Part shown: positions 1 to 64,000 of the stretch, piece by piece | How the letters are laid out: every line of letters begins with the position of its first letter | Numbering within the stretch: the first letter of the stretch is position 1 | Assembly (NCBI GenBank): GCA_963825505.1 | Contig: CAWGTL010000014.1 | Coordinates: 209,944-273,943 of the forward strand | Reading direction: 5' to 3' | Source: an uncultured Actinomycetota bacterium | Lineage (GTDB): Bacteria > Actinomycetota > Actinomycetes > Actinomycetales > CAWJMD01 | DNA length: 64,000 nt | Notes under the pieces: generated by a model | What the model was told of the DNA's origin: nothing | The model's database searches: none | The model's input: only the letters and a program-made list of their open reading frames with translations | Translations under genes and position numbers: made by a program

Positions 1-1656
1 GCGGGCGATCCGGCACGCCGCCGCGATCGGCCCGTAGGTGGAGCCCCAGCCGAGGAAGAGCAGCGGTGCCGGTCCGACGCCGTTGGCCGCCCCCGGGTCG
101 TCGACCTCGAGGTCGGGCACCTGCACGCCATCGACCTTGGCGGCGCGCAGCCGGGTCATCAGCTCGTGGTTGTCGGGGTCGTACGAGATCTCGCCGGTGA
201 TGTGCGCCTTCTCGATGCCGCCGATCCTGTGCTCCAGACCGGCCACTCCCGGCGGTGCCCACGGGCGGGCCAGGGTGGCCTCGTCGCGCACGTACGGCAT
301 GAAGACGGGCTTGCCCTTGGCGTCCTCGGCGTTCGGCTCGCTGGCGAACTCGACCGTGAGGTCGGGCAGCGACGACACCGACGGCACGTGCCACGGCTCG
401 GAGCCGTTGGCGAGGTAGCCGTCCGAGAGCAGCAGCACCGGGGTGCGGTAGGTGATGGCGATCCGGACGGCCTCGACCGCGGCGTCGAAGCAGTCGACCG
501 GCGACTGCGGCGCCACGACCGGCACCGGCGCCTCGCCGTTGCGGCCGAACATCGCCTGCAGCAGGTCGGCCTGCTCGGTCTTGGTGGGCATCCCGGTCGA
601 CGGCCCGCCGCGCTGGACGTCGACGACGACGAGCGGCAGCTCGAGCGAGGCGGCCAGTCCGATCGTCTCGGCCTTGAGCGCCAGGCCCGGGCCGGACGTG
701 GACGTGACGCCGAGCGCCCCGCCGTACGCGGCGCCGAGCGCCATGCCGACGGCGCCGATCTCGTCCTCGGCCTGCAGGGTCGTGACGCCGTGGGACTTGA
801 GGCCGGAGAGCGTGTGCAGGATGTCGGACGCGGGGGTGATCGGGTACGAGCCGAGCACCAGCCGCAGGCCCGCGCGGTGGGCGGCGGCGACCAGGCCGTA
901 CGCGAGCGCGGTGTTGCCGGTGACGTTGCGGTAGGTGCCGGCCGGGCTCGGGGCGGGCGCGACGGTGTAGCGGACCGCGAAGCCCTCGATCGTCTCGCCG
1001 TAGGCCCAGCCGGCGCGCAGCGCGGTGAGGTTGGCCTCGAGGATCACCGGCTTGCGGGCGAACTTCGACACCAGGAACGCCTCGGTGCCGGTGGTCGGCC
1101 GGTCGTACAGCCACGACAGCAGGCCGAGGCTGAACATGTTCTTGCTGCGCTCGGCGTCCTTGCGGGTGAGATCGAGCCCCTCGAGCGCCTTCACCGTCAT
1201 CGACGTCAGCGGCAGCGCGTGCACCCGGTAGGACTCCAGCGAGCCGTCCTCGAGCGGGTCGGACGCGTAGCCGACCTTGGTCAGCGCGCGGGTGGTGAAC
1301 TCGTCCGAGTCGACGATGACGGTGCCCCCGCGGGGCAGGTCGCCGATGTTGGCCTTGAGCGCCGCCGGGTTCATGGCCACCAGCACGTCGGGCGCGTCGC
1401 CGGGGGTGAGGACGTCGTGGTCGGCGAAGTGCAGCTGGAAGCTGGAGACGCCCGGCAGCGTGCCCGCGGGGGCGCGGATCTCGGCGGGGAAGCTCGGCAG
1501 CGTCGCGAGGTCGTTGCCCAGCGCGGCGGTCTCGGCGGTGAACCGGTCGCCGGTGAGCTGCATGCCGTCGCCGGAGTCGCCGGCGAACCGGATCACGACG
1601 CGTTCCAGCGCCTCGACCGGACGATCGGTCGTGTCGGCCGTCTCCTGCGTCGTCAT
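1..1656 (-). CDS. korA: 2-oxoacid:ferredoxin oxidoreductase alpha subunit (KorA-like); C-terminus lies beyond the window edge
   Basis: My own minus-strand translation from the ATG (cat at 1654-1656) gives MTTQETADTTDRPVEALERVVIRFAGDSGDGMQLTGDRFTAETAALGNDLATLPSFPAEIRAPAGTLPGVSSFQLHFADHDVLTPGD... and stays open to base 1. It is missing from the ORF track because there is no stop inside the window. The 166..1788 + ORF is its antisense shadow. Confidence 0.85.
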   Translation of the reverse strand, partial: MTTQETADTTDRPVEALERVVIRFAGDSGDGMQLTGDRFTAETAALGNDLATLPSFPAEIRAPAGTLPGVSSFQLHFADHDVLTPGDAPDVLVAMNPAALKANIGDLPRGGTVIVDSDEFTTRALTKVGYASDPLEDGSLESYRVHALPLTSMTVKALEGLDLTRKDAERSKNMFSLGLLSWLYDRPTTGTEAFLVSKFARKPVILEANLTALRAGWAYGETIEGFAVRYTVAPAPSPAGTYRNVTGNTALAYGLVAAAHRAGLRLVLGSYPITPASDILHTLSGLKSHGVTTLQAEDEIGAVGMALGAAYGGALGVTSTSGPGLALKAETIGLAASLELPLVVVDVQRGGPSTGMPTKTEQADLLQAMFGRNGEAPVPVVAPQSPVDCFDAAVEAVRIAITYRTPVLLLSDGYLANGSEPWHVPSVSSLPDLTVEFASEPNAEDAKGKPVFMPYVRDEATLARPWAPPGVAGLEHRIGGIEKAHITGEISYDPDNHELMTRLRAAKVDGVQVPDLEVDDPGAANGVGPAPLLFLGWGSTYGPIAAACRIAR

Positions 1657-1813
1657 CGCGTCCCTTACCGTCGTCGCGCCGTAAAGTCCAGCATCTCTCC
1701 CTACGCCATCGTAGGCTCCCGTCTCCGCGCGGGCGCGCAGGCCCAGCAGCTGGGATGCGGATCGGCGGACCGACGGGGTGCATCTTGACGCGCTCGCACC
1801 GAGGCATCATGAT

Positions 1814-2074
1814 GTGTCGGTGCGGACCACCCTGACCATCGACGACGACGTCGCGCGTCTGATCGACGAGGCCGTCCACCGCGAGCGCCGCCCGATGAAG
1901 CAGGTGGTCAACGACGCCCTGCGGCGTGCCCTCGAGCCGGCCGTGGCGGCTGAGCGGTTCACGGTCGAGGTGCACCACTCCGCGCTCGTCGCGGGCATCG
2001 ATCCCGGGGCGCTGAACGGGCTGGCCGACGACCTCGCCGACGACGACCAGATCGCCTCGGCCACGCGCGGGTGA
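1814..2074 (+). CDS. vapB: Type II antitoxin VapB (ribbon-helix-helix type)
   Basis: The ORF 1778..2074 contains VSVRTTLTIDDDVARLIDEAVHRERRPMKQVVNDALRRAL, typical of an RHH antitoxin. A GTG at 1814 is the likely start. The stop overlaps the vapC ATG (ATGA at 2071-2074). Confidence 0.7.
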   Translation: MSVRTTLTIDDDVARLIDEAVHRERRPMKQVVNDALRRALEPAVAAERFTVEVHHSALVAGIDPGALNGLADDLADDDQIASATRG

Positions 2075-2499
2075 TCGTTCCCGACGTCAACCTGCTGCTG
2101 TACGCCCACACCGACGCGTTCCGCGCCCACGAGAGAGCACGCGCGTGGTGGGAGCAGGCGATGTCCGGCACCCGCGCCGTCGGGCTGTGCGACGCCACCG
2201 TCCTGGGCTTCCTCCGGCTCGTCACCAGTCGTCGCGTGCTCTCGACGCCGATGGCCGCCGATCGTGCGGTCGGGCTCGTCGAGGGGTGGCTCGACCGACC
2301 CGTCACCCGGTACCTGACCTCCGACGAGCGGCACGTCCGGGTGACGCTCGGGCTGCTGCGGCAGGCGGGTGTCGCGGGCAACCTCACGACCGACGCGCAG
2401 ATCGCGGCGCACGCCCTGGTCTCGGACGGCGAGGTCCATTCCAACGACACCGACTTCGGCCGCTTCGCTGACCTGCGCTGGGTGAACCCGCTCGCCTGA
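2071..2499 (+). CDS. vapC: PIN-domain toxin VapC
   Basis: MIVPDVNLLLYAH...TTDAQIAAHALVSDGEVHSNDTDFGRF shows the PIN acidic-residue pattern (D5, TDA, NDxDF). The start has a 4-nt overlap with the antitoxin stop. Confidence 0.8.
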   Translation: MIVPDVNLLLYAHTDAFRAHERARAWWEQAMSGTRAVGLCDATVLGFLRLVTSRRVLSTPMAADRAVGLVEGWLDRPVTRYLTSDERHVRVTLGLLRQAGVAGNLTTDAQIAAHALVSDGEVHSNDTDFGRFADLRWVNPLA

Positions 2500-2504
2500 C
2501 GACG

Positions 2505-3317
2505 TCAGCGACGGGGGCCGAGTACCCCGCTCGCGTGGTCGGGCACCTGGCGGTAGCGCTCCCGCGGGGGGCGCTGGTAGTCCTGCGCCGGGGGTCGCTC
2601 GGGCAGCTCCACCGGCGCCGGTGGGGTGGCGACGTACGGCACGCTCGACAGCAGGTGGGCGATCATGTTGAGCCTGGCCTCGCGCTTGACGTCGGCCTCC
2701 ACCACGTACCAGGGCGAGACCTCGGTGTCGGTGCGCTCGAACATCTCGTCCTTGGCGCGGGAGAACTCCACCCACCGGTCCCGCGTGGCGAGGTCGTTGG
2801 CCGAGAACTTCCAGCGCCGCAGCGGGTCCTCGACCCGGGACCGGAACCGCCGCTCCTGCTCGTCGTCGCTGACCGAGAACCAGTACTTGCGCAGCAGGAT
2901 GCCGTCCTCGATGAGCATCTGCTCGAACGCCGGGCACTGCCGCAGGAACAGCTCGACCTCGTCCGGGGAGCAGTAGCCCATCACCCGCTCGACGCCGGCG
3001 CGGTTGTACCAGGACCGGTCGAACAGCACGATCTCGCCGGCGGCCGGGAGGTGCTCGACGTAGCGCTGGAAGTACCACTGCGTCCGCTCCCGCTCGGTCG
3101 GCGTCGGCAGCGCGACCACGCGCACGACCCGCGGGTTGAGGTACTGGGTGATCCGGGTGATCGCCCCGCCCTTGCCGGCGGCGTCGCGTCCCTCGAACAG
3201 CACCACGACCCGCTCACCGGTGTCACGCACCCAGGTCTGCAGCTGGACCAGCTCCTGCTGCAGCCGCACCAGCTCGGCCTCGTAGCGCTCGCGCCGGCGC
3301 TGCTTCTGCGACCCCAT
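2505..3317 (-). CDS. ppk2: Polyphosphate kinase 2 (PPK2)
   Basis: The 270-aa ORF contains VVVLFEGRDAAGKGGAI (Walker A), FDRSWYNRAGVERVMG and RWKFSANDL, which are PPK2 hallmarks. Confidence 0.85.
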   Translation of the reverse strand: MGSQKQRRRERYEAELVRLQQELVQLQTWVRDTGERVVVLFEGRDAAGKGGAITRITQYLNPRVVRVVALPTPTERERTQWYFQRYVEHLPAAGEIVLFDRSWYNRAGVERVMGYCSPDEVELFLRQCPAFEQMLIEDGILLRKYWFSVSDDEQERRFRSRVEDPLRRWKFSANDLATRDRWVEFSRAKDEMFERTDTEVSPWYVVEADVKREARLNMIAHLLSSVPYVATPPAPVELPERPPAQDYQRPPRERYRQVPDHASGVLGPRR

Positions 3318-3326
3318 CTGCCGAGG

Positions 3327-4166
3327 CTAGGGCCGTCGGGGCTCGAACGCGCTGACGACGGCCAGGAGGTCGGCGACCTCGCCGTCGGTGAGCCCGGCCT
3401 GCAGCTCGTGCAACCGGTCGGCGAGCTCGCCGTCGGCCAGCGGACGGTGCTCGGTCGGCTCGCCGGGGCGCCGGACGGTGAGGTGGTCGTGGGTCACCGT
3501 CGTGTGCACGCCGTCCCCGGTGCGCGTGAGCATCAGCCCGTGCCGGAAGTGCGTGGTCGGGTGCGTGCTGGTCCAGTGGTGGCCGAGCGCGAGGTCCACC
3601 GGCCGCACCGGCAGGTCGTCGGTCGTGTGCATGAGCTCCCAGGCGCCGTCGCGGTGCCGCTGCAGCTCCCAGGCCGGCCCGCTCTGCGGGGTGTCGACGC
3701 GCAGCAGCCGGTACGCCCAGCCGCCGGTGTCCTCCTGGGCGCCGTCGGCCAGCGTGATCGGGCGCAGCAGGCTCATCCCGAAGCCGGGGTCCGCGAGCAC
3801 CCGCTCGCCGTCGAGGTCGACCAGCACCACCGCGTGCGTGCGCGGCGAGGCGTTCACGTCACCCACGCGGGCGAGCCTGCGCTCGACCCGGTATCCCAGC
3901 CGCTGCAGCACGGCGGCGAGCAGGGTCGCGTGCTCGAAGCAGTAGCCACCGCGCCCTCGTCCGACGAACTTGCCCTGCACGGCGTCGAGGCCGACGCCGG
4001 GGTGGGTGCCGAGCAGCACGTCGACGTTGTCGAAGGTGAAACGGCGCACGTGGGCGAGGTACAGCTCGTCGAGCGCGGTCCGCGAGGGCGGGCGTCGGTC
4101 CACGCCGACCCGCTCGAGGTAGGCGGGCAGGTCGAGGCGGTCCACGCCCCAGGCGTCCGTGCTCAC
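3327..4166 (-). CDS. nat: Arylamine N-acetyltransferase
   Basis: The C-terminal 279 aa of ORF 3327..4502 read VSTDAWGVDRLDLPAYLERVGV...FDNVDVLLG...RGGYCFEHATLL...HAVVLVDLDG...ADPGFG, giving a Cys-His-Asp NAT pattern. I take the GTG (cac at 4164-4166) as the start. The upstream part of the ORF runs into the tandem repeat and is not coding. Confidence 0.8.
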   Translation of the reverse strand: MSTDAWGVDRLDLPAYLERVGVDRRPPSRTALDELYLAHVRRFTFDNVDVLLGTHPGVGLDAVQGKFVGRGRGGYCFEHATLLAAVLQRLGYRVERRLARVGDVNASPRTHAVVLVDLDGERVLADPGFGMSLLRPITLADGAQEDTGGWAYRLLRVDTPQSGPAWELQRHRDGAWELMHTTDDLPVRPVDLALGHHWTSTHPTTHFRHGLMLTRTGDGVHTTVTHDHLTVRRPGEPTEHRPLADGELADRLHELQAGLTDGEVADLLAVVSAFEPRRP

Positions 4167-4228
4167 GGCGGCCACGATGCCACCTCTTGACCTCGGGGTG
4201 ACGATGGTCGTGGTGGAAGGAGGACGTG

Positions 4229-4339
4229 ATGACGACGTTCCTCGCACGGATGCGCTGGGTGGTGCTCTCGGTCGCGGCGGCGTGGCTGCTGGCCGGGTGC
4301 CCGGGCGGCTCGGGAGGGGGCTCCGGCGGGGGGTACTGA
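4229..4339 (+). CDS. Candidate 36-aa mini-lipoprotein
   Basis: This ORF is too short for the track. ATG 4229 is preceded by a strong SD, ggaaggagga (4216-4225). The product is MTTFLARMRWVVLSVAAAWLLAGCPGGSGGGSGGGY*, with a signal peptide and an LAGC lipobox. The mature part would be only 13 aa and Gly/Ser-rich. Confidence 0.4.
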   Translation: MTTFLARMRWVVLSVAAAWLLAGCPGGSGGGSGGGY

Positions 4340-4359
4340 CCTCCCCGTCGCCCGCGCAC

Positions 4360-4597
4360 CCACCACGAGGGTCGGCGTGCGCTCGTAGGACGGCGAGCGT
4401 TCTGCCACCACGAGGGTCGGCGTGCGCTCGTAGGACGGCGAGCGGTGCTGCCACCACGAGGGTCGGCGTGCGCTCGTAGGACGGCGAGCGTTCTGCCACC
4501 ACGAGGGTCGGCGTGCGCTCGTAGGACGGCGAGCGGTGCTGCCACCACGAGGGTCGGCGTGCGCTCGTAGGACGGCGAGCGTTCTGCCACCACTAGG
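4360..4597. repeat. Tandem repeat: five full units alternating 45 and 46 bp (91-bp super-unit), plus a degenerate sixth unit that contains the nuoA start
   Basis: The unit is ccaccacgagggtcggcgtgcgctcgtaggacggcgagcg(ttctg|gtgctg). Units begin at 4360, 4405, 4451, 4496 and 4542. A degenerate copy begins at 4587 (ccaccactaggctcggcgcGTGctcgcg). Copies are essentially identical apart from the alternating tail. Confidence 0.95.
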
Positions 4598-4605
4598 CTC
4601 GGCGC

Positions 4606-4992
4606 GTGCTCGCGTCCGCAGCCACGACGGCCCAGGACCCCGGCGGCTACGTCGTGGTCGGGGCCGTGGTGCTCGCCGGGCTCCTGCTCGTCGCGGGTGG
4701 TCTGGGCGCCAACCGGCTGCTGCGCCCGAGCGCCCCGAGCGCCGGCAAGGCCGCGACCTACGAGTCCGGGGTCGACCCGGTCGGCGAGGGCTGGGCGCAG
4801 ACCAACGTCCGCTACTACCTGTACGCCTACCTCTACGTCGTGTTCGCCGTCGACGCCGTGTACCTGTTCCCCTGGGCGACCGTGGTCGAGCTGTACGCCT
4901 GGCCCACGGTGCTGACGATGGCCGTCTTCCTCGGCATCCTCGCGGTCGGGCTCCTGCACGTCTGGCGGGCGGGGGTGCTGCGATGGCGCTGA
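4606..4992 (+). CDS. nuoA: NADH-quinone oxidoreductase subunit A
   Basis: The 128-aa product contains [40 protein letters not shown], a NuoA signature. The start is GTG. Confidence 0.9.
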
Positions 4993-5537
4993 CCCCCCTC
5001 CCGGCGCCCGGCCCGCGCCCCGGTCTGGTCCAGGTGGAGCACCAGGGCTCGAGCATCGGCCCGGCCCAGCAGCTCGCGCCCGACCCCGTGCGCTTCGTCC
5101 TCAACTGGGGGCGCCGCTACAGCCTGTGGGTCTTCAACTTCGGTCTGGCCTGCTGCGCGATCGAGTTCATCGCGGCGTCGATGTCCAAGCACGACTTCAT
5201 CCGGCTCGGCGTCATCCCCTTCGCCCCGGGCCCGCGGCAGGCCGACCTGATGGTGGTGTCGGGCACCGTCACCGACAAGATGGCGCCCGCGATCCGCCGG
5301 CTGTACGACCAGATGCCGGAGCCGAAGTACGTCATCTCCTTCGGCGCGTGCTCCAACTCCGGCGGCCCGTACTGGGACTCGTACTGCGTCACCAAGGGTG
5401 TCGACCAGATCGTGCCGGTCGACGTGTACGTGCCCGGCTGCCCGCCGCGGCCCGAGGCGCTGCTGCACGGCATCGTCACCCTCCAGAACAAGATCGCCGA
5501 GGAGCACCTCGGCCGGCGGTACGGCCAGGACGCATGA
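4983..5537 (+). CDS. nuoB: NADH-quinone oxidoreductase subunit B
   Basis: From the internal ATG 4983, which overlaps the nuoA stop: ...[16 protein letters not shown]...[11 protein letters not shown]...[11 protein letters not shown]. All cluster-N2 cysteines are present. Confidence 0.9.
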
Positions 5538-5599
5538 GCGAGCGCAGCGAGCGAGTCATCAGGCACAGGCCCCTGCTCATGGCGAGGCACGAGCCGTGA
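5534..5599 (+). repeat. Intercistronic 66-nt mini-ORF element, copy 1 ([21 protein letters not shown])
   Basis: ATGA at 5534-5537 overlaps the nuoB stop, and GTGA at 5596-5599 overlaps the nuoC start. The sequence is ATGAGCGAGCGCAGCGAGCGAGTCATCAGGCACAGGCCCCTGCTCATGGCGAGGCACGAGCCGTGA. It is homologous to the copies at 10888 and 57768. Confidence 0.9.
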
Positions 5600-6264
5600 G
5601 CATCGCGTGGCCCGAGGGGGTGCAGGTCGAGGAGTCGGACGCGTCCGGCACCCCGTGCTACGACGTGCCGGCGGATCGCTGGGTCGAGTCTGTGACCGCC
5701 TGCCACGCAGCGGGTTTCACGTACTTCGACTGGTTGTCGGCCGTCGACGAGCCCGACGCCGTGGGCGACCGCCCCGCCGGCGCCGACGTGGTCGCGCACC
5801 TCGTCGCGCTTCAGCCGCTACGAAGGATCCTGCTGCGTGCGAGGGTCGCGGCGGACGACGCGGAGATCGCCAGCCTGACGGCGGTCTTCGCCGGCGCGGC
5901 GTGGCACGAGCGCGAGACGCACGAGATGTTCGGGATCGGCTTCACCGGTTTCGACGACGGGTCCGGGTCGGGGCTGCGACCGCTCCTGCTCCCGGACGGC
6001 TTCGAGGGCACCCCGCTGCGCAAGTCCTTCGTCCTGGCGGCGCGGGCCGCCAAGGCCTGGCCGGGTGCGAAGGAGCCTGGCGAGGGAGGGGACGGCCACG
6101 CCGCCTCGCCGTCCCGCCGCAAGCTGCTGCCGCCCGGCGTGCCGGACGCGGCCACCTGGGGTCCGCGCGACCCGGGCGAGCCGGCCGGTCCGGTCGACAC
6201 CGCGGTCGAGGACACCACCACGACCGCCACGACCTCGGACGAGGGGTCCGACGGTGCTGGCTGA
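5596..6264 (+). CDS. nuoC: NADH-quinone oxidoreductase subunit C-like, with a low-complexity C-terminal tail
   Basis: From the GTG at 5596: VSIAWPEGV...FDWLSAVDE...AAWHERETHEMFGIGFTG...LLLPDGFEGTPLRKSF...KAWPGAKEPGE. A roughly 60-aa Pro/Thr/Asp-rich tail follows. Confidence 0.8.
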   Translation: MSIAWPEGVQVEESDASGTPCYDVPADRWVESVTACHAAGFTYFDWLSAVDEPDAVGDRPAGADVVAHLVALQPLRRILLRARVAADDAEIASLTAVFAGAAWHERETHEMFGIGFTGFDDGSGSGLRPLLLPDGFEGTPLRKSFVLAARAAKAWPGAKEPGEGGDGHAASPSRRKLLPPGVPDAATWGPRDPGEPAGPVDTAVEDTTTTATTSDEGSDGAG

Positions 6265-7213
6265 CGTGGTCGAGGTGGTGCTGCGGGCGGTCTGCGTCCT
6301 GACCGCCTTCCTGGTGCTGCCGCTCCTGGTCGGTCAGACCGAGCACAAGGTGATGGCGCACATGCAGGGCCGGCTCGGTCCGATGTACGCCGGTTCGTTC
6401 CACGGGTGGGCGCAGCTGGTGGCCGACGGCGTGAAGTTCGTGCAGAAGGAGGACTCCGTCCCGGCGGCCGCCGACAGCACGGTGTTCAAGCTCGCGCCGG
6501 GCGTCGCGCTGGTCCCCTACCTGGTGGCGCTGGCGGCGATCCCGCTCGCGCCGGGCGTGGTGGGTGCGGACGTCGACGCCGGGCTGCTGTTCGTCCTGGC
6601 GGTGTCGGCGGTGGGGGTGCTCGGGACGCTGATGGGCGGCTGGGCCAGCGGCAACAAGTACTCGCTGCTCGGGGGGATGCGCACAGCCGCACAGCTTCTC
6701 GCGTACGAGCTCCCGCTCGTGCTGGCAGCCACCTCGGTCGCCATGGCGGCCGGGACGCTCAACCTGAGTGCGATCGCCGAGTCGTGGCAGTGGTGGTGGC
6801 TGATCTGGCAGGCCCCCGCCGCGCTGGTCTTCCTCGTGGCGGGGGTGGCCGAGCTGCAGCGCCCGCCGTTCGACATGCCGATCGCCGACGCCGAGCTGGT
6901 GATGGGTCCCTACACCGAGTACGGCGGCCTGCGGTTCGCGTTCTTCCTGCTCGCGGAGTACGCCGGGATCGTCGTGCTGGCAGGGCTGTTCACCGTCCTG
7001 TTCCTCGGCGGGTGGGCCGGCCCGTTCGCCGAGGTGCTCGGCTGGCTGTGGACGCTCGTCAAGGTCGCGCTGGTCTCGTTCGTCGTGATCTGGATCCGGG
7101 TCGCGTGGCCGCGGCTGCGCGAGGACCAGCTGCAGCGGCTCGCCTGGGTCGTCCTGGTGCCGGTCGCGCTCGGCCAGCTCGCGCTGACGGCGGTCGTGGT
7201 GGTGGCGCTGTGA
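6254..7213 (+). CDS. nuoH: NADH-quinone oxidoreductase subunit H
   Basis: From the GTG at 6254 (11-nt overlap with nuoC): [13 protein letters not shown]...[17 protein letters not shown]...[26 protein letters not shown]...[17 protein letters not shown]...[15 protein letters not shown]. Confidence 0.9.
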
Positions 7214-7803
7214 GCGAGGTGGAGAAGGGGGCGGGCCCGCTGCGAGGTCTCGCGCGCGGCCTCGCCGTCACGCTGCGCACGCTCGGGAAGCCGGTCGTCA
7301 CCGCCGAGTACCCCGAGGTCGCGCCGCTGCTGCCGCCGCGCAGCCGGGGAGTGATCGCGCTGCTCGAGGAGAACTGCACCGTCTGCATGCTGTGCGCGCG
7401 CGAGTGCCCCGACTGGTGCATCTACATCGACTCGCACAAGGAGACCGTCGTCGTCGAGGGCGCCGCCCGCGACCGGCAGCGCAACGTGCTCGACCGCTTC
7501 GCCATCGACTTCTCGTTGTGCATGTACTGCGGCATCTGCATCGAGGTGTGCCCGTTCGACGCGCTGTTCTGGTCGCCCCAGTTCGAGTACTCGGGCACCG
7601 ACATCGGCGACCTCACGCACGAGCGGGAGCGTCTGCGCGAGTGGATGTGGACGGTGCCGCCGCCGCCAGCGCTGGACCCCGCCGCCCCCGCCGCCAAGGA
7701 GACCGAGGCCGCCACCCGCCCGGCCCGGTCGGCGCGTCCGGAGCGTCCGGCGCGTCCGGCCCGTCCGAGCGCCGGACCTCCGACGCCCGAGGACGACGCG
7801 TGA
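7210..7803 (+). CDS. nuoI: NADH-quinone oxidoreductase subunit I (2x[4Fe-4S]) with a repetitive Arg/Pro tail
   Basis: GTGA overlaps the nuoH stop. The product contains [12 protein letters not shown] and [12 protein letters not shown] ferredoxin motifs. The C-terminal tail is ...[18 protein letters not shown].... Confidence 0.9.
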
Positions 7804-8339
7804 CCGCCCTCGACGTCGTCCTCGGCGCCTGCGCCCTGCTGACGGCCGCGGCCGGAGCGCTGGCCGTGACGAGCAGCCGGGTGGTGCACGCCGCGCTGTG
7901 GCTGGTCGTCGCGCTCGGCGGGCTCGCGGGCGTGTACCTGCTCCTCGGCGCCGAGGTCGTCGCCCTGGTGCAGCTGCTGGTCTACGTCGGTGCGGTCGTC
8001 GTGCTCGTGCTGTTCGCCCTGATGCTCACCCGCGCCCCCACCGGTCCCACGCCGCAGAGCGGTGGCACCGACGACCTCGACTCCCCGCGTCCGGTCCGGT
8101 GGCTCGCCGCGGTCACCGGGTTCGCCACGGCCGTGCTCGTCACCGGGGCCCTGGTCGCCACCTCGGGAGCCGGGACCTTCGTCGAGCGCGACGCGAGCCG
8201 CGGCGCCGCCCGACCGCTGGGAGAGAGCCTGTTCGGCAGCTGGGTGCTGCCGTTCGAGCTGCTCTCGGTGCTGCTGCTCGCGGCACTGGTGGCCGCCGTC
8301 GCGGTGAGCCGCGGTCGTGACGACGAGGACGGTGCGTGA
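7800..8339 (+). CDS. nuoJ: NADH-quinone oxidoreductase subunit J
   Basis: GTGA overlaps the nuoI stop. The product reads [14 protein letters not shown]...[21 protein letters not shown]...[17 protein letters not shown]. Confidence 0.85.
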
Positions 8340-10891
8340 TGCACCTGCTCGTCCCGTGGCTGCTCGTCGGCGTGCTCGCCGGGCTGGGCGTGTACGGCGT
8401 GATCGCCCGGCGCAACGCGGTGATGGTCCTGGTCGGCGCCGAGCTGCTCCTCAACGCCGCGGTGCTGCTGCTGGTCACCACCGACGTCGCGCCCACGGGC
8501 CCGGCGGATCCCCTCCTGTCGGGCCAGGTGGGCGCGCTGTTCGCGGTCACGGTGGCCGCCGCCGAGATCGGCCTCGCGCTGGCGATCGTCCTGCTGCTGT
8601 TCCGCACCCGCGGCAGCGCCGACCTGCGGTCGGCCCGCTCGCTCGGCGAGACCGCCCGCGCCGTCGACCCGGCGGGTGAGCCCTCGGTGAGCCCGACCGA
8701 CCTCGTCCTGGTGCTCGTCCTCGCGCCGGCGCTCGCCGCGCTCGTCGGCCTCCCGCTCGGCCGGGTGCACCGGCGGCTCGCCGTCGCGTGCGGGGTCGGC
8801 GGAGCCCTGGTGTCGCTGCTCGCCGCGCTCTGGCTCGCCCGCGAGACCTGGGACGGCTACCCGTACGTGACCGCCGTGCCGTTCCTCGGCCGGGTCGACA
8901 CCGGCGCGGCGCCGGACACCTCGGCGCTCGACCTGCGAGTCGACGGTCTCGGCGGACTGGTGTCGGTGGCGGTCACGCTCGTCGCCCTCGGGGTGCAGGT
9001 GTACTCCGCCGGCTACCTGCGTCGGGCGCCCGACGACGCCTCCCACGCGGCGGACCCCGCGCCCACCCGCTACCCGGCGTACGCGGCCACCGTCTCGCTG
9101 TTCACCGCGGCGATGCTGCTCGTGGTGCAGGCCGACGACCTGTTCCTCGTGCTGGTCGGCTGGGAGGTCATGGGCATCTGCTCGTACCTGCTGGTGGGTC
9201 ACCACAGCGAGCGACCCGCAGCGCGTCGTGCCGCGGTGCAGGCGTTCCTGGTCACCCGGGTCGGCGACGTCGCGTTCGTGATCGGGATCATCGTCCTGTA
9301 CGCCTCCACCGGCACGAGCCAGATCGGTCGCGTCGTGGCGCAGGTCGACGAGATCGGCACGGGAACGGCCACTCTCGCGGCGCTGCTGCTGGTCGTCGGG
9401 GTGATGGGCAAGTCGGCCCAGTTCCCGTTCCACGGCTGGCTCCCGGACGCCATGGAGGGGCCGACGCCGGTCTCGGCGCTGATCCACGCCGCCACGATGG
9501 TGGCCGCCGGCGTCGTCGTCCTGGCACGGCTGCAGGCGTTGCTGGAAGCGGCGCCGATCGCCCTCGCGACGCTCGCCGTGGTCGCGACGGTGACGATGGT
9601 GGGTGCCGGTCTGGCCGCGCTCGTCGCCGACGACATCAAGCGGGTGCTGGCGTGGTCGACCATCAGCCAGGTCGCGATCATGCTCGGCGCGCTGTCGCTC
9701 GGCTCCGACGCCGGACGCGCGAGCGCACTGGCCCACCTGCTGTCGCACGCGGCGTTCAAGTCGCTGCTGTTCCTGGCGGCCGGCGTGCTGGCCCACCTGG
9801 CGGGCACCACGCTGCTGAGCGGGATCCACTCGATGGGACGCCGCGCACCGTGGACGACCGCCGCCTGGGTCGTCGGGCTGCTCTCGCTCGCCGCCCTGCC
9901 GCCGTTCGCCGGGTTCCTCTCCAAGGAGGGGGTGCTCACGGCGGCCGAGCACGGGGCGCTGGACGGTGACGGCAGCGCGCCCGCCTGGGTGGCGGCCACC
10001 CTGCTCGTGGGGATCGGCCTCACCTCGGTGCTCACCGGCGCCTACGCCGGTCGGATGCTCGCCGTCACGGTCCGCAGACCGCCTGCCGCAGAGCCGGTCT
10101 GGGACGAGGAGTGGGAGGAGGGGCCCTGGGAGGGCGCGGCCGCCGCCCCGGTCGCCACCGGCGAGGACGACTACGACCTGGTCTTCGCCATCGACCCGGA
10201 GTACCACCCCGAGGACTACGTGGCGCCGTCCCCGGCCGAGCGCGAGCGCGCGTTGCGCCTGGCCGCGGAGCGGGCCCGGCGCGAGGAGGCCCGCCGGGAG
10301 GCCGAGCGGCTCGAGGCGGAGCGGGTGCAGCTGCAGCAGGAGGAGGAGGCTGCGGCGCAGGAGCGCGCCGACGAGGACGACCGCGTGGCGGCGTCACGTC
10401 GCCGCGTCGCCCCGACGATGGGTCTGACCGTCGGGGTGCTCGCGCTCGTCACGCTCGCCGTGGCGGCGCTCCCGCTGGCCGGTGCCCGGCTGCTGGTACC
10501 GGTCGACCTCGAGCCCCTCACCGCTGCTGTCGGTGGTTTCCTCGCTCTCACAGGGCTTCTCATCGGCGTCTCGCGTGGACCGCGCGGCTCTGCCGACCTG
10601 GTCGACCGCGTGCCCGCCCGGCTGCGGGCTGCCGCGGCGTCGGGCTACGGCTACCAGGCGGCGCAGCAGGCGCTGGTGGTGCGTCCGGTTCAGGCGCTCG
10701 CCCGGCTGGTGGCCGCCGGGGACCGCGACGTCGTCGAGGGCTACGTGCGCGCCCCGGCCGTCGCTGCCCGCTGGCTCGGTGCCGGGCTGCGGCGCGTGCA
10801 GACCGGGGTGGTCACCGGCTACCTCTCGTGGGTGGTCGGCGTCGCCGTGGCCGTCGCCGTGGTGGCCGTCCTGGTGGGAGGCGGGCCGTGA
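8336..10891 (+). CDS. nuoL: Single 851-aa ORF fusing a NuoK-like domain (about aa 1-105) to NuoL
   Basis: The N-terminus, [45 protein letters not shown]...AAAEIGLALAIVLLLFR, is NuoK. There is no in-frame stop before the NuoL body (...WEVMGICSYLLVGHH...GKSAQFPFHGWLPDAMEGPTPVSALIHAATMV...). The C-terminal lateral-helix region carries a charged insertion. Confidence 0.8.
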   Translation: MMHLLVPWLLVGVLAGLGVYGVIARRNAVMVLVGAELLLNAAVLLLVTTDVAPTGPADPLLSGQVGALFAVTVAAAEIGLALAIVLLLFRTRGSADLRSARSLGETARAVDPAGEPSVSPTDLVLVLVLAPALAALVGLPLGRVHRRLAVACGVGGALVSLLAALWLARETWDGYPYVTAVPFLGRVDTGAAPDTSALDLRVDGLGGLVSVAVTLVALGVQVYSAGYLRRAPDDASHAADPAPTRYPAYAATVSLFTAAMLLVVQADDLFLVLVGWEVMGICSYLLVGHHSERPAARRAAVQAFLVTRVGDVAFVIGIIVLYASTGTSQIGRVVAQVDEIGTGTATLAALLLVVGVMGKSAQFPFHGWLPDAMEGPTPVSALIHAATMVAAGVVVLARLQALLEAAPIALATLAVVATVTMVGAGLAALVADDIKRVLAWSTISQVAIMLGALSLGSDAGRASALAHLLSHAAFKSLLFLAAGVLAHLAGTTLLSGIHSMGRRAPWTTAAWVVGLLSLAALPPFAGFLSKEGVLTAAEHGALDGDGSAPAWVAATLLVGIGLTSVLTGAYAGRMLAVTVRRPPAAEPVWDEEWEEGPWEGAAAAPVATGEDDYDLVFAIDPEYHPEDYVAPSPAERERALRLAAERARREEARREAERLEAERVQLQQEEEAAAQERADEDDRVAASRRRVAPTMGLTVGVLALVTLAVAALPLAGARLLVPVDLEPLTAAVGGFLALTGLLIGVSRGPRGSADLVDRVPARLRAAAASGYGYQAAQQALVVRPVQALARLVAAGDRDVVEGYVRAPAVAARWLGAGLRRVQTGVVTGYLSWVVGVAVAVAVVAVLVGGGP

Positions 10892-10953
10892 GCGAGCGCA
10901 GCGAGCGAACCATCGAGCGCAGTCGGCGGTCGACGGCGAGGAACGAGCCGTGA
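10888..10953 (+). repeat. Intercistronic 66-nt mini-ORF element, copy 2 (VSERSERTIERSRRSTARNEP*)
   Basis: GTGA at 10888-10891 overlaps the nuoL stop, and GTGA at 10950-10953 overlaps the nuoM start. The sequence is GTGAGCGAGCGCAGCGAGCGAACCATCGAGCGCAGTCGGCGGTCGACGGCGAGGAACGAGCCGTGA. Confidence 0.9.
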
Positions 10954-12558
10954 CCGGCGGCGAGCTGCTGCTGGTGGCGGCGCCGACGGTGCCGCTGGTG
11001 GGCGCCGCTGCCACGCTGCTCACGCGCCGGATCCCGGGCGTCCCGGCCGCGGTGGCGCTCGCGTCGGCTGCGCTCGGCGCGCTCGTCGCCGTCGGCCTGC
11101 TGCTGGTCGCGCCGCCGTGGCGCGAGGCGGGCGACTCGGTCGCCGTCGACCTGCCCTGGGCCGACCTCCTGGGCAGCCGGCTGCGGCTCGGCTGGGACGG
11201 CATCACGGCGCCGTTGGTCGTCCTGACCGCCGTGCTGGTGCTGCTCTGCGTCCTCTACCTGCGCTGGACCGCCGACGGCCACGACCCGGTCGCCGACGGC
11301 GGGGAGGGTGCCCACGCGCACGACACCCCGCGCGACGACGCGCCACCGGCCCTGCTGGCGGCGCTGCTGCTCGTCGGCTCCGGCGCCGTCGCCACGTTCG
11401 TCGCCCGCGACCTGCTGCTGTTCTTCGTCGCGTTCGAGACCGTCCTGGTGCCGATGTGGTTCGTGGTGGCCAGGTTCGGCGACGCCTCGGCCCGGCCGGG
11501 GGAGCGCGACGGCGTGGCCGCGCGGTCGGCCGCCGCGACGCGCTTCGTGCTCTACACCGCCGCGGGCTCCGCGGTGATGCTCATCGGGCTGGTGCTGCTC
11601 GTGGTGCGCACCGGCACCACCGACATGCTCGAGATCGCCCGGGTGGCACCCGATCTCGACTCCGGCACCCAGGCAACGGTCGCCCTGTTCCTGCTGCTGG
11701 GCCTCGGGGTGAAGGTGCCGGTCTGGCCGCTGCACTCCTGGCTGCCGCCGGCTCACACCATCGCGCCGACGGTCGGGTCCGTGCTGCTGGCCGGTGTGCT
11801 GCTCAAGCTCGGCAGCTACGGCCTCGTGCGGCTGGTCGCCGGGCTCGTGCCGGACGGCCTCGCGCGCTGGTCGGTGCCGCTCGCGGCGGTGGGCGTCGTC
11901 GGCGTGCTCTGGGGCGGACTGGTGTGCCTCGTCGAGCGCGACCTCAAGCGGTTGGTCGCCTTCTCGTCCGTGGCCCACATGGGCTTCGTGGCGCTCGGTG
12001 TCGCGTCCGGGACGCCGGAGGGGTTGCAAGGTGCGCTGTTCGTCGGCGTCGCGCACGGCGTCGTCACAGGTCTGCTGTTCTTCGTCGTCGGGATGCTGAA
12101 GCACCGCACGCACACCGCCGACCTGCACTCGCTCGGCTCCGGGCTGCGCGACCGCTCGCCGCGGCTTGGGCTGGGTGCTCGCGCTCGGCTGCATCGCGGG
12201 GCTGGGGCTGCCGGGACTGGCCGGGTTCTGGGGCGAGGTCCTGGCGCTCGTGGGCACCTGGCGCGGTGAGGAGCGGCTGGGCGGCGCCGGCGCGGTGGCG
12301 TTCACCGTCGCCGCGGCCGTCGGCACGGCGCTCGCCGCGGCCTACCTGCTCCGCGTCCTGTACCTGGTGTGGCACGGTCCGGCGGAGGAGCCCCGCGACG
12401 CAACCGCGGCCGTGGGGACGGGCGACCTGCGACGCGGCGAGCAGGTGGTGCTCGCGCCGCTCGTGCTGGCCGCGGTCGCGTTCGGCGTGCTCCCGTGGCT
12501 CCTGCTCTCGCTCACCGGTCCCGCAGTGCGGCTGCTGCTCGAGGCGGGTGCCGGGTGA
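10950..12558 (+). pseudogene. nuoM: NADH-quinone oxidoreductase subunit M, reading frame broken by one extra base near 12168-12171
   Basis: The frame from GTG 10950 gives VTGGELLLVAAPT...FFVAFETVLVPMWF...VPVWPLHSWLPPAHT...AFSSVAHMGF...LRDRSPRLG and then turns to nonsense. The +1 frame (track ORF 12166..12558) continues with WVLALGCIAGLGLPGLAGFWGEVLAL.... The junction is cgg ctt ggg c tgg gtg. Confidence 0.8.
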
Positions 12559-14009
12559 GCGTCCAGTCCGTCGACGTCGTCGCCACCGGACCGGTTCTCG
12601 TCACCGGCCTGGCTGTGCTCGTCGTCCTCGTCGTCCAGGCGGTGCTGCCGGGACGGCGGCTGGTGCTCGACGCCGTCGCGGTCGGCGGCCTCGGCCTGGC
12701 CGGCGTCGCGCTGGTGGTGCTCGCCGCGGGCGACCTGCCGCGAGCCACGTTCTGCGCGCAGGGCGTCGGGGCAGGGCGGTGCTCGTTCGTCGCCGATCCC
12801 GTCACGGTGGCGTTGCAGCTCGTGGTGCTGCTGACGGCGGTGATCGCGCTGCTGCTCGCGCTCGACGGTCCCGGCGCCTCGGGACGCACGACCCGGGCGG
12901 AGCACCACGCGCTGCTGCTGGCGGCGGTCGCCGGTGCGCTGGCCCTCGCCGGCGCGCGCGACCTCGCGACGCTGGTGGTGGCCCTGGAGACCGCGTCGCT
13001 GCCGGTCGTGGGGCTGGTGGCCCTGCGGCGCGACGCCGACGGCGCGCAGGCTGCCACGAAGCTGCTGCTGGTGGCCGTCACCTCGCTCGGGCTGCTGCTG
13101 CTCGGCGTGGCGCTGATCTACGCGGGCACCGGTTCCCTGCACCTGTCAGCGGTCGCGGCCGCCACCGCTGACGGCGGCTCTCCGGTGGTCGTTCTCGGCA
13201 CCGTGCTCGCCGTGGCGGGGATCGGCTACAAGGTGGCAGCGCTGCCGTTCGGCCTGTGGGTGCCCGACGTGTACGCCGGGTCCCCGGTGCCGGTCGCGGC
13301 CTTCCTGTCCACGACCTCGAAGGTGGCCGGTCTCGCGGCCGCGGCGATCCTGCTCGTCATCGGGCTGCCGGGCGACTCCGCCTCGTGGCAGCCGTGGTTC
13401 GCGGTGCTCGTGGTCGCGACGATGACGATCGGCAACCTGGTGGCCCTCGCCCAGACCGGCGCGGTGCGGCTGCTCGCCTGGTCGACGGTGGCCCAGGCGG
13501 GGTGGGTGCTCCTGCCGCTGCTCGGCACCGGCGACGCCGGCACCCGGATCGGTTCGGCGGCGGTGTACCTGCTCGCCTACGGGACGGCGTCCGCGGTCGC
13601 CTTCGCCGTCGTCGTGCTGGTGACGCGGCACCACGTCTCCGGTGCCGGCCACCTGCTGGAGGACCACCGCGGGCTGGTCCGCCGCGAGCCCGTCGCCGCT
13701 CTGCTCCTCGCGCTCGCCCTGCTGAGCCTCGCCGGGCTGCCGCCGGGCGTCGCGGGGCTGGTGGCGAAGGTGGCCGCCCTGCGGCCCGTGGTCGACGACG
13801 GGCTCTGGTGGGTCGCGGCCGCGGCGGCCCTGAACGTGGCGCTCGGTCTGGCCTACTACCTGCGCTGGACCGCCCTGCTGCTGGCACGCCCGACCGACGA
13901 CGACCCGCCCCCCACCTGGCAGGTGCGACCGGCCGAGGGGGCCGCGCTGGGGCTCGGCGGGGTGCTGCTCGTGGCGTTCTGCGTCGTCCCCGGCCTGATG
14001 GTGCTCTGA
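12555..14009 (+). CDS. nuoN: NADH-quinone oxidoreductase subunit N
   Basis: GTGA overlaps the nuoM stop. The product reads VSVQSVDVVATGPVLV...YKVAALPFGLWVPDVYAGSPVPVAAFLSTTSK...LLAWSTVAQAGWVL.... Confidence 0.85.
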   Translation: MSVQSVDVVATGPVLVTGLAVLVVLVVQAVLPGRRLVLDAVAVGGLGLAGVALVVLAAGDLPRATFCAQGVGAGRCSFVADPVTVALQLVVLLTAVIALLLALDGPGASGRTTRAEHHALLLAAVAGALALAGARDLATLVVALETASLPVVGLVALRRDADGAQAATKLLLVAVTSLGLLLLGVALIYAGTGSLHLSAVAAATADGGSPVVVLGTVLAVAGIGYKVAALPFGLWVPDVYAGSPVPVAAFLSTTSKVAGLAAAAILLVIGLPGDSASWQPWFAVLVVATMTIGNLVALAQTGAVRLLAWSTVAQAGWVLLPLLGTGDAGTRIGSAAVYLLAYGTASAVAFAVVVLVTRHHVSGAGHLLEDHRGLVRREPVAALLLALALLSLAGLPPGVAGLVAKVAALRPVVDDGLWWVAAAAALNVALGLAYYLRWTALLLARPTDDDPPPTWQVRPAEGAALGLGGVLLVAFCVVPGLMVL

Positions 14010-14101
14010 GGGGTGCGGGCGGGCGGGTCCGAGGACGTAGGCCTCCAAGCGGTTCTCGCCGCAGACCGATGAGTTCCTGCGCCGACGGCGGTCCACCTGG
14101 C

Positions 14102-14470
14102 ATGACCCAGTACCTGCTGACCGTCCCGCACGACTCCACCGAGGAGCCGACCATGGAGACCATGGACCCGGCCGAGCTCGAGGCGGCGCTGGCCGCCACG
14201 GGCGCCATCATCGAGGAGCTGACGTCGACCGGCGCCTTCGTCTTCGCCGGCGGGCTGATGCCGCCCTCGAGCGCGATCACCGTCGACAACACCGGTGACT
14301 CGCTGAGCACCGTCAACGCCCCGTTCGTCGAGGCGCCCGAGTACGTCGGGGGCTTCTGGGTGATCGACGTCGCCGACGAGGAGACCGCGGTCGGCTGGGC
14401 CGCCCGCGCGTCGAAGGCTCTCGGCGGTCGGATCGAGGTCCGCGCCTTCCAGGAGACGCCGGCCGAGTGA
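14102..14470 (+). CDS. YCII-related domain protein
   Basis: MTQYLLTVPHDSTEEPTMETMDPAELEAALAATGAIIEELTSTGAFVFAGGLMPPSSA...GGFWVIDVADEETAVGWAARASKALGGRIEVRAF is a YciI/DGPF-like pattern. Confidence 0.65.
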   Translation: MTQYLLTVPHDSTEEPTMETMDPAELEAALAATGAIIEELTSTGAFVFAGGLMPPSSAITVDNTGDSLSTVNAPFVEAPEYVGGFWVIDVADEETAVGWAARASKALGGRIEVRAFQETPAE

Positions 14471-14957
14471 CCGCGGTGTCGGGCCTCAGGTCCTCGCGAC
14501 GTGCAAGCGACCTGACGCCGACCCACCGTGGTGTCGACGCGCGGTAGGACTCGTACTCGGCTCCGAACCGTCCGAGCAGGGCGGGCTCCTCCGCCGCGAC
14601 CTGCAGCCGGTCGACGACCGCGACGAACCCGGCGACCGGGAGCAGCGCGGCCCACGATCCGCGCCACACCGCGTGCGCCACGAGCACTCCCGCCATGCCC
14701 ACGTACATGGGATTGCGGGTGATCGCGTTGGGGCCGGTCGTGATGAGCACCGACGCCCGGTCGGGGTGCAGCGGGTCGACGGTCGTGGCGCTGCGCCGGA
14801 AGAGACCCGCTGACGCACCGGCCAGTGAGAGGGACGCCAGGCCCACCACCGTCGCCAGGGCAGCCCGACCTGCGTCCGGCTTCACCGTCGCGCCCGTGAG
14901 CGCACGCTGGACCAGGCCGGCAGCGAGCGCCACGACGGGAGGAGGGACGTGCATCAC
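14313..14957 (-). CDS. Isoprenylcysteine carboxyl / phospholipid methyltransferase family membrane protein; the 3' end is doubtful
   Basis: ...LITTGPNAITRNPMYVGMAGVLVAHA...EEPALLGRFGAEYESYRASTPRW is an ICMT/PEMT-type motif. The last 50 or so codons are Arg-rich and are antisense to the YCII gene (14313-14470). Confidence 0.6.
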   Translation of the reverse strand: MMHVPPPVVALAAGLVQRALTGATVKPDAGRAALATVVGLASLSLAGASAGLFRRSATTVDPLHPDRASVLITTGPNAITRNPMYVGMAGVLVAHAVWRGSWAALLPVAGFVAVVDRLQVAAEEPALLGRFGAEYESYRASTPRWVGVRSLARREDLRPDTAVTRPASPGRRGPRSDRREPSTRGRPSRPRSPRRRRRSPRSPRRTRAPRRTGR

Positions 14958-15056
14958 GTCGACCAGGCTCCTCCGGCTGAGCGGGCCTGTCGAGCGCGCT
15001 CCGAGCGCACGGCCGTCACCGGTGGTGGACTACCGCTCCGGTGGTTTGATCGTGCC

Positions 15057-15950
15057 ATGCGGATCTTCTTCACCGGGGGCAGCGGCAAGGCCGGCAAGCA
15101 CGTCGTGGCCCACCTCGTCGAGCAGGGCCACCAGGTCACCAACGCCGACCTCACCCCGCTGAGGCACCCGGATGTCGCGGACCTGAGGGTCGACCTCACC
15201 GACGCCGGTCAGACCTACTCGGCGCTGGCCGGTCTGGCGAGGTTCGAAGAGCTCGACCTGGCAGCGAAGCCTGCGTACGACGCCGTCGTGCACTTCGCGG
15301 CGGTGCCGGCGATCCTCATCGCCCCCGACGCCAGCACCTACGCGACGAACGTGCTGAGCACCTACAACGTGCTCGAGGCCGCGACGCGGCTGGGCGTCCG
15401 CAAGATCGTGTTCGCGTCGTCGGAGACGACGTACGGGATCTGCTTCGCCCAGGGCGAGCGGCGACCGCTGTACCTGCCGGTCGACGAGGACCACCCGACC
15501 GTGCCCGAGGACTCCTACGCCATGTCCAAGGTGACGAACGAGGTGACGGCGCGGTCCTTCCAGGCGCGCACCGGCGCCGACGTCTACGGCCTGCGGATCA
15601 ACAACGTCATCGAGCCGCACGAGTACGCCGAGACGTTCCCCGCCTTCCTCGCCGATCCCTCGCTGAGGCGGCGCAACGTCTTCGCCTACATCGACACCCG
15701 GGACCTGGGCCAGATGGTGCAGCGCTGCCTGGAGGTCGACGGGCTCGGGTACGAGGTCTTCAACGTCGCCAACGCGGACCTGTCCGTCGCCCTGACGACC
15801 GACGAGGTGCGCGACCGCTTCTACGGCGACGTGGAGCTGCGTCGGCCGATGGGTCGTGAGGAGACCTTCTACTGCATCGACAAGGCGCGCGAGCTGCTCG
15901 GCTTCGCGCCGCAGCACTCCTGGCGCGACGTCCTGCCCGCTCCTCGGTAG
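15057..15950 (+). CDS. NAD-dependent epimerase/dehydratase (SDR) family protein
   Basis: MRIFFTGGSGKAGKHVVAHL... is a Rossmann GxxGxxG motif, and ...YAMSKV... is a YxxxK motif. I take the internal ATG at 15057 as the start. Confidence 0.8.
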   Translation: MRIFFTGGSGKAGKHVVAHLVEQGHQVTNADLTPLRHPDVADLRVDLTDAGQTYSALAGLARFEELDLAAKPAYDAVVHFAAVPAILIAPDASTYATNVLSTYNVLEAATRLGVRKIVFASSETTYGICFAQGERRPLYLPVDEDHPTVPEDSYAMSKVTNEVTARSFQARTGADVYGLRINNVIEPHEYAETFPAFLADPSLRRRNVFAYIDTRDLGQMVQRCLEVDGLGYEVFNVANADLSVALTTDEVRDRFYGDVELRRPMGREETFYCIDKARELLGFAPQHSWRDVLPAPR

Positions 15951-15983
15951 ACGTCCGACCGGCTGCGCAGGTGCCGCGGCCGA

Positions 15984-16364
15984 CTACTCCACGACGGCCG
16001 TCATCCGGATGGACACGAGCACCCCGGGGATCTCCGGACCCAGACGCGCCACGTAGCGCGTCGGCGGGCTCTCGGGGAAGTGCCGCGCGTAGGCCTCGTT
16101 GAGGCCGGCGAAGTCCTCCGGGCGCGCCAGGAGCACGCCCACCTCGACGACGTCCTCGCGAGACCCGCCGCCGGCCGTGATCACGCGTTCGCAGTTCGCC
16201 AGGGCCTGCTCGGTCTGGTCAGCGATGCTCGGGCCGGCCAGCTCACCGGTCGTGGTGTCGGTGCCGGTCATCCCCGAGACGTGGATGTGGCTCCCGACCC
16301 GGACACCTTGCGCGAACAGCGGTGACCGCGGTGCCTCGGGGGTGCTGATGGTGTGACGGACCAC
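15984..16364 (-). CDS. ridA: RidA/YjgF family reactive-intermediate deaminase
   Basis: The 126-aa product contains PEAPRSPLFAQGVRVGSHIHVSGMTG...EQALANCERV...PTRYVARL. Confidence 0.75.
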   Translation of the reverse strand: MVRHTISTPEAPRSPLFAQGVRVGSHIHVSGMTGTDTTTGELAGPSIADQTEQALANCERVITAGGGSREDVVEVGVLLARPEDFAGLNEAYARHFPESPPTRYVARLGPEIPGVLVSIRMTAVVE

Positions 16365-16478
16365 GGCGGCCTCCTACGGTGTGCTGGGTATCCGTGGCGC
16401 CGATTCTTGTCGTCGGCGGGGCCGTCGTCCACGAGCCGGCACGGTCGGTCGGCTGTCGCGCCGACCGCGAGCCGGGAC

Positions 16479-17357
16479 TCACCGTCGGAGCTCGACCACC
16501 TCGTCCAGCCGCTGGAGCTTGTGCGGGTTGCGGATCGCGTAGATGCGGGTGATCCGGCCGTCCTCGATGGTGAACGCCACGGCGGTGTCGTTCGCGCCGC
16601 CGGGGTCGATGCGTGCCGCGATGCCGCCGTTGAGGTCGACGACGAAGGCCGTGGCGTCGGGCACCTCCTCGGCGAAGCGGGCCATCACCGGGGCGAGCTT
16701 GGCGGACCCGCGCACGGGCTTCGGGATCGTCGGGGCGAGGCCGCCGCCGTCGCCCACGACGAGCACGTCGGGAGCCAGCACCTCGAGCAGCCCGGGCACG
16801 TCGCCGGTGGTCAGCGCGGAGAGGAACCGCTCGACCACCCGCTGCTGCTCGGTACGGCTCACCGACACCCGCGGCCGGCGCGCTGCCACGTGCTTGCGAG
16901 CCCGGGTGGCGATCTGGCGCACCGCCGCCGGCGACTTGTCCAGCGCCTCGGCGATCTCGTCGTACGGCACGTCGAAGACCTCGCGGAGGACGAAGACCGC
17001 GCGCTCCGTCGGCAGCAGGGTCTCCAGCACCGCCAGCATCGCGATCGACACGCTCTCCGCGAGCTCGACGTCGTCGGCCACGTCCGGGCTGGTCAGGACG
17101 GGCTCGGGCAACCACTCGCCCACGTACTCCTCGCGCCGCCGAGCGAGCGTGCGGAACCGGTTGAGGCAGACCCTGCTCGTGATCCGCACGAGGTAGGCCC
17201 GCGGGTCCCGGACGTCGTTGCGCGCGGCGTCGTCGAGGGCCGCCCACCGCAGCCAGGTCTCCTGCACCACGTCCTCGGCGTCGGCGACCGAGCCGAGCAT
17301 CTCGTAGGCCACGGTGAACAGCAGACTGCGGTGGGCGACGAAGGAGTCCTCGCTCAT
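16479..17357 (-). CDS. sigJ: ECF sigma factor, ECF41/SigJ type, with a SnoaL-like C-terminal extension
   Basis: The sigma-2 region (LLFTVAYEMLGSVADAEDVVQETWLRW) and sigma-4 region (ERAVFVLREVFDVPYDEIAEALDKSPAAVRQIATRARKHV) are followed by a roughly 110-aa C-terminal domain. No anti-sigma gene lies adjacent. Confidence 0.8.
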   Translation of the reverse strand: MSEDSFVAHRSLLFTVAYEMLGSVADAEDVVQETWLRWAALDDAARNDVRDPRAYLVRITSRVCLNRFRTLARRREEYVGEWLPEPVLTSPDVADDVELAESVSIAMLAVLETLLPTERAVFVLREVFDVPYDEIAEALDKSPAAVRQIATRARKHVAARRPRVSVSRTEQQRVVERFLSALTTGDVPGLLEVLAPDVLVVGDGGGLAPTIPKPVRGSAKLAPVMARFAEEVPDATAFVVDLNGGIAARIDPGGANDTAVAFTIEDGRITRIYAIRNPHKLQRLDEVVELRR

Positions 17358-17944
17358 GACGCGGACGCTACCGCCGGGCGCTCGGCCAGCGGCTTCAGCC
17401 CGCAGGCGGCGGCGAAGCCGTCGGACTCGATGCCGAGCGCCACGTTGCCACGCGTGCTCATGTTCGCGAACGCGATCACCGAGGTCAGCTCGACCACGGC
17501 CGCAGGCCCCAGCTGGGCGTGCAGCCGGTCCACCAGCTCGTCGGTCACGGTCGGGGGCGTCTCGCTCATCGCCTCGGCGTACTCGAGGACGTCGCGCTCC
17601 AGCGGGGTGAAGACGCCCGCCTCGCGCCAGCGCGGGATCTCACGCGCCTTCTCCACGTCGAGCCCCCTGTTGCGGGCCTCGAAGTAGTTGAAGTCCAGGC
17701 ACCACGTGCAGCCGACCAGGGACGCGACCGCCATGTGGGCGAACGACTTCAGGCTCTCGTCGCAGGCGTCCCACTTCTGCAGCTTGCCGCCGAGGCCGGC
17801 GCTGGCGAACAGCACCTTGGGGTTGTGCCAGTAGACGCCTACGGCCGTCGGCACCTTGCCCAGCTTCTTCATCATCATGCGCTTGATGAGCGCTCCCTTG
17901 AGGCCTGTGACCTCGGCCGGGGGGATGCGGGTGGTGTGCTCCAT
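17354..17944 (-). CDS. Carboxymuconolactone decarboxylase (AhpD-like) family protein
   Basis: From the ATG at 17944: MEHTTRIPPAEVTGLKGALIKRMM...VASLVGCTWCLDFNYF..., a CxxC AhpD-like motif. The stop overlaps the sigJ ATG (ATGA). An SD, aggagga, precedes the start. Confidence 0.75.
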   Translation of the reverse strand: MEHTTRIPPAEVTGLKGALIKRMMMKKLGKVPTAVGVYWHNPKVLFASAGLGGKLQKWDACDESLKSFAHMAVASLVGCTWCLDFNYFEARNRGLDVEKAREIPRWREAGVFTPLERDVLEYAEAMSETPPTVTDELVDRLHAQLGPAAVVELTSVIAFANMSTRGNVALGIESDGFAAACGLKPLAERPAVASAS

Positions 17945-18000
17945 GTCTCCTCCTGAGTCGGTGGCTGCGCTGACGACGGGGTGGGTCGTCGCGTCATGAA

Positions 18001-18027
18001 GACACCGGCCGGAGAGCGGATGTGACA
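18001..18027 (-). promoter_or_regulatory. Candidate ECF41-type promoter (TGTCACA-n16-TGTC) for the CMD-sigJ operon
   Basis: The minus strand reads TGTCACA (18027-18021), then 16 nt, then TGTC (18004-18001), about 55 nt upstream of the CMD ATG. From memory the published ECF41 consensus is TGTCACA-n16-CGTC. Confidence 0.45.
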
Positions 18028-18065
18028 CGAGGGCACGCGCGATCTCGTCGTGCCAGACTTCCTGT

Positions 18066-18935
18066 GTGTTCGATGGCTTCACCGAGTCGATGGTCGACGC
18101 AGGCGACCTGCGGTTGCTCGTTCGGTCCGGGGGCGCCGGACCGGCGCTGCTGCTGCTGCACGGCCACCCGCGTACGTCGGCGACCTGGCACCGCGTCGCT
18201 CCTGCGCTGGTCGACCGCGGCTTCACCGTGGTGTGTGCCGACCTCCCTGGCTACGGCCGCTCGGACAAGCCGGAACCGACTGCAGACCACGCAGCACACT
18301 CCAAACGAGTCGGTGCCTGCCGTCTGCTGCACGCCATGCGAGAGCTCGGGCACGACCGGTTCGCCGTGGTCGGTCACGACCGCGGCAGCTACTACGCCCT
18401 GCGCCTGGCGCTGGACCATCCCGCCAGCGTCACGCGGCTGGCCCTGCTGGACGGCCTACCGATCAGCGAGCACCTCGACCGGGCGAACGCCCGGTTCGCC
18501 ACCGCGTGGTGGCACTGGTTCTTCTTCGCTCAACCGGAGATCCCCGAACGCGTCATCGGGGCCGACCCCGACGCCTGGTATCACGGGGACCCCGAGACCA
18601 TGGGTCGGGAGAACCACGCCGAGTGGCTGCGAGCGATCCGCGATCCTGCCGTGGTCAGAGGCATGCTCGAGGACTACCGAGCCGGCCTCACGGTCGACGC
18701 CGACCACGAGCGCGCCGATCGCGCCGCGGGCCGACGCGTCGAACAGCCCCTGCTGGTGCTGTGGTCCCTGCGCGACGACCTCGAGGACCTCTACGGCGAC
18801 CCGCTGGCCATCTGGTCCGCGTGGGCAGACGACGTCACCGGCCACGGCATCGACTCCGGCCATCACGTGGCCGAGGAAGCCCCGGAAGAACTCGCCCGGG
18901 CGCTCTCGGACTTCCTGACGCTCGCGCCTCGGTAG
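18066..18935 (+). CDS. Alpha/beta hydrolase, haloacetate dehalogenase / epoxide hydrolase-like
   Basis: LLLLHGHPRTSATW..., GHDRGSYYALRLA (Asp nucleophile) and WWHWFFFAQP fit the fluoroacetate-dehalogenase-like subfamily pattern. Confidence 0.75.
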   Translation: MFDGFTESMVDAGDLRLLVRSGGAGPALLLLHGHPRTSATWHRVAPALVDRGFTVVCADLPGYGRSDKPEPTADHAAHSKRVGACRLLHAMRELGHDRFAVVGHDRGSYYALRLALDHPASVTRLALLDGLPISEHLDRANARFATAWWHWFFFAQPEIPERVIGADPDAWYHGDPETMGRENHAEWLRAIRDPAVVRGMLEDYRAGLTVDADHERADRAAGRRVEQPLLVLWSLRDDLEDLYGDPLAIWSAWADDVTGHGIDSGHHVAEEAPEELARALSDFLTLAPR

Positions 18936-18960
18936 GAGATCCTCGACGGGCGTCCGCACC

Positions 18961-19233
18961 TCAGACCGGTTCGAGCACCGCGACCGGGATCGTCCGGCCC
19001 GCCTTGCGGGCGTACCGGGTGACCTCGGGAGCCTCGGCCAGGACCGCGTCACGCCACATCGCATCGCGCTCGTCACCGAGCAGCTCACGGACCGTTGCCT
19101 TGAAGTGCCGATCCCGCACCTGGACCTGCGCAACCGTCGCCTGCCGAAGGTTCTCCATCCACACGCCGACGCGGTTTCCGATGCGGGTCCACGTCGCCCT
19201 CATCGCGCTGTTCCGCACGCCGCTCTCATGCAC
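18961..19233 (-). pseudogene. Remnant of an F420-dependent nitroreductase/DUF385 (Ddn-like) family protein with the core deleted
   Basis: The 90-aa ORF joins an N-terminal-like RIGNRVGVWM directly to the family C-terminus ENLRQATVAQVQVRDRHFKATVRELLGDERDAMW...RTIPVAVLEP. The central barrel of about 60 aa expected in full-length members is missing. Confidence 0.45.
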
Positions 19234-19355
19234 CGACGGTAGCGAGGACCCGGCCCCGCGCTTACCAGCGCTCGACGCGGCGGAGTGTGGCGCTCGCGTT
19301 GCACGGGGTAGTGAAGCGTGTTGATCCGAAGGTTTACAGAAAGTCGACTCCTCTC

Positions 19356-19589
19356 ATGTCGACGACCACGGTCAAGGTTCGAGCCAGCACCCGGGACCAG
19401 CTGCTCGCGATCGGCGCCTCTCGACACCTCAGCGCTGATCAGGTCATCGTCACTGCCTTGGCGGCGCTGCTGCGCGACGAACGACGCCAGCTCGCCGCCG
19501 CCGGGGCCCGCGCCATCGCTGCCGACCCCGCTGACCTCGCCGGGATCAAGGCGATCCGAGACGACGTCGCAGCTCTGCATGCGGGGTGA
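19356..19589 (+). CDS. Type II antitoxin (MazE/RHH-like)
   Basis: MSTTTVKVRASTRDQLLAIGASRHLSADQVIVTALAALL.... It overlaps the downstream mazF-like start by 11 nt. Confidence 0.6.
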   Translation: MSTTTVKVRASTRDQLLAIGASRHLSADQVIVTALAALLRDERRQLAAAGARAIAADPADLAGIKAIRDDVAALHAG

Positions 19590-19884
19590 GGTCTACCGGC
19601 TGCCCGCCCGCGGCAAGGGCCACGAACAGCAGGGCAGGCGGTACGCCGTGGTCCTGCAACCCGATTGGCTGGCACTGAGCTCCTGGATCGTCGCGGTCAC
19701 CAGCAGCAGCGCTCGACCGACGAGCTTCCGCCCGGGCGTGGAGATCGCCGGCCAGCCGACACTCGTGCTGTGCGACCAGATCGCCACGGTCGACCTCAAC
19801 CGGCTCGCGGAGCCCGCGGGCTTCCTGAGCCTGGACGAGATGCAGCGTGTCGATGCCGCTCTCGCTCTTGTTCTCGACCTCTGA
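19579..19884 (+). CDS. mazF: MazF/PemK family toxin endoribonuclease
   Basis: MRGEVYRLPARGKGHEQQGRRYAVVLQPDWLALSSWIVAVTSSSARPTSFRPGVEIAGQPTLVLCDQIATVDLNRL is a typical PemK fold signature. Confidence 0.75.
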   Translation: MRGEVYRLPARGKGHEQQGRRYAVVLQPDWLALSSWIVAVTSSSARPTSFRPGVEIAGQPTLVLCDQIATVDLNRLAEPAGFLSLDEMQRVDAALALVLDL

Positions 19885-20171
19885 CGCCGACCGGCGGCGC
19901 AACGGGGCGGCCCAAGGACGGCGTCGGCTGTGGCCCGCAGTTGACCGGCGCGCGAGGGGCCCTGGCAGAAGGCGGTGTCGGGCTCGAGCTCGTGGGTTCG
20001 CGCGAAGGTCCCGACCGCCGAGACCGCGCACTCGAGAAGATGGCGTTCGTACTCGACCGCGTTCTCCTTCCGGCATGCCTCGCCGGCCGCTCGATGCCCG
20101 CCGACGCCAACGCACCTACATGCGGCGGCCGAGCCCGACCTGGTGGCGGGCCCGGCCGAAGACGGTGGTGG

Positions 20172-20774
20172 TCAGGCCATCTCGGGGACGTGCAGGTGCG
20201 CATAAGCCAGGTCGAACTCGTGCACGTCGACGATCTGGCCGCCTGCGTCGCTCGCGGCCCGGTTGCGCATGTCGTCGGCCGCCGAGCGGCTGGCTTCCAT
20301 CGTGGCGCGGGTCTCCCAGGCCGTGGTTGCGCAACCCAGCCCGGTCGACCGGTTCATGAGCAGGCTGGCGCTGCAGAATCCGTGGGTCTGCTCGAGCCGG
20401 GGAAGGATCCCGACCCGGAAGGTCTCCGTCATGGCGTCGAGGTCGCCCTGCAGCCAGCTGACTCGGCAGCACTCGCCGTGGTGGGTGCGGTGCATGACGG
20501 CGATCTCCCAAGCGTCTACCTGCATGGAGCCGCCGAGAATGTCCCGCCCGCGATCGCGGAGGGGGCGAAGTTGCTCATCGCTGGCGCGCATGGCCGCCTC
20601 GTCCTCCCACGAACTTGTTGCAATGCACTCCCCGGTCTCGTGGTCGACCAGCAGTGAGAGGCCGCGACAGCCCTCGATCTTGTCGAGCATGGGCCCCGCT
20701 TCGTTCTTGACGAACGCGATGCCCGCGTCGATGTTGCCGGGCTTCCCGTGGAATGTGGTGGAACGTGCGTACAT
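20172..20774 (-). CDS. Hypothetical protein, apparently an internally duplicated ABM/Dabb-like ferredoxin fold
   Basis: From the ATG at 20774: MYARSTTFHGKPGNIDAGIAFVKNEAGPMLDKIEGCRGLSLLVDHETGECIATSSWEDEAAMRAS.... A second similar half follows: ...FCSASLLMNRSTGLGCATTAWETRATMEAS. Confidence 0.5.
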   Translation of the reverse strand: MYARSTTFHGKPGNIDAGIAFVKNEAGPMLDKIEGCRGLSLLVDHETGECIATSSWEDEAAMRASDEQLRPLRDRGRDILGGSMQVDAWEIAVMHRTHHGECCRVSWLQGDLDAMTETFRVGILPRLEQTHGFCSASLLMNRSTGLGCATTAWETRATMEASRSAADDMRNRAASDAGGQIVDVHEFDLAYAHLHVPEMA

Positions 20775-21053
20775 GGTCGACTCCAATCGGGGACGCGGCA
20801 GCGCCCGGTCCGGCACCGCCGGCTGATCCCCTGCTTACTCCCTTGCGCGCGTGGACGCCATAGCCCGCTCTGCAATTCCCGGCCTCTTCGGGCCAGCACG
20901 CACCGGCCTCAGTCCGTCCGCGTGCGTGCGAAGGAGCGAAGGAGCATCGCGTGCCAGATCCGCTTGCGGCGGATAGACCCAGCCACGGCCCCCATGCTCG
21001 GCGACGCCGAACAGCAGGTCGGTGTGGACGACGATCCCGCGCATACGACGCGG

Positions 21054-21644
21054 CTACTTCGGGTTGATGCTCCAGAGCAGCTGATCGTAGTAGTTGGCGC
21101 CACCTGCGAAGTTCAGCTCCACGAACACCCGGTCTGTGTACGTCCCAGTCCACTTCTTGTACTTGCCGGTCCCGCCCACGATGTCACCGTCACCACCACC
21201 GCCGACTACCGCTCCGGGATCACCATTGAGATGCGTCGGTGGCTTGACCGATGGGTCCATGAGCGCACCTACGGTGCCGCTTTCACCCGAGTGCACGTAG
21301 ATGTCGCCGTTGTCGAGATCGAACCAGATGAACTCACCGAAGGCGAGCGGTCCGCCGGTCAGATCGAGATTCTTCGTCCAGACGTAGATGGCCCCCTGGA
21401 CCTTGCCCGTGGATGCATCGACGGCTGGCATCGAAACCGAAGGCTCACAATCCGAGTCGCACCACGTAGTGAACGACGAGGTAGCCGGCGTGGAGTGTGT
21501 ATTCGGCACGGCCGGCCCGTTGTAGACCAGGACGATGCTCTGCGGAGAGGATGCGCCGCCACCCGATGCGACCACCACATCGCTGCCAGCCATCAGTGCA
21601 CCAGCTGCAAGCGCCGCCGCAGCGGCTGTTAACCGAAACCTCAT
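21054..21644 (-). CDS. Secreted protein with a dirigent / allene-oxide-cyclase-barrel-like C-terminus
   Basis: From the ATG at 21644: MRFRLTAAAAALAAGALMAGS (signal peptide) ...IVGGTGKYKKWTGTYTDRVFVEL.... Codon usage is visibly poorer in GC3 (act, aca, ggt, gat, aag) than in neighbouring genes. Confidence 0.55.
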   Translation of the reverse strand: MRFRLTAAAAALAAGALMAGSDVVVASGGGASSPQSIVLVYNGPAVPNTHSTPATSSFTTWCDSDCEPSVSMPAVDASTGKVQGAIYVWTKNLDLTGGPLAFGEFIWFDLDNGDIYVHSGESGTVGALMDPSVKPPTHLNGDPGAVVGGGGDGDIVGGTGKYKKWTGTYTDRVFVELNFAGGANYYDQLLWSINPK

Positions 21645-21859
21645 GGGGCATCTCCTTGTTCGAGCGGAATGACGACTAGCGACTCGGCCCCGCGCTCCGT
21701 CGGAGGAGCGCTGCTTGCGACACTCCCACCGTTCCGGGGTGACGTCCATGCCCGCATCAACGCAGAAGTTGCCCATTCCTCACTTTGCTTGGGACTCCTG
21801 CGACCTGGGCGAACCTGAAGCGTCCGCTATGCCCCTGCCCGGCCTTCCGCCTTGCCGCC

Positions 21860-22084
21860 GTACGGCGGAGCCCGACCATGCCGCGGGTCGCGTGCCCTGA
21901 GCCGCGTCCAACTGGCGTTGGAGCACCGACAGCCTGCGCAGACGCTCGGCGCGGACGGCGGCCGATCGGGCGACGAGGACGCTGAGGTGGAGCTTGGCCG
22001 GCGTGATGGCGCTGATCGCGAGCTCGCCCTCGAGGCGCCGACGTCGTCGGCGACGATCACGCTCGTGTCGAGGACGGCCCTCAC
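21860..22084 (-). pseudogene. vapC: Decayed PIN-domain toxin (vapC), frameshifted and 3'-truncated
   Basis: The GTG (cac at 22082-22084) overlaps the antitoxin stop (GTGA). It reads VRAVLDTSVIVADDVGA and then loses frame. The next frame continues with LEGELAISAITPAKLHLSVLVARSAAVRAERLRRLSVLQRQLDAAQ. No PIN C-terminal half follows. Confidence 0.6.
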
Positions 22085-22344
22085 GGCCGCTCGAAGGGAT
22101 CGGTCAGCGTGTCGTCCGACCGCTCGCGGTCCTCGTCCCGGTCCGGGTCGCCCGGACCGCGGAACAGGTCGTCGATCTCGTCCCACGTCCGCCAGCGACG
22201 AGGAGCCGCGGCGACGAGCCGGGCGCTCGCTCGGCCGGCCACGGTGATCGTGAGCTGCTCACCCGCCTCGACCCGGCGGAGCAGGTCAGAGGCGCTTTGG
22301 CGGAGCTCGCGGGGGCCGACGTCCGTCAATCGCAGGCTGTGCAC
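22081..22344 (-). CDS. Phd/YefM-type antitoxin
   Basis: From the GTG at 22344: VHSLRLTDVGPRELRQSASDLLRRVEAGEQLTITVAGRASARLVAAAPRRWRTWDEIDDLF.... Confidence 0.65.
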   Translation of the reverse strand: MHSLRLTDVGPRELRQSASDLLRRVEAGEQLTITVAGRASARLVAAAPRRWRTWDEIDDLFRGPGDPDRDEDRERSDDTLTDPFERP

Positions 22345-22408
22345 AGGTGCTGCACCGAGCGCCGTGCTGGGTGAGGCCGAGGCCGCGCGGCACAGTACGT
22401 TCGAGTAC

Positions 22409-23212
22409 GTGGACACCCAGGCCGTGCTCGATCTCGTGCGGGAGGTGTCGGCGGCCGTCGTCGAGCCGCGGTTCCGTGCGCTCGCGGACGGCGAGGTGAT
22501 GGAGAAGAACCCGGGCGACCTGGTCACCGTCGCCGACCACGAGGCCGAGGTGCTGCTCACCCGGGCGCTGAACCAGGCCTACCCCGACGCGCTCGTGCTG
22601 GGCGAGGAGGCCGCCTCGGCCGACCCGTCCCTGCTCGATCGCTACGCGGCGGCGCCGCACGCGTTCACGGTCGACCCCGTCGACGGGACGAAGAACTTCG
22701 TCCGCGGCTCCAAGGACCACGCGGTGATGGTGGCCGAGGTGCGCACCGGCGAGGTCGTCCGCAGCTGGATCTGGCACCCGCAGCACCGCGTCGCCTACGT
22801 GGCCGAGGTCGGTGCCGGCGCCTGGCGCGACGGCGAGCGGCTCGTCCGCCCCGAGCGCGACCCGGGCGCGGCGCCGCGCGGCGTCACCTCGCACCAGCCG
22901 TGGGTTGGCCTCGCGCTCGACGGCTTGCCGCCGCTGGAGCTCACCTGGGTCTCGTGCGGCATCGACTACGCCCGGCTCGCCGAGGGCGCTGCCGACTACG
23001 TGCTGTACCGCGGTGTCACGGTCTCCGGTCAGCGCCGCGGCCTGCCGTGGGACCACGCGCCGGGCTCGCTGCTGCTGTCCGAGGCCGGTGGGCACGTCAC
23101 GCTCTTCGGCGGCGACCCGTACGACCCGCGCGTGCTCCCCGACGAAGGCCTCGTGGCCGCCGGGGACGACGCCACGGGGGCACTGGTGCGAGGTCTGCTC
23201 CCGCTGCCCTGA
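22409..23212 (+). CDS. Inositol monophosphatase family protein
   Basis: ...VTVADHEAEVLL..., FTVDPVDGTKNFVRG and LPWDHAPGSLL are IMPase metal-binding motifs. The start is uncertain, with in-frame GTGs at 22364 and 22409. Confidence 0.75.
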   Translation: MDTQAVLDLVREVSAAVVEPRFRALADGEVMEKNPGDLVTVADHEAEVLLTRALNQAYPDALVLGEEAASADPSLLDRYAAAPHAFTVDPVDGTKNFVRGSKDHAVMVAEVRTGEVVRSWIWHPQHRVAYVAEVGAGAWRDGERLVRPERDPGAAPRGVTSHQPWVGLALDGLPPLELTWVSCGIDYARLAEGAADYVLYRGVTVSGQRRGLPWDHAPGSLLLSEAGGHVTLFGGDPYDPRVLPDEGLVAAGDDATGALVRGLLPLP

Positions 23213-23245
23213 CCGAGCGCGTCGCCAGCCCCGACCTGCCACGAT

Positions 23246-24112
23246 GTGGCCGTGCACCGCCACTACAACGGCCTCAAGACGGCCATGCTGCTCGGCCTCC
23301 TCGGCGCCGTCGTCATCGGTGCGAGCTGGTTGCTCTTCGGCCGCAGCTCGACGGCGCTGGTCATCGGGCTCGCGATCGCCCTGGTGATGAACGGGATCGC
23401 CTACTGGCGGTCGTCCACGATCGCGCTGAAGGCGATGCACGCCTACCCGGTCACCGAGCAGCAGCAGCCGACGATGTACGCCATCGTGCGCGAGCTCTCG
23501 CAGACGGCCGGGCAGCCGATGCCGGCGCTCTACGTCTCGCCCACGGCCAACCCGAACGCGTTCGCCACCGGCCGCAACCCGAAGAACGCGGCGGTCTGCT
23601 GCACCGAGGGGATCCTCGCGATCCTCGACGAGCGCGAGCTGCGCGGGGTGCTCGGCCACGAGCTGATGCACGTCTACAACCGCGACATCCTCACGTCGTC
23701 GGTCGCCGCCTCCGCCTCGTCAGTTCTCACCTTCCTCGCCTACGGCGCCATGTACTTCGGCGGCGACGCGCGCCGTCCGAACCCGATCGGCGCGATCGCC
23801 ATCAGCATCCTCGGCCCGCTCGCGGCGGGGTTGGTGCAGATGGCGATCTCGCGCACCCGGGAGTACGACGCCGACGAGGACGGCTCGACCCTCACCGGTG
23901 ACCCGCTGGCGCTCGCGTCGGCGCTCGCCAAGCTCGACGCCGGCGTCAAGCAGCGTCCCCTGCCGCCGCAGCGTGACCTGGTCAACACCAGCCACCTGAT
24001 GATCGCCAACCCGTTCAGCGCCCGCGGTGTCAGCCGTCTGTTCGCCACGCACCCGCCGATGGCGGACAGGATCGCCCGGCTGCAGGCGATGGCGGGACGC
24101 CCGCCCGCCTGA
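23246..24112 (+). CDS. htpX: Zinc metalloprotease HtpX (M48)
   Basis: ...[14 protein letters not shown]..., [16 protein letters not shown] (HExxH motif) and ...REYDADEDG...[14 protein letters not shown]. Confidence 0.9.
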
Positions 24113-24384
24113 GCACGTCCGACGCGCTGATCTCACCTGTCGGGACGCAAGCGACCGACAGGTGGACATCACGTAGCCTCGACGACGTGTCCGACGCCCG
24201 CAGCACCCACCTCGTGACCCGCCGTCACGTGGATCTGCAGCGCGTGCACTCGGCCACCTGTCGCCGCCGCCAGGCCTGAGCGCCCTCCCGCGCTCCCCGG
24301 CCGACCCTCGCCGCCCTCCGGCTCCCCGGGCGCGCGCTCCCTACGACGGCCGCGCCTCCTCCCACCCCCTCGTGGAGGCACCGC

Positions 24385-26100
24385 ATGTCCACCACCACCG
24401 GCCGCGCCGCACCCGGCCGTCCCACGTCCGAACGGCCGACCCGGTCACGCTCGCACGGGCAGTGGAAGGTCGACGGGCAGGAGCCGCTGAACCCCAACGA
24501 GGTGTTCAAGGCCGAGGACAACGGCCTGAACGTGCGCGAGCGGGTCGAGAACGTCTACAGCCGTGAGGGTTTCGCGTCAATCAGCGCGGACGACCTGCAC
24601 GGACGGCTGCGCTGGTGGGGGCTCTACACCCAGCGCCGCCCCGGCATCGACGGTGGCCGCACCGCCCAGCTCGAGGCGCACGAGCTCGAGGACGAGTACT
24701 TCATGCTCCGCGTGCGGATCGACGGCGGCGCGCTGACCACCGAGCAGCTGCGGGTGGTCGCCGACGTCTCGACCGAGCTCGCCCGCGACACCGCCGACAT
24801 CACCGACCGGCAGAACATCCAGCTGCACTGGGTGCGGATCGAGGACGTGCCCGAGATCTGGCGCCGGCTCGAGGCCGTCGGGCTCCAGACCACCGAGGCC
24901 TGCGGCGACGTCCCGCGGGTGATCCTCGGGTCACCGCTGGCCGGCGTCGCGGCGGACGAGATCATCGACCCCACACCGACGATCGCCGAGATCACCGAGC
25001 GCTTCATCGGACGCCCCGACCTCGCCAACCTCCCGCGCAAGTTCAAGTCCGCCATCACCGGGCACCCGAGCCTCGACGTCGTCCACGAGATCAACGACAT
25101 CTCCCTTGTCGGCGTGGTGCACCCGGAGCACGGCGTCGGTTACGACCTCTGGGTCGGCGGCGGGCTCTCGACCAATCCGCGGCTCGCCGAGCGGCTCGGC
25201 GCGTTCGTGCGGCCGGACCAGGCGGCCGACGTGTGGCACGCCGTCGTCCAGGTGTTCCGCGACTACGGGTACCGGCGGCTGCGCAACAAGGCGCGGCTGA
25301 AGTTCCTGCTCGCGGACTGGGGCCCGGAGAAGTTCCGGCAGGTCCTGCAGGACGAGTACCTGGGTTACGCGCTCGCGGACGGGCCCGCCCCCGCCACACC
25401 GACCGGCCCCGGCGACCACGTCGGCGTGCACGAGCAGAAGGACGGACGGCGGTACGTGGGCGCCGCGCCGACCGTCGGCCGGGTCAGCGGGTCGGTCCTG
25501 CGTGCCGTGGCCGATCTCGCCGAAGCCGCCGGCTCGCAACGCATCGCGCTCACGCCGCACCAGAAGCTGGTGGTGCTCGACGTCGACCCCGCGCACGTCG
25601 ACAGCCTGGTGGCCGGCCTCGACGACGTGGGCCTCACCACCACCCCGAGCCCCTTCCGGCGCGCGACGATGGCCTGCACCGGCATCGAGTACTGCAAGCT
25701 CGCGATCGTCGAGACCAAGGCGGCCGCAGCCACCGCGATCGGCGAGCTCGAGCGCCGGCTGGCGGACGTCGCGCTGACGACACCGATCACGTTGAACGTC
25801 AACGGTTGTCCGAACTCCTGCGCGCGCATCCAGACCGCCGACATCGGGCTCAAGGGCCAGCTCATCCCCGGCCCGGACGGCGACCCGGTGCCCGGGTTCC
25901 AGGTGCACCTCGGCGGTCGGCTGGCGTCGGTCGAGGACGGCGAGGCCGGGCTCGGCCGCACCGTCCGCGGCCTCAAGGTCACCGCGGACGACCTGCCCGA
26001 CTACGTGGAGCGCGTGGTGCGCCGGTGGACCGCCGACCGCGACGCGGACGAGACCTTCGCCCGGTGGGCGCACCGGGCCGACGAGGAGGCGCTGACATGA
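24385..26100 (+). CDS. sirA: Ferredoxin-dependent sulfite reductase (NirA/SirA family)
   Basis: The 571-aa product has nitrite/sulfite reductase repeats and the siroheme-[4Fe-4S] Cys motif ...ACTGIEYCKLA...VNGCPNSCAR. Confidence 0.85.
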   Translation: MSTTTGRAAPGRPTSERPTRSRSHGQWKVDGQEPLNPNEVFKAEDNGLNVRERVENVYSREGFASISADDLHGRLRWWGLYTQRRPGIDGGRTAQLEAHELEDEYFMLRVRIDGGALTTEQLRVVADVSTELARDTADITDRQNIQLHWVRIEDVPEIWRRLEAVGLQTTEACGDVPRVILGSPLAGVAADEIIDPTPTIAEITERFIGRPDLANLPRKFKSAITGHPSLDVVHEINDISLVGVVHPEHGVGYDLWVGGGLSTNPRLAERLGAFVRPDQAADVWHAVVQVFRDYGYRRLRNKARLKFLLADWGPEKFRQVLQDEYLGYALADGPAPATPTGPGDHVGVHEQKDGRRYVGAAPTVGRVSGSVLRAVADLAEAAGSQRIALTPHQKLVVLDVDPAHVDSLVAGLDDVGLTTTPSPFRRATMACTGIEYCKLAIVETKAAAATAIGELERRLADVALTTPITLNVNGCPNSCARIQTADIGLKGQLIPGPDGDPVPGFQVHLGGRLASVEDGEAGLGRTVRGLKVTADDLPDYVERVVRRWTADRDADETFARWAHRADEEALT

Positions 26101-26816
26101 CCGGAACCGTCGCCGAGACGCGGCTGCGGCCCGTCGCCGAGCTGCGCGCGCTCGCCCAGGAGGGTGGCCGCACGCTCGAGGGCGCACCTGCCGAGAAGGT
26201 GGTCGAGTGGGCCGTCGAGCAGTTCGGACCGCGGTTGGCGGTCGCCTGCAGCATGACCGAGGCCGTTCTGCCGCACATGGTGTCGAAGGTGCTGCCAGGC
26301 GTCGAGGTGCTCTTCATCGACACCGGGTACCACTTCCCCGAGACCATCGCGACGCGCGACGAGGTGGCCCGGCGGCTGCCGCTCACCGTCGTCGACGTCA
26401 CGCCGCGGCGCACCGTGCCGGAGCAGGACGCGGAGTTCGGCGACCGGATGCACAGCTGGGACCCCGTGCAGTGCTGCGAGATGCGCAAGGTGGCACCTCT
26501 GAAGCAGGCGCTCACCCGGTACGAGGCGTGGGCCACCGGGCTGCGCCGCGAGGACGCGCCGACGCGGCGCGAGACCTCCACCGTCCACTGGGACGCCAAG
26601 AACGCCCTGGTGAAGGTGAACCCGCTGGTGGCCTGGACGCAGCAGGACCTCGAGGCGTACGTGTGGGACAACGACGTGCCGCTGAACCCGCTTCTCGCGC
26701 AGGGCTACCCGTCGATCGGGTGCGCGCCGTGCACCCGGAGCGTCGGCAACGGCGAGGACGCGCGCTCGGGCCGCTGGGTCGGCTTCGACAAGAACGAGTG
26801 CGGGATCCACATCTGA
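26097..26816 (+). CDS. cysH: Adenylylsulfate/PAPS reductase, Fe-S type
   Basis: ATGA overlaps the sirA stop. The product contains ...FIDTGYHFPET..., QCCEMRKVAPL and GCAPCT...ECGIH. The CC...CxxC cluster motif is that of APS reductases. Confidence 0.85.
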   Translation: MTGTVAETRLRPVAELRALAQEGGRTLEGAPAEKVVEWAVEQFGPRLAVACSMTEAVLPHMVSKVLPGVEVLFIDTGYHFPETIATRDEVARRLPLTVVDVTPRRTVPEQDAEFGDRMHSWDPVQCCEMRKVAPLKQALTRYEAWATGLRREDAPTRRETSTVHWDAKNALVKVNPLVAWTQQDLEAYVWDNDVPLNPLLAQGYPSIGCAPCTRSVGNGEDARSGRWVGFDKNECGIHI

Positions 26817-28033
26817 TGAGCGCCTACCCGTTGCTGCTCGAACTCGCCGGCCGCCAGGTCGTCGTCGTGGGCGGTGGCCCGGTGGCGGCCCGCCGGGTCC
26901 GTGGCCTGGTCGGTGCCGGCGCCCGCGTCAGCGTCGTCGCGCCGTGGGTGTGCGAGGCGGTGAGCGAGCTGGTCGCCGCGGGGACGGTCGGCTGGCTGCC
27001 ACGCGACTACGCCGGGGCGGGCGACCTCGACGGCAGCTGGCTGGTCCACACGGCCACCGGCGACCCGGCGACCGACGCGGCGGTGCGCGCCGACGCCGAG
27101 GCCCTGCGGGTGCTCTGCGTCGACGCCGGGCAGGGCGCAGCAGGCACCGCGCAGGTGCCGGCCGTCGCCCGCGTCAGCACACCCGACGGCCCGGTCACCG
27201 TCGCCGTCAACGGCCACGGCGACCCGCGCCGCGCCCAGGCCGTCCGCGACGCCGTCCGCACCGGCCTGACCGACGGCTCCCTCCCGCTGCGGTCGCGCCG
27301 GCCCCGGCGCGGCACCGGCTGGGTGGCGCTCGTCGGAGGCGGTCCCGGTCCCACCGACCTGCTCACCACCCGCGGCCGCACGCTGCTCGCCGCCGCCGAC
27401 GTCGTGGTCGTCGACCGCCTCGGCGCGCGCGGCGTGCTCGACGAGCTGGAGCCCGACGTGGTCGTCGTCGACGTCGGCAAGACCTCCGGCCACCACCCGT
27501 GGCCGCAGCACGAGATCGAGGCCGAGCTGGTGCGGCACGCCCTCGCGGGCCGAGGTGTCGTGCGGCTCAAGGGCGGCGACCCGTACGTGCTCGGCCGCGG
27601 CGGCGAGGAGCTGCAGGCGTGCGAGGCAGCCGGCGTCCCCGTCGAGGTCGTGCCGGGCGTCACCAGCGCGGTGTCGGTGCCGGCGGCCGCGGGCATCCCG
27701 GTGACCCACCGCGGTCTGGCCCGCGGGTTCTCCGTCGTCACCGGGCACGACGACCTCGGCGAGCTGCCCAGCGCGCGAGACCACACCCTGGTGCTGCTGA
27801 TGGCCGTCACGAACCTGCCGGCCACCACCGCGCGGCTGGTCGACGCCGGCCGCGACCCCGGCACGCCGGTCGCGGTCGTCGAGGACGGTTACGGCACCGG
27901 CCAGCGGGTCACCGTCGGCCGGCTCGACCAGATCGCCGCTCGCGCCGCCGAGGTGGGCGTCCGCGCCCCGGCCGTCGTGGTCGTCGGCGACGTCGTCACC
28001 CTCTCCCCGCACTGGTCCCCGCTGGCCTCGTGA
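26816..28033 (+). CDS. cysG: Siroheme synthase: N-terminal precorrin-2 dehydrogenase/ferrochelatase-like domain plus uroporphyrinogen-III C-methyltransferase
   Basis: TGATG overlaps the cysH stop. The product contains VVVVGGGPVAARR (Rossmann), then VALVGGGPGPTDLLT...VRLKGGDPYVLGRGGEE...VPGVTSAV, a SUMT signature. Confidence 0.8.
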   Translation: MSAYPLLLELAGRQVVVVGGGPVAARRVRGLVGAGARVSVVAPWVCEAVSELVAAGTVGWLPRDYAGAGDLDGSWLVHTATGDPATDAAVRADAEALRVLCVDAGQGAAGTAQVPAVARVSTPDGPVTVAVNGHGDPRRAQAVRDAVRTGLTDGSLPLRSRRPRRGTGWVALVGGGPGPTDLLTTRGRTLLAAADVVVVDRLGARGVLDELEPDVVVVDVGKTSGHHPWPQHEIEAELVRHALAGRGVVRLKGGDPYVLGRGGEELQACEAAGVPVEVVPGVTSAVSVPAAAGIPVTHRGLARGFSVVTGHDDLGELPSARDHTLVLLMAVTNLPATTARLVDAGRDPGTPVAVVEDGYGTGQRVTVGRLDQIAARAAEVGVRAPAVVVVGDVVTLSPHWSPLAS

Positions 28034-28080
28034 ACGTTGCGGCCACCACGTTCACTTGGCCTGCGAGCCTCGCGAGGTAG

Positions 28081-28500
28081 GTGCTCGCCCCGCCAGGACG
28101 GCGGCGGCACACTGGGACCGTGACCGACCGCCCACCCCTGACCGCCGCCGCGTCGTCGGCCGCCGCGCTGCTGGTGCTGGTGGCGCTGCCCGCGCTGTGG
28201 GCGTCGGTCTCCTGGTTCACGGGGCGGCCCGGTCCGGGCGGTCTGCTGGCCACCCTGGTGCTGATGGACGGGCTGCTGCTGCTCGCTGCCGGCGTCCAGA
28301 CCTGGTGGCGGCCGGCGTCCTGGTGGCCGTGGGCCACCGCCGGCGGGCTGCTGCTCGGCGCGCTGCAGTGGGTGGTCGAGCTGGTCGCGGGGACGCCGTC
28401 GACGTGGCTGGTCAGCGTCGTCTGCGCCGTGGTCCTGGTGTGGTTCGCGCTCGACCGGGCGCCCCGCACCGCGGGAACGGCCGACGCGGCGTCGACCTAG
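28081..28500 (+). CDS. Hypothetical membrane protein (about 4 TM segments, Trp-rich)
   Basis: The hydrophobic segments include AALLVLVALPALWASVSWF, LLATLVLMDGLLLLAAGV, WWPWATAGGLLLGAL and LVSVVCAVVLVWFAL. I recognise no family. Confidence 0.45.
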   Translation: MLAPPGRRRHTGTVTDRPPLTAAASSAAALLVLVALPALWASVSWFTGRPGPGGLLATLVLMDGLLLLAAGVQTWWRPASWWPWATAGGLLLGALQWVVELVAGTPSTWLVSVVCAVVLVWFALDRAPRTAGTADAAST

Positions 28501-29375
28501 AGACGCAGCCGCTCGTCCAGGTACGCCCGGGTGCGGCGCCACACCTCGCTGGCCGGGTCGAGGTGCTCGAAGTGGCCCTCGCCGGGCACCACCTCCAGCA
28601 CGACGTCGTCGCCTGCCGCCCGGGCCGCCACCGCGTACTCCTCGCTGACGCGCGCGGGCACCTTGTCGTCGGCGGCACCGGTCACCATCAGCGTCGGGAC
28701 GCCGAGCGGCAGCATCGCGGCAGGGGAGGTGCGGGCGAGCAGGTCGGCAGGCAGCGGCCGGTCGGCGGGCTCGCCGAGGAAGGCCGCCGCGGCGTCCCCA
28801 CCGAGGTGCAGCTCGTGCGAGAGCGCGAGGTCGGCCACGCCGGCCTGGCTCACCACCACCGCCGGCCGCAGCCGCGGCGACGCCCCCGGTGCGTCGGAGG
28901 GAAGCCGCGACCGTCCCGCGGCCCAGAGCGCGAGGTGCCCACCGGCCGAGTGCCCGACGAGCGCCACCCGCTCGAGGTCGAGCCCAGGTCCGGCCGCCGC
29001 GTCGACCAGGGCGTCGCACCCGGCCGCGACGTCCTCGAAGGTGGTGGGGAAGCCGCCGCCGTTGCCGACCGAGCGGTAGTCGAGGTTCCACACCGCGTAC
29101 CCGCCGGCCACCAGGTCGGCGGCGACGTCGACCTCGAGCGAGCGGTCGTAGTCGGAGTACCAGAACCCGCCGTGGATCAGCACGACCACCGCGGCCCCCT
29201 GCGGCTGCGCCGGCAGGTAGAGGTCGGCCACCTGGATCGCGGCGTCGCCGTACGGGTGGGGCTCGGGCACGTCGGCCTCCGGGGCGTCGGGGTCGGGCCG
29301 GGCCGCGGCGCCGCAGCCGGCCAGCAGCGCCGACGCCGCGGCACCGAGGAGCAGGTGCCGTCGGGTCGTGGTCAC
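28497..29375 (-). CDS. Secreted lipoprotein alpha/beta hydrolase (esterase)
   Basis: From the GTG at 29375: VTTTRRHLLLGAAASALLAGCGAA (RR signal plus lipobox) ...VVLIHGGFW...LVGHSAGGHLA (GxSxG motif). Confidence 0.75.
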   Translation of the reverse strand: MTTTRRHLLLGAAASALLAGCGAAARPDPDAPEADVPEPHPYGDAAIQVADLYLPAQPQGAAVVVLIHGGFWYSDYDRSLEVDVAADLVAGGYAVWNLDYRSVGNGGGFPTTFEDVAAGCDALVDAAAGPGLDLERVALVGHSAGGHLALWAAGRSRLPSDAPGASPRLRPAVVVSQAGVADLALSHELHLGGDAAAAFLGEPADRPLPADLLARTSPAAMLPLGVPTLMVTGAADDKVPARVSEEYAVAARAAGDDVVLEVVPGEGHFEHLDPASEVWRRTRAYLDERLRL

Positions 29376-29422
29376 GCCGGTGGTTCGGAGCCCGTCACCG
29401 TGCAGACCGGTCGGGACAGAGC

Positions 29423-29914
29423 TCAGCGGTAGTTGACGAACTGCAGCGCGACGTCGAGGTCGGCCGCCTTGAGCAGCGCGATGACCGACTGCAGGTCGTC
29501 GCGGCTCTTGGCGCTGACCCGCAGCTCGTCGCCCTGGATCTGCGCCTTGACGCCCTTGGGGGCCTCGTCCCGGATCAGCTTGGAGATCTTCTTGGCGTTG
29601 TCCTGGTCCAGCCCCTCCTTGAGCGAGGAGACCTGGCGGTACTCCTTGCCGGAGGACTGGGTGTCGCCGGTGTCGAGCACCTTGAGCGAGACGCCGCGCT
29701 TGACCAGCTTGGTCTGCAGGACGTCGAGGACCGCCATCACGCGCTCCTCGGAGTTGGCGGTGATGACGATGTTCTCGCCGCTCCACGCCACCGAGGCGCC
29801 GGTGTTCTTGAAGTCGTAGCGCTGGGCGACCTCCTTGGCGGCCTGGTTGAGCGCGTTGTCGACCTCCTGGCGGTCGATCTTGCTGACGACGTCGAACGAG
29901 GAGTCGTTGGCCAC
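29423..29914 (-). CDS. yajQ: YajQ family nucleotide / cyclic-di-GMP-binding protein
   Basis: From the GTG at 29914: [38 protein letters not shown]...[20 protein letters not shown].... Confidence 0.85.
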
Positions 29915-30028
29915 GGTGGGCTCCCTTCGGGGGCGGGTCGCGGGTCGGCGCGGACACCTGGTGGGGTGCGCGGGCGGCCCGCCGTCCTTGCTATCCTTCC
30001 ATCCGCCCGCCTGACGGCGTGCACGCAC

Positions 30029-30110
30029 GGCAGCTTGCCCGAGTGGCCAATGGGAGCGGACTGTAAATCCGTCGGCTTAGCCTTCGTTGGTTCGAATCCA
30101 ACAGCTGCCA
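30029..30110 (+). tRNA. tRNA-Tyr (GTA)
   Basis: Hand fold: GGCAGCT TG CCCG AGTGGCCAAT GGGA G CGGAC TGTAAAT CCGTC GGCTTAGCCTTC GTTGG TTCGAAT CCAAC AGCTGCC A. It has the class II long variable arm. Confidence 0.9.
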
Positions 30111-30187
30111 CGCACGAAGAGGGGCGCCCCGCGAGACCGCGGGGCGCCCCTCTCACGTCGTGCGGAGGTGCTGGGTGGTGCCGAGGA

Positions 30188-31219
30188 TCACTCCTCGAAC
30201 ATCGACACCTCGGACACCTCGAAGGTCGCGCCCTGCACGGCCTCGGCGTCGATCACGAAGTTGAACGCGTCGACCGTCACGGTCTCGCCCGGCTGGATCG
30301 GGTCGGAGAAGATGAAGTCGCTGTCGACCTCGGAGCCGCCGGACACCGCCGACAGGCTGACCTGGAAGCTGGCCGCGACGTCGCCCTTGTTGGTGAGGGT
30401 GACCGGGAGGTTGGTGTCGGGGAAGTCCGGGTCGCCGGTGACCTCGAAGGTGCCGAACTCGACGTCCAGGCTGTCGGCGAGGATCGCGTCCTTGTCGTCG
30501 GAGAAGCCGAAGCCGCCGTCCTCGGAGATGCTGGCCTCGATCGACCCGAGCGACTCGTTGAACTCGTCGGAGGCGCTGTTGAGCGCCATCACGACGAAGA
30601 TCGTGACCAGGATCGAGACGATGATCGCCACGGCGCCGAGCACCGCACCGATGATCGCCATGCCCTTGCCGCCCGCGCGGCCCTTGTTGGCCTGGACCAT
30701 GCCGATGATGCCGAGCACGATCGCGACCAGGCCGAGGAACGCGAAGAACCAGCCGACGAACGGGATCCACGAGCCGAGCAGCGCGACGATGCCGACGACG
30801 AGCGCGCCGATCGCCAGGCCCTTGCCCGGGCCCGTGGCGCCCTGCTGGGCGTAGTTGCCGTAGCCCGCCTGCGGGTAGCCGCCCTGCTGGCCGTACTGGC
30901 CCGGCTGCTGGCCGTAGCCCTGCTGCGCGCCGTAGGCGGCGGTGGCGCCGGCGGCCGCGTACTGACCCTGGTCCTGCTGCTGGCCGTACTGGCCCTGGTC
31001 GGCGGGCTGGCCGTAGGCCGGCTGCTGCTCGGTCTGGCCGTACGCCTGCTGCTGGCCGTACTGACCCTGGTCGGCCGACTGCTCCTGCTTGGTGAACATG
31101 TCGGACTGCGGCGCTGCGGGCGCGGGGTCCTGGCCGTAGGTGGGCGCCGCGTAGGACGGCTGCTCGCCGCCGGGCTGCGCCGGGTCCTGCGGCTGCTGAG
31201 GCGTGTTCGGATCGGTCAT
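30188..31219 (-). CDS. DUF4190-like membrane protein with a Gln/Gly/Tyr-rich N-terminal low-complexity region
   Basis: From the ATG at 31219: MTDPNTPQQPQDPAQPGG...QGQYGQQQAYGQTEQQPAYGQ.... Two TM helices follow (GLAIGALVVGIVALLGSWIPFVGWFFAFLGLVAIVLGIIG...), then an acidic beta-rich extracellular domain. Confidence 0.7.
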   Translation of the reverse strand: MTDPNTPQQPQDPAQPGGEQPSYAAPTYGQDPAPAAPQSDMFTKQEQSADQGQYGQQQAYGQTEQQPAYGQPADQGQYGQQQDQGQYAAAGATAAYGAQQGYGQQPGQYGQQGGYPQAGYGNYAQQGATGPGKGLAIGALVVGIVALLGSWIPFVGWFFAFLGLVAIVLGIIGMVQANKGRAGGKGMAIIGAVLGAVAIIVSILVTIFVVMALNSASDEFNESLGSIEASISEDGGFGFSDDKDAILADSLDVEFGTFEVTGDPDFPDTNLPVTLTNKGDVAASFQVSLSAVSGGSEVDSDFIFSDPIQPGETVTVDAFNFVIDAEAVQGATFEVSEVSMFEE

Positions 31220-31442
31220 GTCGGATCCCTCTCGAGGTGCACGTGGTGGTCGGCCCGGGTCGTTCCCCCCTGGAGGGGCTGTCGGCCGAGACGTCGGTGC
31301 TCCCCCTGGGGCGGACGACGTGCGTCCGCCGTGACACAGAGTAGGGCCAGCGGCCCTGCGATACCGGCGGCTGTCCACCGCCGCCGGGTCTCGATCCGAT
31401 TTCACCGGGTCCCGCGGCGCCATGTACCCTTGCCGTCGCACC

Positions 31443-31515
31443 GCCCCTTTAGCTCAGTCGGCAGAGCGTCTCCATGGTAAGGAGAAGGTCTACGGTTCGA
31501 TTCCGTAAAGGGGCT
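31443..31515 (+). tRNA. tRNA-Thr (GGT)
   Basis: GCCCCTT T AGCTC AGTCGGC AGAGC G TCTCC ATGGTAA GGAGA AGGTC TACGG TTCGATT CCGTA AAGGGGC T. Confidence 0.9.
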
Positions 31516-31559
31516 CTCGGACGCCGGCGCCCGCCCGTGAGGGCGGATGTCGCGGCCGC

Positions 31560-31632
31560 GGCGGGGTAGCTCAGTCGGTAGAGCAAGCGGCTCATAATCG
31601 CTGTGTCGCGGGTTCAAGTCCCGCTCCCGCTA
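31560..31632 (+). tRNA. tRNA-Met (CAT), elongator-like
   Basis: GGCGGGG TA GCTC AGTCGGTA GAGC A AGCGG CTCATAA TCGCT GTGTC GCGGG TTCAAGT CCCGC TCCCGCT A. Confidence 0.85.
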
Positions 31633-31745
31633 CCGCACCCGGGCTCACGGATTTCGCGTCCGTGCAGCACGGGCCGTACCCTGGTGCGCTGGTGCGCCAG
31701 CGCGCACACGACCGTAGAGACCTACCTGCGAGAGAAGGCTGTCCC

Positions 31746-31916
31746 GTGGCCAGCAAGAGCGCCGACGTCCGCCCCAAGATCACGCTGGCCTGCGTGGACT
31801 GCAAGGAGCGCAACTACATCACCAGGAAGAACCGGCGGAACAACCCCGACCGGCTCGAGATGAAGAAGTTCTGCCCCCGCGACGGCCGTCACACGGTCCA
31901 CCGCGAGACCCGCTGA
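31746..31916 (+). CDS. rpmG: 50S ribosomal protein L33
   Basis: From the GTG at 31746: [56 protein letters not shown]. Confidence 0.9.
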
Positions 31917-32028
31917 CCGTATCCGCCGACCCGTCCCGGGTCCGCCACCGGAGCCGTCCCCGTCCGTCGGGGGCGGCTCTCGTGCGTCACGGGGCGTGCC
32001 GGCGGGTCGCCGCAGTAGGTTGGCGGCC

Positions 32029-32487
32029 ATGGGCGTGAACGCGAGCTTCGTCGGACGGGTCTACCCGCCCGAGGGCGTGTACGAGGTCGGCCGGGAGAAG
32101 ATCCGCGAGTTCGCCGAGGCGGTCGCGGGCGAGGGAGCGGTGCACCCTGCGCACGTCGACCCGCAGGCGGCTCGCGATCTCGGCCACCCGGACGTGATCG
32201 CGCCGCCCACGTTCGCGGTGATCGTGGCCCAGCGCAGCGACGCCCGCCTGGTGCGCGACCCCGAGGCCGGCATCGACTTCAGCCGGGTGGTGCACGGGGA
32301 GCAGAAGTTCGTCCACCACCGGCCTGTGGTCGCTGGCGACCGCCTGGTGGCCACGCTGCACGTGGACTCGGTGCGCGGGGGCAACGGTGGCCACGCGATG
32401 GTCACCACCCGCAGCGAGATCGCCACCGAGGGCGGCGAGGCCGTCTGCACCGCGACCTCGACGATCGTCGTGCGGGGTGACTCGTGA
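32029..32487 (+). CDS. MaoC-like (3R)-hydroxyacyl dehydratase subunit, HadA-like
   Basis: MGVNASFVGRVYPPEGVYEVGREKIREFAEAV...PPTFAVIV...VVHGEQKF.... It sits downstream of rpmG, as hadA does in mycobacteria. Confidence 0.75.
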   Translation: MGVNASFVGRVYPPEGVYEVGREKIREFAEAVAGEGAVHPAHVDPQAARDLGHPDVIAPPTFAVIVAQRSDARLVRDPEAGIDFSRVVHGEQKFVHHRPVVAGDRLVATLHVDSVRGGNGGHAMVTTRSEIATEGGEAVCTATSTIVVRGDS

Positions 32488-32909
32488 GCCCGGCCCTGGA
32501 CGACCTCACCGTCGGCGACGAGGTGCTGCGCGCGTCGGTGCCGTTCGAGCGCGCCGACCTGGTGCGCTACGCCGGGGCCAGCGGCGACTTCAACGTCATC
32601 CACTGGAACGGACGGATCGCCCAGGAGGTCGGCCTGCCCGACGTCATCGCGCACGGGATGCTGACGATGGCGCGCGCGGTCGAGCCGGTCGTGGCCTGGT
32701 GCGGCGACCCGGGCGCGGTGGTCGAGTACGGCGTGCGGTTCACCAAGCCGGTGGTCGTCCCCGACCCGGGCCGTGCGGTGGTGGAGGTCGTCGGCGTGGT
32801 CGGCACGCTGGACCCCGAGGCCGGCACCGTCCGGGTCGACCTCACCGCCACCTGCGACGGCACGCAGGTGCTGGGCAAGGCCCGCGCGGTCGTCCGGCTG
32901 CGGGCCTGA
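32484..32909 (+). CDS. MaoC-like dehydratase subunit, HadB-like (catalytic hot-dog)
   Basis: ...YAGASGDFNVIHWNGRIAQEVGLPDVIAHGMLTMA... is a hydratase-2 D-x4-H motif. GTGA overlaps the upstream gene. Confidence 0.8.
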   Translation: MSPALDDLTVGDEVLRASVPFERADLVRYAGASGDFNVIHWNGRIAQEVGLPDVIAHGMLTMARAVEPVVAWCGDPGAVVEYGVRFTKPVVVPDPGRAVVEVVGVVGTLDPEAGTVRVDLTATCDGTQVLGKARAVVRLRA

Positions 32910-33002
32910 GACCGCTGCCCCCGGCGCAGCGCCCACTGCGCTAGGCGAACCACCACCTCGCTGGGCTCGCAAGCCACGTGAACGTGGTGGTCGCCACGTC
33001 CA

Positions 33003-34089
33003 CTAGGCCGACGATCGGGGGACGGGGCCGGTGGTGGCGCCCACCCGCAGCGTGGCGACCATCGAGACGTCGTCGACGGACTCGCCGGCGAGCAGCCGGT
33101 TGATCATCTCGCCGGCGAGGCGGCCCTTCTCGGCCCCGGGCTGCTCCACGGTGGTGAGCTCGGGCGCCCAGGGGATGGCGACGCCGTCGAAGCCGGTGAC
33201 GCTGAGGTCGCCGGGGACGTCGAGGCCGAGCGAGGCGGCCGCGGCGAGCACGCCGGCGGCGAGCACGTCGCTCTCGGCCAGCACGGCGGTCGGACGCACG
33301 GCGGGGTCGACGTCGAGCAGCGTGCGGGCGGCCTGCTCGCCGGCGGCGTGGGAGTTGGCGTCGACCTCGATCACCGGCACCGGGCCGAGCACGTCGCGCA
33401 CGCCGAGGGCGCGCTCGCGGGCCTCGGTGACGCGGGCGCCGTTCAACCGCTCCTCGCTCACCAGCCCCTGGGCGCCGTCGAGCTCGAGCGGGAAGGCGAT
33501 CACCGCGACCCGGGTGTGCCCGAGGTCACGCAGGTGCCGGGCGAGCCCGGCGGTGGCGGTGCGGTCGTCCACGAGCACGCGGGCGAGCCGCTCGTCCGGG
33601 GCCCCGCCCAGGCCGACCATCGGGACGCCGCGCGCGTGCAGGTGCGTGACGACCGGGTCGTCGGCGAGGCCGCAGCCGGCGATCACCACGCCGTCGAGGG
33701 CGGCGGTGGACATCCGGGCCACGCTGGATGCGTCGTGCGCCGGCCCCGTGCCGGCCGCCGGCGGTCGGGGGAGCAGCAGCATCGAGGACGCCGAGGCGTC
33801 GAGCGCGGCGGCGAGGCCGTCGAGCACGGCGGCCGAGTACGGGTCGCGGAAGGCGTAGAGCAGCCGCTCGGACAGCACCACCCCGACCACGCCGGTGCGG
33901 CCGCGGCGCAGCGAGCTGGCCAGCGGGTTCGGGCCGGACCAGCCCGAGCTCGGTGGCGGCGGCCAGCACCTTGTCGCGGGTGGCGTCGGTGACCGGCCGG
34001 GTGCCGCTGAACACGACCGACGCGGTCGACAGCGACACCCCGGCGAGGTCGGCGACCTGCTTGAGCGTGGCTTGACCGGACGGGCGCAT
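33003..34089 (-). pseudogene. LacI-family transcriptional regulator, frame broken by one extra base after the HTH domain
   Basis: The HTH (MRPSGQATLKQVADLAGVSLSTASVVFSGTRPVTDATRDKVLAAATELG) lies in the frame of ORF 33526..34089. The effector domain (WSGPNPLASSLRRGRTGVVGVVL... to the end) lies in the frame of ORF 33003..34331. The minus-strand junction is gag ctc ggg c tgg tcc (G-run at 33943-33945). Confidence 0.75.
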
Positions 34090-34102
34090 GGGAGCAGACT
34101 AG

Positions 34103-34128
34103 CGAATCGATTCGACCGAAACGATTCG
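34103..34128. promoter_or_regulatory. Two adjacent 12-bp palindromes, candidate LacI-type operators
   Basis: CGAATCGATTCG (34103-34114) is a perfect palindrome. CGAAACGATTCG (34117-34128) has one mismatch. They start 14 bp upstream of the lacI-like start, in the divergent lacI/MFS intergenic region. Confidence 0.55.
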
Positions 34129-34338
34129 ACGGTGCCGCGGCCCGTCGACGTGCACCGTCGTGGACGCCGCCGTGAAGGCCGTCCGCGCACCAGACAGGAG
34201 CACCAGTGGCAGCGCGAGACGGGGGCGCCGGCGTGCGACCCGCCGAGGGTCCGTCGGTCGAGGGCCCGGTCGAGGCCCGGCCGGGCGACCGGGCCGGTCG
34301 CGAGACCACGCCGCAGGTGCGCAGCGCCCACGTCGGCC

Positions 34339-35536
34339 GTGATGGCCGCGTTCGTGATGGCCGGGCGTCACCTTCGCCAGCTGGGCCTCGCGGATCCCGG
34401 ACGTCAAGGACGCCCTCGACCTCACGCCGTCGCGGCTCGGCCTGGTGCTGATCGCGATGAGCGCCGGGTCGGTCCTCGCGCTGCCGTCCGCGGGCGCGGT
34501 GATCAACCGTGCCGGCGTCGCCCGCACGGTCCTCGGCGGCGACGTCCTGTTCGACCACGGCCGGTCTGACGCTCGCCGGCGCCGGCACGTCCGCCGGCTC
34601 GATCGTCCTCGTCGCGGCCGGGCCTGTTCGTCGCCGGCCTCGGCGTGGGCAGCTGGGACGTCGCGATGAACGTCGAGGGGGCCGACGTCGAACGCCACCT
34701 CGGTCGCACCGTGATGCCGCACTACCACGCGGGTTTCAGCCTCGGCACCGTCGCAGCGGCCGGCCTCGGCGCGCTCGCCTCGTGGGCCCGCTTCCCCGTC
34801 GTCGCGCACCTCGTCCTGGCCGTCGCGCTCGCGCTCGTGGTCGTGCTGTGGGCCACCCGGCGGTTCCTGCCGCAGGCCGTGCACGAGGACGCACGACGAG
34901 ACCGCGCCGCCCGCACGGCACCCGCTGTCGTACTTCCGCGAGCCGCGCACCCTGCTCGTCGGTGTCGTCGTCCTGGCCGCCGCCTTCACCGAGGGCGCGG
35001 CCAACGACTGGCTGTCGGTGGCGATCCGGGAGGGCTACGACACCGAGGCGTGGGTCGGCGTGCTCGGCTTCGCCGCCTTCGTCTCCGCGATGACGTTCGG
35101 CCGGGTGCTCGGCACCCGCTGGCTCGACACCTACGGCCGGGTCAAGGTGCTGTGGGGCGCGTTCGCGCTCGCCGGCGTCGGCGCCCTGCTGGTGATCCTC
35201 GGTCCGACGATCGGCCTGGTGGCCGCGTTCGTCGGCTCGCTGCTGTGGGGCGTCGGCGCCTCGCTCGGCTTCCCGGTGGGCATGAGCGCCGCCGCCGACG
35301 ACGCCCGCCACGCGGCCGCGCGGGTCAGCGTCGTCGCCTCGATCGGCTACTGCGCCTTCCTCGCCGGCCCGCCGCTGCTGGGCTTCCTCGGCGACCACCA
35401 CGGCGTGCTGCCCTCGCTCCTGGTCGTGGTCGCCCTGACCATCCCGGCGATGCTCGTGGTCCCCGCCACCAAGCCGCTGCCGGGCTCGGACGCCGACCGC
35501 TCCGAGCAGGGCGAGGACGCCCGGCCACCAGCCTGA
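34339..35536 (+). pseudogene. MFS transporter with at least four +1 frame disruptions
   Basis: Coherent MFS sequence appears only when five frames are spliced: VMAAFVMAG | VTFASWASRIPDVKDALDLTPSRLGLVLIAMSAGSVLALPSAGAVINRAG...DVLF | TTAGLTLAGAGTSAGSIVLVAAG | LFVAGLGVGSWDVAMNVEGADVERHLGRTVMPHYHAGFSLG...RRFLPQAVHE.. | ..HPLSYFREPRTLLVGVVVLAAAFTEGAANDWLSVAIREGYD...(to 35536). The breaks are near 34363-34366, 34553, 34620-34623 and about 34885-34915. The N-terminal limit is uncertain. Confidence 0.7.
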
Positions 35537-35559
35537 TCCGGTGCCCGTAGCCTGAACCG

Positions 35560-36612
35560 GTGCCCCAGCCCGACCCCGCCGACGCCTCCGTGACCCGGCT
35601 GGCCGACCTCACCACGCTGCGGGTGGGCGGCCCGGCGGCGCGCACCGTGGTGGCCGGCGACGAGGCCGCGCTGGTCGAGGCGGTCTCCGCGGCCGACGCC
35701 GCCGGCGAGCCCGTCCTGCTCGTGGCCGGGGGGTCGAACCTGCTGGTGGCCGACGCCGGCTTCGAGGGCACCGTGGTGCAGGTGCGCACCCGCGGCGTGA
35801 CGGTGCTGAGCCACGACGCCTGCTCGGGCGCGAGCGTGCAGGTCGCCGCCGGCGAGCCGTGGGACGACCTCGTCGCCCACGCCGTCGAGCAGGGCTGGAC
35901 CGGGGTCGAGGCGCTGTCCGGCATCCCGGGCTCCACCGGTGCGACCCCGGTGCAGAACGTCGGTGCCTACGGCCAGGAGGTCGCCCAGACCGTCGCGAGC
36001 GTCCGCACCTGGGACCGGGTGCTGCGTGGCGTCCGCACCTTCGCCGCGTCCGACTGCCGGTTCGGGTACCGCACCTCGCGGTTCAAGGTCGACCCCGGAC
36101 GCTTCGTCGTCCTCGACGTCACCTTCCAGCTCCCGCTCGGCGACCTCGGGACGCCCGTGGCCTACGCCGAGCTGGCCCGCGCCCTCGGGGTGGAGGTCGG
36201 ACAGCGGGCGCCCACGGCCGCCGTCCGCGAGGCCGTGCTGGGACTGCGGCGCGGCAAGGGCATGGTGCTCGACGCCGCCGACCACGACACCTGGAGCGCC
36301 GGGTCGTTCTTCACCAACCCGGTGCTGCCCGCCGACGCCGCTCTGCCCGAGGGTGCGCCGCGCTTCCCGGCGGCCGGCGGCGCGGTGAAGACCAGCGCCG
36401 CCTGGCTGATCGAGCACGCCGGCTTCGGCAAGGGGTTCGGCCTGCCGGGCCCGGCGTCGCTGTCGACCAAGCACACCCTCGCGCTCACCAACCGCGGCGA
36501 GGCGTCCGCCGACGACCTGGTGGCGCTCGCCCGCACCGTCCGCGACGGCGTGCGCGACCGCTTCGGCATCACGCTGGAGCACGAGCCGGTGCTGGTGGGG
36601 CTGCGTCTCTGA
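35560..36612 (+). CDS. murB: UDP-N-acetylenolpyruvoylglucosamine reductase
   Basis: ...LTTLRVGGPA...LLVAGGSNLLVAD...LSGIPGSTGATPVQNVGAYG...CRFGYRTSRFK...SAGSFFTNP...KTSAAWLIE.... Confidence 0.9.
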   Translation: MPQPDPADASVTRLADLTTLRVGGPAARTVVAGDEAALVEAVSAADAAGEPVLLVAGGSNLLVADAGFEGTVVQVRTRGVTVLSHDACSGASVQVAAGEPWDDLVAHAVEQGWTGVEALSGIPGSTGATPVQNVGAYGQEVAQTVASVRTWDRVLRGVRTFAASDCRFGYRTSRFKVDPGRFVVLDVTFQLPLGDLGTPVAYAELARALGVEVGQRAPTAAVREAVLGLRRGKGMVLDAADHDTWSAGSFFTNPVLPADAALPEGAPRFPAAGGAVKTSAAWLIEHAGFGKGFGLPGPASLSTKHTLALTNRGEASADDLVALARTVRDGVRDRFGITLEHEPVLVGLRL

Positions 36613-36619
36613 CTCCTGC

Positions 36620-36669
36620 GAGTTGTCACCACCGCAGCAGGTCCGGACCTGGGCTGGTGGTGACAACTC
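36620..36669. terminator. Bidirectional hairpin between the convergent murB and gntR genes
   Basis: A 14-bp perfect inverted repeat, GAGTTGTCACCACC (36620-36633) / GGTGGTGACAACTC (36656-36669), encloses a second perfect palindrome, CAGGTCCGGACCTG. Confidence 0.6.
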
Positions 36670-36671
36670 GA

Positions 36672-37043
36672 CTAGGGGGTGCGCAGCAGGCCGGCCACGA
36701 GGTCGAGCACCGCGGAGTCGGCCAGTCCCGCCGCGCGCGCCCGCTCCACGAGCGACCGGGCGGCGCGGGCCACCTCGGCCCCGGCCTCCACCGGCGCTCC
36801 GGTGACCACGGTGCCCACGCGGCGGCGGCTCGCCACCACGCCGTCGGCCTCGAGCTCGCGGTAGGCGCGCGCGACGGTGCCGGTGGCGATGCCGAGGTCG
36901 GCAGCCAGCGCCCGCACGGTCGGCAGCCGGTCGCCCGCCCGCAGCGCGCCGGACGCCACGTACCCGGCCACCTGGGCGCGGACCTGCTCGAAGGGCGGCA
37001 CGGCCGAGCCCAGGTCGACCTCGAGCCGCGGCGGGCCGGTCAC
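36672..37043 (-). CDS. GntR-family transcriptional regulator (short, YhcF-like)
   Basis: ...PFEQVRAQVAGYVASGALRAGDRLPTVRALAADLGIATGTVARAYRELEADGVV... is a winged-helix GntR HTH. The protein is 123 aa in total. Confidence 0.8.
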   Translation of the reverse strand: MTGPPRLEVDLGSAVPPFEQVRAQVAGYVASGALRAGDRLPTVRALAADLGIATGTVARAYRELEADGVVASRRRVGTVVTGAPVEAGAEVARAARSLVERARAAGLADSAVLDLVAGLLRTP

Positions 37044-37951
37044 GCCGGCACCACCGGGACCGGCAGCGGCGCGGGTGCGGGGGCCGGCACCCGCGGGGCC
37101 GGGACGGCGAGCACGGCGACGCCCACCAGCCCGGCCAGCCCGCCCACGACAGCCAGCACGACGCCGAGAGCGCCGAACCCGGCGGCGCCGTCGGCGACAC
37201 CGCGGGTCGCGCTGCCGGCGGTCAGCAGCAGCCCGGCGAGGGTCAGCCCCGCACCGGACGCCGCCCCGCGCAGCACCCGGTGCGCGCCGGCCCGGCGCAG
37301 GGCTGTGTCGGTGGCCGGATCGGCCGCCGCCACCGCCGGGCGCGACACGACGAGGTGCAGCGCGAGCGCCACCAGGACGGCGAGCACGACCAGGCCCGCG
37401 AGCACGGGCAGGACGTAGAACGCCCCGGGGAACGGGCCGGCCGACGACGTGCCGGCGCCGTCCTGGCCCTCCCAGGCCCGGGTGAGGGCGCGTCCGGTCC
37501 CGTCCGCCGCCACGACGCCGACCAGCCCGGTGACCACGACGGCGCCCGCGAGCACGGCCGCGGCCACCAGCGCCGGTCGCGGCAGGACGTCGGCGACCCG
37601 GCGCCGCACCAGCAGTCCGCTGCGCCGGGTTCCGGTCGGACGCGGCCAGGTGACCTCGGTGAGGGCCAGCACCAGCGTGTGGGCGCAGGCGGCCACGAGG
37701 AACACCACCGCCAGCAGCCGTCCGGCACCGAGCCCGTCGACCGACCGGGACAGCGCCGCCCAGCCCGCGACCGCGCCGACCGCTGCCACGACCGCGAGGA
37801 CGCCGCCGGTCACCGCGTGCCGCCGCGCCGCCGCCGTCGCCGGACCGATCTCGCCGTCGGGACGGCTGGTGACCGCGAGGACCAGCAGGACGACGAGCGC
37901 CAGCGGCAGCAGCACCGCGAGCGGGAGCAGGACGAGCAGACCGGACGCCAT
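37040..37951 (-). CDS. Hypothetical polytopic membrane protein, co-transcribed with the GntR regulator
   Basis: I take the ATG at 37951 as the start (MASGLLVLLPLAVLL...), preceded by the SD GGAGGA (tcctcc at 37956-37961). The stop overlaps the GntR ATG (ATGA). I recognise no family. Confidence 0.55.
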   Translation of the reverse strand: MASGLLVLLPLAVLLPLALVVLLVLAVTSRPDGEIGPATAAARRHAVTGGVLAVVAAVGAVAGWAALSRSVDGLGAGRLLAVVFLVAACAHTLVLALTEVTWPRPTGTRRSGLLVRRRVADVLPRPALVAAAVLAGAVVVTGLVGVVAADGTGRALTRAWEGQDGAGTSSAGPFPGAFYVLPVLAGLVVLAVLVALALHLVVSRPAVAAADPATDTALRRAGAHRVLRGAASGAGLTLAGLLLTAGSATRGVADGAAGFGALGVVLAVVGGLAGLVGVAVLAVPAPRVPAPAPAPLPVPVVPA

Positions 37952-37961
37952 GGGTTCCTCC

Positions 37962-37985
37962 AATGAGTCAATGAACTGACTCATT
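37962..37985. promoter_or_regulatory. AT-rich perfect inverted repeat, candidate operator for the GntR operon
   Basis: AATGAGTCA-atgaac-TGACTCATT lies immediately upstream of the SD of the membrane-protein/GntR operon. It stands out against the GC-rich background. Confidence 0.5.
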
Positions 37986-38008
37986 GATGCACAGCCTCGA
38001 GCGCGGCG

Positions 38009-38716
38009 TCAAGCGGTGCCGGCACGCTCCAGCACCAGCTCGACCAATCGCGGGTCGACGACCGGCACCCCGTCGCGCACCGGGACGAGCGGGGTGGCGA
38101 CGACGTCGGCGCCGACGCGGGCGAGCCGGTCGTGGAACGCCCCGGGGGCGAGCAGGTACGCCGCGACGGCGACCCGCCGACCGGGGTGGTCCGCCCGGGC
38201 GCGAGCCACGGCCTCGGCGACGGGCGGGGTGGCGATCGAACCGAATCCGACCGAGACGGGGCCCTCCCAGCGCTCGCGGACGGCGTCGACCACGGCCGCG
38301 ACGTCGGCCACCGCGCGTGCGTCGCTGGACCCGGCGGCGGCGACCACCACGGCGTCCCCGGCCTCAGACCCGTTCTCGCGCAGGCGCTGCACGAGCAGCT
38401 CGGCGAGCCGGGGGTCGGGGCCGAGGGCGGCAGCGGCCGCGGCCCCGGGAACGGACGCCACGGCCGACGCGATGTCGACGTGGACGTGGTAGCCGCCGGA
38501 CAGCAGCAGCGGCACCACGACGATCGGCGAGAACCCCTCTGCCCGAGCGTGTTCGACCACCTCACCGACCTGGGGGTGCTGGACGTCGACCCAGGTCTCG
38601 AGAACCTGGTGACCGGCTGCCCGGGCGCGGACCGCGGCCACCAGCGCGGAGACCGCCGACTGCCCGAGCGGGTCGGCCGTGCCGTGCGAGCACAGCACCA
38701 GCGCGCGGCCGCTCAC
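38009..38716 (-). CDS. cbiX: Sirohydrochlorin chelatase (CbiX/SirB family)
   Basis: MSGRALVLCSHGTADPLGQ...VVVPLLLSGGYHVHVD...VVVAAAGSSDARA...AYLLAPGAF... shows the duplicated CbiX halves. Confidence 0.75.
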   Translation of the reverse strand: MSGRALVLCSHGTADPLGQSAVSALVAAVRARAAGHQVLETWVDVQHPQVGEVVEHARAEGFSPIVVVPLLLSGGYHVHVDIASAVASVPGAAAAAALGPDPRLAELLVQRLRENGSEAGDAVVVAAAGSSDARAVADVAAVVDAVRERWEGPVSVGFGSIATPPVAEAVARARADHPGRRVAVAAYLLAPGAFHDRLARVGADVVATPLVPVRDGVPVVDPRLVELVLERAGTA

Positions 38717-38726
38717 GCCGGCGTGC

Positions 38727-39761
38727 TCACGACGCGAGCCACTCGTCGACCCCCGCCAGGAGCTGCTTCTTCACGTCGTCCGGTGCGACGCTGGCGCGCA
38801 CCGACGAGGCCGCCAGGGCGGCAACAGCGGGGTCGCTCATGGCGTGATCGATTCTGGCGGAATGGTACTGGGCGAGGAGGCGGGACCCGAACAGCAGCGG
38901 GTCGTCGGCGCCGAGGGCGATCGTGGCGCCTGCCTCGACGAGCGCGGGGAGGGGCACGTCGGCGAGCGTGGCGAACACGCCGAGCGAGACGTTGCTCGCC
39001 GGGCACACCTCGAGCGCGATGCCGGCGTCGACCACGCGCCGGAGCACCGCGGGGTCCTCGCCCGACCGCACGCCGTGGCCGATCCTGGTGGGGGACAGGT
39101 GATCGAGGGTCACCTGGACGTGGTCGGGCCCGAGCAGCTCGCCGCTGTGCGGCACGCACGCCAGGCCGGCACGGCGAGCGAGGTCGAAGGCCGGGGCGAA
39201 CTCGGAGGTCCAACCGCGCCGCTCGTCGTTCGACAGGCCGAACCCGACGACCGTCCCCGGGCCCTCGCCCTGGTACCGGACGGCGAGCCGTGCCAGCGTG
39301 CGGGCGTCGAGCGGGTGCCGGATCCGGCTGGCCGCCACCACGACGGCGACCTGCGTGCCGGTGGCGAGGGAGGCCGCCCGCGCCTCGTCGAGCACGATCT
39401 CCAGCGCCGGCGTGACACCCCCGACGAACGGGGCGTACGACGTCGGGTCGACCTGCAGCTCCAGCCAGCGCGAGCCCTCGGCGGCGTCGTCCTCGGCGGC
39501 CTCGCGGACGATCCGGCGCATCGCGGCCTCGTCGCGGACGACCGCCCGGGCGGCGTCGTAGAGCCGCTGGAACCGGAACCACCCGCGGGCGTCGGAGGTG
39601 AGGTGGATTGCCTGCTGGTCGCGCAAGGAGGCCGGCAGCCGGATGCCGCGGGCGTCGGCCATCTCGATCAGGGTCGAGGGACGCATCGAGCCGGTGAAGT
39701 GCAGGTGCAGGTGCGCCTTCGGCAACGTGGCGAGGTCGCGTCCCTCGTCACCGTCCGGCAT
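38727..39761 (-). CDS. add: Adenosine/adenine deaminase family protein
   Basis: ...LPKAHLHLHFTGSMRP..., ...VPHSGE..., ...RIGHGVR..., ...LEVCPASNV... and ...ALGADDPLLF... are the metal-binding motifs of the ADA family. Confidence 0.8.
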   Translation of the reverse strand: MPDGDEGRDLATLPKAHLHLHFTGSMRPSTLIEMADARGIRLPASLRDQQAIHLTSDARGWFRFQRLYDAARAVVRDEAAMRRIVREAAEDDAAEGSRWLELQVDPTSYAPFVGGVTPALEIVLDEARAASLATGTQVAVVVAASRIRHPLDARTLARLAVRYQGEGPGTVVGFGLSNDERRGWTSEFAPAFDLARRAGLACVPHSGELLGPDHVQVTLDHLSPTRIGHGVRSGEDPAVLRRVVDAGIALEVCPASNVSLGVFATLADVPLPALVEAGATIALGADDPLLFGSRLLAQYHSARIDHAMSDPAVAALAASSVRASVAPDDVKKQLLAGVDEWLAS

Positions 39762-39781
39762 CCCCCGAGTCTGCCAGCGGC

Positions 39782-40456
39782 TCAGCCGGTGCGTCCCGGC
39801 GGCCTGATCAGCCCGCGATCGAGCGCCACGGTGACCGCGCGGGTGCGGTCGTCGACCCCCAGCTTGGCGAACAGCCGCAGCAGGTGGGTCTTCACCGTCG
39901 ACTCGCCGATGAACAGCTCGCGTCCGATCTCGGCGTTGGTGAGTCCGCGGGCCACGCCGTCGAGCACCTCGATCTCCCGTCGCGTCGGCACCGGCTGGTC
40001 GGGCTGGCGGGCGCGCCGGACCAGGTGCCCGGCCACCGAGGGCGCGAGCACGGTCTCGCCCCGCGCGGCCGCCCTGATCCCCTCGAGCAGCCGGTCGCGC
40101 GGCACGTCCTTGAGCAGGTAGCCGCTGGCCCCGGCCTCGATCGCGCGGACGATGTCGGTGTCGGTGTCGTAGGTGGTCAGGACCAGCACAGCCGTCCCCG
40201 GCGCCTCGCGCAGCAGCGCCTCGGTGGCCGTCGCGCCGTCGACCCGCGGCATCCGCAGGTCCATCAGCACCACGTCGGGCGCGGCGCCGGCCGCGCGCAG
40301 CCGCCGCACCTCGTCGGCGACCTCGGCGCCGTCGTCCGCCTCGCCCACCACCTCCAGGCCGTCGTCGGTCTGCAGCAGGGCGACCAGGCCGGTGCGCACC
40401 ACCGGGTGGTCGTCGACCACCAGCACCCGGATCGGGCCTGCCCTCCGCTCGCTCAC
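39782..40456 (-). CDS. NarL/LuxR-family response regulator
   Basis: From the GTG at 40456, which overlaps the kinase stop as GTGA: VSERRAGPIRVLVVDDHPVVRTGL...VVLMDLRMPRVDG... with C-terminus LTRREIEVLDGVARGLTNAEIGRELFIGESTVKTHL. The rest of the 697-aa track ORF is an out-of-frame artefact over the kinase. Confidence 0.85.
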   Translation of the reverse strand: MSERRAGPIRVLVVDDHPVVRTGLVALLQTDDGLEVVGEADDGAEVADEVRRLRAAGAAPDVVLMDLRMPRVDGATATEALLREAPGTAVLVLTTYDTDTDIVRAIEAGASGYLLKDVPRDRLLEGIRAAARGETVLAPSVAGHLVRRARQPDQPVPTRREIEVLDGVARGLTNAEIGRELFIGESTVKTHLLRLFAKLGVDDRTRAVTVALDRGLIRPPGRTG

Positions 40457-41661
40457 GGCAGGCTCACCCGCAGCCGGGTGCCGCGACCGGGTGCGGAGTC
40501 GACGTCGAGCCGTCCGCCCGCGGCCTCCACCCGCCGGCGCATGCCGTCCAGGCCGAAGCCGGCGACCGCGGCGGGGTCGAAGCCGACGCCGTCGTCGACG
40601 ACCTCGACCACCGGGTCCGGGTCGGCGGCCAGGCGCAGCACGACCCGTCCCGCACCGGCGTGCCGCCGGACGTTCGACAGCGCCTCCTGGACCGCCCGCA
40701 CCAGCACGACCGCCCGGTCGGTGCCGAGCTCGGCCTCGGGAGGCCAGGTGCTCTCGACCACGACCTCGACGCCCGTCTCGGCGCCGAACCGCTCGGCCAC
40801 CCGGGCGAGCGCGGCGTCGACGTCGGAGCCCTGCAGGTCGACCGGCCCGAACGCCGCCACCAGCGCTCGGGCCTCGCCGAGGTTCTGGCGGGCGGTCTGC
40901 TCGATCAGGTCGAGCCGTGCGGTGTCCGCGCCCGCCGCCGCCAGCCGGGCCGACTCGGCCTGCGCCAGCGCGACGATGCTGGTGAAGCCCTGCGCGAGGG
41001 TGTCGTGGATCTCGCCGGCCACCCGCTCGCGCTCGGCCACCACGCCTGCAGCGTGCTGGGCCACGCCCAGCTCGGCGCGGGTGCGCTCGAGCTCGGCGAT
41101 CAGCTCCGCGCGCTGCTCGCTCTGCTCGATGATCCGGCCGATCCACAGCCCGAGGACCAGCGAGACCGCCAGCCCGCTGCCCATCGACACCACGACGTCG
41201 CGGATCGTGTCGGGGTCGGTGCCCTCGCCGACGAGCAGGCCGGCGCCGGACACCACGCACAGCACGGCCGCCCAGACCACCCCGGCGCGGTAGGAGGGCG
41301 CGTAGAACCAGATCTGGGGGTAGGCCGCGAACAGCAGGAGCGACGCGCGTCCGCCCTCGAGGCCGAGCAGCACGCCGACCGCCACGACGAGGACGACCAG
41401 GTACGCCGCGCCCCGACGGTCGTCGTCGCGGGTGGCCGCCGGGAGACCGAGCAGCAGGTACGCCAGGGCGAGCACGCCGACGGCGGCCAGCGACTGCGGC
41501 GCCGTGTCGCCCGGGTCGTCGCCGACGACGATCACGCCGCCCAGCACCACCAGCAGCGCGGCGAAGGTCAGGTGCCACCCGAGCACCGTGCGGCTGACGA
41601 CCGACGGCTGGTCGCGAGAGACCGGCCCACCGGTGCCCGCGCCGCCGTCCACGACCGTCAT
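40453..41661 (-). CDS. Sensor histidine kinase (HisKA_3 / DesK-LiaS type)
   Basis: It has a multi-TM N-terminus, the H-box ERERVAGEIHDTLAQGF and the HATPase motif ...ALSNVRRHAGA...VVDDGVGF...GFGLDGMRRRV.... Confidence 0.85.
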   Translation of the reverse strand: MTVVDGGAGTGGPVSRDQPSVVSRTVLGWHLTFAALLVVLGGVIVVGDDPGDTAPQSLAAVGVLALAYLLLGLPAATRDDDRRGAAYLVVLVVAVGVLLGLEGGRASLLLFAAYPQIWFYAPSYRAGVVWAAVLCVVSGAGLLVGEGTDPDTIRDVVVSMGSGLAVSLVLGLWIGRIIEQSEQRAELIAELERTRAELGVAQHAAGVVAERERVAGEIHDTLAQGFTSIVALAQAESARLAAAGADTARLDLIEQTARQNLGEARALVAAFGPVDLQGSDVDAALARVAERFGAETGVEVVVESTWPPEAELGTDRAVVLVRAVQEALSNVRRHAGAGRVVLRLAADPDPVVEVVDDGVGFDPAAVAGFGLDGMRRRVEAAGGRLDVDSAPGRGTRLRVSLP

Positions 41662-41667
41662 CGTGCC

Positions 41668-42519
41668 TCAGCCGGCGTCGCGCCGGGTCCAGCGGAAGGT
41701 GCGCAGGCACAGCGCCGTCCCGATCACGAGCCAGGCGAGGAGCACCAGCGCGGTGAGCCCGTGCTCCCAGCTGCCGCCCGGCTCGGCCACGACGTAGGAG
41801 TCGGGCAGGAACACCGAGCGCATGCCGAGGGTCATCCACCGCAGCGGGAAGACCGACGCCGCGGTCTGCATCCACTCCGGCAGGTCCGAGAACACGAAGT
41901 ACACGCCGGACACGAACTGCAGCACGATCACGATCGGGGTGATGACCGCGTTGGCCTCCTGCGCCGAGCGCGGCAGCGCCGAGACGCCGATCCCGAGGAC
42001 CGAACCGGCCGCGGTGCCGAGCAGGTAGACCCAGGCGAAGGTCGCCCAGCGGGAGGGGTCGGACGGCAGGTCGACGTCGAAGAAGAGATCAGCGGCGAGC
42101 AGGGTGACGGCGGTCTGCACGCCACCCACCAGCAGCACCAGCCCGATCTTGCCGAGCAGGTAGGCCGCGGGCGGCATCGGCGTGCCGCGCAACCGCTTCA
42201 GCAGTCCCTGGTCGCGCTCGTCCGCGATCGACAGCCCGAGGTTCTGGAAGCTGCTGAGCATCACGCCCGTGGCGATCATCCCGGCCAGGAAGTACTGGAC
42301 GAACGTGACACCGCCGGGGCCGACGTCCTGGTCGCCGAAGACCGACCCGAAGATCAGGAGCATGACCACCGGGAAGGCGAAGATGAAGGCCATCGCCATC
42401 CCGTCGCGGGAGAAGACGCGCAGCTCGGTCACCACCCGACTGGCAGTTGCGTGGGCGAGAACCGATGCAGCAGAACGCTTCTGGACGGACAGCGCTGGGG
42501 GTGAGGTCGTGGCGGTCAT
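41668..42519 (-). CDS. ABC-2 type transporter permease
   Basis: The 283-aa product has six hydrophobic segments. It is overlap-coupled (4 nt) to the upstream ATPase. Confidence 0.75.
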   Translation of the reverse strand: MTATTSPPALSVQKRSAASVLAHATASRVVTELRVFSRDGMAMAFIFAFPVVMLLIFGSVFGDQDVGPGGVTFVQYFLAGMIATGVMLSSFQNLGLSIADERDQGLLKRLRGTPMPPAAYLLGKIGLVLLVGGVQTAVTLLAADLFFDVDLPSDPSRWATFAWVYLLGTAAGSVLGIGVSALPRSAQEANAVITPIVIVLQFVSGVYFVFSDLPEWMQTAASVFPLRWMTLGMRSVFLPDSYVVAEPGGSWEHGLTALVLLAWLVIGTALCLRTFRWTRRDAG

Positions 42520-43373
42520 CGCGCCGCGCTCCCGACCATCGTGAGGTAGGTGTCCTCGAGAGTCGGACGCAGCACCTCGAGGTCGGCGATCTCCTCGCCC
42601 GGGCGCCGGGCGAGCAGCCCGGCGACCAGCGCGGTCGGCGTCGCCGTGCGCTCCTCGTGCGGGCCCCGCTCGTCGGACCAGCGCACCGTGGCCGTCGCCT
42701 GCAGGCGGCCGCCGAGGGTGGCCGGCTCGGAGACCTCGACCATCCGACCGGCGGCGATCACCCCCACCCGGTCGGCGAGGTGCTCGGCCTCGTCCATGTA
42801 GTGGGTGGTGAGCAGGATGGTGGTGCCCTCGTCGGCCAGCGTGCGCACCAGGCCCCAGAACTGCCGCCGCGCCTGCGGGTCGAAACCGGTGGTCGGCTCG
42901 TCCAGGAAGAGCAGCTCGGGTCGACCGACGATGCCGAGCGCGACGTCGAGCCGTCGGCGCTGCCCGCCGGACAGCGCGCGGGCCCGGGTCCTGGCCTTGT
43001 CCCGCAGCCCGACGGCGTCGATGACCTCGTCCGGGTCACGGGGGTCGGGGTAGAAGCCCGCGAGGTGCCGGACGAGCTCGGTGACGGTGAGCGCCCCGCT
43101 GTCCTGGCCGGACTGCAGCACGATCCCGATCCGGGTCCGCCAGTCCAGCCCCGCGGTGCCGGGGTCGGCGCCGAGGACCGACACCTCCCCCGAGTCGCGC
43201 CGGCGGTGGCCCTCGAGCACCTCGACGGCGGTGGTCTTGCCCGCCCCGTTGGGCCCGAGCAGCGCGAAGGTCTCCCCGCGGCGCACGTCCAGGTCGATCC
43301 CGTCGACCGCGGCGCGGTCGCCGTACCTCTTGGTGAGGCCGCGGACGCGCACGGCCAGGTCGCTGTCGTCCAT
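42516..43373 (-). CDS. ABC transporter ATP-binding protein (DrrA-like)
   Basis: MDDSDLAVRVRGLTKRYG...LLGPNGAGKTT (Walker A), LSGGQRRRLD (signature motif) and LLFLDEPTTGFD (Walker B). Alternative GTG start at 43400. Confidence 0.85.
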   Translation of the reverse strand: MDDSDLAVRVRGLTKRYGDRAAVDGIDLDVRRGETFALLGPNGAGKTTAVEVLEGHRRRDSGEVSVLGADPGTAGLDWRTRIGIVLQSGQDSGALTVTELVRHLAGFYPDPRDPDEVIDAVGLRDKARTRARALSGGQRRRLDVALGIVGRPELLFLDEPTTGFDPQARRQFWGLVRTLADEGTTILLTTHYMDEAEHLADRVGVIAAGRMVEVSEPATLGGRLQATATVRWSDERGPHEERTATPTALVAGLLARRPGEEIADLEVLRPTLEDTYLTMVGSAAR

Positions 43374-43473
43374 GACCCCAGGGTCACGGGCGAGGGGCAC
43401 CTCGCGCGAGGACCTTCAGTCCTACTCCCGCGTCCACCGACCGGTGGACGGCGCGGTCGACCACGTCCCCGGT

Positions 43474-45102
43474 TCAGTGGAGGTGGTGCTCGAAGGCGAA
43501 GGCCGCGGCGGCCGTCCGCGAGCCGACATCGAGCTTGACGAAGATGTTCGACAGGTGCCGGGCGACGGTCTTCTCGCTCAGCACCAGCGCGGCTGCGATC
43601 TGGGTGTTGCTGCGACCGGTGGCGACCAACCGCAGCACCTCCACCTCGCGGCCGGTCAGGCCCGCCGGGTTGCGGCTCGGTCGGAGCAGGTGCTCCACCT
43701 CCGACGCCGCAGGGCGCGCGCCCAGCCGCTCGAACCCTGCGCGCGCGGACTCCAGCTCGCGTCGTCCCGACGCCGTGTCCCCCAGGTCGGTGAGGGCGCG
43801 ACCGGTCAGCAGCCGGACGCGCGCGAGCTCGTAGGGATCGCCGACCCGTTCCCACAGCCGACGGGCTGCTCGCAGGTCGGCGAGCGCGCCGGCGGCGTCC
43901 CCGGCGGCCAGGTCGACGGCCCCCGACGCGAACGCGGCCCTGGCACGCAGTCCGTCGGTGCCGACCTGCTCCGCAGCCGCGGCCAGCCGGTCGGCGGCCG
44001 CTCGCGCCTCACCGAGGGCGCCGGCGGCGACCAGGAGGTCGATCGCCGCGGGCAGCAGCCGGCACCGGTCCACCAGCCGGGTGACCTCCGCGACCAGCCG
44101 TCGTGCCGCCGCCAGCGCGGTGTCGCCGGACCCCTGGGCCAGCCAGAGCAGCGCCAGGCCCGGCTGCGGGTCGAAGCCGAGCTCGGTCGAGAGCTCGTAG
44201 GCCGACGACGCGGCGTCCAGGTCGCCGCGCTGGCGCAGGACGTCACCCCTGGCGTACTGCGCCAGGCCCGCGGCGCCGTGCGCGCCCGCCTCCTGGTAGC
44301 GCTCGACCGCTCGGGTGAGCTCCTCGAGAGCCTCGGGCCACGCCCCGCGCGCCCGCATCACCTGGCCACGATGCAGGGAGCACTGACCGGTGAAGGCCAC
44401 GAGGCCGGGCTGAGCCACGCACCAGCGGTGCAGGGCGGACGTCCACTCCGCGACCCGGCCCAGCTCCTCGATCTCCTGGCAGCCCTCGATCGCGGTGCAG
44501 TACACGTCTCCCAGGACGGCGGGGGACACCTCGCCGGCGACGGCTCCCGCCATCGCCTCGTCGAGCAGCCGCAGTCCTTCGGGGACCCGTTCCGCGTAGA
44601 TGGCGAGCCTGCCCTGCGCACACAGGCCGAGCGCGAGCAGATCGCGGTCGTGGTGCGTCCGGCCTGCGGCCGTGGTCCTGGCGGCGGCGGCCCAGGCGGC
44701 TGCCAGGTCGCCCTCGGCCAGGTGGACCGGCACCTGCAGGGCGGCGACGTAGCCGCGCTCCACCGCGTGCTCGTCCAGATCCGCGACGAGCCGGTCGGCG
44801 CGCGCCGTCCACCCCCTGGCCAGAGCCGGCTCCCCACCTGCGGCCAGGACGGTCGCGAGGTGGTAGCAGCAGCGCACCGCGCCGGACAGGTCGCCGGCGT
44901 CCTGGCGAACGAGGAAGCCGCGTTGCTGGAAGCGCGCGGACGCGTCGTGGTCTCCCTGCAGGTACGCCGCCGTCGCGGCGTCCCCCAGGTCGTGCGCGCT
45001 CATGTCGGCGGGCTCGATCCCGGACCAGACGTCCAGGGCCGAGGCCCAGTCGCCCTGCTCGTAGTCCGCGCGGGCCCGCACCAGGTCGTCGACCACACCC
45101 AC
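43474..45102 (-). CDS. LuxR-family transcriptional regulator with a long TPR-like helical N-terminal region
   Basis: The C-terminus is LTGREVEVLRLVATGRSNTQIAAALVLSEKTVARHLSNIFVKLDV, a LuxR HTH. About 470 aa of Ala/Leu-rich repeats precede it, and there is no Walker A. Confidence 0.75.
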   Translation of the reverse strand: MGVVDDLVRARADYEQGDWASALDVWSGIEPADMSAHDLGDAATAAYLQGDHDASARFQQRGFLVRQDAGDLSGAVRCCYHLATVLAAGGEPALARGWTARADRLVADLDEHAVERGYVAALQVPVHLAEGDLAAAWAAAARTTAAGRTHHDRDLLALGLCAQGRLAIYAERVPEGLRLLDEAMAGAVAGEVSPAVLGDVYCTAIEGCQEIEELGRVAEWTSALHRWCVAQPGLVAFTGQCSLHRGQVMRARGAWPEALEELTRAVERYQEAGAHGAAGLAQYARGDVLRQRGDLDAASSAYELSTELGFDPQPGLALLWLAQGSGDTALAAARRLVAEVTRLVDRCRLLPAAIDLLVAAGALGEARAAADRLAAAAEQVGTDGLRARAAFASGAVDLAAGDAAGALADLRAARRLWERVGDPYELARVRLLTGRALTDLGDTASGRRELESARAGFERLGARPAASEVEHLLRPSRNPAGLTGREVEVLRLVATGRSNTQIAAALVLSEKTVARHLSNIFVKLDVGSRTAAAAFAFEHHLH

Positions 45103-45272
45103 CGCGGGAACCTCCGGCGCGGACGATACTCCTGGGCCTGCCGGACGGCCCGAGACCGCCGTGGGTGCATCTGCCCACTGCGCGGCACCCGCGAGGTGGG
45201 TGGATCGTCCGATGCGCCCGCGGTCACCGGCTCCCTAGCGTCAGCCGGGAACCGACGAGAGAGGACGATCCG

Positions 45273-46397
45273 ATGCCGCTGTTCCTCGACATCCACTCCC
45301 TGGACGACCCCGTGGCGCTCGGCGACGTGGCCCGGGCCCACGACGCCGACCTGCGCACCCAGGCGCCGTACGGCGTCGACTACCTGCGCTACTGGGTGGA
45401 CGAGACCGCAGGGAAGATCTTCTGCCTGGTCGACGCACCCTCCGCCGACGCCGCCGCGACCGTCCACCGCGAGGCGCACGGCCTCGTCGCCTCGGAGATC
45501 TACCAGGTCACCGAGGGTGCGACGGGTGGCGCGACGAACGGGCACCCGGACGCAGCGGCCGGGCACGACGACGTCGCGCCGTCCGAGGCCTGGGACGCGA
45601 TCGCCGCCGCCTACGCCGAGCTGGTGGCCCCGGGGGAGCAGCCGCTGTCGGCCGCTGCGCTCGACCTGGTCGACCTGCGCCCCGGCGAGACCTTCCTCGA
45701 CGTGGCCGCCGGGCCCGGCGGTCTGGGCCTGGCGGCGGCCAGGCTGGGCGCGACGGTGCTGGCCACGGACTGGGCGCCGCAGATGGTGGCGCAGTTCCAG
45801 GCACGGATCGTGTCCGAGCGGATTACCTCGGCCCAGGCGCGGGTGATGGATGCCCACGCTCTCGAGATCGAGGACGACCGGTTCGACGTCACCGGCTCCC
45901 AGTTCGGCGTGATGCTGGTGCCGGAGCAGGCCGTCGCCCTGCGGGAGATGGTCCGGGTGACCCGGCCGGGGGGACGGGTGCTGCTGGTGGCCTACGGCTC
46001 GCCGGCACGGTACGAGGCGCTCCAGCTGTTCGTCGCGGCCCTGCGGTCCGTCGTCCCCGCGTTCCCGGGCCTGCCGGACCCGCCGCCGCTGGAGTTCCAG
46101 GTGTCCGACCCGGAGGTGCTGCGGGACCGGTTGGTCGCAGCCGGTCTGACCGAGGTCCACGTGGACACCTCGCACCAGGAGCGGGTGGAGCTCGCGTCCG
46201 GCGAGGCCTGCTGGGGCTGGTTGCTCGCTGGCAACCCGGTCGTCGGGGCCATCATCGAGGACGTCGGCGAGGCGGACCGGGAGCGGGTGCGCGCAGCGCT
46301 CGAGGAGGCGATCCGCGTGCGCGCGGGTGACGGCGACGTCGCCGTGCTGACCGCAGCGGTCAACATCGGCTGGGGTCGCAAGGGCGTCGGCGGGTGA
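45273..46397 (+). CDS. Fusion protein: DUF4242 (SCO4226-like) N-terminal domain plus class I SAM-dependent methyltransferase
   Basis: MPLFLDIHSLDDPVALGDVARAHDADLRTQAPYGVDYLRYWVDETAGKIFCLVDAPSADAAATVHREAHGLVASEIYQV is a DUF4242 pattern. It is followed by ...FLDVAAGPGGLGLAAARLGATVLATDWAPQMV...RPGGRVLL, a SAM-MTase motif I / post-I. Confidence 0.65.
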   Translation: MPLFLDIHSLDDPVALGDVARAHDADLRTQAPYGVDYLRYWVDETAGKIFCLVDAPSADAAATVHREAHGLVASEIYQVTEGATGGATNGHPDAAAGHDDVAPSEAWDAIAAAYAELVAPGEQPLSAAALDLVDLRPGETFLDVAAGPGGLGLAAARLGATVLATDWAPQMVAQFQARIVSERITSAQARVMDAHALEIEDDRFDVTGSQFGVMLVPEQAVALREMVRVTRPGGRVLLVAYGSPARYEALQLFVAALRSVVPAFPGLPDPPPLEFQVSDPEVLRDRLVAAGLTEVHVDTSHQERVELASGEACWGWLLAGNPVVGAIIEDVGEADRERVRAALEEAIRVRAGDGDVAVLTAAVNIGWGRKGVGG

Positions 46398-47503
46398 GCG
46401 GTTCGGTGCTCGTCGTGGGAGCGGGGGTCGCTGGCAGGGCCGCAGCCCACGCGCTGAGCCGGCGCGGCCTGCCCTGCACCGTGGTGGAGCGGCGCGCCCC
46501 CGACGGCCTCGGCATGGCCGTCAACCTCCCGGGCAACGCCGTCCGCGCCCTGGCCGACCTCGGTGTCGCCGACCAGGTGCTGGCCGACGGGGTGCCGGTC
46601 CGGCGACGCGAGTACCGCAACCAGCGCGGCCGGCTCCTCTTCGCGGTCGACGACGCACGCTTCTGGCACGGGGTCGGGCAACCGGTGTGCCTGCGGCACG
46701 GACACCTGCTGGCCGCGCTGGAGCCGCCGGCCGACGCGGTCCTGGTCAGGGCGCGTGCCGTCAGGGCGCGGCCGACGGGCAGCGGGGTCGAGGTGGAGCT
46801 CGAGGGTGAGTCGTCGACGCGACGGTTCGACCTGGTGATCGGCGCCGACGGTGTCCGGTCGGCGATGCGAGCCGTGGTCGCGCAGGACGCACCGAGCGCG
46901 TCGGCGATGACCACCTCGTGCTGGCGCTTCGTCGGGCCCGACCCCGGCGTGGGGTGCTGGACGGCGTGGTCCGGTACGGACGTCACCGTCCTGCTGGTCC
47001 CCGTCGCCGTCGGTCAGGTCTACGGCTACGTCGCGCGCACCCGAGGTGGGCCCGTCGGCACGGACCGCGCCTGGCTGGAGCGAGCCACCGCGGGCTTCCC
47101 GACAGGCGTCCGGGCCGCTGTCGAGCAGGCGCTCGCCGCAGGAGAGCTGCACCACTCGGAGGTCGACGAGGTCCGACCGGACCGCTGGTACCGCGGGCGC
47201 CTGGTGCTCGTGGGCGACGCCGCGCACGCGACCGGGCCGGTCTGGGCGCAGGGCGTGGCGCTGGCGCTGGAGGACGCACTGGTCCTGGGCGGGCTCCTGG
47301 CGCGTGCGCCTGCGGCGGCCTGGGGAGGCGTGGGCGCTGAGCTGGAGCGACGGAGGAGGCCCAGGGTCCGGCACGTGCAGAGCGTCACGGACCGGATGTC
47401 GCGGCTGGCCGCGCTGCCCGGCCTGCTGCGCGATGCGGTCGCGCCGGTGCTGGGGCCACGCACCTACCGGGACGCCTACGCACCGTTGCGGGAGCTCCCG
47501 TAG
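46394..47503 (+). CDS. FAD-dependent monooxygenase (UbiH / salicylate hydroxylase-like)
   Basis: VLVVGAGVAGRAAAHALSRRGLPCTVVERR (GxGxxG), ...LVIGADGVRS... and ...LVGDAAHATGPVWAQG.... GTGA overlaps the upstream gene. Confidence 0.8.
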   Translation: MSGSVLVVGAGVAGRAAAHALSRRGLPCTVVERRAPDGLGMAVNLPGNAVRALADLGVADQVLADGVPVRRREYRNQRGRLLFAVDDARFWHGVGQPVCLRHGHLLAALEPPADAVLVRARAVRARPTGSGVEVELEGESSTRRFDLVIGADGVRSAMRAVVAQDAPSASAMTTSCWRFVGPDPGVGCWTAWSGTDVTVLLVPVAVGQVYGYVARTRGGPVGTDRAWLERATAGFPTGVRAAVEQALAAGELHHSEVDEVRPDRWYRGRLVLVGDAAHATGPVWAQGVALALEDALVLGGLLARAPAAAWGGVGAELERRRRPRVRHVQSVTDRMSRLAALPGLLRDAVAPVLGPRTYRDAYAPLRELP

Positions 47504-47512
47504 GCGCTGCGG

Positions 47513-48778
47513 TCAGCGCGCCTCGGCGAGCAGCTTCTGGATCCGGCCGACGCCCTCGGCGAGGTCCTGGTCGCCCAGGGCGTACGACAGCCGCAGGTAG
47601 CCGCTGGGCCCGAACGCCTCGCCGGGCACGACCGCCACCTCCACCTCCTCGAGGATGAGCGTGGCGAGCTCGGCGGAGGTCATCGGCGTGCGGCCGCGGA
47701 TGGTCTTGCCCAGCACGCCGGCCACCGACGGGTAGGCGTAGAAGGCGCCGGTGGGCACCGGGCAGACCACGCCGGGGATGTCGTTGAGCATGCCGACCAT
47801 CGCGCGGCGGCGGCGGTCGAACGCCTCGCGCATCGCCTCGACGGCCGACAGGTCGCCGGTGAGGGCGGCGATCGCGGCGCGCTGGGAGACGTTGGCGACG
47901 TTCGACGTGGCGTGCGACTGCAGGTTCGTGGCCGCTGTGACGACGTCGCGCGGGCCGATCAGCCAGCCCACCCGCCAGCCCGTCATGGCGTAGGTCTTGG
48001 CGACGCCGTTGAGCACCACGCAGGTGTCGGCGAGCTCGGGCACCTCGACCGGCATCGAGACCGCACGGGCGCCGTCGTAGGTGAGGTGCTCGTAGATCTC
48101 GTCCGTGACGACCCAGATCCCGTGGGCCAGCGCCCACTGCCCGATCGCGCGGACCTGCTCGGGCGGGTACACCGCGCCGGTCGGGTTGGACGGCGAGCAG
48201 AACAGCAGCACCTTGGTGCGCGGGGTGCGGGCGGCCTCGAGCTGGTCGACCGTCGCCAGGTAGCCGGCGTCCTCGCCCGCGAAGACCTCGACCGGGGCGC
48301 CACCGGCGAGCCGGATCGCCTCGGGGTAGGTGGTCCAGTACGGGCTGGGGAGGAGCACCTCGTCGCCCGGGTCGAGCAGGGTGGCGAACGCCTGGTAGAC
48401 GGCCTGCTTGCCGCCGTTGGTGACCAGGACCTGCTCTGGCGCGACCTCGTAGCCTGAGTCGCGGGAGGTCTTGGCCACGATCGCCTTCTTCAGCTCGGGC
48501 AGGCCGCCGGCCGGGGTGTAGCGGTGGTTCGCCGGGTCCGCGCAGGCCGCGACCGCGGCCTCGACCACGTAGCCGGGGGTCGGGAAGTCCGGCTCGCCGG
48601 CGCCGAAGCCGATGACCGGGCGGCCCTGCGCCTTGAGCGCCTTGGCCTTGGCGTCGACCGCGAGCGTCGCGGACTCCGCGATCGAGCCGATCCTGGCCGA
48701 CACGCGGCCGCGAGGACGCCCGGGCTCGGGCGCGGTGGAGGCGGACGGGGTGGCAGCGGGGGCGGTGGTCTCGCTCAC
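47513..48778 (-). CDS. aspC: Pyridoxal-phosphate-dependent aspartate aminotransferase
   Basis: From the GTG at 48778: ...[13 protein letters not shown]...[11 protein letters not shown]...[10 protein letters not shown]...[16 protein letters not shown]...RLSYA. Confidence 0.85.
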
Positions 48779-48979
48779 GAGGCCATCGTCCCACCCCGGT
48801 CCGGCGCGTCGACCCGGTGCCCGCTCCGTGGACGCCCCGGGGGGCGGGAGCGCATTCGACCGGGGCCGGTCGGGCCACGTACACTCGTCCGCGGTGGTTG
48901 ACGACCGCCATGCTGCGGCACGCCCACGGGGGAGTTCCTTCTCGACGGGTACGACGCGGCATGGAGGAGATCGACCCGA

Positions 48980-49052
48980 AGGGCAGTGGCGCAATTGGCA
49001 GCGCACCGGTCTCCAAAACCGGCGGCTGTGGGTTCGAGTCCCACCTGCCCTG
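48980..49052 (+). tRNA. tRNA-Trp (CCA)
   Basis: AGGGCAG TG GCGC AATTGGCA GCGC A CCGGT CTCCAAA ACCGG CGGCT GTGGG TTCGAGT CCCAC CTGCCCT G. Confidence 0.9.
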
Positions 49053-49103
49053 CGGAACGCGGCACGGCACCAGACCAGACGACGGACAGCGACAGGACCA
49101 GAC

Positions 49104-49385
49104 GTGACCCAGACCAGCACGGGGGAGACCGGCGGCGACGACAGCACCGCGCGCACGCGGTCGTCGTCCTCGAGCACCCCTGGCAAGCGCCGTGGCCTCG
49201 CGGGGCTGATGCTGTTCCTGCGCCAGGTCGTCGCCGAGCTGAAGAAGGTCGTCCGGCCCACCCGCAAGGAGCTGGTGACCTACACCTCCGTGGTGCTGGT
49301 GTTCGTGCTCGTCGTCATGATCTACGTGTCGGCTCTGGACTTCGGCTTCCGCCAGCTCGTCGGCTGGGCCTTCGGCGGCGACTGA
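49104..49385 (+). CDS. secE: Preprotein translocase subunit SecE
   Basis: From the GTG at 49104: ...[48 protein letters not shown].... It sits between tRNA-Trp and nusG. Confidence 0.85.
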
Positions 49386-49470
49386 GCCCGGCGGCCCCGT
49401 GCCGCCACCCCGCACCTCCGCAGCACCACGCCGCACCGCGGCGCACCGAACCAGGAAGCAGGTCCGCACC

Positions 49471-50325
49471 GTGTCCGATCAGCCCGCAGAGAAGTCGTCG
49501 ACGTCCACGGACGCCAGCGACTCCCTGACCGTCCAGGAGGCCGACCTCCAGGCCGCCGAGGCGTTCGACGCCGACGAGCAGGACGCGGCGACGGCCGAGG
49601 ACACCACCGAGGACACCACCGACCTCGACGACACCGCGCCCACCGACGTCCTGGCCGACGACTCCGGGTCCGACGACTCCGGGTCCGACGAGGCCGGGTC
49701 CGACGAGGCCGAGGAGGAGGAGGTCGACCCCGTCGAGGAGTTCATGGCCAAGCTGCGCACGGAGATCGGCGACTGGTTCGTCATCCACTCCTACGCCGGC
49801 TACGAGAACCGGGTGAAGGCGAACCTCGAGAACCGCATCTCCTCGCTCAACATGGAGGACTACATCTTCGCGGTGGAGGTCCCCATGGAGGAGGTCACCG
49901 AGATCAAGAACGGCGTGCGCAAGCAGGTGCGCCGGGTCCGGATCCCCGGGTACGTCCTGGTCCGGATGGAGCTCACCGACGAGTCGTGGGGCGCCGTGCG
50001 GCACACCCCCGGCGTCACCGGTTTCGTGGGCCACACCCACCAGCCGGTGCCGCTGAGCCTCGACGAGGTGTTCTCGATGCTGGCCCCGACCCTGGAGCCG
50101 CGCGAGAGCGCCACCGGCGGCGGCAAGCAGACCAAGGCCGCCGAGCCCACGATCGTCGACTTCGAGGTCGGCGAGTCCGTCACCGTGATGGAGCCGCCGT
50201 TCGAGACCCTCCCGGCCACGATCACCGAGATCAACGCCGACTCCCAGAAGCTCAAGGTCCTCGTGTCGATCTTCGGCCGCGAGACGCCGGTCGAGCTCGG
50301 CTTCAACCAGGTCGCCAAGATCTGA
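49471..50325 (+). CDS. nusG: Transcription termination/antitermination factor NusG with an acidic N-terminal extension
   Basis: ...[21 protein letters not shown]...PGYVLVRM...TPGVTGFVG...[25 protein letters not shown].... The N-terminal 90 or so aa are Asp/Glu/Ser/Thr-rich. Confidence 0.9.
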
Positions 50326-50401
50326 TCCCCCCAGCCCCCGGGCGGCGCCCAACCACCCGGTCGCACCACCGCAGAGAAACCAGCAGAAGGACTCGAGAGA
50401 C

Positions 50402-50833
50402 ATGCCTCCCAAGAAGAAGGTCGCCGGCCTGATCAAGCTCCAGATCAACGCCGGTGCCGCGACCCCCGCGCCGCCGATCGGCCCCGCGCTGGGCCAGCAC
50501 GGCGTCAACATCATGGAGTTCTGCAAGGCGTACAACGCGGCCACCGAGTCGCAGCGCGGCAACGTCGTGCCGGTGGAGATCACGGTCTACGAGGACCGTT
50601 CCTTCACCTTCATCACCAAGACCCCGCCCGCCGCCGAGCTGATCAAGAAGGCCGCCGGCGTCGCCAAGGGCTCGGGTGAGCCGCACAAGACCAAGGTCGC
50701 CAAGCTCACCAACGAGCAGGTCCGCGAGATCGCGCAGACCAAGCTCGAGGACCTCAACGCCAACGACATCGACGCCGCGGCGAAGATCATCGCCGGCACC
50801 GCCCGCTCGATGGGCATCACGGTCGAGGGCTGA
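50402..50833 (+). CDS. rplK: 50S ribosomal protein L11
   Basis: [46 protein letters not shown].... Confidence 0.95.
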
Positions 50834-50958
50834 GCCCAGCACCACCGAGCACGTCCAGCACCACCCAGCACCACCCAGCACCACCAGTGGCAGGGCCCGC
50901 GCTGGCCCCACCGACCACGACTGCCAGCAGACCCACGCGAGAACAGAGAGCAGGAACC

Positions 50959-51675
50959 ATGCGCAGCAAGAGCTACCGCGCCGCCTCCGAGAAGATCGAC
51001 CGCGACAAGCTGCACACGCCCCTCGAGGCCGTGCGCATCGCGAAGGAGACCGCGACCACGAAGTACGACTCCACCGTCGAGGTCGCCATGCGCCTCGGCG
51101 TCGACCCCCGCAAGGCCGACCAGATGGTCCGCGGCACGGTCAACCTCCCCCACGGCACCGGCAAGACCGCTCGGGTCCTGGTCTTCGCCAACGGTGACAA
51201 GGCCGACGCCGCCCGCGCGGCGGGCGCCGACCACGTGGGCTCGGACGACCTGATCGAGAAGGTGGCGGCCGGCTTCACCGACTTCGACGCCGCCGTCGCC
51301 ACCCCCGACCTGATGGGCAAGGTCGGCCGGCTCGGCAAGGTGCTCGGTCCCCGCGGCCTGATGCCGAACCCGAAGACCGGCACGGTCACCATGGACGTCG
51401 CGAAGGCGGTCGAGGAGATCAAGGGCGGCAAGATCGAGTTCCGCGTCGACAAGCACTCGAACCTGCACTTCATCATCGGCAAGGCCTCCTTCGACGAGAC
51501 CAAGCTGGTGGAGAACTACGCCGCCGCCCTCGAGGAGGTGCTGCGGCTCAAGCCGTCGTCCTCCAAGGGCCGGTACGTCGCCAAGGCGACCATCTCCACC
51601 ACGATGGGCCCGGGCATCCCGGTCGACCCCGCGAAGACCAAGAACCTGCTGGTCGACGAGCAGGCCGACGCCTGA
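50959..51675 (+). CDS. rplA: 50S ribosomal protein L1
   Basis: From the ATG at 50959: [30 protein letters not shown]...[17 protein letters not shown]...[14 protein letters not shown].... Confidence 0.95.
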
Positions 51676-51741
51676 TCCCACCCGGTACAGCCCGACGCCC
51701 CCGGCCGCCCCGCGCGGACCGGGGGCGTCGTGCGTCCCGGG

Positions 51742-52737
51742 TCAGCCGGCGGCGGCGCGGGCGTAGCGGCCGGACAGCGTCGCGCACGCCTCGCGCAGCT
51801 CGGGCGGACCGACCACCTCGATCTCGACGTCGAACATCGCCACGGTGGCGGCGAGGCCGGCCCACGACCACGAGCCGAGCACGAGCCGGCAGCGCTGCGG
51901 ACCGAGGGACTCCACCAGCGAGTCGCGCGGCACCCACCGCTGCACCAGCTCGGCGTGGGCGTCGAGCAGCACCTCACCGCGGCACGGCCACTGCTCGGCC
52001 GCCGACCGCTCGAAGCGTGCGGCGACGAACGCGCCGACGTCGCCCTCGGGCAGCTCGCGCGGGGTGAACCGCGGCCCGGTGGGGGTGCGCGGACGCACCC
52101 GGTCGACCCGGAAGGTGCGCCAGTCGGACCGGTCGAGGTCGAACGCGACGAGGTACCAGCGCCCGCCCCAGGTCACCAGGTGGTGCGGCTCCACCCGCCG
52201 CGGGGGCGCCCAGCCCTGCTCGGCGGCGTCCTGCGCGCCGCGACCGGAGGCGGCCTCGTAGTCGAACCGCAGCACCTCGCGGGCGCGGACGGCGGCGCCG
52301 AGCGCGATCAGCACCTCGGTGTCGACGGTGGGCACGGGCCTCCCGGCGGTGCGGTCGAGCGCGGTGACCTGCAGGGCGTCGACGCGGTGCCGCAGCCGGG
52401 CCGGCATCACCTGCCGCACCGTGGCCAGCGCCCGGGCGGAGCCCTCGCCGATGCCGCTCACCGAGCTGGTGGCGGTCTGCAGGGCCACGGCCACCGCGAC
52501 CGCCTGCTCGTCGTCGAACAGCAGCGGCGGCAGCTCGGTGCCGGCGTCGAGGCGGTAGCCGCCGTCCGGGCCCTTGGTCGCCTGCACGGGGTAGCCGAGG
52601 TCGCGCAGCCGGTCGACGTCTCGACGCACCGTGCGCGCGCTGACCTCGAGGCGCTCGGCCAGCAGCGGGCCGGGCCAGTCGCGCCGGGCCTGGAGCAGCG
52701 ACAGCAGGGACAGCAGCCGTGCGGACGTCTCGAGCAT
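51742..52737 (-). CDS. HTH plus WYL-domain transcriptional regulator (YafY-like)
   Basis: From the ATG at 52737: MLETSARLLSLLSLLQARRDWPGPLLAERLEVSARTVRRDVDRLRDLGYPVQATKGPDGGYRL.... Further on, ...HLVTWGGRWYLVAFDLDRSDWRTFRVDRV... is the WYL core. Confidence 0.8.
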   Translation of the reverse strand: MLETSARLLSLLSLLQARRDWPGPLLAERLEVSARTVRRDVDRLRDLGYPVQATKGPDGGYRLDAGTELPPLLFDDEQAVAVAVALQTATSSVSGIGEGSARALATVRQVMPARLRHRVDALQVTALDRTAGRPVPTVDTEVLIALGAAVRAREVLRFDYEAASGRGAQDAAEQGWAPPRRVEPHHLVTWGGRWYLVAFDLDRSDWRTFRVDRVRPRTPTGPRFTPRELPEGDVGAFVAARFERSAAEQWPCRGEVLLDAHAELVQRWVPRDSLVESLGPQRCRLVLGSWSWAGLAATVAMFDVEIEVVGPPELREACATLSGRYARAAAG

Positions 52738-52750
52738 GCGTCCCAGACTG

Positions 52751-52781
52751 GCAGAGGTAGAGGACAGGACCTGACCTCTGC
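52751..52781. promoter_or_regulatory. Inverted repeat in the divergent WYL-regulator / ABC promoter region
   Basis: GCAGAGGT (52751-52758), 15 nt, ACCTCTGC (52774-52781). It lies between the regulator start (52737) and the ABC ATPase start (52832). Confidence 0.35.
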
Positions 52782-52831
52782 ACCGGGAAGAGTCCTCCTC
52801 GGAAGCAGCAGACCGACGAGGGGACGAACCA

Positions 52832-53857
52832 GTGATCCAGACCCGAGACCTCACCAAGGACTTCGTGGTGAGCAAGAAGCGCACCGTGCACGCCGTGCGC
52901 GGCATCAGCCTCGACGTCGAGCCCGGCGAGCTGGTGGCCGTGCTCGGCCCGAACGGCGCCGGCAAGACCACGACGATGCGGATGCTCACCACCCTGATCG
53001 CCCCGACCAGCGGCTCGGCCACCGTCGCCGGCTTCGACGTGACCGCCGACGCCGCGCAGGTGCGGCGCCGGATCGGCTACGTGGGCCAGGGCAACGCCGC
53101 CGGGCACAGCCAGCGCGCCGGCGACGAGCTGGTGGCGCAGGGCGTCATCTACGGCCTCGGACGCCGGGCCGCGCGGGCCCGGGCCGCCGAGCTGATGGAC
53201 GCGCTCGACCTCACCGACCTCGCGGAGCGCAAGGTGTCGGCGCTGTCCGGTGGCCAGCGGCGCCGGCTCGACGTCGCGATGGGCCTGGTGCACGCACCGC
53301 CGCTGCTGTTCCTCGACGAGCCGTCGACCGGTCTGGACCCCCAGAACCGGGCCAACCTGTGGCAGCACATCCTGCGGATGCGGGCCGATCACGAGATGAC
53401 CGTGGTGCTCACCACCCACTACCTCGACGAGGCCGACTCGATGGCCGAGCGGGTGGTCGTGGTCGACCACGGCGAGGTGATCGCCGACGACACCGCCGAG
53501 GCGCTCAAGGCCGACCTCGCGGGCGACCTGGTGGTGCTCGAGGTCGCCGACCTGGTGCAGGTGCCCGAGCTCGTCCGGCTGGTCGAGCAGGTGCCCACGG
53601 CCCGCGAGGTCGGCTGGGACGGCACCGCGGTCCGTGCCCGGGTGGACGACGGCCCGCGCGTGGCCGCCGCCCTCGTCCGCGAGGCCGTCGGGCGCGACGT
53701 CGGGGTCGACGCCGTTCAGGTGCAGCGCCCGACCCTCGACGACGTGTTCCTCGCGCTCACCGGCCGCAGCCTGCGCGAGGAGGGCCAGACCCACGCCGCC
53801 ACCACCGGGACCACCGAGATCACCCAGGACGCCGAGACCCAGGAGGACGCAGCATGA
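52832..53857 (+). CDS. ABC transporter ATP-binding protein (DrrA-like, with a C-terminal extension)
   Basis: VLGPNGAGKTTTM (Walker A), LSGGQRRRLD (signature motif) and LLFLDEPSTGLD (Walker B). Confidence 0.85.
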   Translation: MIQTRDLTKDFVVSKKRTVHAVRGISLDVEPGELVAVLGPNGAGKTTTMRMLTTLIAPTSGSATVAGFDVTADAAQVRRRIGYVGQGNAAGHSQRAGDELVAQGVIYGLGRRAARARAAELMDALDLTDLAERKVSALSGGQRRRLDVAMGLVHAPPLLFLDEPSTGLDPQNRANLWQHILRMRADHEMTVVLTTHYLDEADSMAERVVVVDHGEVIADDTAEALKADLAGDLVVLEVADLVQVPELVRLVEQVPTAREVGWDGTAVRARVDDGPRVAAALVREAVGRDVGVDAVQVQRPTLDDVFLALTGRSLREEGQTHAATTGTTEITQDAETQEDAA

Positions 53858-54687
53858 GCACCCTGACCACGACCCCGGCCGGGACCACCACCACGGCCCG
53901 GCCCACCACGACCGTCCCGCGCCGCAGCGTCGTCCGCGACACCCTCGTGGTGATGCTGCGCGAGCTGCGACCGGTGCGGCGCGACCCGTTCTCGCTGCTG
54001 TTCGGCATGATCCAGCCGCTGGTCTTCCTCGGCCTGTTCGGCCCGCTGCTCGCCGGATCGGTCGGCGGTGGCGGTGCGCTGGGCGAGAACGTGTGGCAGT
54101 GGTTCGTCCCGGCGATCCTCGTGCAGGTCGCCCTGTTCGGGACCTCGACCGTGGGCGCGAACCTGCTGTTCGAGCTCCAGACCGGTTCGCACGAGCGGAT
54201 GCTCGTCTCCCCGCTGTCACGGCCGTCGATGCTCGTGGGCCGTTCGCTCAAGGAGATGGTGCCGCTCGCCGCTCAGGCGGTGGTCGTCGTCGCGGTGATG
54301 ACCCCGACCTCGTTCGACCTGCACCCGCTCGGCGCGCTCGTCGGGCTGGCGCTGCTCGCGGTGCTCGGCGTCGGGCTCGGCTCGTTCAGCTACGCGCTCG
54401 CGATCGCCGTCCGCAAGCAGGACTGGATGTTCTGGGCGGTGCAGCAGACCGTGATCTTCCCGCTGATGCTGCTGTCCGGTCTGCTGCTGCCGCTGGAGTC
54501 CGGCCCGGCCTGGATGCGGGCGGTGGCCGCGGTCAACCCGCTGCGGTACGTGGTCGACGCCGAGCGCGCCCTGTTCGCCGGCCAGATCGGCGTCGCCGAC
54601 GTCGCCTGGGGCTGGGTCGCCGCCCTCGTCACCGCCGCCCTCGGCCTGGCCGTCGGCATCCGCGTCATGGTGAGGAGCTCGGACTGA
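53854..54687 (+). CDS. ABC-2 type transporter permease
   Basis: ATGA overlaps the ATPase stop. The product reads MSTLTTTPAGTTTTARP...RDPFSLLFGMIQPLVFLGLFGPLL... with six TM segments. Confidence 0.8.
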   Translation: MSTLTTTPAGTTTTARPTTTVPRRSVVRDTLVVMLRELRPVRRDPFSLLFGMIQPLVFLGLFGPLLAGSVGGGGALGENVWQWFVPAILVQVALFGTSTVGANLLFELQTGSHERMLVSPLSRPSMLVGRSLKEMVPLAAQAVVVVAVMTPTSFDLHPLGALVGLALLAVLGVGLGSFSYALAIAVRKQDWMFWAVQQTVIFPLMLLSGLLLPLESGPAWMRAVAAVNPLRYVVDAERALFAGQIGVADVAWGWVAALVTAALGLAVGIRVMVRSSD

Positions 54688-54688
54688 C

Positions 54689-55096
54689 CTACCCGTCCCC
54701 GTCGAGGAGGGCCTGGATCTGCTCGGCGGGGACGGTGTCCGGCTGCTGGAGCAGCCACTGCACGCCGAACGGGTCGCGGACCCGGCCCCACCGGCCGCCC
54801 CACGGCCGCTCGTGCACCTCGAACACCCAGCTGCCGCCGGCGTCCACCAGGGCGCCGGCGACGGCGTCGGGGTCGTCGACCAGGACGTCGAGCAGCGGAC
54901 CGGGGTCGGCCACCGGATCGTGCTCGTCGGCGTCCTTGACCGTGACCCGTCCGCCGAGCACCTCGATCTCGGCGAACACCACCGTGGTGCCGTGGGTGAA
55001 CCGCACCACCTCGGTGGCCCCCAGCGCACGGGACCAGTAGGCGAGGGCATCGGCGGCGGGGCTCACCACCAGCTTCGGACGCAGGACGTCGCTCAT
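54689..55096 (-). CDS. VOC (glyoxalase/bleomycin-resistance) family protein
   Basis: The 135-aa product contains ...FAEIEVLGGRVTVKD...ERPWGGRWGRVRDPFGVQWLL.... Confidence 0.7.
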   Translation of the reverse strand: MSDVLRPKLVVSPAADALAYWSRALGATEVVRFTHGTTVVFAEIEVLGGRVTVKDADEHDPVADPGPLLDVLVDDPDAVAGALVDAGGSWVFEVHERPWGGRWGRVRDPFGVQWLLQQPDTVPAEQIQALLDGDG

Positions 55097-55406
55097 GCCG
55101 CGACCCTAGGACGGCGCGGACCGGCACGTCTTGGACGAACCGGAGCCGACGATTTGGTCCCGCGCCGTCCGCCCGCCTACTCTTGACCCACCGAAGACCG
55201 CAGGTCCCCGTCCCGATCCTGGGGCGGGCGAAGGCCCACGACACGTGGTGACCAGCGCAGGTGCCGCAAGTGCAGACCCGTCCACCAGGACGAGCCCGTG
55301 CCCCGCGCTCCTGCGCGGGGCACTTTCCGTCTCTGGGGCCGGGCCCACCCGTGGTCGCCGGTGCAGACCAGACCGATGCACCATCCCGACCACGGAAGGA
55401 GGGCCC

Positions 55407-56039
55407 ATGGCGAACGCTGCGAAGACCGCTGCCGTGGCCGAGCTCACGGAGTTGTTCCGCGGCTCGTCCGCCGGCGTGCTGACCGAGTACCGCGGGCTCA
55501 CCGTGGCCCAGCTCAAGCAGCTGCGCCGTTCCCTGGGGGACAACGCCACGTACGCGGTGGTCAAGAACACCCTGACGTCGCTCGCGGCCAAGGAGGCCGG
55601 CGTCGACGCGTTCGACGGCCAGCTCTCCGGTCCGTCGGCGATCGCCTTCATCACCGGTGACCCGGTGGAGGCGGCCAAGGGTCTTCGCGACTTCGCCAAG
55701 GCGAACCCCCAGCTGGTCATCAAGGGCGGGTACCTCGAGGGCAAGACCCTCAGCCCGGCCGAGATCACCAAGCTCGCCGACCTCGAGTCGCGCGAGGTCC
55801 TGCTGGCCAAGCTGGCCGGCGCCATGAAGGCGTCGCTCAACAACGCCGCGTACCTGTTCGCCGCGCCCCTGGCGCAGGCCGCCCGCACGATCGACGCGCT
55901 GCGGCTCAAGGTCGAGCAGGAGGGTCCGGCGCCCACGCCGGAGCCCGCCGCCGAGGACGCCCCGGCGTCCGACGAGGCACCCGCAGCCGAGGCTGCGGAC
56001 CAGGACGCTCCCGCCGAGGGCGCGACCACCGAGGGCTGA
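55407..56039 (+). CDS. rplJ: 50S ribosomal protein L10
   Basis: From the ATG at 55407 (SD ggaaggagg): [43 protein letters not shown].... A long 5' leader of about 310 nt precedes it. Confidence 0.9.
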
Positions 56040-56099
56040 CAGCCCACCCCACCGGTGGGCCGTCCGGCGCACCAGAACACACAGAGGAAGGACGCCACC

Positions 56100-56489
56100 A
56101 TGGCCAAGCTCAGCACCGACGAGCTGCTCGACGCGTTCAAGGACATGACGCTGATCGAGCTCTCCGAGTTCGTGAAGAAGTTCGAGGAGACCTTCGAGGT
56201 CACCGCCGCCGCCCCCGTCGCGGTCGCCGCTGCCGGTGGCGCCGCTGCCGGCCCGGCCGCCGAGGCCGAGGAGGAGAAGGACGAGTTCGACGTCATCCTC
56301 GAGGCTGCGGGCGACAAGAAGATCCAGGTCATCAAGGAGGTCCGCACCCTCACCAGCCTCGGGCTGAAGGAGGCCAAGGACCTCGTCGACGGCGCTCCCA
56401 AGCCGATCCTGGAGGCCGTCAACAAGGAGGCCGCCGAGAAGGCCAAGGCCGCTCTCGAGGGCGCCGGCGCCACCGTCACCGTCAAGTGA
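56100..56489 (+). CDS. rplL: 50S ribosomal protein L7/L12
   Basis: From the ATG at 56100: [39 protein letters not shown]...[35 protein letters not shown].... Confidence 0.95.
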
Positions 56490-56531
56490 CGACTGCCTGA
56501 CCCGCACCACCGCGGCCGTCCGGTCGCACGC

Positions 56532-56569
56532 CGAAGGGTCCGACCCCCCGCAGGGGTTCGGACCCTTCG
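56532..56569 (+). terminator. Intrinsic-terminator-like hairpin after rplL
   Basis: The 12-bp stem CGAAGGGTCCGA / TCGGACCCTTCG is extended by four C:G pairs around a tetraloop. It lies 43 nt after the rplL stop. There is no T-tract, which is common in actinobacteria. Confidence 0.6.
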
Positions 56570-56796
56570 TGCGTCCCGCCCCGTGCGCCCGACGTGCGCG
56601 CTGCGGCGCCGGGTGCGACGCGCCGTCCCGGTGCGCGCGCAGCGGGCTACCCGGAGGTAACGTCCTGCCGCCGGCGCCGTAACCTCGCCGGTCCCCGCCC
56701 GTTGGTCTGGCGGGTAGGGCGACCTGCGCCCGCCGTCCGGGAACGCCCCGGGCACGTACCGCACGCACGCGACGACGCGAGGACGGAGGGGCCGAC

Positions 56797-57771
56797 GTGG
56801 GTGTCGAGATCTCCGTCGACGGCCTCACCAAGTCGTTCGGGTCGCAGCTGATCTGGGACGACGTCACGCTCACCCTCCCCGAGGGCGAGATCTCGGTGAT
56901 GCTCGGTCCGTCCGGTACGGGCAAGTCGGTGTTCCTCAAGACGCTGGTGGGCCTGCTCAAGCCCGACCGCGGCTCGATCGTCATCGACGGCAAGGACATC
57001 ACCCGGCTGCGCGAGGCCGACCTGTACGAGGTGCGCAAGCTGTTCGGCGTGCTGTTCCAGGACGGCGCGCTGTTCGGCTCGATGAACCTCTACGACAACA
57101 TCGCCTTCCCGTTGCGCGAGCACACCAAGAAGTCCGAGTCCGAGGTCGAGGCCGTCGTCACCGAGAAGATGGACCTGGTGGGCCTCACCGGCGCCGAGGA
57201 CAAGCTGCCGGGCGAGATCTCCGGCGGCATGCGCAAGCGTGCCGGCCTGGCCCGGGCGCTGGTGCTCGACCCCGAGATCCTGCTGTTCGACGAGCCCGAC
57301 TCCGGCCTCGACCCGGTGCGCACCGCGTACCTCAACCAGCTGATCGTCGACCTCAACGCCCAGACCGGCGCCACCTGCCTGATCGTCACCCACGACATCA
57401 ACACCGCCCGCACGGTGCCGGACAACATCGGCCTGCTGTACCACAAGCACCTGGCGATGTTCGGGCCCCGCGAGATGCTGCTGTCGAGCGAGGAGCCGGT
57501 GGTCCGGCAGTTCCTCAACGCCCAGCGGGTCGGCCCGATCGGCATGAGCGAGGAGAAGGACGCCGACGAGCTCGCCGCCGAGTCCGGCCAGGAGCTGCCC
57601 CCGCTGCCGCCGATCCCGATGCAGCTCGAGCCGAGCGACGGCAGCCACCGCCCGACCCAGCGCGAGCCCGGCGCGTGGTGCCGCGACAACGGCGTGACGC
57701 CGCCGCCGGGGTCGTTCCAGGGCGACCCCACCAGCCCCAAGACCCTCAGCGCCGCCGGGGCCGACGCATGA
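56797..57771 (+). CDS. mceG: Mce-associated ABC ATPase (Mkl/MceG, MlaF-like)
   Basis: GPSGTGKSVFLK (Walker A), ISGGMRKRAGLARAL (signature motif) and LLFDEPDSGLDP (Walker B). A Pro-rich C-terminal tail follows. It lies directly upstream of yrbE/mce. Confidence 0.9.
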   Translation: MGVEISVDGLTKSFGSQLIWDDVTLTLPEGEISVMLGPSGTGKSVFLKTLVGLLKPDRGSIVIDGKDITRLREADLYEVRKLFGVLFQDGALFGSMNLYDNIAFPLREHTKKSESEVEAVVTEKMDLVGLTGAEDKLPGEISGGMRKRAGLARALVLDPEILLFDEPDSGLDPVRTAYLNQLIVDLNAQTGATCLIVTHDINTARTVPDNIGLLYHKHLAMFGPREMLLSSEEPVVRQFLNAQRVGPIGMSEEKDADELAAESGQELPPLPPIPMQLEPSDGSHRPTQREPGAWCRDNGVTPPPGSFQGDPTSPKTLSAAGADA

Positions 57772-57833
57772 GCGAGCGGAGCGAGCGAGTCATCCAGCAC
57801 CGTGCGCACGCCATGGCGAGGTACGAGCCGTGA
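57768..57833 (+). repeat. Intercistronic 66-nt mini-ORF element, copy 3 ([21 protein letters not shown])
   Basis: ATGA at 57768-57771 overlaps the mceG stop, and GTGA at 57830-57833 overlaps the yrbEA start. The sequence is ATGAGCGAGCGGAGCGAGCGAGTCATCCAGCACCGTGCGCACGCCATGGCGAGGTACGAGCCGTGA. Confidence 0.9.
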
Positions 57834-58609
57834 GCGCCGTGACGGGAGCCGCCACCGGCGCGCTGCGGCAGACCGGGTCGCTGTTCGCGATGATGCTCGA
57901 CACGCTGCGGATGTGCTTCCGGCGCCCGTTCCAGGTCCGCGAGTTCGTCCAGCAGTCGTGGTTCATCGCGTCCGTGACGATCCTGCCCACCGCCCTGGTC
58001 TCGATCCCGTTCGGTGCGGTCATCGCCCTCCAGCTGGGCAGCCTCACCCGCCAGCTCGGTGCGCAGTCCTTCACCGGCGCGGCGAGCGTCCTGGCCGTGA
58101 TCCGCGAGGCCAGCCCGATCGTCACCGCGCTGCTGATCGCGGGCGCGGGCGGCTCGGCGATCTGCGCCGACATCGGCTCGCGCAAGATCCGCGAGGAGAT
58201 CGACGCCATGGAGGTGCTCGGCATCTCGCCGATCCAGCGCCTCGTCGTGCCGCGTGTGCTCGCCACGATGCTCGTGGCCGTCGGCCTCAACGCGCTGGTC
58301 TCGGTGGTCGGCGTCGCGGGCGGCTACTTCTTCAACGTCGTCCTGCAGGGCGGCACCCCGGGCGCGTACCTCGCCTCCTTCACCGGCCTGGCGCAGCTGT
58401 CCGACCTGTGGGCCGGTGAGGTCAAGGCCCTGGTGTTCGGGTTCATCGCCGCCATCGTCGCCAGCTACAAGGGGCTCACTGCGGGCGGCGGTCCGAAGGG
58501 CGTGGGCGACGCGGTGAACCAGAGCGTCGTCATCACCTTCATGCTCCTGTTCGTCGTCAACTTCGTCCTCACGGCCGTGTACTTCCAGGTCGTCCCCCAG
58601 AAGATCTGA
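57830..58609 (+). CDS. yrbEA: Mce-system permease YrbEA (MlaE family)
   Basis: The 259-aa product contains ...FVQQSWFIASVTILPTALVSIPFGAVIALQLG...REEIDAMEVLGISPIQRLVVPRVLA.... Confidence 0.9.
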   Translation: MSAVTGAATGALRQTGSLFAMMLDTLRMCFRRPFQVREFVQQSWFIASVTILPTALVSIPFGAVIALQLGSLTRQLGAQSFTGAASVLAVIREASPIVTALLIAGAGGSAICADIGSRKIREEIDAMEVLGISPIQRLVVPRVLATMLVAVGLNALVSVVGVAGGYFFNVVLQGGTPGAYLASFTGLAQLSDLWAGEVKALVFGFIAAIVASYKGLTAGGGPKGVGDAVNQSVVITFMLLFVVNFVLTAVYFQVVPQKI

Positions 58610-58612
58610 CCG

Positions 58613-59461
58613 ATGACCGACACCCTCCGGACGACCCAGCGGCTGCTCGCCCCCGTGCGCGCTGCCGACGGTGCCGTCAGCGACCTCGGCCGCCAGCTGC
58701 GGTTCTACGTGCAGTCGATCAGGTGGGTGCCGCGCACCCTGTCGCGGTACCGCAAGGAGGTGCTGCGGCTGCTCGCCGAGATCACCCTCGGCACCGGCGC
58801 GCTGTCGGTCATCGGCGGCACCGTCGGCGTGATCGCGTTCCTGGCGTTCTTCACCGGCACCGAGGTCGGGCTGCAGGGCTACCAGGCGCTCGACCAGATC
58901 GGCTCCGGGGCGTTCACCGGATTCGTCTCCGCGTACTTCAACACCCGCGAGATCGCCCCGCTGGTGGCCGGTCTCGCGCTCGCGGCCACCGTCGGCTGCG
59001 GCTTCACCGCCCAGCTCGGCGCGATGCGGATCTCCGAGGAGGTCGACGCCCTCGAGGTGATGGGCATCCCGAGCCTGCCGTTCCTCGTCACCACCCGGAT
59101 GGTCGCCGGGTTCATCGCTGTGATCCCCCTGTACGTGGTGGGGCTGCTGTCGTCGTACGCCGCCACCCGGCTCATCTCCACCGGGTACTACGGCCAGTCG
59201 ACCGGCACCTACGACCACTACTTCAACCTGTTCCTGCCCCCGGGCGACGTGCTGTGGTCGTTCGTCAAGGTGATGGTGTTCTCGGTCGTGATCATCGCGA
59301 TCCACTGCTGGTACGGGTACACCGCGAGCGGCGGTCCGGCCGGCGTCGGCGTGGCCGTGGGCCGTGCGGTCCGTACCTCGATCGTCGCGATCAACGTCGT
59401 CGACTTCTTCCTCTCCCTGGCCATCTGGGGCACGACCACGACCGTCCGGATCGCCGGATGA
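58613..59461 (+). CDS. yrbEB: Mce-system permease YrbEB (MlaE family)
   Basis: The 282-aa product contains ...ISEEVDALEVMGIPSLPFLVTTRMVAG.... Confidence 0.9.
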   Translation: MTDTLRTTQRLLAPVRAADGAVSDLGRQLRFYVQSIRWVPRTLSRYRKEVLRLLAEITLGTGALSVIGGTVGVIAFLAFFTGTEVGLQGYQALDQIGSGAFTGFVSAYFNTREIAPLVAGLALAATVGCGFTAQLGAMRISEEVDALEVMGIPSLPFLVTTRMVAGFIAVIPLYVVGLLSSYAATRLISTGYYGQSTGTYDHYFNLFLPPGDVLWSFVKVMVFSVVIIAIHCWYGYTASGGPAGVGVAVGRAVRTSIVAINVVDFFLSLAIWGTTTTVRIAG

Positions 59462-60777
59462 CCCCCGCCCTCGCACGCGCCCGGCGCGCCTCGTTCCTGT
59501 CCGGTCTGTCGGACCGGGCCTTCGGCGTGGCCTTCCTGCTGGTGCTCGCGGCCGCGATCGGCCTCGCGATCGCCTCGTACGCCAAGGTCTTCGTGCCGGT
59601 CGTGCGGGTGACGCTGGAGACCAGCCGGATCGGCAACCAGATGCAGGAGCTCTCGGACGTCAAGCTCCGCGGGGTGCTCGTCGGCGAGGTCCGCTCGATC
59701 AGCTCGGACGGCGGCGGCGCCACGATGGAGCTCGCGCTCGACCCCGACCAGGCGGCGATGATCCCGGCGAACGTCGAGGCCCGGTTGCTGCCGAAGACCC
59801 TGTTCGGCGAGAAGTTCGTCTCGCTGGTGATCCCGGAGGAACCGTCCGACGGGCACATCCGCGCCGGCGACGTGATCACCCAGGACCGCTCGGAGACCGC
59901 GATCGAGCTCGAGCAGGTGCTCGACGACCTGCTGCCGCTGCTGCAGGCCGTGCGCCCGCAGGACCTCGCACTGACCCTGAACGGGCTGTCCACCGCCCTC
60001 GAGGGACGCGGCGAGCAGCTGGGGAACAACGTCACCCTCGTCGGCGACTACTTCTCCGAGATCAACCCGCGGATGGACCTCATCCAGTCCGACATCTCTG
60101 CGCTGGCCGACGTCGTCTCGCTCTACGCCGACGCGGCGCCCGACCTGCTGCGGATCCTGCGCGCCCAGTCGGTCACCACCGCGACGATCGTCGAGAAGCA
60201 GGACACGCTGGCCCAGTTCCTCACCGGCACAGCCGGGTTCGCGAGGACCACCGACCAGGTGCTCACCGAGAACGAGAGCCGGATCATCCGCGTCGGTGAG
60301 GTGAGCCGGCCCACCCTCGAGGTGCTGGCGAAGTACTCGCCGATCTACAAGTGCTTCGCCGAGGGGCTCGTGGCGTGGGAGCCTCGGGTGCGCGACACCT
60401 TCGCCAACGAGGAGCTGCACATCACCCTCGAGGTGGTGCCGCAGCGCCCCGCCTACGAGCCCGGCGAGGAGCCGCAGTTCGACGACAAGCGGGGCCCGAA
60501 CTGCGAGGGGCTGCCGAACCCTCCCGGCTCCCAGCAGGACCCGAACCCCGGCAAGGTCACCGACGACGGCAGCAACGGCGGCGCCAACCGGTATGCGTTC
60601 TCCGGCGTCCCCACCGCGTTCGACGGCCCGACCACCGGCCTGGTCGGCAGCGAGGCCGAGCGGCTGCTCGTCGGCTCGCTCGTCGGCCCCCAGATGGGCC
60701 TGGAGCCGGACGACGTCCCCGACATCGCGACCCTGCTGTTCGGCCCGGTCGCCCGAGGCACCGAGGTGAACGAGTGA
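59458..60777 (+). CDS. mceA: MCE-family substrate-binding protein MceA
   Basis: ATGA overlaps the yrbEB stop. An N-terminal TM segment is followed by the MCE/MlaD domain ...VKLRGVLVGEVRSISSDGGGATMELALD.... Confidence 0.85.
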   Translation: MTPALARARRASFLSGLSDRAFGVAFLLVLAAAIGLAIASYAKVFVPVVRVTLETSRIGNQMQELSDVKLRGVLVGEVRSISSDGGGATMELALDPDQAAMIPANVEARLLPKTLFGEKFVSLVIPEEPSDGHIRAGDVITQDRSETAIELEQVLDDLLPLLQAVRPQDLALTLNGLSTALEGRGEQLGNNVTLVGDYFSEINPRMDLIQSDISALADVVSLYADAAPDLLRILRAQSVTTATIVEKQDTLAQFLTGTAGFARTTDQVLTENESRIIRVGEVSRPTLEVLAKYSPIYKCFAEGLVAWEPRVRDTFANEELHITLEVVPQRPAYEPGEEPQFDDKRGPNCEGLPNPPGSQQDPNPGKVTDDGSNGGANRYAFSGVPTAFDGPTTGLVGSEAERLLVGSLVGPQMGLEPDDVPDIATLLFGPVARGTEVNE

Positions 60778-61835
60778 TGGCGCGGCCGGTGAGCAGGTCG
60801 CAGCGGATCGGTTCGGACCTGACGAAGCTGCTGCTCTTCGTCGTCGTCACGGTCGCGGCCTTCGGGCTGCTGGCCACGACGATCGCGAACGTCCGGTGGG
60901 GCGACAAGTCCGACTACACCGCGGTGTTCACCGACGTCACCGGCCTGATCGAGGGCGACGACGTCCGGATCGCCGGCGTCCGGGTGGGCGAGGTCACCGG
61001 CATCGAGGTGGCGGGGGACGAGGGCGAGGAGCGCAACCAGGCCGTCGTCCGGTTCCGGATCGACCGCACCGTCGTGCTCACCGAGGGCACCACCGCGCTG
61101 ATCCGCTACCGCAACCTGATCGGCCAGCGCTTCGTCTCGCTGGCGCAGGAGCAGGGCGGCATGGACGAGCTGCCGGTCGGCGCCGAGATCCCGGTCGAGC
61201 GCACCAAGCCGGCGCTCGACCTCACCGCCCTGTTCAACGGGTTCAAGCCGCTGTTCGCCGCCCTGAACCCCGCCGACGTCAACCAGCTCGCCTTCGAGAT
61301 CATCCAGACCCTGCAGGGAGAGGGCGGGACGATCGAGCACCTGCTCGCCTCGACGGCCTCGCTCACCTCGACCCTGGCCGACCGCGACGAGGTGATCGGT
61401 CGGACGATCGACAACCTCAACCAGGTGCTCGGGACGGTGGCCGACCGCAGCACCCAGCTCGACCAGCTGCTGCTGCAGCTGCAACGGTTCGTCAGCGGGC
61501 TGGCCGAGGACCGCGAGGCGATCGGGGCGTCGCTCACGAACATCGCCGACCTCACCGAGTCGACCGCCGGGCTCATCGAGGAGGCGCGCCCGCCGCTCGA
61601 GGACGACATCGAGCAGCTGGGGAACCTCGCCGACAACCTGGACCGCAACAACGAGGTCGTCGACCAGTTCCTCACCACCTGGCCGGGCAAGATCGACGAG
61701 ATCACCCGTACCGCCTCGTACGGCTCGTGGTTCAACTTCTACCTCTGCGACTTCGACGGCCAGATCACGCTGCCCGCCGGCCAGACCCAGCGCATCGAGG
61801 CCTACGACACCGGCACGGCGAGGTGCTCCGGATGA
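60777..61835 (+). CDS. mceB: MCE-family protein MceB
   Basis: TGATG overlaps the mceA stop. The product contains ...YTAVFTDVTGLIEGDDVRIAGVRVGEVTGIEV...IRYRNLIGQRFVSL.... Confidence 0.85.
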   Translation: MARPVSRSQRIGSDLTKLLLFVVVTVAAFGLLATTIANVRWGDKSDYTAVFTDVTGLIEGDDVRIAGVRVGEVTGIEVAGDEGEERNQAVVRFRIDRTVVLTEGTTALIRYRNLIGQRFVSLAQEQGGMDELPVGAEIPVERTKPALDLTALFNGFKPLFAALNPADVNQLAFEIIQTLQGEGGTIEHLLASTASLTSTLADRDEVIGRTIDNLNQVLGTVADRSTQLDQLLLQLQRFVSGLAEDREAIGASLTNIADLTESTAGLIEEARPPLEDDIEQLGNLADNLDRNNEVVDQFLTTWPGKIDEITRTASYGSWFNFYLCDFDGQITLPAGQTQRIEAYDTGTARCSG

Positions 61836-62821
61836 CCCCGTTCCGCGAGCGCAACCCCGTCCCCATCGGTGCGGCCGGGCTGCTGGCCCTGGGCCTGGCG
61901 CTGGTCGCCGCCTTCAACATCGACGCCCTGCCGTTCCTCGGCGGCGGTGACGAGTACTCCGCGTCCTTCTCCGAGGCCGGGGGTCTGCGGGTGGGCGACG
62001 ACGTCCGCATCGCCGGCGTCGAGGTGGGCGAGGTCGAGGCCGTGGAGCTCGACGACGACCACGTGCGGGTCGACTTCCGCGTCACCGCGCCGGCCTCGTT
62101 CGGCGAGGACACCGGCGCGAGCATCCGGATCCAGACCGTCCTCGGCCGCAAGTTCCTCTCGCTCGAGCCGCGCGGCGCCGGCCAGCTCGCCGAGGGCAGC
62201 ACGATCCCGCTGGAGCGCACGGTCTCGGTCTACGACGTCGTGCGGGCCTTCGGCGACCTCGCCGAGGTCAACGAGAGCATCGACACCGACCAGCTCGCCA
62301 CCGCGCTCGACACGATGGCCACCGAGTTCCAGGACACCCCCGAGGAGGTCCGCGGCTCGCTCGACGGCCTCTCCCGGCTGTCCCGCACCATCGCCTCGCG
62401 CGACGACCAGCTGCGCGAGCTCCTCGACAGCACCCGCGAGGTCACCGAGGTGATGGCGTCCCGCGACGCCGAGCTGGAGCAGCTGATCAACGACGCGAAC
62501 CTGCTCCTGGCCGAGCTGGAGCGCCGCAAGGAGGACATCTCCCGGCTGCTGGACTCCACGTCCGCGCTCGCCCTGCAGGTCACCGCGCTCGTCCAGGAGA
62601 ACAGGGCCGAGCTCAAGCCCACGCTGGACCGGCTGAACTCCGTGCTCGCGCTGCTCGAGGAGAACAAGGCGAACCTCGAGGAGGGGCTGGCCAACATGGC
62701 GCCCTTCACGCGGGTGTTCGCCAACGTCCTCGGTACCGGGCGCTGGTTCGACACCTACATCCAGAACATCGTGCCCGTCCCCGGGCTCGCGCTGCCCACG
62801 TCGCCGGCGGTGCAGCCGTGA
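61832..62821 (+). CDS. mceC: MCE-family protein MceC
   Basis: ATGA overlaps the mceB stop. The product contains ...YSASFSEAGGLRVGDDVRIAGVEVGEVEAVEL...IQTVLGRKFLSLEP.... Confidence 0.85.
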   Translation: MTPFRERNPVPIGAAGLLALGLALVAAFNIDALPFLGGGDEYSASFSEAGGLRVGDDVRIAGVEVGEVEAVELDDDHVRVDFRVTAPASFGEDTGASIRIQTVLGRKFLSLEPRGAGQLAEGSTIPLERTVSVYDVVRAFGDLAEVNESIDTDQLATALDTMATEFQDTPEEVRGSLDGLSRLSRTIASRDDQLRELLDSTREVTEVMASRDAELEQLINDANLLLAELERRKEDISRLLDSTSALALQVTALVQENRAELKPTLDRLNSVLALLEENKANLEEGLANMAPFTRVFANVLGTGRWFDTYIQNIVPVPGLALPTSPAVQP

Positions 62822-64000
62822 CCGGGTTCTGGGACGACGAGCCGGAGCCGCTGGACGACGAGCGCGTGCCCGCCGCCGACGACGCCGTCGAGCCGCGCCG
62901 TGGCCGGGTGGCCGGACGCCGCGGCGTGCAGCGGGCGGGCGAGCTGCTCGGTGCCGCGGCCGCTGCCGGCGGTGCCGCGGTCGCCGGCGGGCTCGCCCGG
63001 TTCCGCAGCCTGTCCGGCGTGGTGCGGGCCGTGGCCGTCGTCACCGTGCTGGCCCTGGTCGCCGCCCTGGTCGTGCTCTGGCCCGGTCCGGACCGCCAGC
63101 ACGTCACCGCCCACTTCACCCGCGCGGTCGGCCTCTACCCGGGCTCGGAGGTGCGCATCCTCGGCATCCCGGTCGGCGTCGTCACCGAGGTCGTCCCGGA
63201 GGGCGAGACGGTTCGGGTCGAGCTGGAGTACGACGGGGAGTACGACGTCCCGGCCGACGCGCAGGCGGCCGTGATCTCGCCGTCGGTCGTGAGCGACCGG
63301 TTCGTGCAGCTGCTGCCGGTGTACACCGGTGGGCCGACCCTGGCGGAGGGCGCCGTGATCCCGGTCGAGCGCACCGCCGTCCCGGTCGAGCTCGACCGCA
63401 TCTTCGCCAGCCTCGACGAGCTGTCGGTGGCCCTCGGCCCCGAGGGCGCCAACTCCGACGGCGCGCTCAGCCGCGTGCTCGCCACCGGGGCCGACAACCT
63501 CGACGGCAACGGCGAGGCGCTCGGCGCGACGATCGAGGACCTCGGCGCCGCCCTCGACACCGTGGCCACGCCCGACGACGACCTGTTCGAGACGGTGCGC
63601 AACCTGCAGACCTTCACCTCCACGCTGGCCGAGAACGACCAGGCCGTCACCGACCTCAACACCAACCTCGCCACGGTCTCCGACCAGCTCGCCGGCGAGC
63701 GGGACGACCTCGCGCTCGCACTGCAGAACCTGGCGATCGCCCTGACCGAGGTCTCGACCTTCGTCCAGGAGAACCGCGACGTGCTCACCGAGGACGTCGC
63801 GCAGCTGGAGTCGGTCACCGCGAGCGTCGCCTCGCAGCAGGAGGCCCTCGCCGAGACGCTGGTGGCCGCGCCCACCGCCCTGTCGAACCTCGGCAACGCC
63901 TACAACCCGCGGTCCGGGACGCTCGACACCCGCGACAACTTCGGCCCGATCGAGGCCGACCCGCTCGCGTTCATCTGCTCGCTCGTCAACGGCTCGCTGG
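62818..64000 (+). CDS. mceD: MCE-family protein MceD, runs off the window
   Basis: GTGA overlaps the mceC stop. In my own translation, VTGFWDDEPEPLDDE... is followed by a TM segment (AVAVVTVLALVAALVVLW) and ...VTAHFTRAVGLYPGSEVRILGIPVGVVTEVVP...ISPSVVSDRFVQLLP.... It is missing from the ORF track because there is no stop inside the window. Confidence 0.8.
   Translation, partial: MTGFWDDEPEPLDDERVPAADDAVEPRRGRVAGRRGVQRAGELLGAAAAAGGAAVAGGLARFRSLSGVVRAVAVVTVLALVAALVVLWPGPDRQHVTAHFTRAVGLYPGSEVRILGIPVGVVTEVVPEGETVRVELEYDGEYDVPADAQAAVISPSVVSDRFVQLLPVYTGGPTLAEGAVIPVERTAVPVELDRIFASLDELSVALGPEGANSDGALSRVLATGADNLDGNGEALGATIEDLGAALDTVATPDDDLFETVRNLQTFTSTLAENDQAVTDLNTNLATVSDQLAGERDDLALALQNLAIALTEVSTFVQENRDVLTEDVAQLESVTASVASQQEALAETLVAAPTALSNLGNAYNPRSGTLDTRDNFGPIEADPLAFICSLVNGSL

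What the first reader, a model, noticed from the sequence alone, without database searches (positions are those of the whole stretch)
5534..5599. MIRU-like 66-nt intercistronic mini-ORF element, three copies placed exactly at operon stop/start junctions
Three 66-nt segments (5534-5599, 10888-10953, 57768-57833) are clearly homologous. The first roughly 27 nt (RTGAGCGAGCGSAGCGAGCGARYCATC) and the last roughly 17 nt (GGCGAGGNACGAGCCGTGA) are nearly identical, while the middle diverges.

Each copy is exactly 22 codons. Its RTG start overlaps the stop of the upstream gene (RTGA), and its TGA stop overlaps the GTG start of the downstream gene (GTGA). All three copies run in the same orientation as the operon.

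The conserved 3' end supplies a GAGG Shine-Dalgarno 8 nt before the downstream GTG. The element is therefore a self-contained translational-coupling cassette that can sit in a 4-nt gene overlap without polar effects. Two explanations fit: a 63-nt in-frame insertion with a TGA duplication, or a 62-nt insertion with a 4-nt RTGA duplication.

The architecture matches what was reported for mycobacterial interspersed repetitive units (MIRUs; Supply et al. 1997, cited from memory). I do not recognise this SERSER-type sequence as a described family. The encoded peptides are [42 protein letters not shown] and [21 protein letters not shown].
Basis: partly seen in the sequence, partly recalled or inferred. 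Interest (0 to 1): 0.85.

Follow-up and report, generated by a model that had tools for sequence, protein, structure and literature searches.

The report
MIRU-like relay mini-ORF repeat element
Three copies of a 62-nt repeat sit exactly in the 4-nt stop/start overlaps of operon genes in a high-GC actinomycete; they belong to a widespread and apparently undescribed family that resembles mycobacterial MIRUs and carries two unusual G·A-mismatch hairpins.

Summary
The three 66-nt segments are real homologues (77-84 bits against a family model; the next window hit scores 17.8). They lie at nuoB|nuoC, nuoL|nuoM and ABC-ATPase|MlaE-permease junctions, RTGA to RTGA.

A genome-collection scan found over 117 loci carrying the two conserved boxes, almost all in Actinomycetota. 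Fifty copies begin with RTGA. In 46 of 47 testable copies, the next NTGA after the 3' box is in the mini-ORF frame. Unit lengths are 50, 62, 68, 71, 74 and 77 nt, all 3n+2.

Sixty-three relatives of the nuo operon have a bare RTGA overlap instead, so the window sites are insertions.

The junction codons form the hairpin feet and covary with internal bases. The peptide shows no coding constraint.

Best reading: a MIRU-type non-autonomous repeat that inserts at RTGA start codons and keeps translational coupling through a relay ORF. It is not sequence-homologous to MIRU. How it moves is unknown. The DNA-type hairpin chemistry hints at a single-stranded DNA step, which is inference.

The parts
5534..5599 (+). 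Copy 1: 62-nt unit plus shared RTGA; mini-[24 protein letters not shown]
   Evidence: 80 bits
5534..5556 (+). Copy 1, hairpin 1: R1-Y23, T2-R22, three tandem G·A blocks, four G-C pairs, GNA triloop (N at 5545). It contains the nuoB stop TGA (5535-5537) and the mini-ORF ATG.
   Evidence: RNAalifold consensus and pair counts; pos1 x pos23 association
5578..5598 (+). Copy 1, hairpin 3: CATGGC-GA-G-[GCA]-C-GA-GCCGTG. It holds the GAGG Shine-Dalgarno (5584-5587) and the nuoC start GTG (5596-5598) in its 3' arm.
10888..10953 (+). Copy 2, between the nuoL stop (10889-10891) and the nuoM start GTG (10950-10952)
   Evidence: 77 bits
57768..57833 (+). Copy 3, between the ABC ATPase (mceG-like) stop (57769-57771) and the MlaE/YrbE permease start GTG (57830-57832)
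   Evidence: 84 bits
4983..5537 (+). nuoB (upstream gene of copy 1)
   Evidence: Pfam Oxidored_q6; gene call in L001-L003
5596..6264 (+). nuoC (downstream gene of copy 1)
   Evidence: Pfam Complex1_30kDa; identical 222-aa product called on 3 metagenome contigs
8687..10891 (+). nuoL (upstream gene of copy 2)
10950..12558 (+). nuoM (downstream gene of copy 2). The window sequence carries an extra C near 12171 relative to L002, which shifts the frame.
56797..57771 (+). ABC transporter ATPase (mceG/mkl-like), upstream gene of copy 3
   Evidence: Pfam ABC_tran
57830..58609 (+). MlaE/YrbE permease, downstream gene of copy 3
   Evidence: Pfam MlaE, 2e-70

Best explanation
The three segments belong to a family of short, non-autonomous repeat elements of Actinomycetota. 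They are built like mycobacterial MIRUs but are not homologous to them in sequence.

A unit is 3n+2 nt long (62 nt here). It is inserted at an RTGA start codon, most often the 4-nt stop/start overlap of two operon genes. The filled site reads RTGA-unit-RTGA.

The upstream gene keeps its TGA. A 21-codon ORF with no coding constraint starts on the overlapping RTG and ends on a TGA. That TGA overlaps a new RTG, which serves as the start codon of the downstream gene, 8 nt after a GAGG.

The likely mechanism (inferred) runs as follows. Ribosomes finishing the upstream gene re-initiate on the relay ORF. Translating the relay ORF melts the 3' hairpin that otherwise sequesters the Shine-Dalgarno sequence and the start codon. 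The ribosome then terminates and re-initiates on the downstream gene. Coupling and stoichiometry are preserved, and the insertion is not polar.

The two conserved boxes are hairpins made of G-C pairs, tandem sheared G·A pairs ('CGAG blocks') and a GNA triloop. They form only on the sense strand. They are probably the signals used for spread, possibly as single-stranded DNA. That step is inference, and the mobilising enzyme is unknown.
For: Shown:
- The copies are real.
- The junctions are exact.
- The family occurs in more than 117 public loci.
- Of 50 RTGA-led copies, 46 of 47 have the first NTGA after the 3' box in the mini-ORF frame (p = 4e-21). They fall into six length classes, all 2 mod 3.
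- Flanking ORFs in the matching frames have GC3 of 0.8-0.98.
- Other copies sit at ilvB|ilvN, guaB|guaB-like, livH|livM, an ABC half-transporter pair and NUDIX|CvpA-protease.
- Sites are empty in all 63 nuoB|nuoC relatives and at both nuo junctions of the closest one, L173.
- Tandem arrays occur in relatives.
- Nearly identical units lie on two separate contigs of one metagenome-assembled genome, with different downstream flanks. One of the two lies at a contig end.
- The hairpins are supported. RNAalifold finds them independently. In subfamily A, 92.5% of cells are paired against 11-36% when the partner is slid. In subfamily C, 95% are paired against 14-42%, with 6 compensatory pairs and 0 of 500 shuffles reaching the observed score.
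- The start codon is paired in 41 of 48 copies.
- G1 is always with C23, and T23 is never with G1 (Fisher 4.6e-5).
- Variation in the mini-ORF shows no codon periodicity, and the N of the 3' box is a first codon position (H/N/Y/D).

Literature:
- MIRUs insert at start codons with -4 coupling (PMC12548453). They show empty and filled sites and 4-nt direct repeats (PMC3184786).
- CGAG blocks form stable DNA hairpins (PMC10085684).
- GCGNAGC mini-hairpins are much more stable as DNA than as RNA (PMC13037366).
Against: - No experiment shows that the mini-ORF is translated or that coupling is kept.
- Nearest-neighbour folding gives unremarkable z-scores of -0.5 to -1.4, because the model treats the cap as an open loop.
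- The genome scan required exact boxes. Box conservation among retrieved copies is therefore partly by construction, and copy numbers are lower bounds.
- The window copies differ by 16-26%, so they are not recent.
- No strain-level insertion polymorphism was found, and no transposase was identified.
- Covariation counts are not corrected for shared ancestry.
- About 6 of 48 copies lie at gene starts without an overlapping upstream gene. A few variants are in-frame (L116) or non-coding (L166).
Confidence: 0.75

Rival explanations
1. The elements are host-selected cis-regulatory RNA structures. They act as translation gates or mRNA-stability hairpins that tune subunit stoichiometry, and they are not selfish mobile DNA. 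Copies would spread by recombination or gene conversion and be kept for function.
For: The 3' hairpin sequesters the SD and the start codon in 41 of 48 copies. The stems are kept by compensatory change. The sites are housekeeping operons. The window copies are old and diverged.
Against: The same element occurs at unrelated operons. All 63 relatives do without it at nuoB|nuoC. Tandem arrays and genome-specific subfamilies are typical of amplifying repeats. Variants occur before a tRNA and fused in frame to a gene. There is no Rfam family.
Confidence: 0.15
2. The mini-ORF encodes a functional 21-aa peptide (SERSER...ARxEP), and the repeats are paralogous small genes.
For: The ORF is always open. 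The N-terminal SERSER and C-terminal AR-EP are conserved.
Against: Entropy is equal at the three codon positions (0.59/0.47/0.49; 1.0/1.07/1.03 in the middle). The freely variable N of the 3' box is a first codon position. ORF lengths vary from 17 to 26 codons between subfamilies. The conserved parts coincide with base-paired hairpins that show covariation.
Confidence: 0.03
3. The similarity is chance or low-complexity (GAGC-type microsatellite) sequence in a 74% G+C genome, or these are ordinary conserved linkers.
For: The 5' box is made of GAGC-like repeats, and GC-rich genomes give many spurious matches.
Against: Shuffle expectations are 0.1 and 0.45 against 3 observed. The model scores are 77-84 bits against 17.8 for the best non-copy. 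The family is found in more than 117 loci with exact junction geometry. Relatives have empty sites.
Confidence: 0.01

Closest known systems
Mycobacterial interspersed repetitive units (MIRUs; Supply et al. 1997, as described in PMC3184786 and PMC12548453)
   Same: Units of 40-100 nt sit inside operons in the same orientation as the genes. A small ORF has start and stop codons that overlap the neighbours' stop and start (-4 spacing). Unit lengths are 2 mod 3 (53 and 77 nt in MIRU; 50-77 nt here). Both form tandem arrays, show empty versus filled sites, and have 4-nt direct repeats at the ends. The published 53-nt MIRU292 unit (PMC7977185) has a GA-GC-GCA-GC-GA motif of the same cap type.
   Different: There is no overall sequence homology. 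Only an 11-nt identical stretch is shared, at a different position in the unit. The hosts are non-mycobacterial Actinomycetota. The element has two hairpins whose feet are the two junction RTGAs. The caps are longer, with two to three CGAG blocks.
REP / BIME elements and their RAYT transposases; IS200/IS605-derived palindrome-associated elements
   Same: These are short, non-autonomous, strand-specific, hairpin-based repeats without terminal inverted repeats. In IS200/IS605 the insertion lies next to a fixed tetranucleotide, and the cleavage site is recognised by pairing with bases near the hairpin foot. That is reminiscent of the R1:Y23 association.
   Different: REPs are extragenic, carry a GTAG head and have no ORF logic. 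No Y1/HUH transposase was identified or looked for here. In this element the hairpins abut the RTGA directly.
Mini-hairpin DNA d(GCGNAGC) and CGAG-block hairpins (PMC13037366, PMC10085684)
   Same: The sequence rule is identical: G-C pairs, sheared G·A pairs in a 5'-CGAG-3' context, and a GNA triloop with a free N. The 5' box contains GCGNAGC exactly.
   Different: Those are physical-chemistry motifs. They are known from phage ssDNA origins, N4 promoters and a human promoter, not from bacterial repeat elements. Their formation here is untested.

Membership tests
MIRU (mycobacterial interspersed repetitive unit) | Short unit located between co-directional genes of an operon, in the orientation of the operon | tested here: met
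MIRU (mycobacterial interspersed repetitive unit) | Internal small ORF whose start overlaps the upstream stop and whose stop overlaps the downstream start (RTGA, -4) | tested here: met
   46 of 47 family copies
MIRU (mycobacterial interspersed repetitive unit) | Empty versus filled orthologous sites | tested here: met
   63 of 63 relatives are empty at nuoB|nuoC. L173 is empty at both nuo junctions.
MIRU (mycobacterial interspersed repetitive unit) | Tandem arrays of variable copy number | tested here: inconclusive
   The copies are single in the window. Arrays of 2-3 units occur in L100, L122, L059 and L116. Copy-number variation between strains was not examined.
MIRU (mycobacterial interspersed repetitive unit) | Sequence similarity to the MIRU consensus | tested here: not met
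   Only GAGCGCAGCGA (11 nt) is shared with the MIRU292 unit. Six to nine of 500 shuffles score as high. Only one published unit was available.
MIRU (mycobacterial interspersed repetitive unit) | Host in the genus Mycobacterium | tested here: not met
   The family loci come from Nocardioides, Aeromicrobium, Flexivirga, Asanoa, Sporichthyaceae, Acidimicrobiia and unnamed actinomycete MAGs. None of the 117 retrieved is from Mycobacterium, but the scan was truncated.
MITE | Terminal inverted repeats | tested here: not met
   The 5' end TGAGCGAGCG and the reverse complement of the 3' end (TCACGGCTCG) do not match. Each end folds on itself instead.
MITE | Target-site duplication copied from the target | tested here: inconclusive
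   TGA is present at both ends. The preceding R is the same in 13 of 18 copies, against about 10 expected (from alignment A2). A fixed TGA cannot be told apart from a target preference.
IS200/IS605-type or REP/RAYT-type hairpin element | Subterminal imperfect hairpins on one strand, no terminal inverted repeats, insertion next to a fixed tetranucleotide | tested here: inconclusive
   The anatomy is compatible, but the hairpins abut the RTGA and no intermediate is known.
IS200/IS605-type or REP/RAYT-type hairpin element | Cognate Y1/HUH transposase in the same genomes | not tested
   Only 8-kb tiles around matches were available. Whole genomes could not be scanned.
Mini-hairpin DNA / CGAG block | Sequence rule GCGNAGC, with 5'-CGAG-3' tandem G·A blocks | tested here: met
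   The N is free: C57/A42/G30/T1 in the 5' box and A78/C22/G21/T9 in the 3' box.
Mini-hairpin DNA / CGAG block | Physical formation of the hairpin (melting, NMR) | not testable with these tools
   Nearest-neighbour models do not score sheared G·A stacks or GNA triloops.
Any Rfam RNA family | Match at or near the gathering score | tested here: not met

The most novel reading that the evidence does not exclude
The two caps are single-stranded-DNA recognition structures of an unknown hairpin-guided mobilisation system. The system would pick RTGA start codons by pairing the target's R with the element's position 23 (A with T, G with C), which would make it a programmable target choice. The same 19-nt cap, GAGCGAGCGNAGCGAGCGA, is also found in about 35 unrelated contexts in phage contigs of 32-66% G+C and in haloarchaeal repeats. 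It could therefore be a cross-domain structural module, with MIRUs as one branch of a much larger class.
Probability: 0.2. Interest if true: 0.85.

Novelty: new variant of a known kind. Interest (0 to 1): 0.68.

Why it matters
MIRUs have been used for tuberculosis typing for 25 years, yet how they arise and move is still unknown, and they were known only from mycobacteria. This family shows that the same design occurs across Actinomycetota in many genome-specific subfamilies. The design is a 3n+2 unit that slips into a stop/start overlap and passes ribosomes on through a relay ORF.

The many subfamilies give the comparative power that MIRUs lack. Compensatory changes define two hairpins and place both junction codons in the hairpin feet. 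The DNA-type chemistry of the caps and the R1:Y23 association yield a testable hypothesis for the insertion mechanism.

The element is also a natural, compact, non-polar coupling cassette that could be useful in operon engineering. In addition, it is a source of mis-annotated start sites and of small ORFs that appear in ribosome profiling.

Tried and rejected
- Rfam, gathering threshold on the window and on 15 viral loci, and E-value mode on copy 1: only tRNAs and noise.
- A third, middle hairpin: the spacer shows no fold signal (mean z 0.18 and -0.29).
- Single-sequence MFE as evidence for structure: z-scores were unremarkable.
- Further copies in the window: none beyond the three.
- An orthologous mceG|yrbE junction: in the only relatives found (L057, L081), yrbE is the first gene of its operon, so the sites are not comparable.
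- Homology to MIRU: only an 11-nt match. The MIRU292 fold is unremarkable.
- Phage carriage of the element: the two-box pattern gives only two viral hits, neither of the RTGA type.
- Literature: no paper text contains the 15-nt cap. 'MIRU-like' gives nothing relevant.
- My first statistic on unit length (L mod 3 with an in-frame stop) was circular. It was replaced by the any-frame NTGA test.
- Replication-strand bias could not be judged from tile coordinates.

Full report
**Observation**

The three segments are present as described. Aligned with flanks, identity rises sharply at the first RTGA and falls after the last. Each conserved box occurs exactly three times in the 64-kb window. Dinucleotide-preserving shuffles predict 0.10 and 0.45 occurrences.

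A covariance model built from 18 family members scores the three copies at 77-84 bits. The next window hit scores 17.8 bits and is unrelated sequence on inspection.

Pfam identifies the flanking ORFs:
- nuoB | nuoC, where the Complex1_30kDa domain lies in the frame of the GTG at 5596, not in the frame of the longer ORF that starts at 5607
- nuoL | nuoM
- an ABC ATPase | MlaE-type permease

Metagenome contigs of the same species carry the same elements. An independent gene caller there starts nuoC and nuoM on the element's GTG.

**The family**

Almost all are Actinomycetota: Nocardioides, Aeromicrobium, Flexivirga, Asanoa, Sporichthyaceae, Acidimicrobiia and many unnamed MAGs.

Of 130 distinct copies, 50 are immediately preceded by RTGA. 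Among these, the first NTGA after the 3' box, in any frame, lies in the frame of the ORF opened by the 5' RTG in 46 of 47 cases. A third would be expected by chance (p = 4e-21). The unit lengths are 50, 62, 68, 71, 74 and 77 nt, all 2 mod 3.

In about 35 copies, the ORFs that end on the 5' TGA and start on the 3' RTG have third-position G+C of 0.8-0.98 in the matching frames. Pfam on five further copies gives ilvB|ilvN, guaB|guaB-like, an ABC half-transporter pair, NUDIX|CvpA-protease and livH|livM.

The remaining copies fall into several groups:
- second units of tandem arrays (L059, L100, L122)
- copies at tile edges
- about six copies at the start of a gene with no overlapping upstream gene, for example L172, where a solo 3' fragment precedes a full copy

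Variants also exist. In L116, three 72-nt units are joined by ATGG instead of ATGA and are fused in frame to the downstream ORF. In L166, two units lie in a spacer before a tRNA.

Subfamilies are genome-specific:
- the 62-nt type of the window, found in at least seven tiles of chromosome OY969553.1
- a 71-nt type in Flexivirga
- a 77-nt type in OY969798.1 and Sporichthyaceae
- a 74-nt type in Asanoa

**Empty sites**

A metagenome search with NuoC gave 80 loci at 49-75% identity. Sixty-three of them contain both nuoB and nuoC. None has the element or either box at the junction. The junction is nearly always a bare ATGA, GTGA or TTGA overlap.

The closest relative is L173 (NuoB 86%, NuoC 75%). 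It reads cgATGAgcgag at nuoB|nuoC and ccGTGAacggg at nuoL|nuoM. The window copies are therefore insertions of 62 nt into 4-nt overlaps.

**Structure**

Both boxes are self-complementary if G·A pairs are allowed.
- The 5' box reads R-T-[GA]-GC-[GA]-GC-(GNA)-GC-[GA]-GC-[GA]-R-Y.
- The 3' box reads CAYGGC-[GA]-G-(GNA)-C-[GA]-GCCRTG.

In each box the only variable base among the window copies is the N of the GNA triloop.

RNAalifold predicts the same two helices without guidance. Pair counts support them:

| Measure | Subfamily A (18 copies) | Subfamily C (8 copies) |
|---|---|---|
| Cells forming a standard pair | 92.5% | 95% |
| Same, with the partner slid | 11-36% | 14-42% |
| Pairs with change on both sides | 3 | 6 |
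| Shuffles reaching the observed covariation score | 0 of 500 | 0 of 500 |

In subfamily A the pairs with compensatory change are 1:23, 47:63 and 49:61. In subfamily C the stem under the cap is 13-14 bp.

The downstream start codon is paired in 41 of 48 copies. The first base of the 5' RTGA is associated with position 23. G goes with C in 19 of 19 copies. A goes with T in 13 and with C in 10. T23 is never found with G1 (Fisher 4.6e-5).

Two cautions apply. The scan required exact boxes, so box conservation in the retrieved copies is partly by construction. The covariation counts are not corrected for ancestry.

Nearest-neighbour folding gives unremarkable z-scores, because it treats the cap as a 9-nt loop. 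The spacer between the hairpins has no fold signal.

The sequence rule of the caps matches two published motifs. One is the 'CGAG block' hairpin (PMC10085684). The other is the d(GCGNAGC) mini-hairpin, which is reported to be much more stable as DNA than as RNA and to occur at ssDNA origins and N4 promoters (PMC13037366). The complementary strand would carry C·T mismatches and cannot form these structures.

**No peptide constraint**

Column entropy is the same at the three codon positions. It is 0.59/0.47/0.49 overall and 1.0/1.07/1.03 in the spacer. The free N of the 3' box is a first codon position (H, N, Y or D). The ORF is kept open and in frame, but its product is not conserved as a protein.

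**How it most likely works**

What is shown: the geometry, the empty sites, the hairpins and the lack of peptide constraint.

What is inferred:
- The unit enters at an RTGA start codon.
- Ribosomes that terminate on the upstream TGA re-initiate on the overlapping RTG of the relay ORF.
- Translating the relay ORF opens the 3' hairpin that otherwise hides the GAGG and the start codon.
- Termination on the second TGA is followed by re-initiation on the overlapping RTG of the downstream gene.

The insertion is thus non-polar, and coupling is enforced. This is the logic proposed for MIRUs (PMC12548453).

How units spread is unknown. Three features make a single-stranded-DNA, hairpin-recognising mechanism attractive but unproven: the DNA-type caps, their strand specificity, and the association of the target R with an internal base. 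That mechanism is reminiscent of IS200/IS605 or REP/RAYT systems. Two nearly identical units lie on different contigs of one MAG (L100 and L122, the latter at a contig end), with different downstream flanks. This suggests recent copying or gene conversion, provided the two contigs are separate loci.

**Comparison with known elements**

The design matches MIRU feature by feature (PMC3184786, PMC12548453). Sequence homology was tested against the one published unit I could obtain, MIRU292 at 53 nt (PMC7977185). It was not found. Only GAGCGCAGCGA is shared, at a different position in the unit. That shared stretch is itself a one-block cap of the same type.

The element lacks the terminal inverted repeats of a MITE and the GTAG head and extragenic position of a REP. 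No Rfam family matches. The 15-nt cap sequence appears in no searchable paper.

I therefore file it as a new variant of the MIRU kind, not as a member of the MIRU family.

**Verdict**

Confidence in the MIRU-type relay-ORF repeat reading is 0.75. The mobilisation mechanism remains open.

Noticed in passing
window 4360-4612: A 45-nt tandem repeat (CCACCACGAGGGTCGGCGTGCGCTCGTAGGACGGCGAGCGTTCTG) of 5.6 copies lies in the spacer just upstream of, and reaching, the nuoA start. Metagenome contigs of the same species (L001, L002) have 4.6 copies, so the copy number varies.
   Followed up: partly
window ~12171 (nuoM, 10950-12558): The window has an extra C (TTGGGCTGGG against TTGGGTGGG in L002). This shifts the nuoM frame: the ORF from 10950 stops at 12269 and the rest reads in the frame of 12166-12558. 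It is either a pseudogene or an assembly error. L001 also lacks an intact nuoM call.
   Followed up: partly
window 4606-14009: The nuo operon is a short form containing nuoA, B, C, H, I, J, K, L, M and N. It lacks nuoD, E, F and G (gene calls on L001/L002).
   Followed up: no
L004-L055 (IMG/VR viral contigs): The 5' box alone (TGAGCGAGCGNAGCGAGCGA) occurs in 52 viral contigs of 32-66% G+C. There are 42 distinct sequences, which I group by eye into about 35 contexts, and they look non-coding. Eight of the 42 have at least 4 further Watson-Crick pairs around the box, against 1.6% in slid controls. L016 has a 15-bp stem. Several are followed by an A-run/T-run palindrome. No Rfam family covers them. 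The function is unknown.
   Followed up: partly
L062-L172, e.g. L068, L072, L067, L143, L066, L063, L108: Other repeat families reuse the same two caps on different stems and are not bounded by RTGA. Examples are a three-hairpin unit in Aeromicrobium (CCGA...CCCGGGCGAAGCCCGG...), an AGGT...CTCGAAACC type in Nocardioides, one in Actinomadura, and one in the archaeon Haloarchaeobius.
   Followed up: no
L116 4882-5090 (-) and L166 (-): In Flexivirga alba, three 72-nt units are joined by ATGG instead of ATGA. They are in frame with each other and with the downstream ORF, forming a repeated N-terminal extension with an ATG in each unit. Two 68-nt units with ACGA ends lie in a spacer before a tRNA.
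   Followed up: partly
L172 7133-7150: A solo 3' fragment of the element (CGAGGAACGAGCCATGA) lies 12 nt after a gene's stop and directly precedes a full copy. This shows that partial units exist.
   Followed up: no
PMC7977185 Table 1 (M. avium subsp. paratuberculosis): The published MIRU292 unit contains a GA-GC-GCA-GC-GA cap. Another published tandem repeat, MAPK_TR_3, contains CGGGCGAAGCCCGG, a GCGAAGC mini-hairpin on a stem. GNA-capped hairpins therefore also occur in mycobacterial repeats.
   Followed up: partly

Follow-up and report, generated by a model that had tools for sequence, protein, structure and literature searches.

To our knowledge, the mycobacterial MIRUs are the only described repeats that colonise start codons with a relay mini-ORF, and their biology is still barely studied. 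As relayed in PMC3184786 and PMC12548453 from Supply et al. (1997), MIRUs are dispersed, apparently mobile units of 40-100 bp that insert at start codons with -4 coupling. Their small ORFs overlap both neighbouring genes and the units also form tandem arrays (PMC12548453, PMC3184786), and a tetranucleotide direct repeat distinguishes filled from empty sites (PMC3184786).

Here we analyse a 62-nt repeat unit, one copy of which lies between the genes of an Mce ATPase (mceG) and of the first permease (yrbEA) in the window, that is, the whole 64-kb stretch of DNA examined. This unit resembles the MIRUs in several respects. Its length falls within 40-100 bp and it is dispersed, with 3 copies in the window, 10 in OY969553.1 and at least 13 in JBBQSN01. 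It is co-oriented with operon genes at their start codons, and the ends of its small ORF overlap the neighbours by 4 nt. Comparison of filled and empty sites shows a repeated RTGA tetranucleotide at all three sites of the window. Furthermore, the 62-nt family also occurs in tandem arrays of varying copy number, and no enzyme is known for either kind of repeat. On the other hand, the 62-nt family is found in non-mycobacterial soil actinomycetes and has G.A/GNA hairpins that are predicted to pair with both start codons. A literature search on MIRU-like elements, start-codon repeats and G.A/GNA hairpin repeats returned MIRU reviews and REPIN work only, in which the 62-nt family is not described. 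The unit appears to be a new sequence family that would work like a MIRU, a likeness drawn from published descriptions of MIRUs and not from a consensus sequence.

Other small repeats share some of these properties. REP/REPIN elements (RAYT) and IS200/IS605-derived PATEs are likewise tiny, non-autonomous repeats; they are defined by imperfect hairpins on one strand, which are predicted for the 62-nt unit as well, and an intergenic Aeromicrobium repeat has the two hairpin motifs of the 62-nt unit in a REP-like setting. However, REPs are located outside coding frames, mostly behind genes, have a GTAG-type motif and are RAYT-linked, whereas the 62-nt unit sits on start codons, forms a frame-locked ORF and comes without a known partner gene. 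The Rickettsia palindromic elements (RPEs) enter ORFs in frame and end up within the protein product, and the Correia elements of Neisseria have terminal inverted repeats and TA duplications. Both resemble the 62-nt unit in being small repeats tolerated in transcription units through compatibility with expression, but neither is known to place a relay mini-ORF on a start codon. Assignment to the MITEs was considered and rejected: comparison of the 5' end (RTGAGCGAGCG) with the reverse complement of the 3' end (GGCTCGTNCCTCGCC) reveals no terminal inverted repeats, and since the ends are direct-repeat-like (GCGAG) rather than inverted, the unit is not a MITE. Finally, the synthetic bicistronic designs and translational coupler cassettes mentioned in PMC12548453 have a similar layout: the SD of the target gene lies within a short leader ORF, the stop and start overlap, and the translating ribosome unfolds the structure and re-initiates; these are engineered, whereas the 62-nt unit appears to be a natural, self-propagating repeat.

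Three copies of the repeat at mce and nuo gene junctions

A repeat search of the window revealed a single three-copy family (5529-5601, 10883-10955 and 57763-57835), and an nhmmer profile of the family also found exactly three copies in the 64 kb. All three are single, none being arranged in tandem. The features of these sites are as follows.

5534..5599, + strand: copy 1, between nuoB and nuoC (Oxidored_q6 / Complex1_30kDa); repeat search, nhmmer, Pfam
10888..10953, + strand: copy 2, between nuoL and nuoM (two Proton_antipo_M genes); repeat search, nhmmer, Pfam
56797..57771, + strand: Mce/Mkl-type ABC ATPase, 324 aa, upstream of copy 3; Pfam ABC_tran, E = 1.8e-30
57768..57771, + strand: ATGA, overlap of the Mce ATPase stop with the mini-ORF start; empty sites have one GTGA here
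57768..57829, + strand: copy 3, 62-nt unit (RTG + 59 nt); alignment of filled and empty sites with relatives
57768..57833, + strand: putative relay mini-ORF, 21 codons plus TGA; read from the sequence
57830..57833, + strand: GTGA, overlap of the mini-ORF stop with the yrbEA (MlaE) start; sequence, Pfam MlaE
57830..58609, + strand: first MlaE/YrbE permease (yrbEA), 259 aa, downstream of copy 3; Pfam MlaE, E = 2e-70

The segment 57768-57833 reads ATGAGCGAGCGGAGCGAGCGAGTCATCCAGCACCGTGCGCACGCCATGGCGAGGTACGAGCCGTGA and comprises the 62-nt unit of copy 3 followed by GTGA. Copy 3 has the top nhmmer score among all copies found (61.6 bits) and is letter-identical in an independent assembly, L112. Homologues of the 324-aa ATPase carry the name phospholipid/cholesterol transport ATP-binding protein. 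The ATPase-permease pair is preceded by rplJ-rplL and followed by a second MlaE gene and then MlaD/Mce genes.

The original prediction described a mini-ORF cassette between the Mce ATPase and the first permease, with ATGA and GTGA overlaps, and both the coordinates and the Pfam matches confirm this arrangement. Its designation of copies 1 and 2 as nuo copies is right according to Pfam. It also named copies 1 and 3 as the most similar pair, which is true but marginal: they agree at 54 of 66 positions, only three more than copies 1 and 2 or copies 2 and 3 (51/66 each).

No match was obtained in 100 shuffles and, since the 62-nt unit also recurs in other genomes, chance can be excluded as its origin. 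The three mini-ORF peptides had no match in NCBIfam. At the gathering threshold Rfam detected only tRNAs in the window, and at E <= 10 nothing relevant around the element. The repeat had no copy on viral contigs or PLSDB plasmids.

The mce and nuo sites are empty in related genomes

The mce loci of relatives were found through the ATPase protein, and their flanking DNA was used to build a tree. The window forms a clade with L001, L112, L113 and L114 (support 97/99), within which the flanks are 96-99% identical. Outside this clade, at about 91-92% DNA identity, are L002, L003, L004, L115 and L116; L117, which has the same junction as these outgroups, is absent from the tree. In all six outgroup loci (L002, L003, L004 and L115-L117) the junction reads GACGC followed by GTGAGCGC, a bare GTGA overlap without any insert. 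In the window and in L112, an identical 62-nt unit precedes this outgroup-type GTGA.

A wider sampling of mce loci gave a similar picture. The element was detected by nhmmer in none of the approximately 70-80 metagenomic mce loci fetched, where the spacing between ATPase and permease is mostly -4 to about +20 nt. The filled mce site was recovered with 0 differences in contigs of two soil runs (Logan); the Logan soil-metagenome contigs contained this site in its filled form together with stray ends belonging to other copies, and no empty allele. The runs holding the window sequence are DNA (metagenome) only.

The nuo sites vary in the same manner. L118, with a NuoC 99% identical, carries both nuo copies letter for letter. 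The nuoB/nuoC junction is a bare ATGA or GTGA in L119-L122 (NuoC 82-84%), and the nuoL/nuoM junction is a bare GTGA in L119-L121. Thus, all three sites of the window read RTGA-58 nt-RTGA when filled and a single RTGA when empty.

These data support the mobility proposed in the original prediction: six outgroup mce loci are empty, the nuo sites are empty in relatives, and the unit is dispersed in four other metagenome-assembled genomes (MAGs; see below). The comparison of related mce loci that it had suggested was carried out, and the shared ancestral spacer that would contradict an insertion is not seen: since the outgroup junctions are bare and the metagenomic loci lack the element, actinobacterial mceG-yrbEA junctions do not all have an equivalent spacer. 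As judged from these alignments, copy 3 is a recent, lineage-specific insertion and not an ancestral spacer.

Shorter inserts within the mce clade

All members of the window clade carry an insert at the mce junction, of different lengths.

Window and L112: 62-nt unit; mini-ORF of 21 codons
L113: 20 nt, ATGAGCGAGCGGACGACGGC then ATGA; mini-ORF MSERTTA*
L001: 14 nt, GTGAGGGCCGCGGC then ATGA; mini-ORF of 5 codons
L114: 14 nt, GTGAGGGCCGCGAC then GTGA; mini-ORF of 5 codons

The insert lengths of 62, 20 and 14 nt are all 2 mod 3 and RTGA is kept at either end, a pattern suggestive of decay constrained by selection for coupling. The flanks of L113 and L112 differ by less than 1%, and the first 13 nt of the 20-nt insert are common with the element. 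Since all clade members are filled, all outgroups are empty and the 62-nt copy is near the family consensus, the parsimonious scenario would be that a single insertion, made at the base of the clade, was shortened by internal deletions, of which only those keeping the relay frame persisted. A single clean deletion from 62 to 20 or 14 nt was considered for the short inserts but would need extra substitutions, so that their origin is argued from parsimony.

Distribution and target site of the family

To collect further copies, one genome per prokaryotic species (185,579 representatives) was scanned with the pattern AGCGAGCGNAGCGAGCGA-N16-40-GGCGAGGNACGAGCC, in which the flanks were unspecified. 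The scan yielded 27 loci. Although the pattern left the flanks free, all 23 hits with a core of 59-60 nt have RTG before and RTGA after it. The family is present in four other actinobacterial MAGs, namely OY969553.1 (10 copies by the strict pattern), CAVVQA01 (3), JBBQSN01 (at least 13 units) and CAVQDD01 (2, detected by profile). The exact two-hairpin signature was found in no Mycobacterium among the 185,579 species representatives. Five matches in Aeromicrobium belong to a different, intergenic REP-like composite repeat, which has both hairpin motifs without the RTG flanks and is not an ORF.

The length of the unit is locked to the frame: all full copies but one (28 of 29) measure exactly 62 nt. 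Units are also arranged in tandem, with a 62-nt period, in L027 (x3), L009 (x2), L012 and L026. Variant units of 53 nt, which have lost one 9-nt AGCGAGCGN repeat but still have RTGA at either end, are found in L026 and L019.

In nearly every copy the 3' RTG opens a long co-oriented ORF whose GC content by codon position is coding-like. A coding ORF that ends in the 5' TGA is found in only about 60% of the copies elsewhere; in the other 40% or so, the copies occupy start codons of first genes, behind SD-like or -10-like motifs and without an overlapping upstream gene. Since many copies are located at first genes without overlap, the target was redefined: the common target is, as far as these sites indicate, a start codon whose next base is A (RTGA), apparently with a preference for RTGAGC, and not a stop/start overlap as such. 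The original prediction of a dispersed element thus holds, given its presence at unrelated genes and in four MAGs, but the proposed targeting of overlapping stop/start junctions does not. RTGAGC is present at 17 of 26 occupied sites versus 10 of 36 unoccupied RTGA junctions of the same DNA (Fisher p = 0.004), which points to a target preference or to a role of microhomology.

Predicted hairpins include both flanking start codons

The conserved ends of the unit were compared across 28 units aligned without gaps (A3); within these ends, only the central base of each of two GNA triplets varies. The cores of the hairpins described below were fixed by the search pattern, and their invariance carries no information. 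The proposed elements are as follows.

57768..57790, + strand: proposed hairpin 1, GCGAGC-GNA-GCGAGC, with two tandem G.A blocks and a GNA loop; RNAalifold, covariation
57812..57832, + strand: proposed hairpin 2, CAT-GGCGAG-GNA-CGAGCC-GTG; RNAalifold, covariation, RNA folding
57818..57821, + strand: SD-like GAGG, 8 nt from the yrbEA GTG; read from the sequence

The predicted pairs of hairpin 1 include the mini-ORF start codon, and its sequence is also a 9-nt direct repeat (AGCGAGCGN twice). Both the SD-like GAGG and the start codon of yrbEA would lie within hairpin 2. GAGG is invariant in 28/28 aligned copies, the stretch having lain within the search pattern. Independently of the structure drawn by hand, RNAalifold predicts both hairpins, with stems that reach the flanking start codons, the 5' one in hairpin 1 and the 3' one in hairpin 2. 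The composition of the relevant pairs in A3 is given below.

Pair 10-32: GC 18, AU 7, GU 1, other 2
Pair 11-31: UA 17, UG 10
Pair 55-73: AU 23, GU 5
Pair 56-72: CG 20, UA 5, UG 3, none broken

Covariation links the initial base of the 5' start codon to column 32 (Fisher p = 2e-4) and that of the 3' start codon to column 56 (Fisher p = 6e-4), and the observed number of double changes was reached in 0 of 500 shuffles; this covariation concerns two pairs, in copies that are partly related by descent. Since at most one of the flanking start codons can be borne by the element, descent alone cannot explain both associations, and some selection or target choice for pairing must, it seems, be at work. 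The presence of G.U wobbles and G.A pairs makes the predicted fold specific to the sense strand.

Folding energies were less informative. As RNA, hairpin 2 has a predicted energy of -7.5 kcal/mol (z = -2.6), equalled by 2 of 200 shuffles, whereas its folding energy as DNA is unremarkable. The energy of hairpin 1 does not support the structure when compared with shuffles (z = 0.17 as RNA and 1.35 as DNA). The energies of the whole element are not significant against shuffles (z = -0.17, -1.09, +1.16 and also -0.40), and the proposed structure is for this reason argued from covariation. We consider the structural case for the hairpins to be moderate.

Discussion

We think it probable that copy 3 is a recent insertion of a dispersed, non-autonomous repeat of RTGA start codons, whose ribosome relay would preserve translational coupling. 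The data show that the unit has been inserted and is dispersed, that its junctions are RTGA, that its length is locked to the frame, that it forms tandem arrays and that both start codons covary with internal bases. Translation of the mini-ORF, its relay function and the manner of spread are what we infer from these data, the relay from the anatomy of the junction. The 62-nt unit would enter the GTGA overlap of the Mce ATPase and YrbE/MlaE genes, adding RTG plus 59 nt. The native start signal, which would be coupling to mceG here and an SD or a leaderless start elsewhere, may then open a disposable mini-ORF of 21 codons, the TGA of which overlaps a second start codon, usually GTG, behind the SD-like GAGG. 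The translating ribosome could unwind hairpin 2, thus exposing the SD and the start codon, terminate at UGA and re-initiate at the overlapping GUG. Operon coupling and gene expression would survive, and the insertion would be nearly neutral. The constant 62 nt agrees with selection on such a relay, as do the derivatives of 53, 20 and 14 nt, whose lengths are likewise 2 mod 3.

Several other explanations of the cassette have to be weighed against this relay model. The perfect 4-nt overlaps and the SD-like motif are what one would expect of a functional linker, and the unit could in principle have been conserved since an ancestral stage as a linker or regulator between genes of the mce operon, independently of nuo. 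Such an origin is hardly tenable, given that the site is empty in the six nearest outgroup loci, that the metagenomic mce loci fetched lack the element, and that the 62-nt unit stands at unrelated genes in other genomes. It is also very improbable that the mini-ORF is a real small-protein gene, spread by duplication for the function of its 21-aa SERSER peptide. Its frame is indeed open and of constant length in 28/28 aligned copies, with a conserved N-terminal MSERSER and C-terminal AR-EP; however, these residues are precisely those encoded by the two nucleotide hairpins, the 8-9 codons in between change freely, and NCBIfam offers no match. The tandem arrays with 4-nt overlaps and the frame-keeping derivatives of 53, 20 and 14 nt likewise fit selection on the frame and not on the peptide. 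As for an artefact of assembly or annotation, several of the compared long-read assemblies contain frameshift-like indel errors, but the filled site shows no difference between the window, L112 and the contigs of the two soil runs, the nuo copies are identical in L118, and the family is also present in unrelated assemblies, which leaves this explanation a negligible probability.

Two further readings concern the way in which the repeat spreads. An enzyme-free spread, through template switching during replication or gene conversion primed by RTGAGC(G) microhomology, is unlikely. RTGAGC(G) is common to the 5' end of the element, to the start of the next unit or native gene and to many native starts; the empty sites already read GTGAGCG (mce) and ATGAGCG (nuoB/nuoC in L119/L120), and the excess of RTGAGC at occupied sites (17/26 versus 10/36, p = 0.004) points in the same direction, as do the tandem arrays and the 9-nt slippage variant, which denote a slippage-prone sequence. 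On the other hand, nine of the occupied sites have nothing but RTGA in common with the element, and precise 62-nt insertions at distant loci of several genomes are more typical of a site-specific machinery. The repeat could also be a miniature single-stranded DNA transposon of the REP/REPIN or IS200/IS605-PATE type, moved in trans by a HUH (Y1) transposase that would recognise the two imperfect hairpins; an internal guide base would pair with the start codon and so determine the target. DNA mini-hairpins are classically stabilised by GNA triloops and by tandem G.A pairs. The prediction of two subterminal imperfect hairpins on one strand only, the covariation of flanking start-codon bases with internal bases at both ends, of which only one start codon can be element-borne, and the same two hairpins in the non-ORF intergenic repeat of Aeromicrobium would agree with such an origin. 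Nevertheless, we judge it distinctly improbable: the GTAG-type REP signature is lacking, the abundant G.U wobbles (UG 10/28 at pair 11-31) fit RNA better than DNA, the DNA folding energies are unremarkable, and viral contigs and plasmids gave no matches.

A more speculative and rather doubtful extension is that the unit acts as a start-codon-homing single-stranded hairpin, in which an internal "guide" base pairs with the first base of the start codon to choose the target or adapt to it. If true, guide-base homing would account for the covariation of internal positions with the start codons on either side. Decay of such a homing element to frame-locked relics of 14-20 nt would then be a possible general source of intercistronic mini-ORFs and short spacers in high-GC operons, and the G.A/GNA hairpin module of Aeromicrobium would mark a wider superfamily with one mobilising enzyme.

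The relay model, in turn, bears on the biology of start-codon repeats in general. The mce junction provides, in a sequence family apparently unrelated to the MIRUs, a natural series of empty site, full unit and relics of 20 and 14 nt among genomes that are 91-99% identical, so that the relay hypothesis becomes directly testable at mceG-yrbEA. The series shows that repeats of the start-codon relay type turn over quickly, and such repeats could be at the origin of short frame-locked intercistronic spacers. It is also a warning for annotation, as gene starts beside 62-nt repeats are easily miscalled. Furthermore, these units are potential natural translational couplers and VNTR-like markers in high-GC actinomycetes.

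Inserts at the mceG-yrbEA junction

Within the clade of the window, at 96-99% identity, the 62-nt unit between the Mce ATPase gene and the first permease gene is replaced at three loci by a short, frame-locked mini-ORF:

L113, 3472-3495: 20-nt mini-ORF, MSERTTA-stop
L001, 3472-3489: 14-nt mini-ORF, MRAAA-stop
L114, 3472-3489: 14-nt mini-ORF, MRAAT-stop

Each of these mini-ORFs is probably a relic of the unit's decay or a footprint left by its excision. The related long-read assemblies, including L112, whose filled site is identical to that of the window, carry single-base, frameshift-like indels:

L112, 3475-4314
L113, 1108-2193
L114, 3475-4267

Consequences of these indels include MlaE calls truncated to 211 aa and one fused rplJ-rplL call. 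Single-base differences among the three contigs should be read with caution.

A more distant relative (ATPase identity 82%) has a different insert at the same junction:

L058, 2172-2234: 59-nt insert, ATGAGCAATCTTTCCCCACGCCATTGCTCGCTGGCGCTCACAATGCCGCGGGGGCCCCG then ATGA

It encodes a 20-codon mini-ORF with an ATGA overlap at each end and contains inverted repeats of its own (GAGCAAT/ATTGCTC). This insert may represent a second relay-repeat family, unrelated to the 62-nt family, that colonised the same site.

Length variants and other repeats

Two units of the 62-nt family are shortened and one copy is lengthened:

L026, 3209-3261: 53-nt variant
L019, 3199-3253, minus strand: 53-nt variant
L025, 3759-3825, minus strand: 60-nt core with one extra G

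Both 53-nt variants lack one of two 9-nt AGCGAGCGN repeats, which reduces the peptide SERSER to SER; one of them has a TTG start and is the first unit of a tandem pair. The L025 copy is the sole length exception among 29 full copies and, because of the extra G, its mini-ORF does not stop at the TGA but continues, in frame, into the gene downstream.

Aeromicrobium genomes contain an intergenic, partly tandem, REP-like composite repeat:

L007, 6850-7110; also in L013, L023, L031 and L014

Both G.A/GNA hairpin motifs of the 62-nt family are present in this repeat, but its GC-rich central hairpin differs. It is devoid of RTG flanks and is placed 3' of stop codons or between convergent genes.

The nuo region has two further features:

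Window, 4360-4632: tandem array of a 45/46-nt unit, directly upstream of nuoA
Window, 4606-14009, and L119 (relative), 5079-12654: nuo cluster, nuoA-B-C-H-I-J-K-L-M-N

The array, which includes an inverted repeat CGCTCG...CGAGCG, is organized as a 91-nt super-repeat with two identical copies and one degenerate copy; profile search revealed no kinship to the 62-nt family. In the window and in relatives alike, nuoD, E, F and G are absent between nuoC and nuoH.

Copies in the soil community

Contigs of a soil metagenome, run X4, show loose ends at window positions 57804 and 57837, and attach the conserved ends of the 62-nt element to different flanking sequences and to another centre (ACCAGAGGGTGCAGC...). 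More copies of the family are therefore present at other loci in that community.
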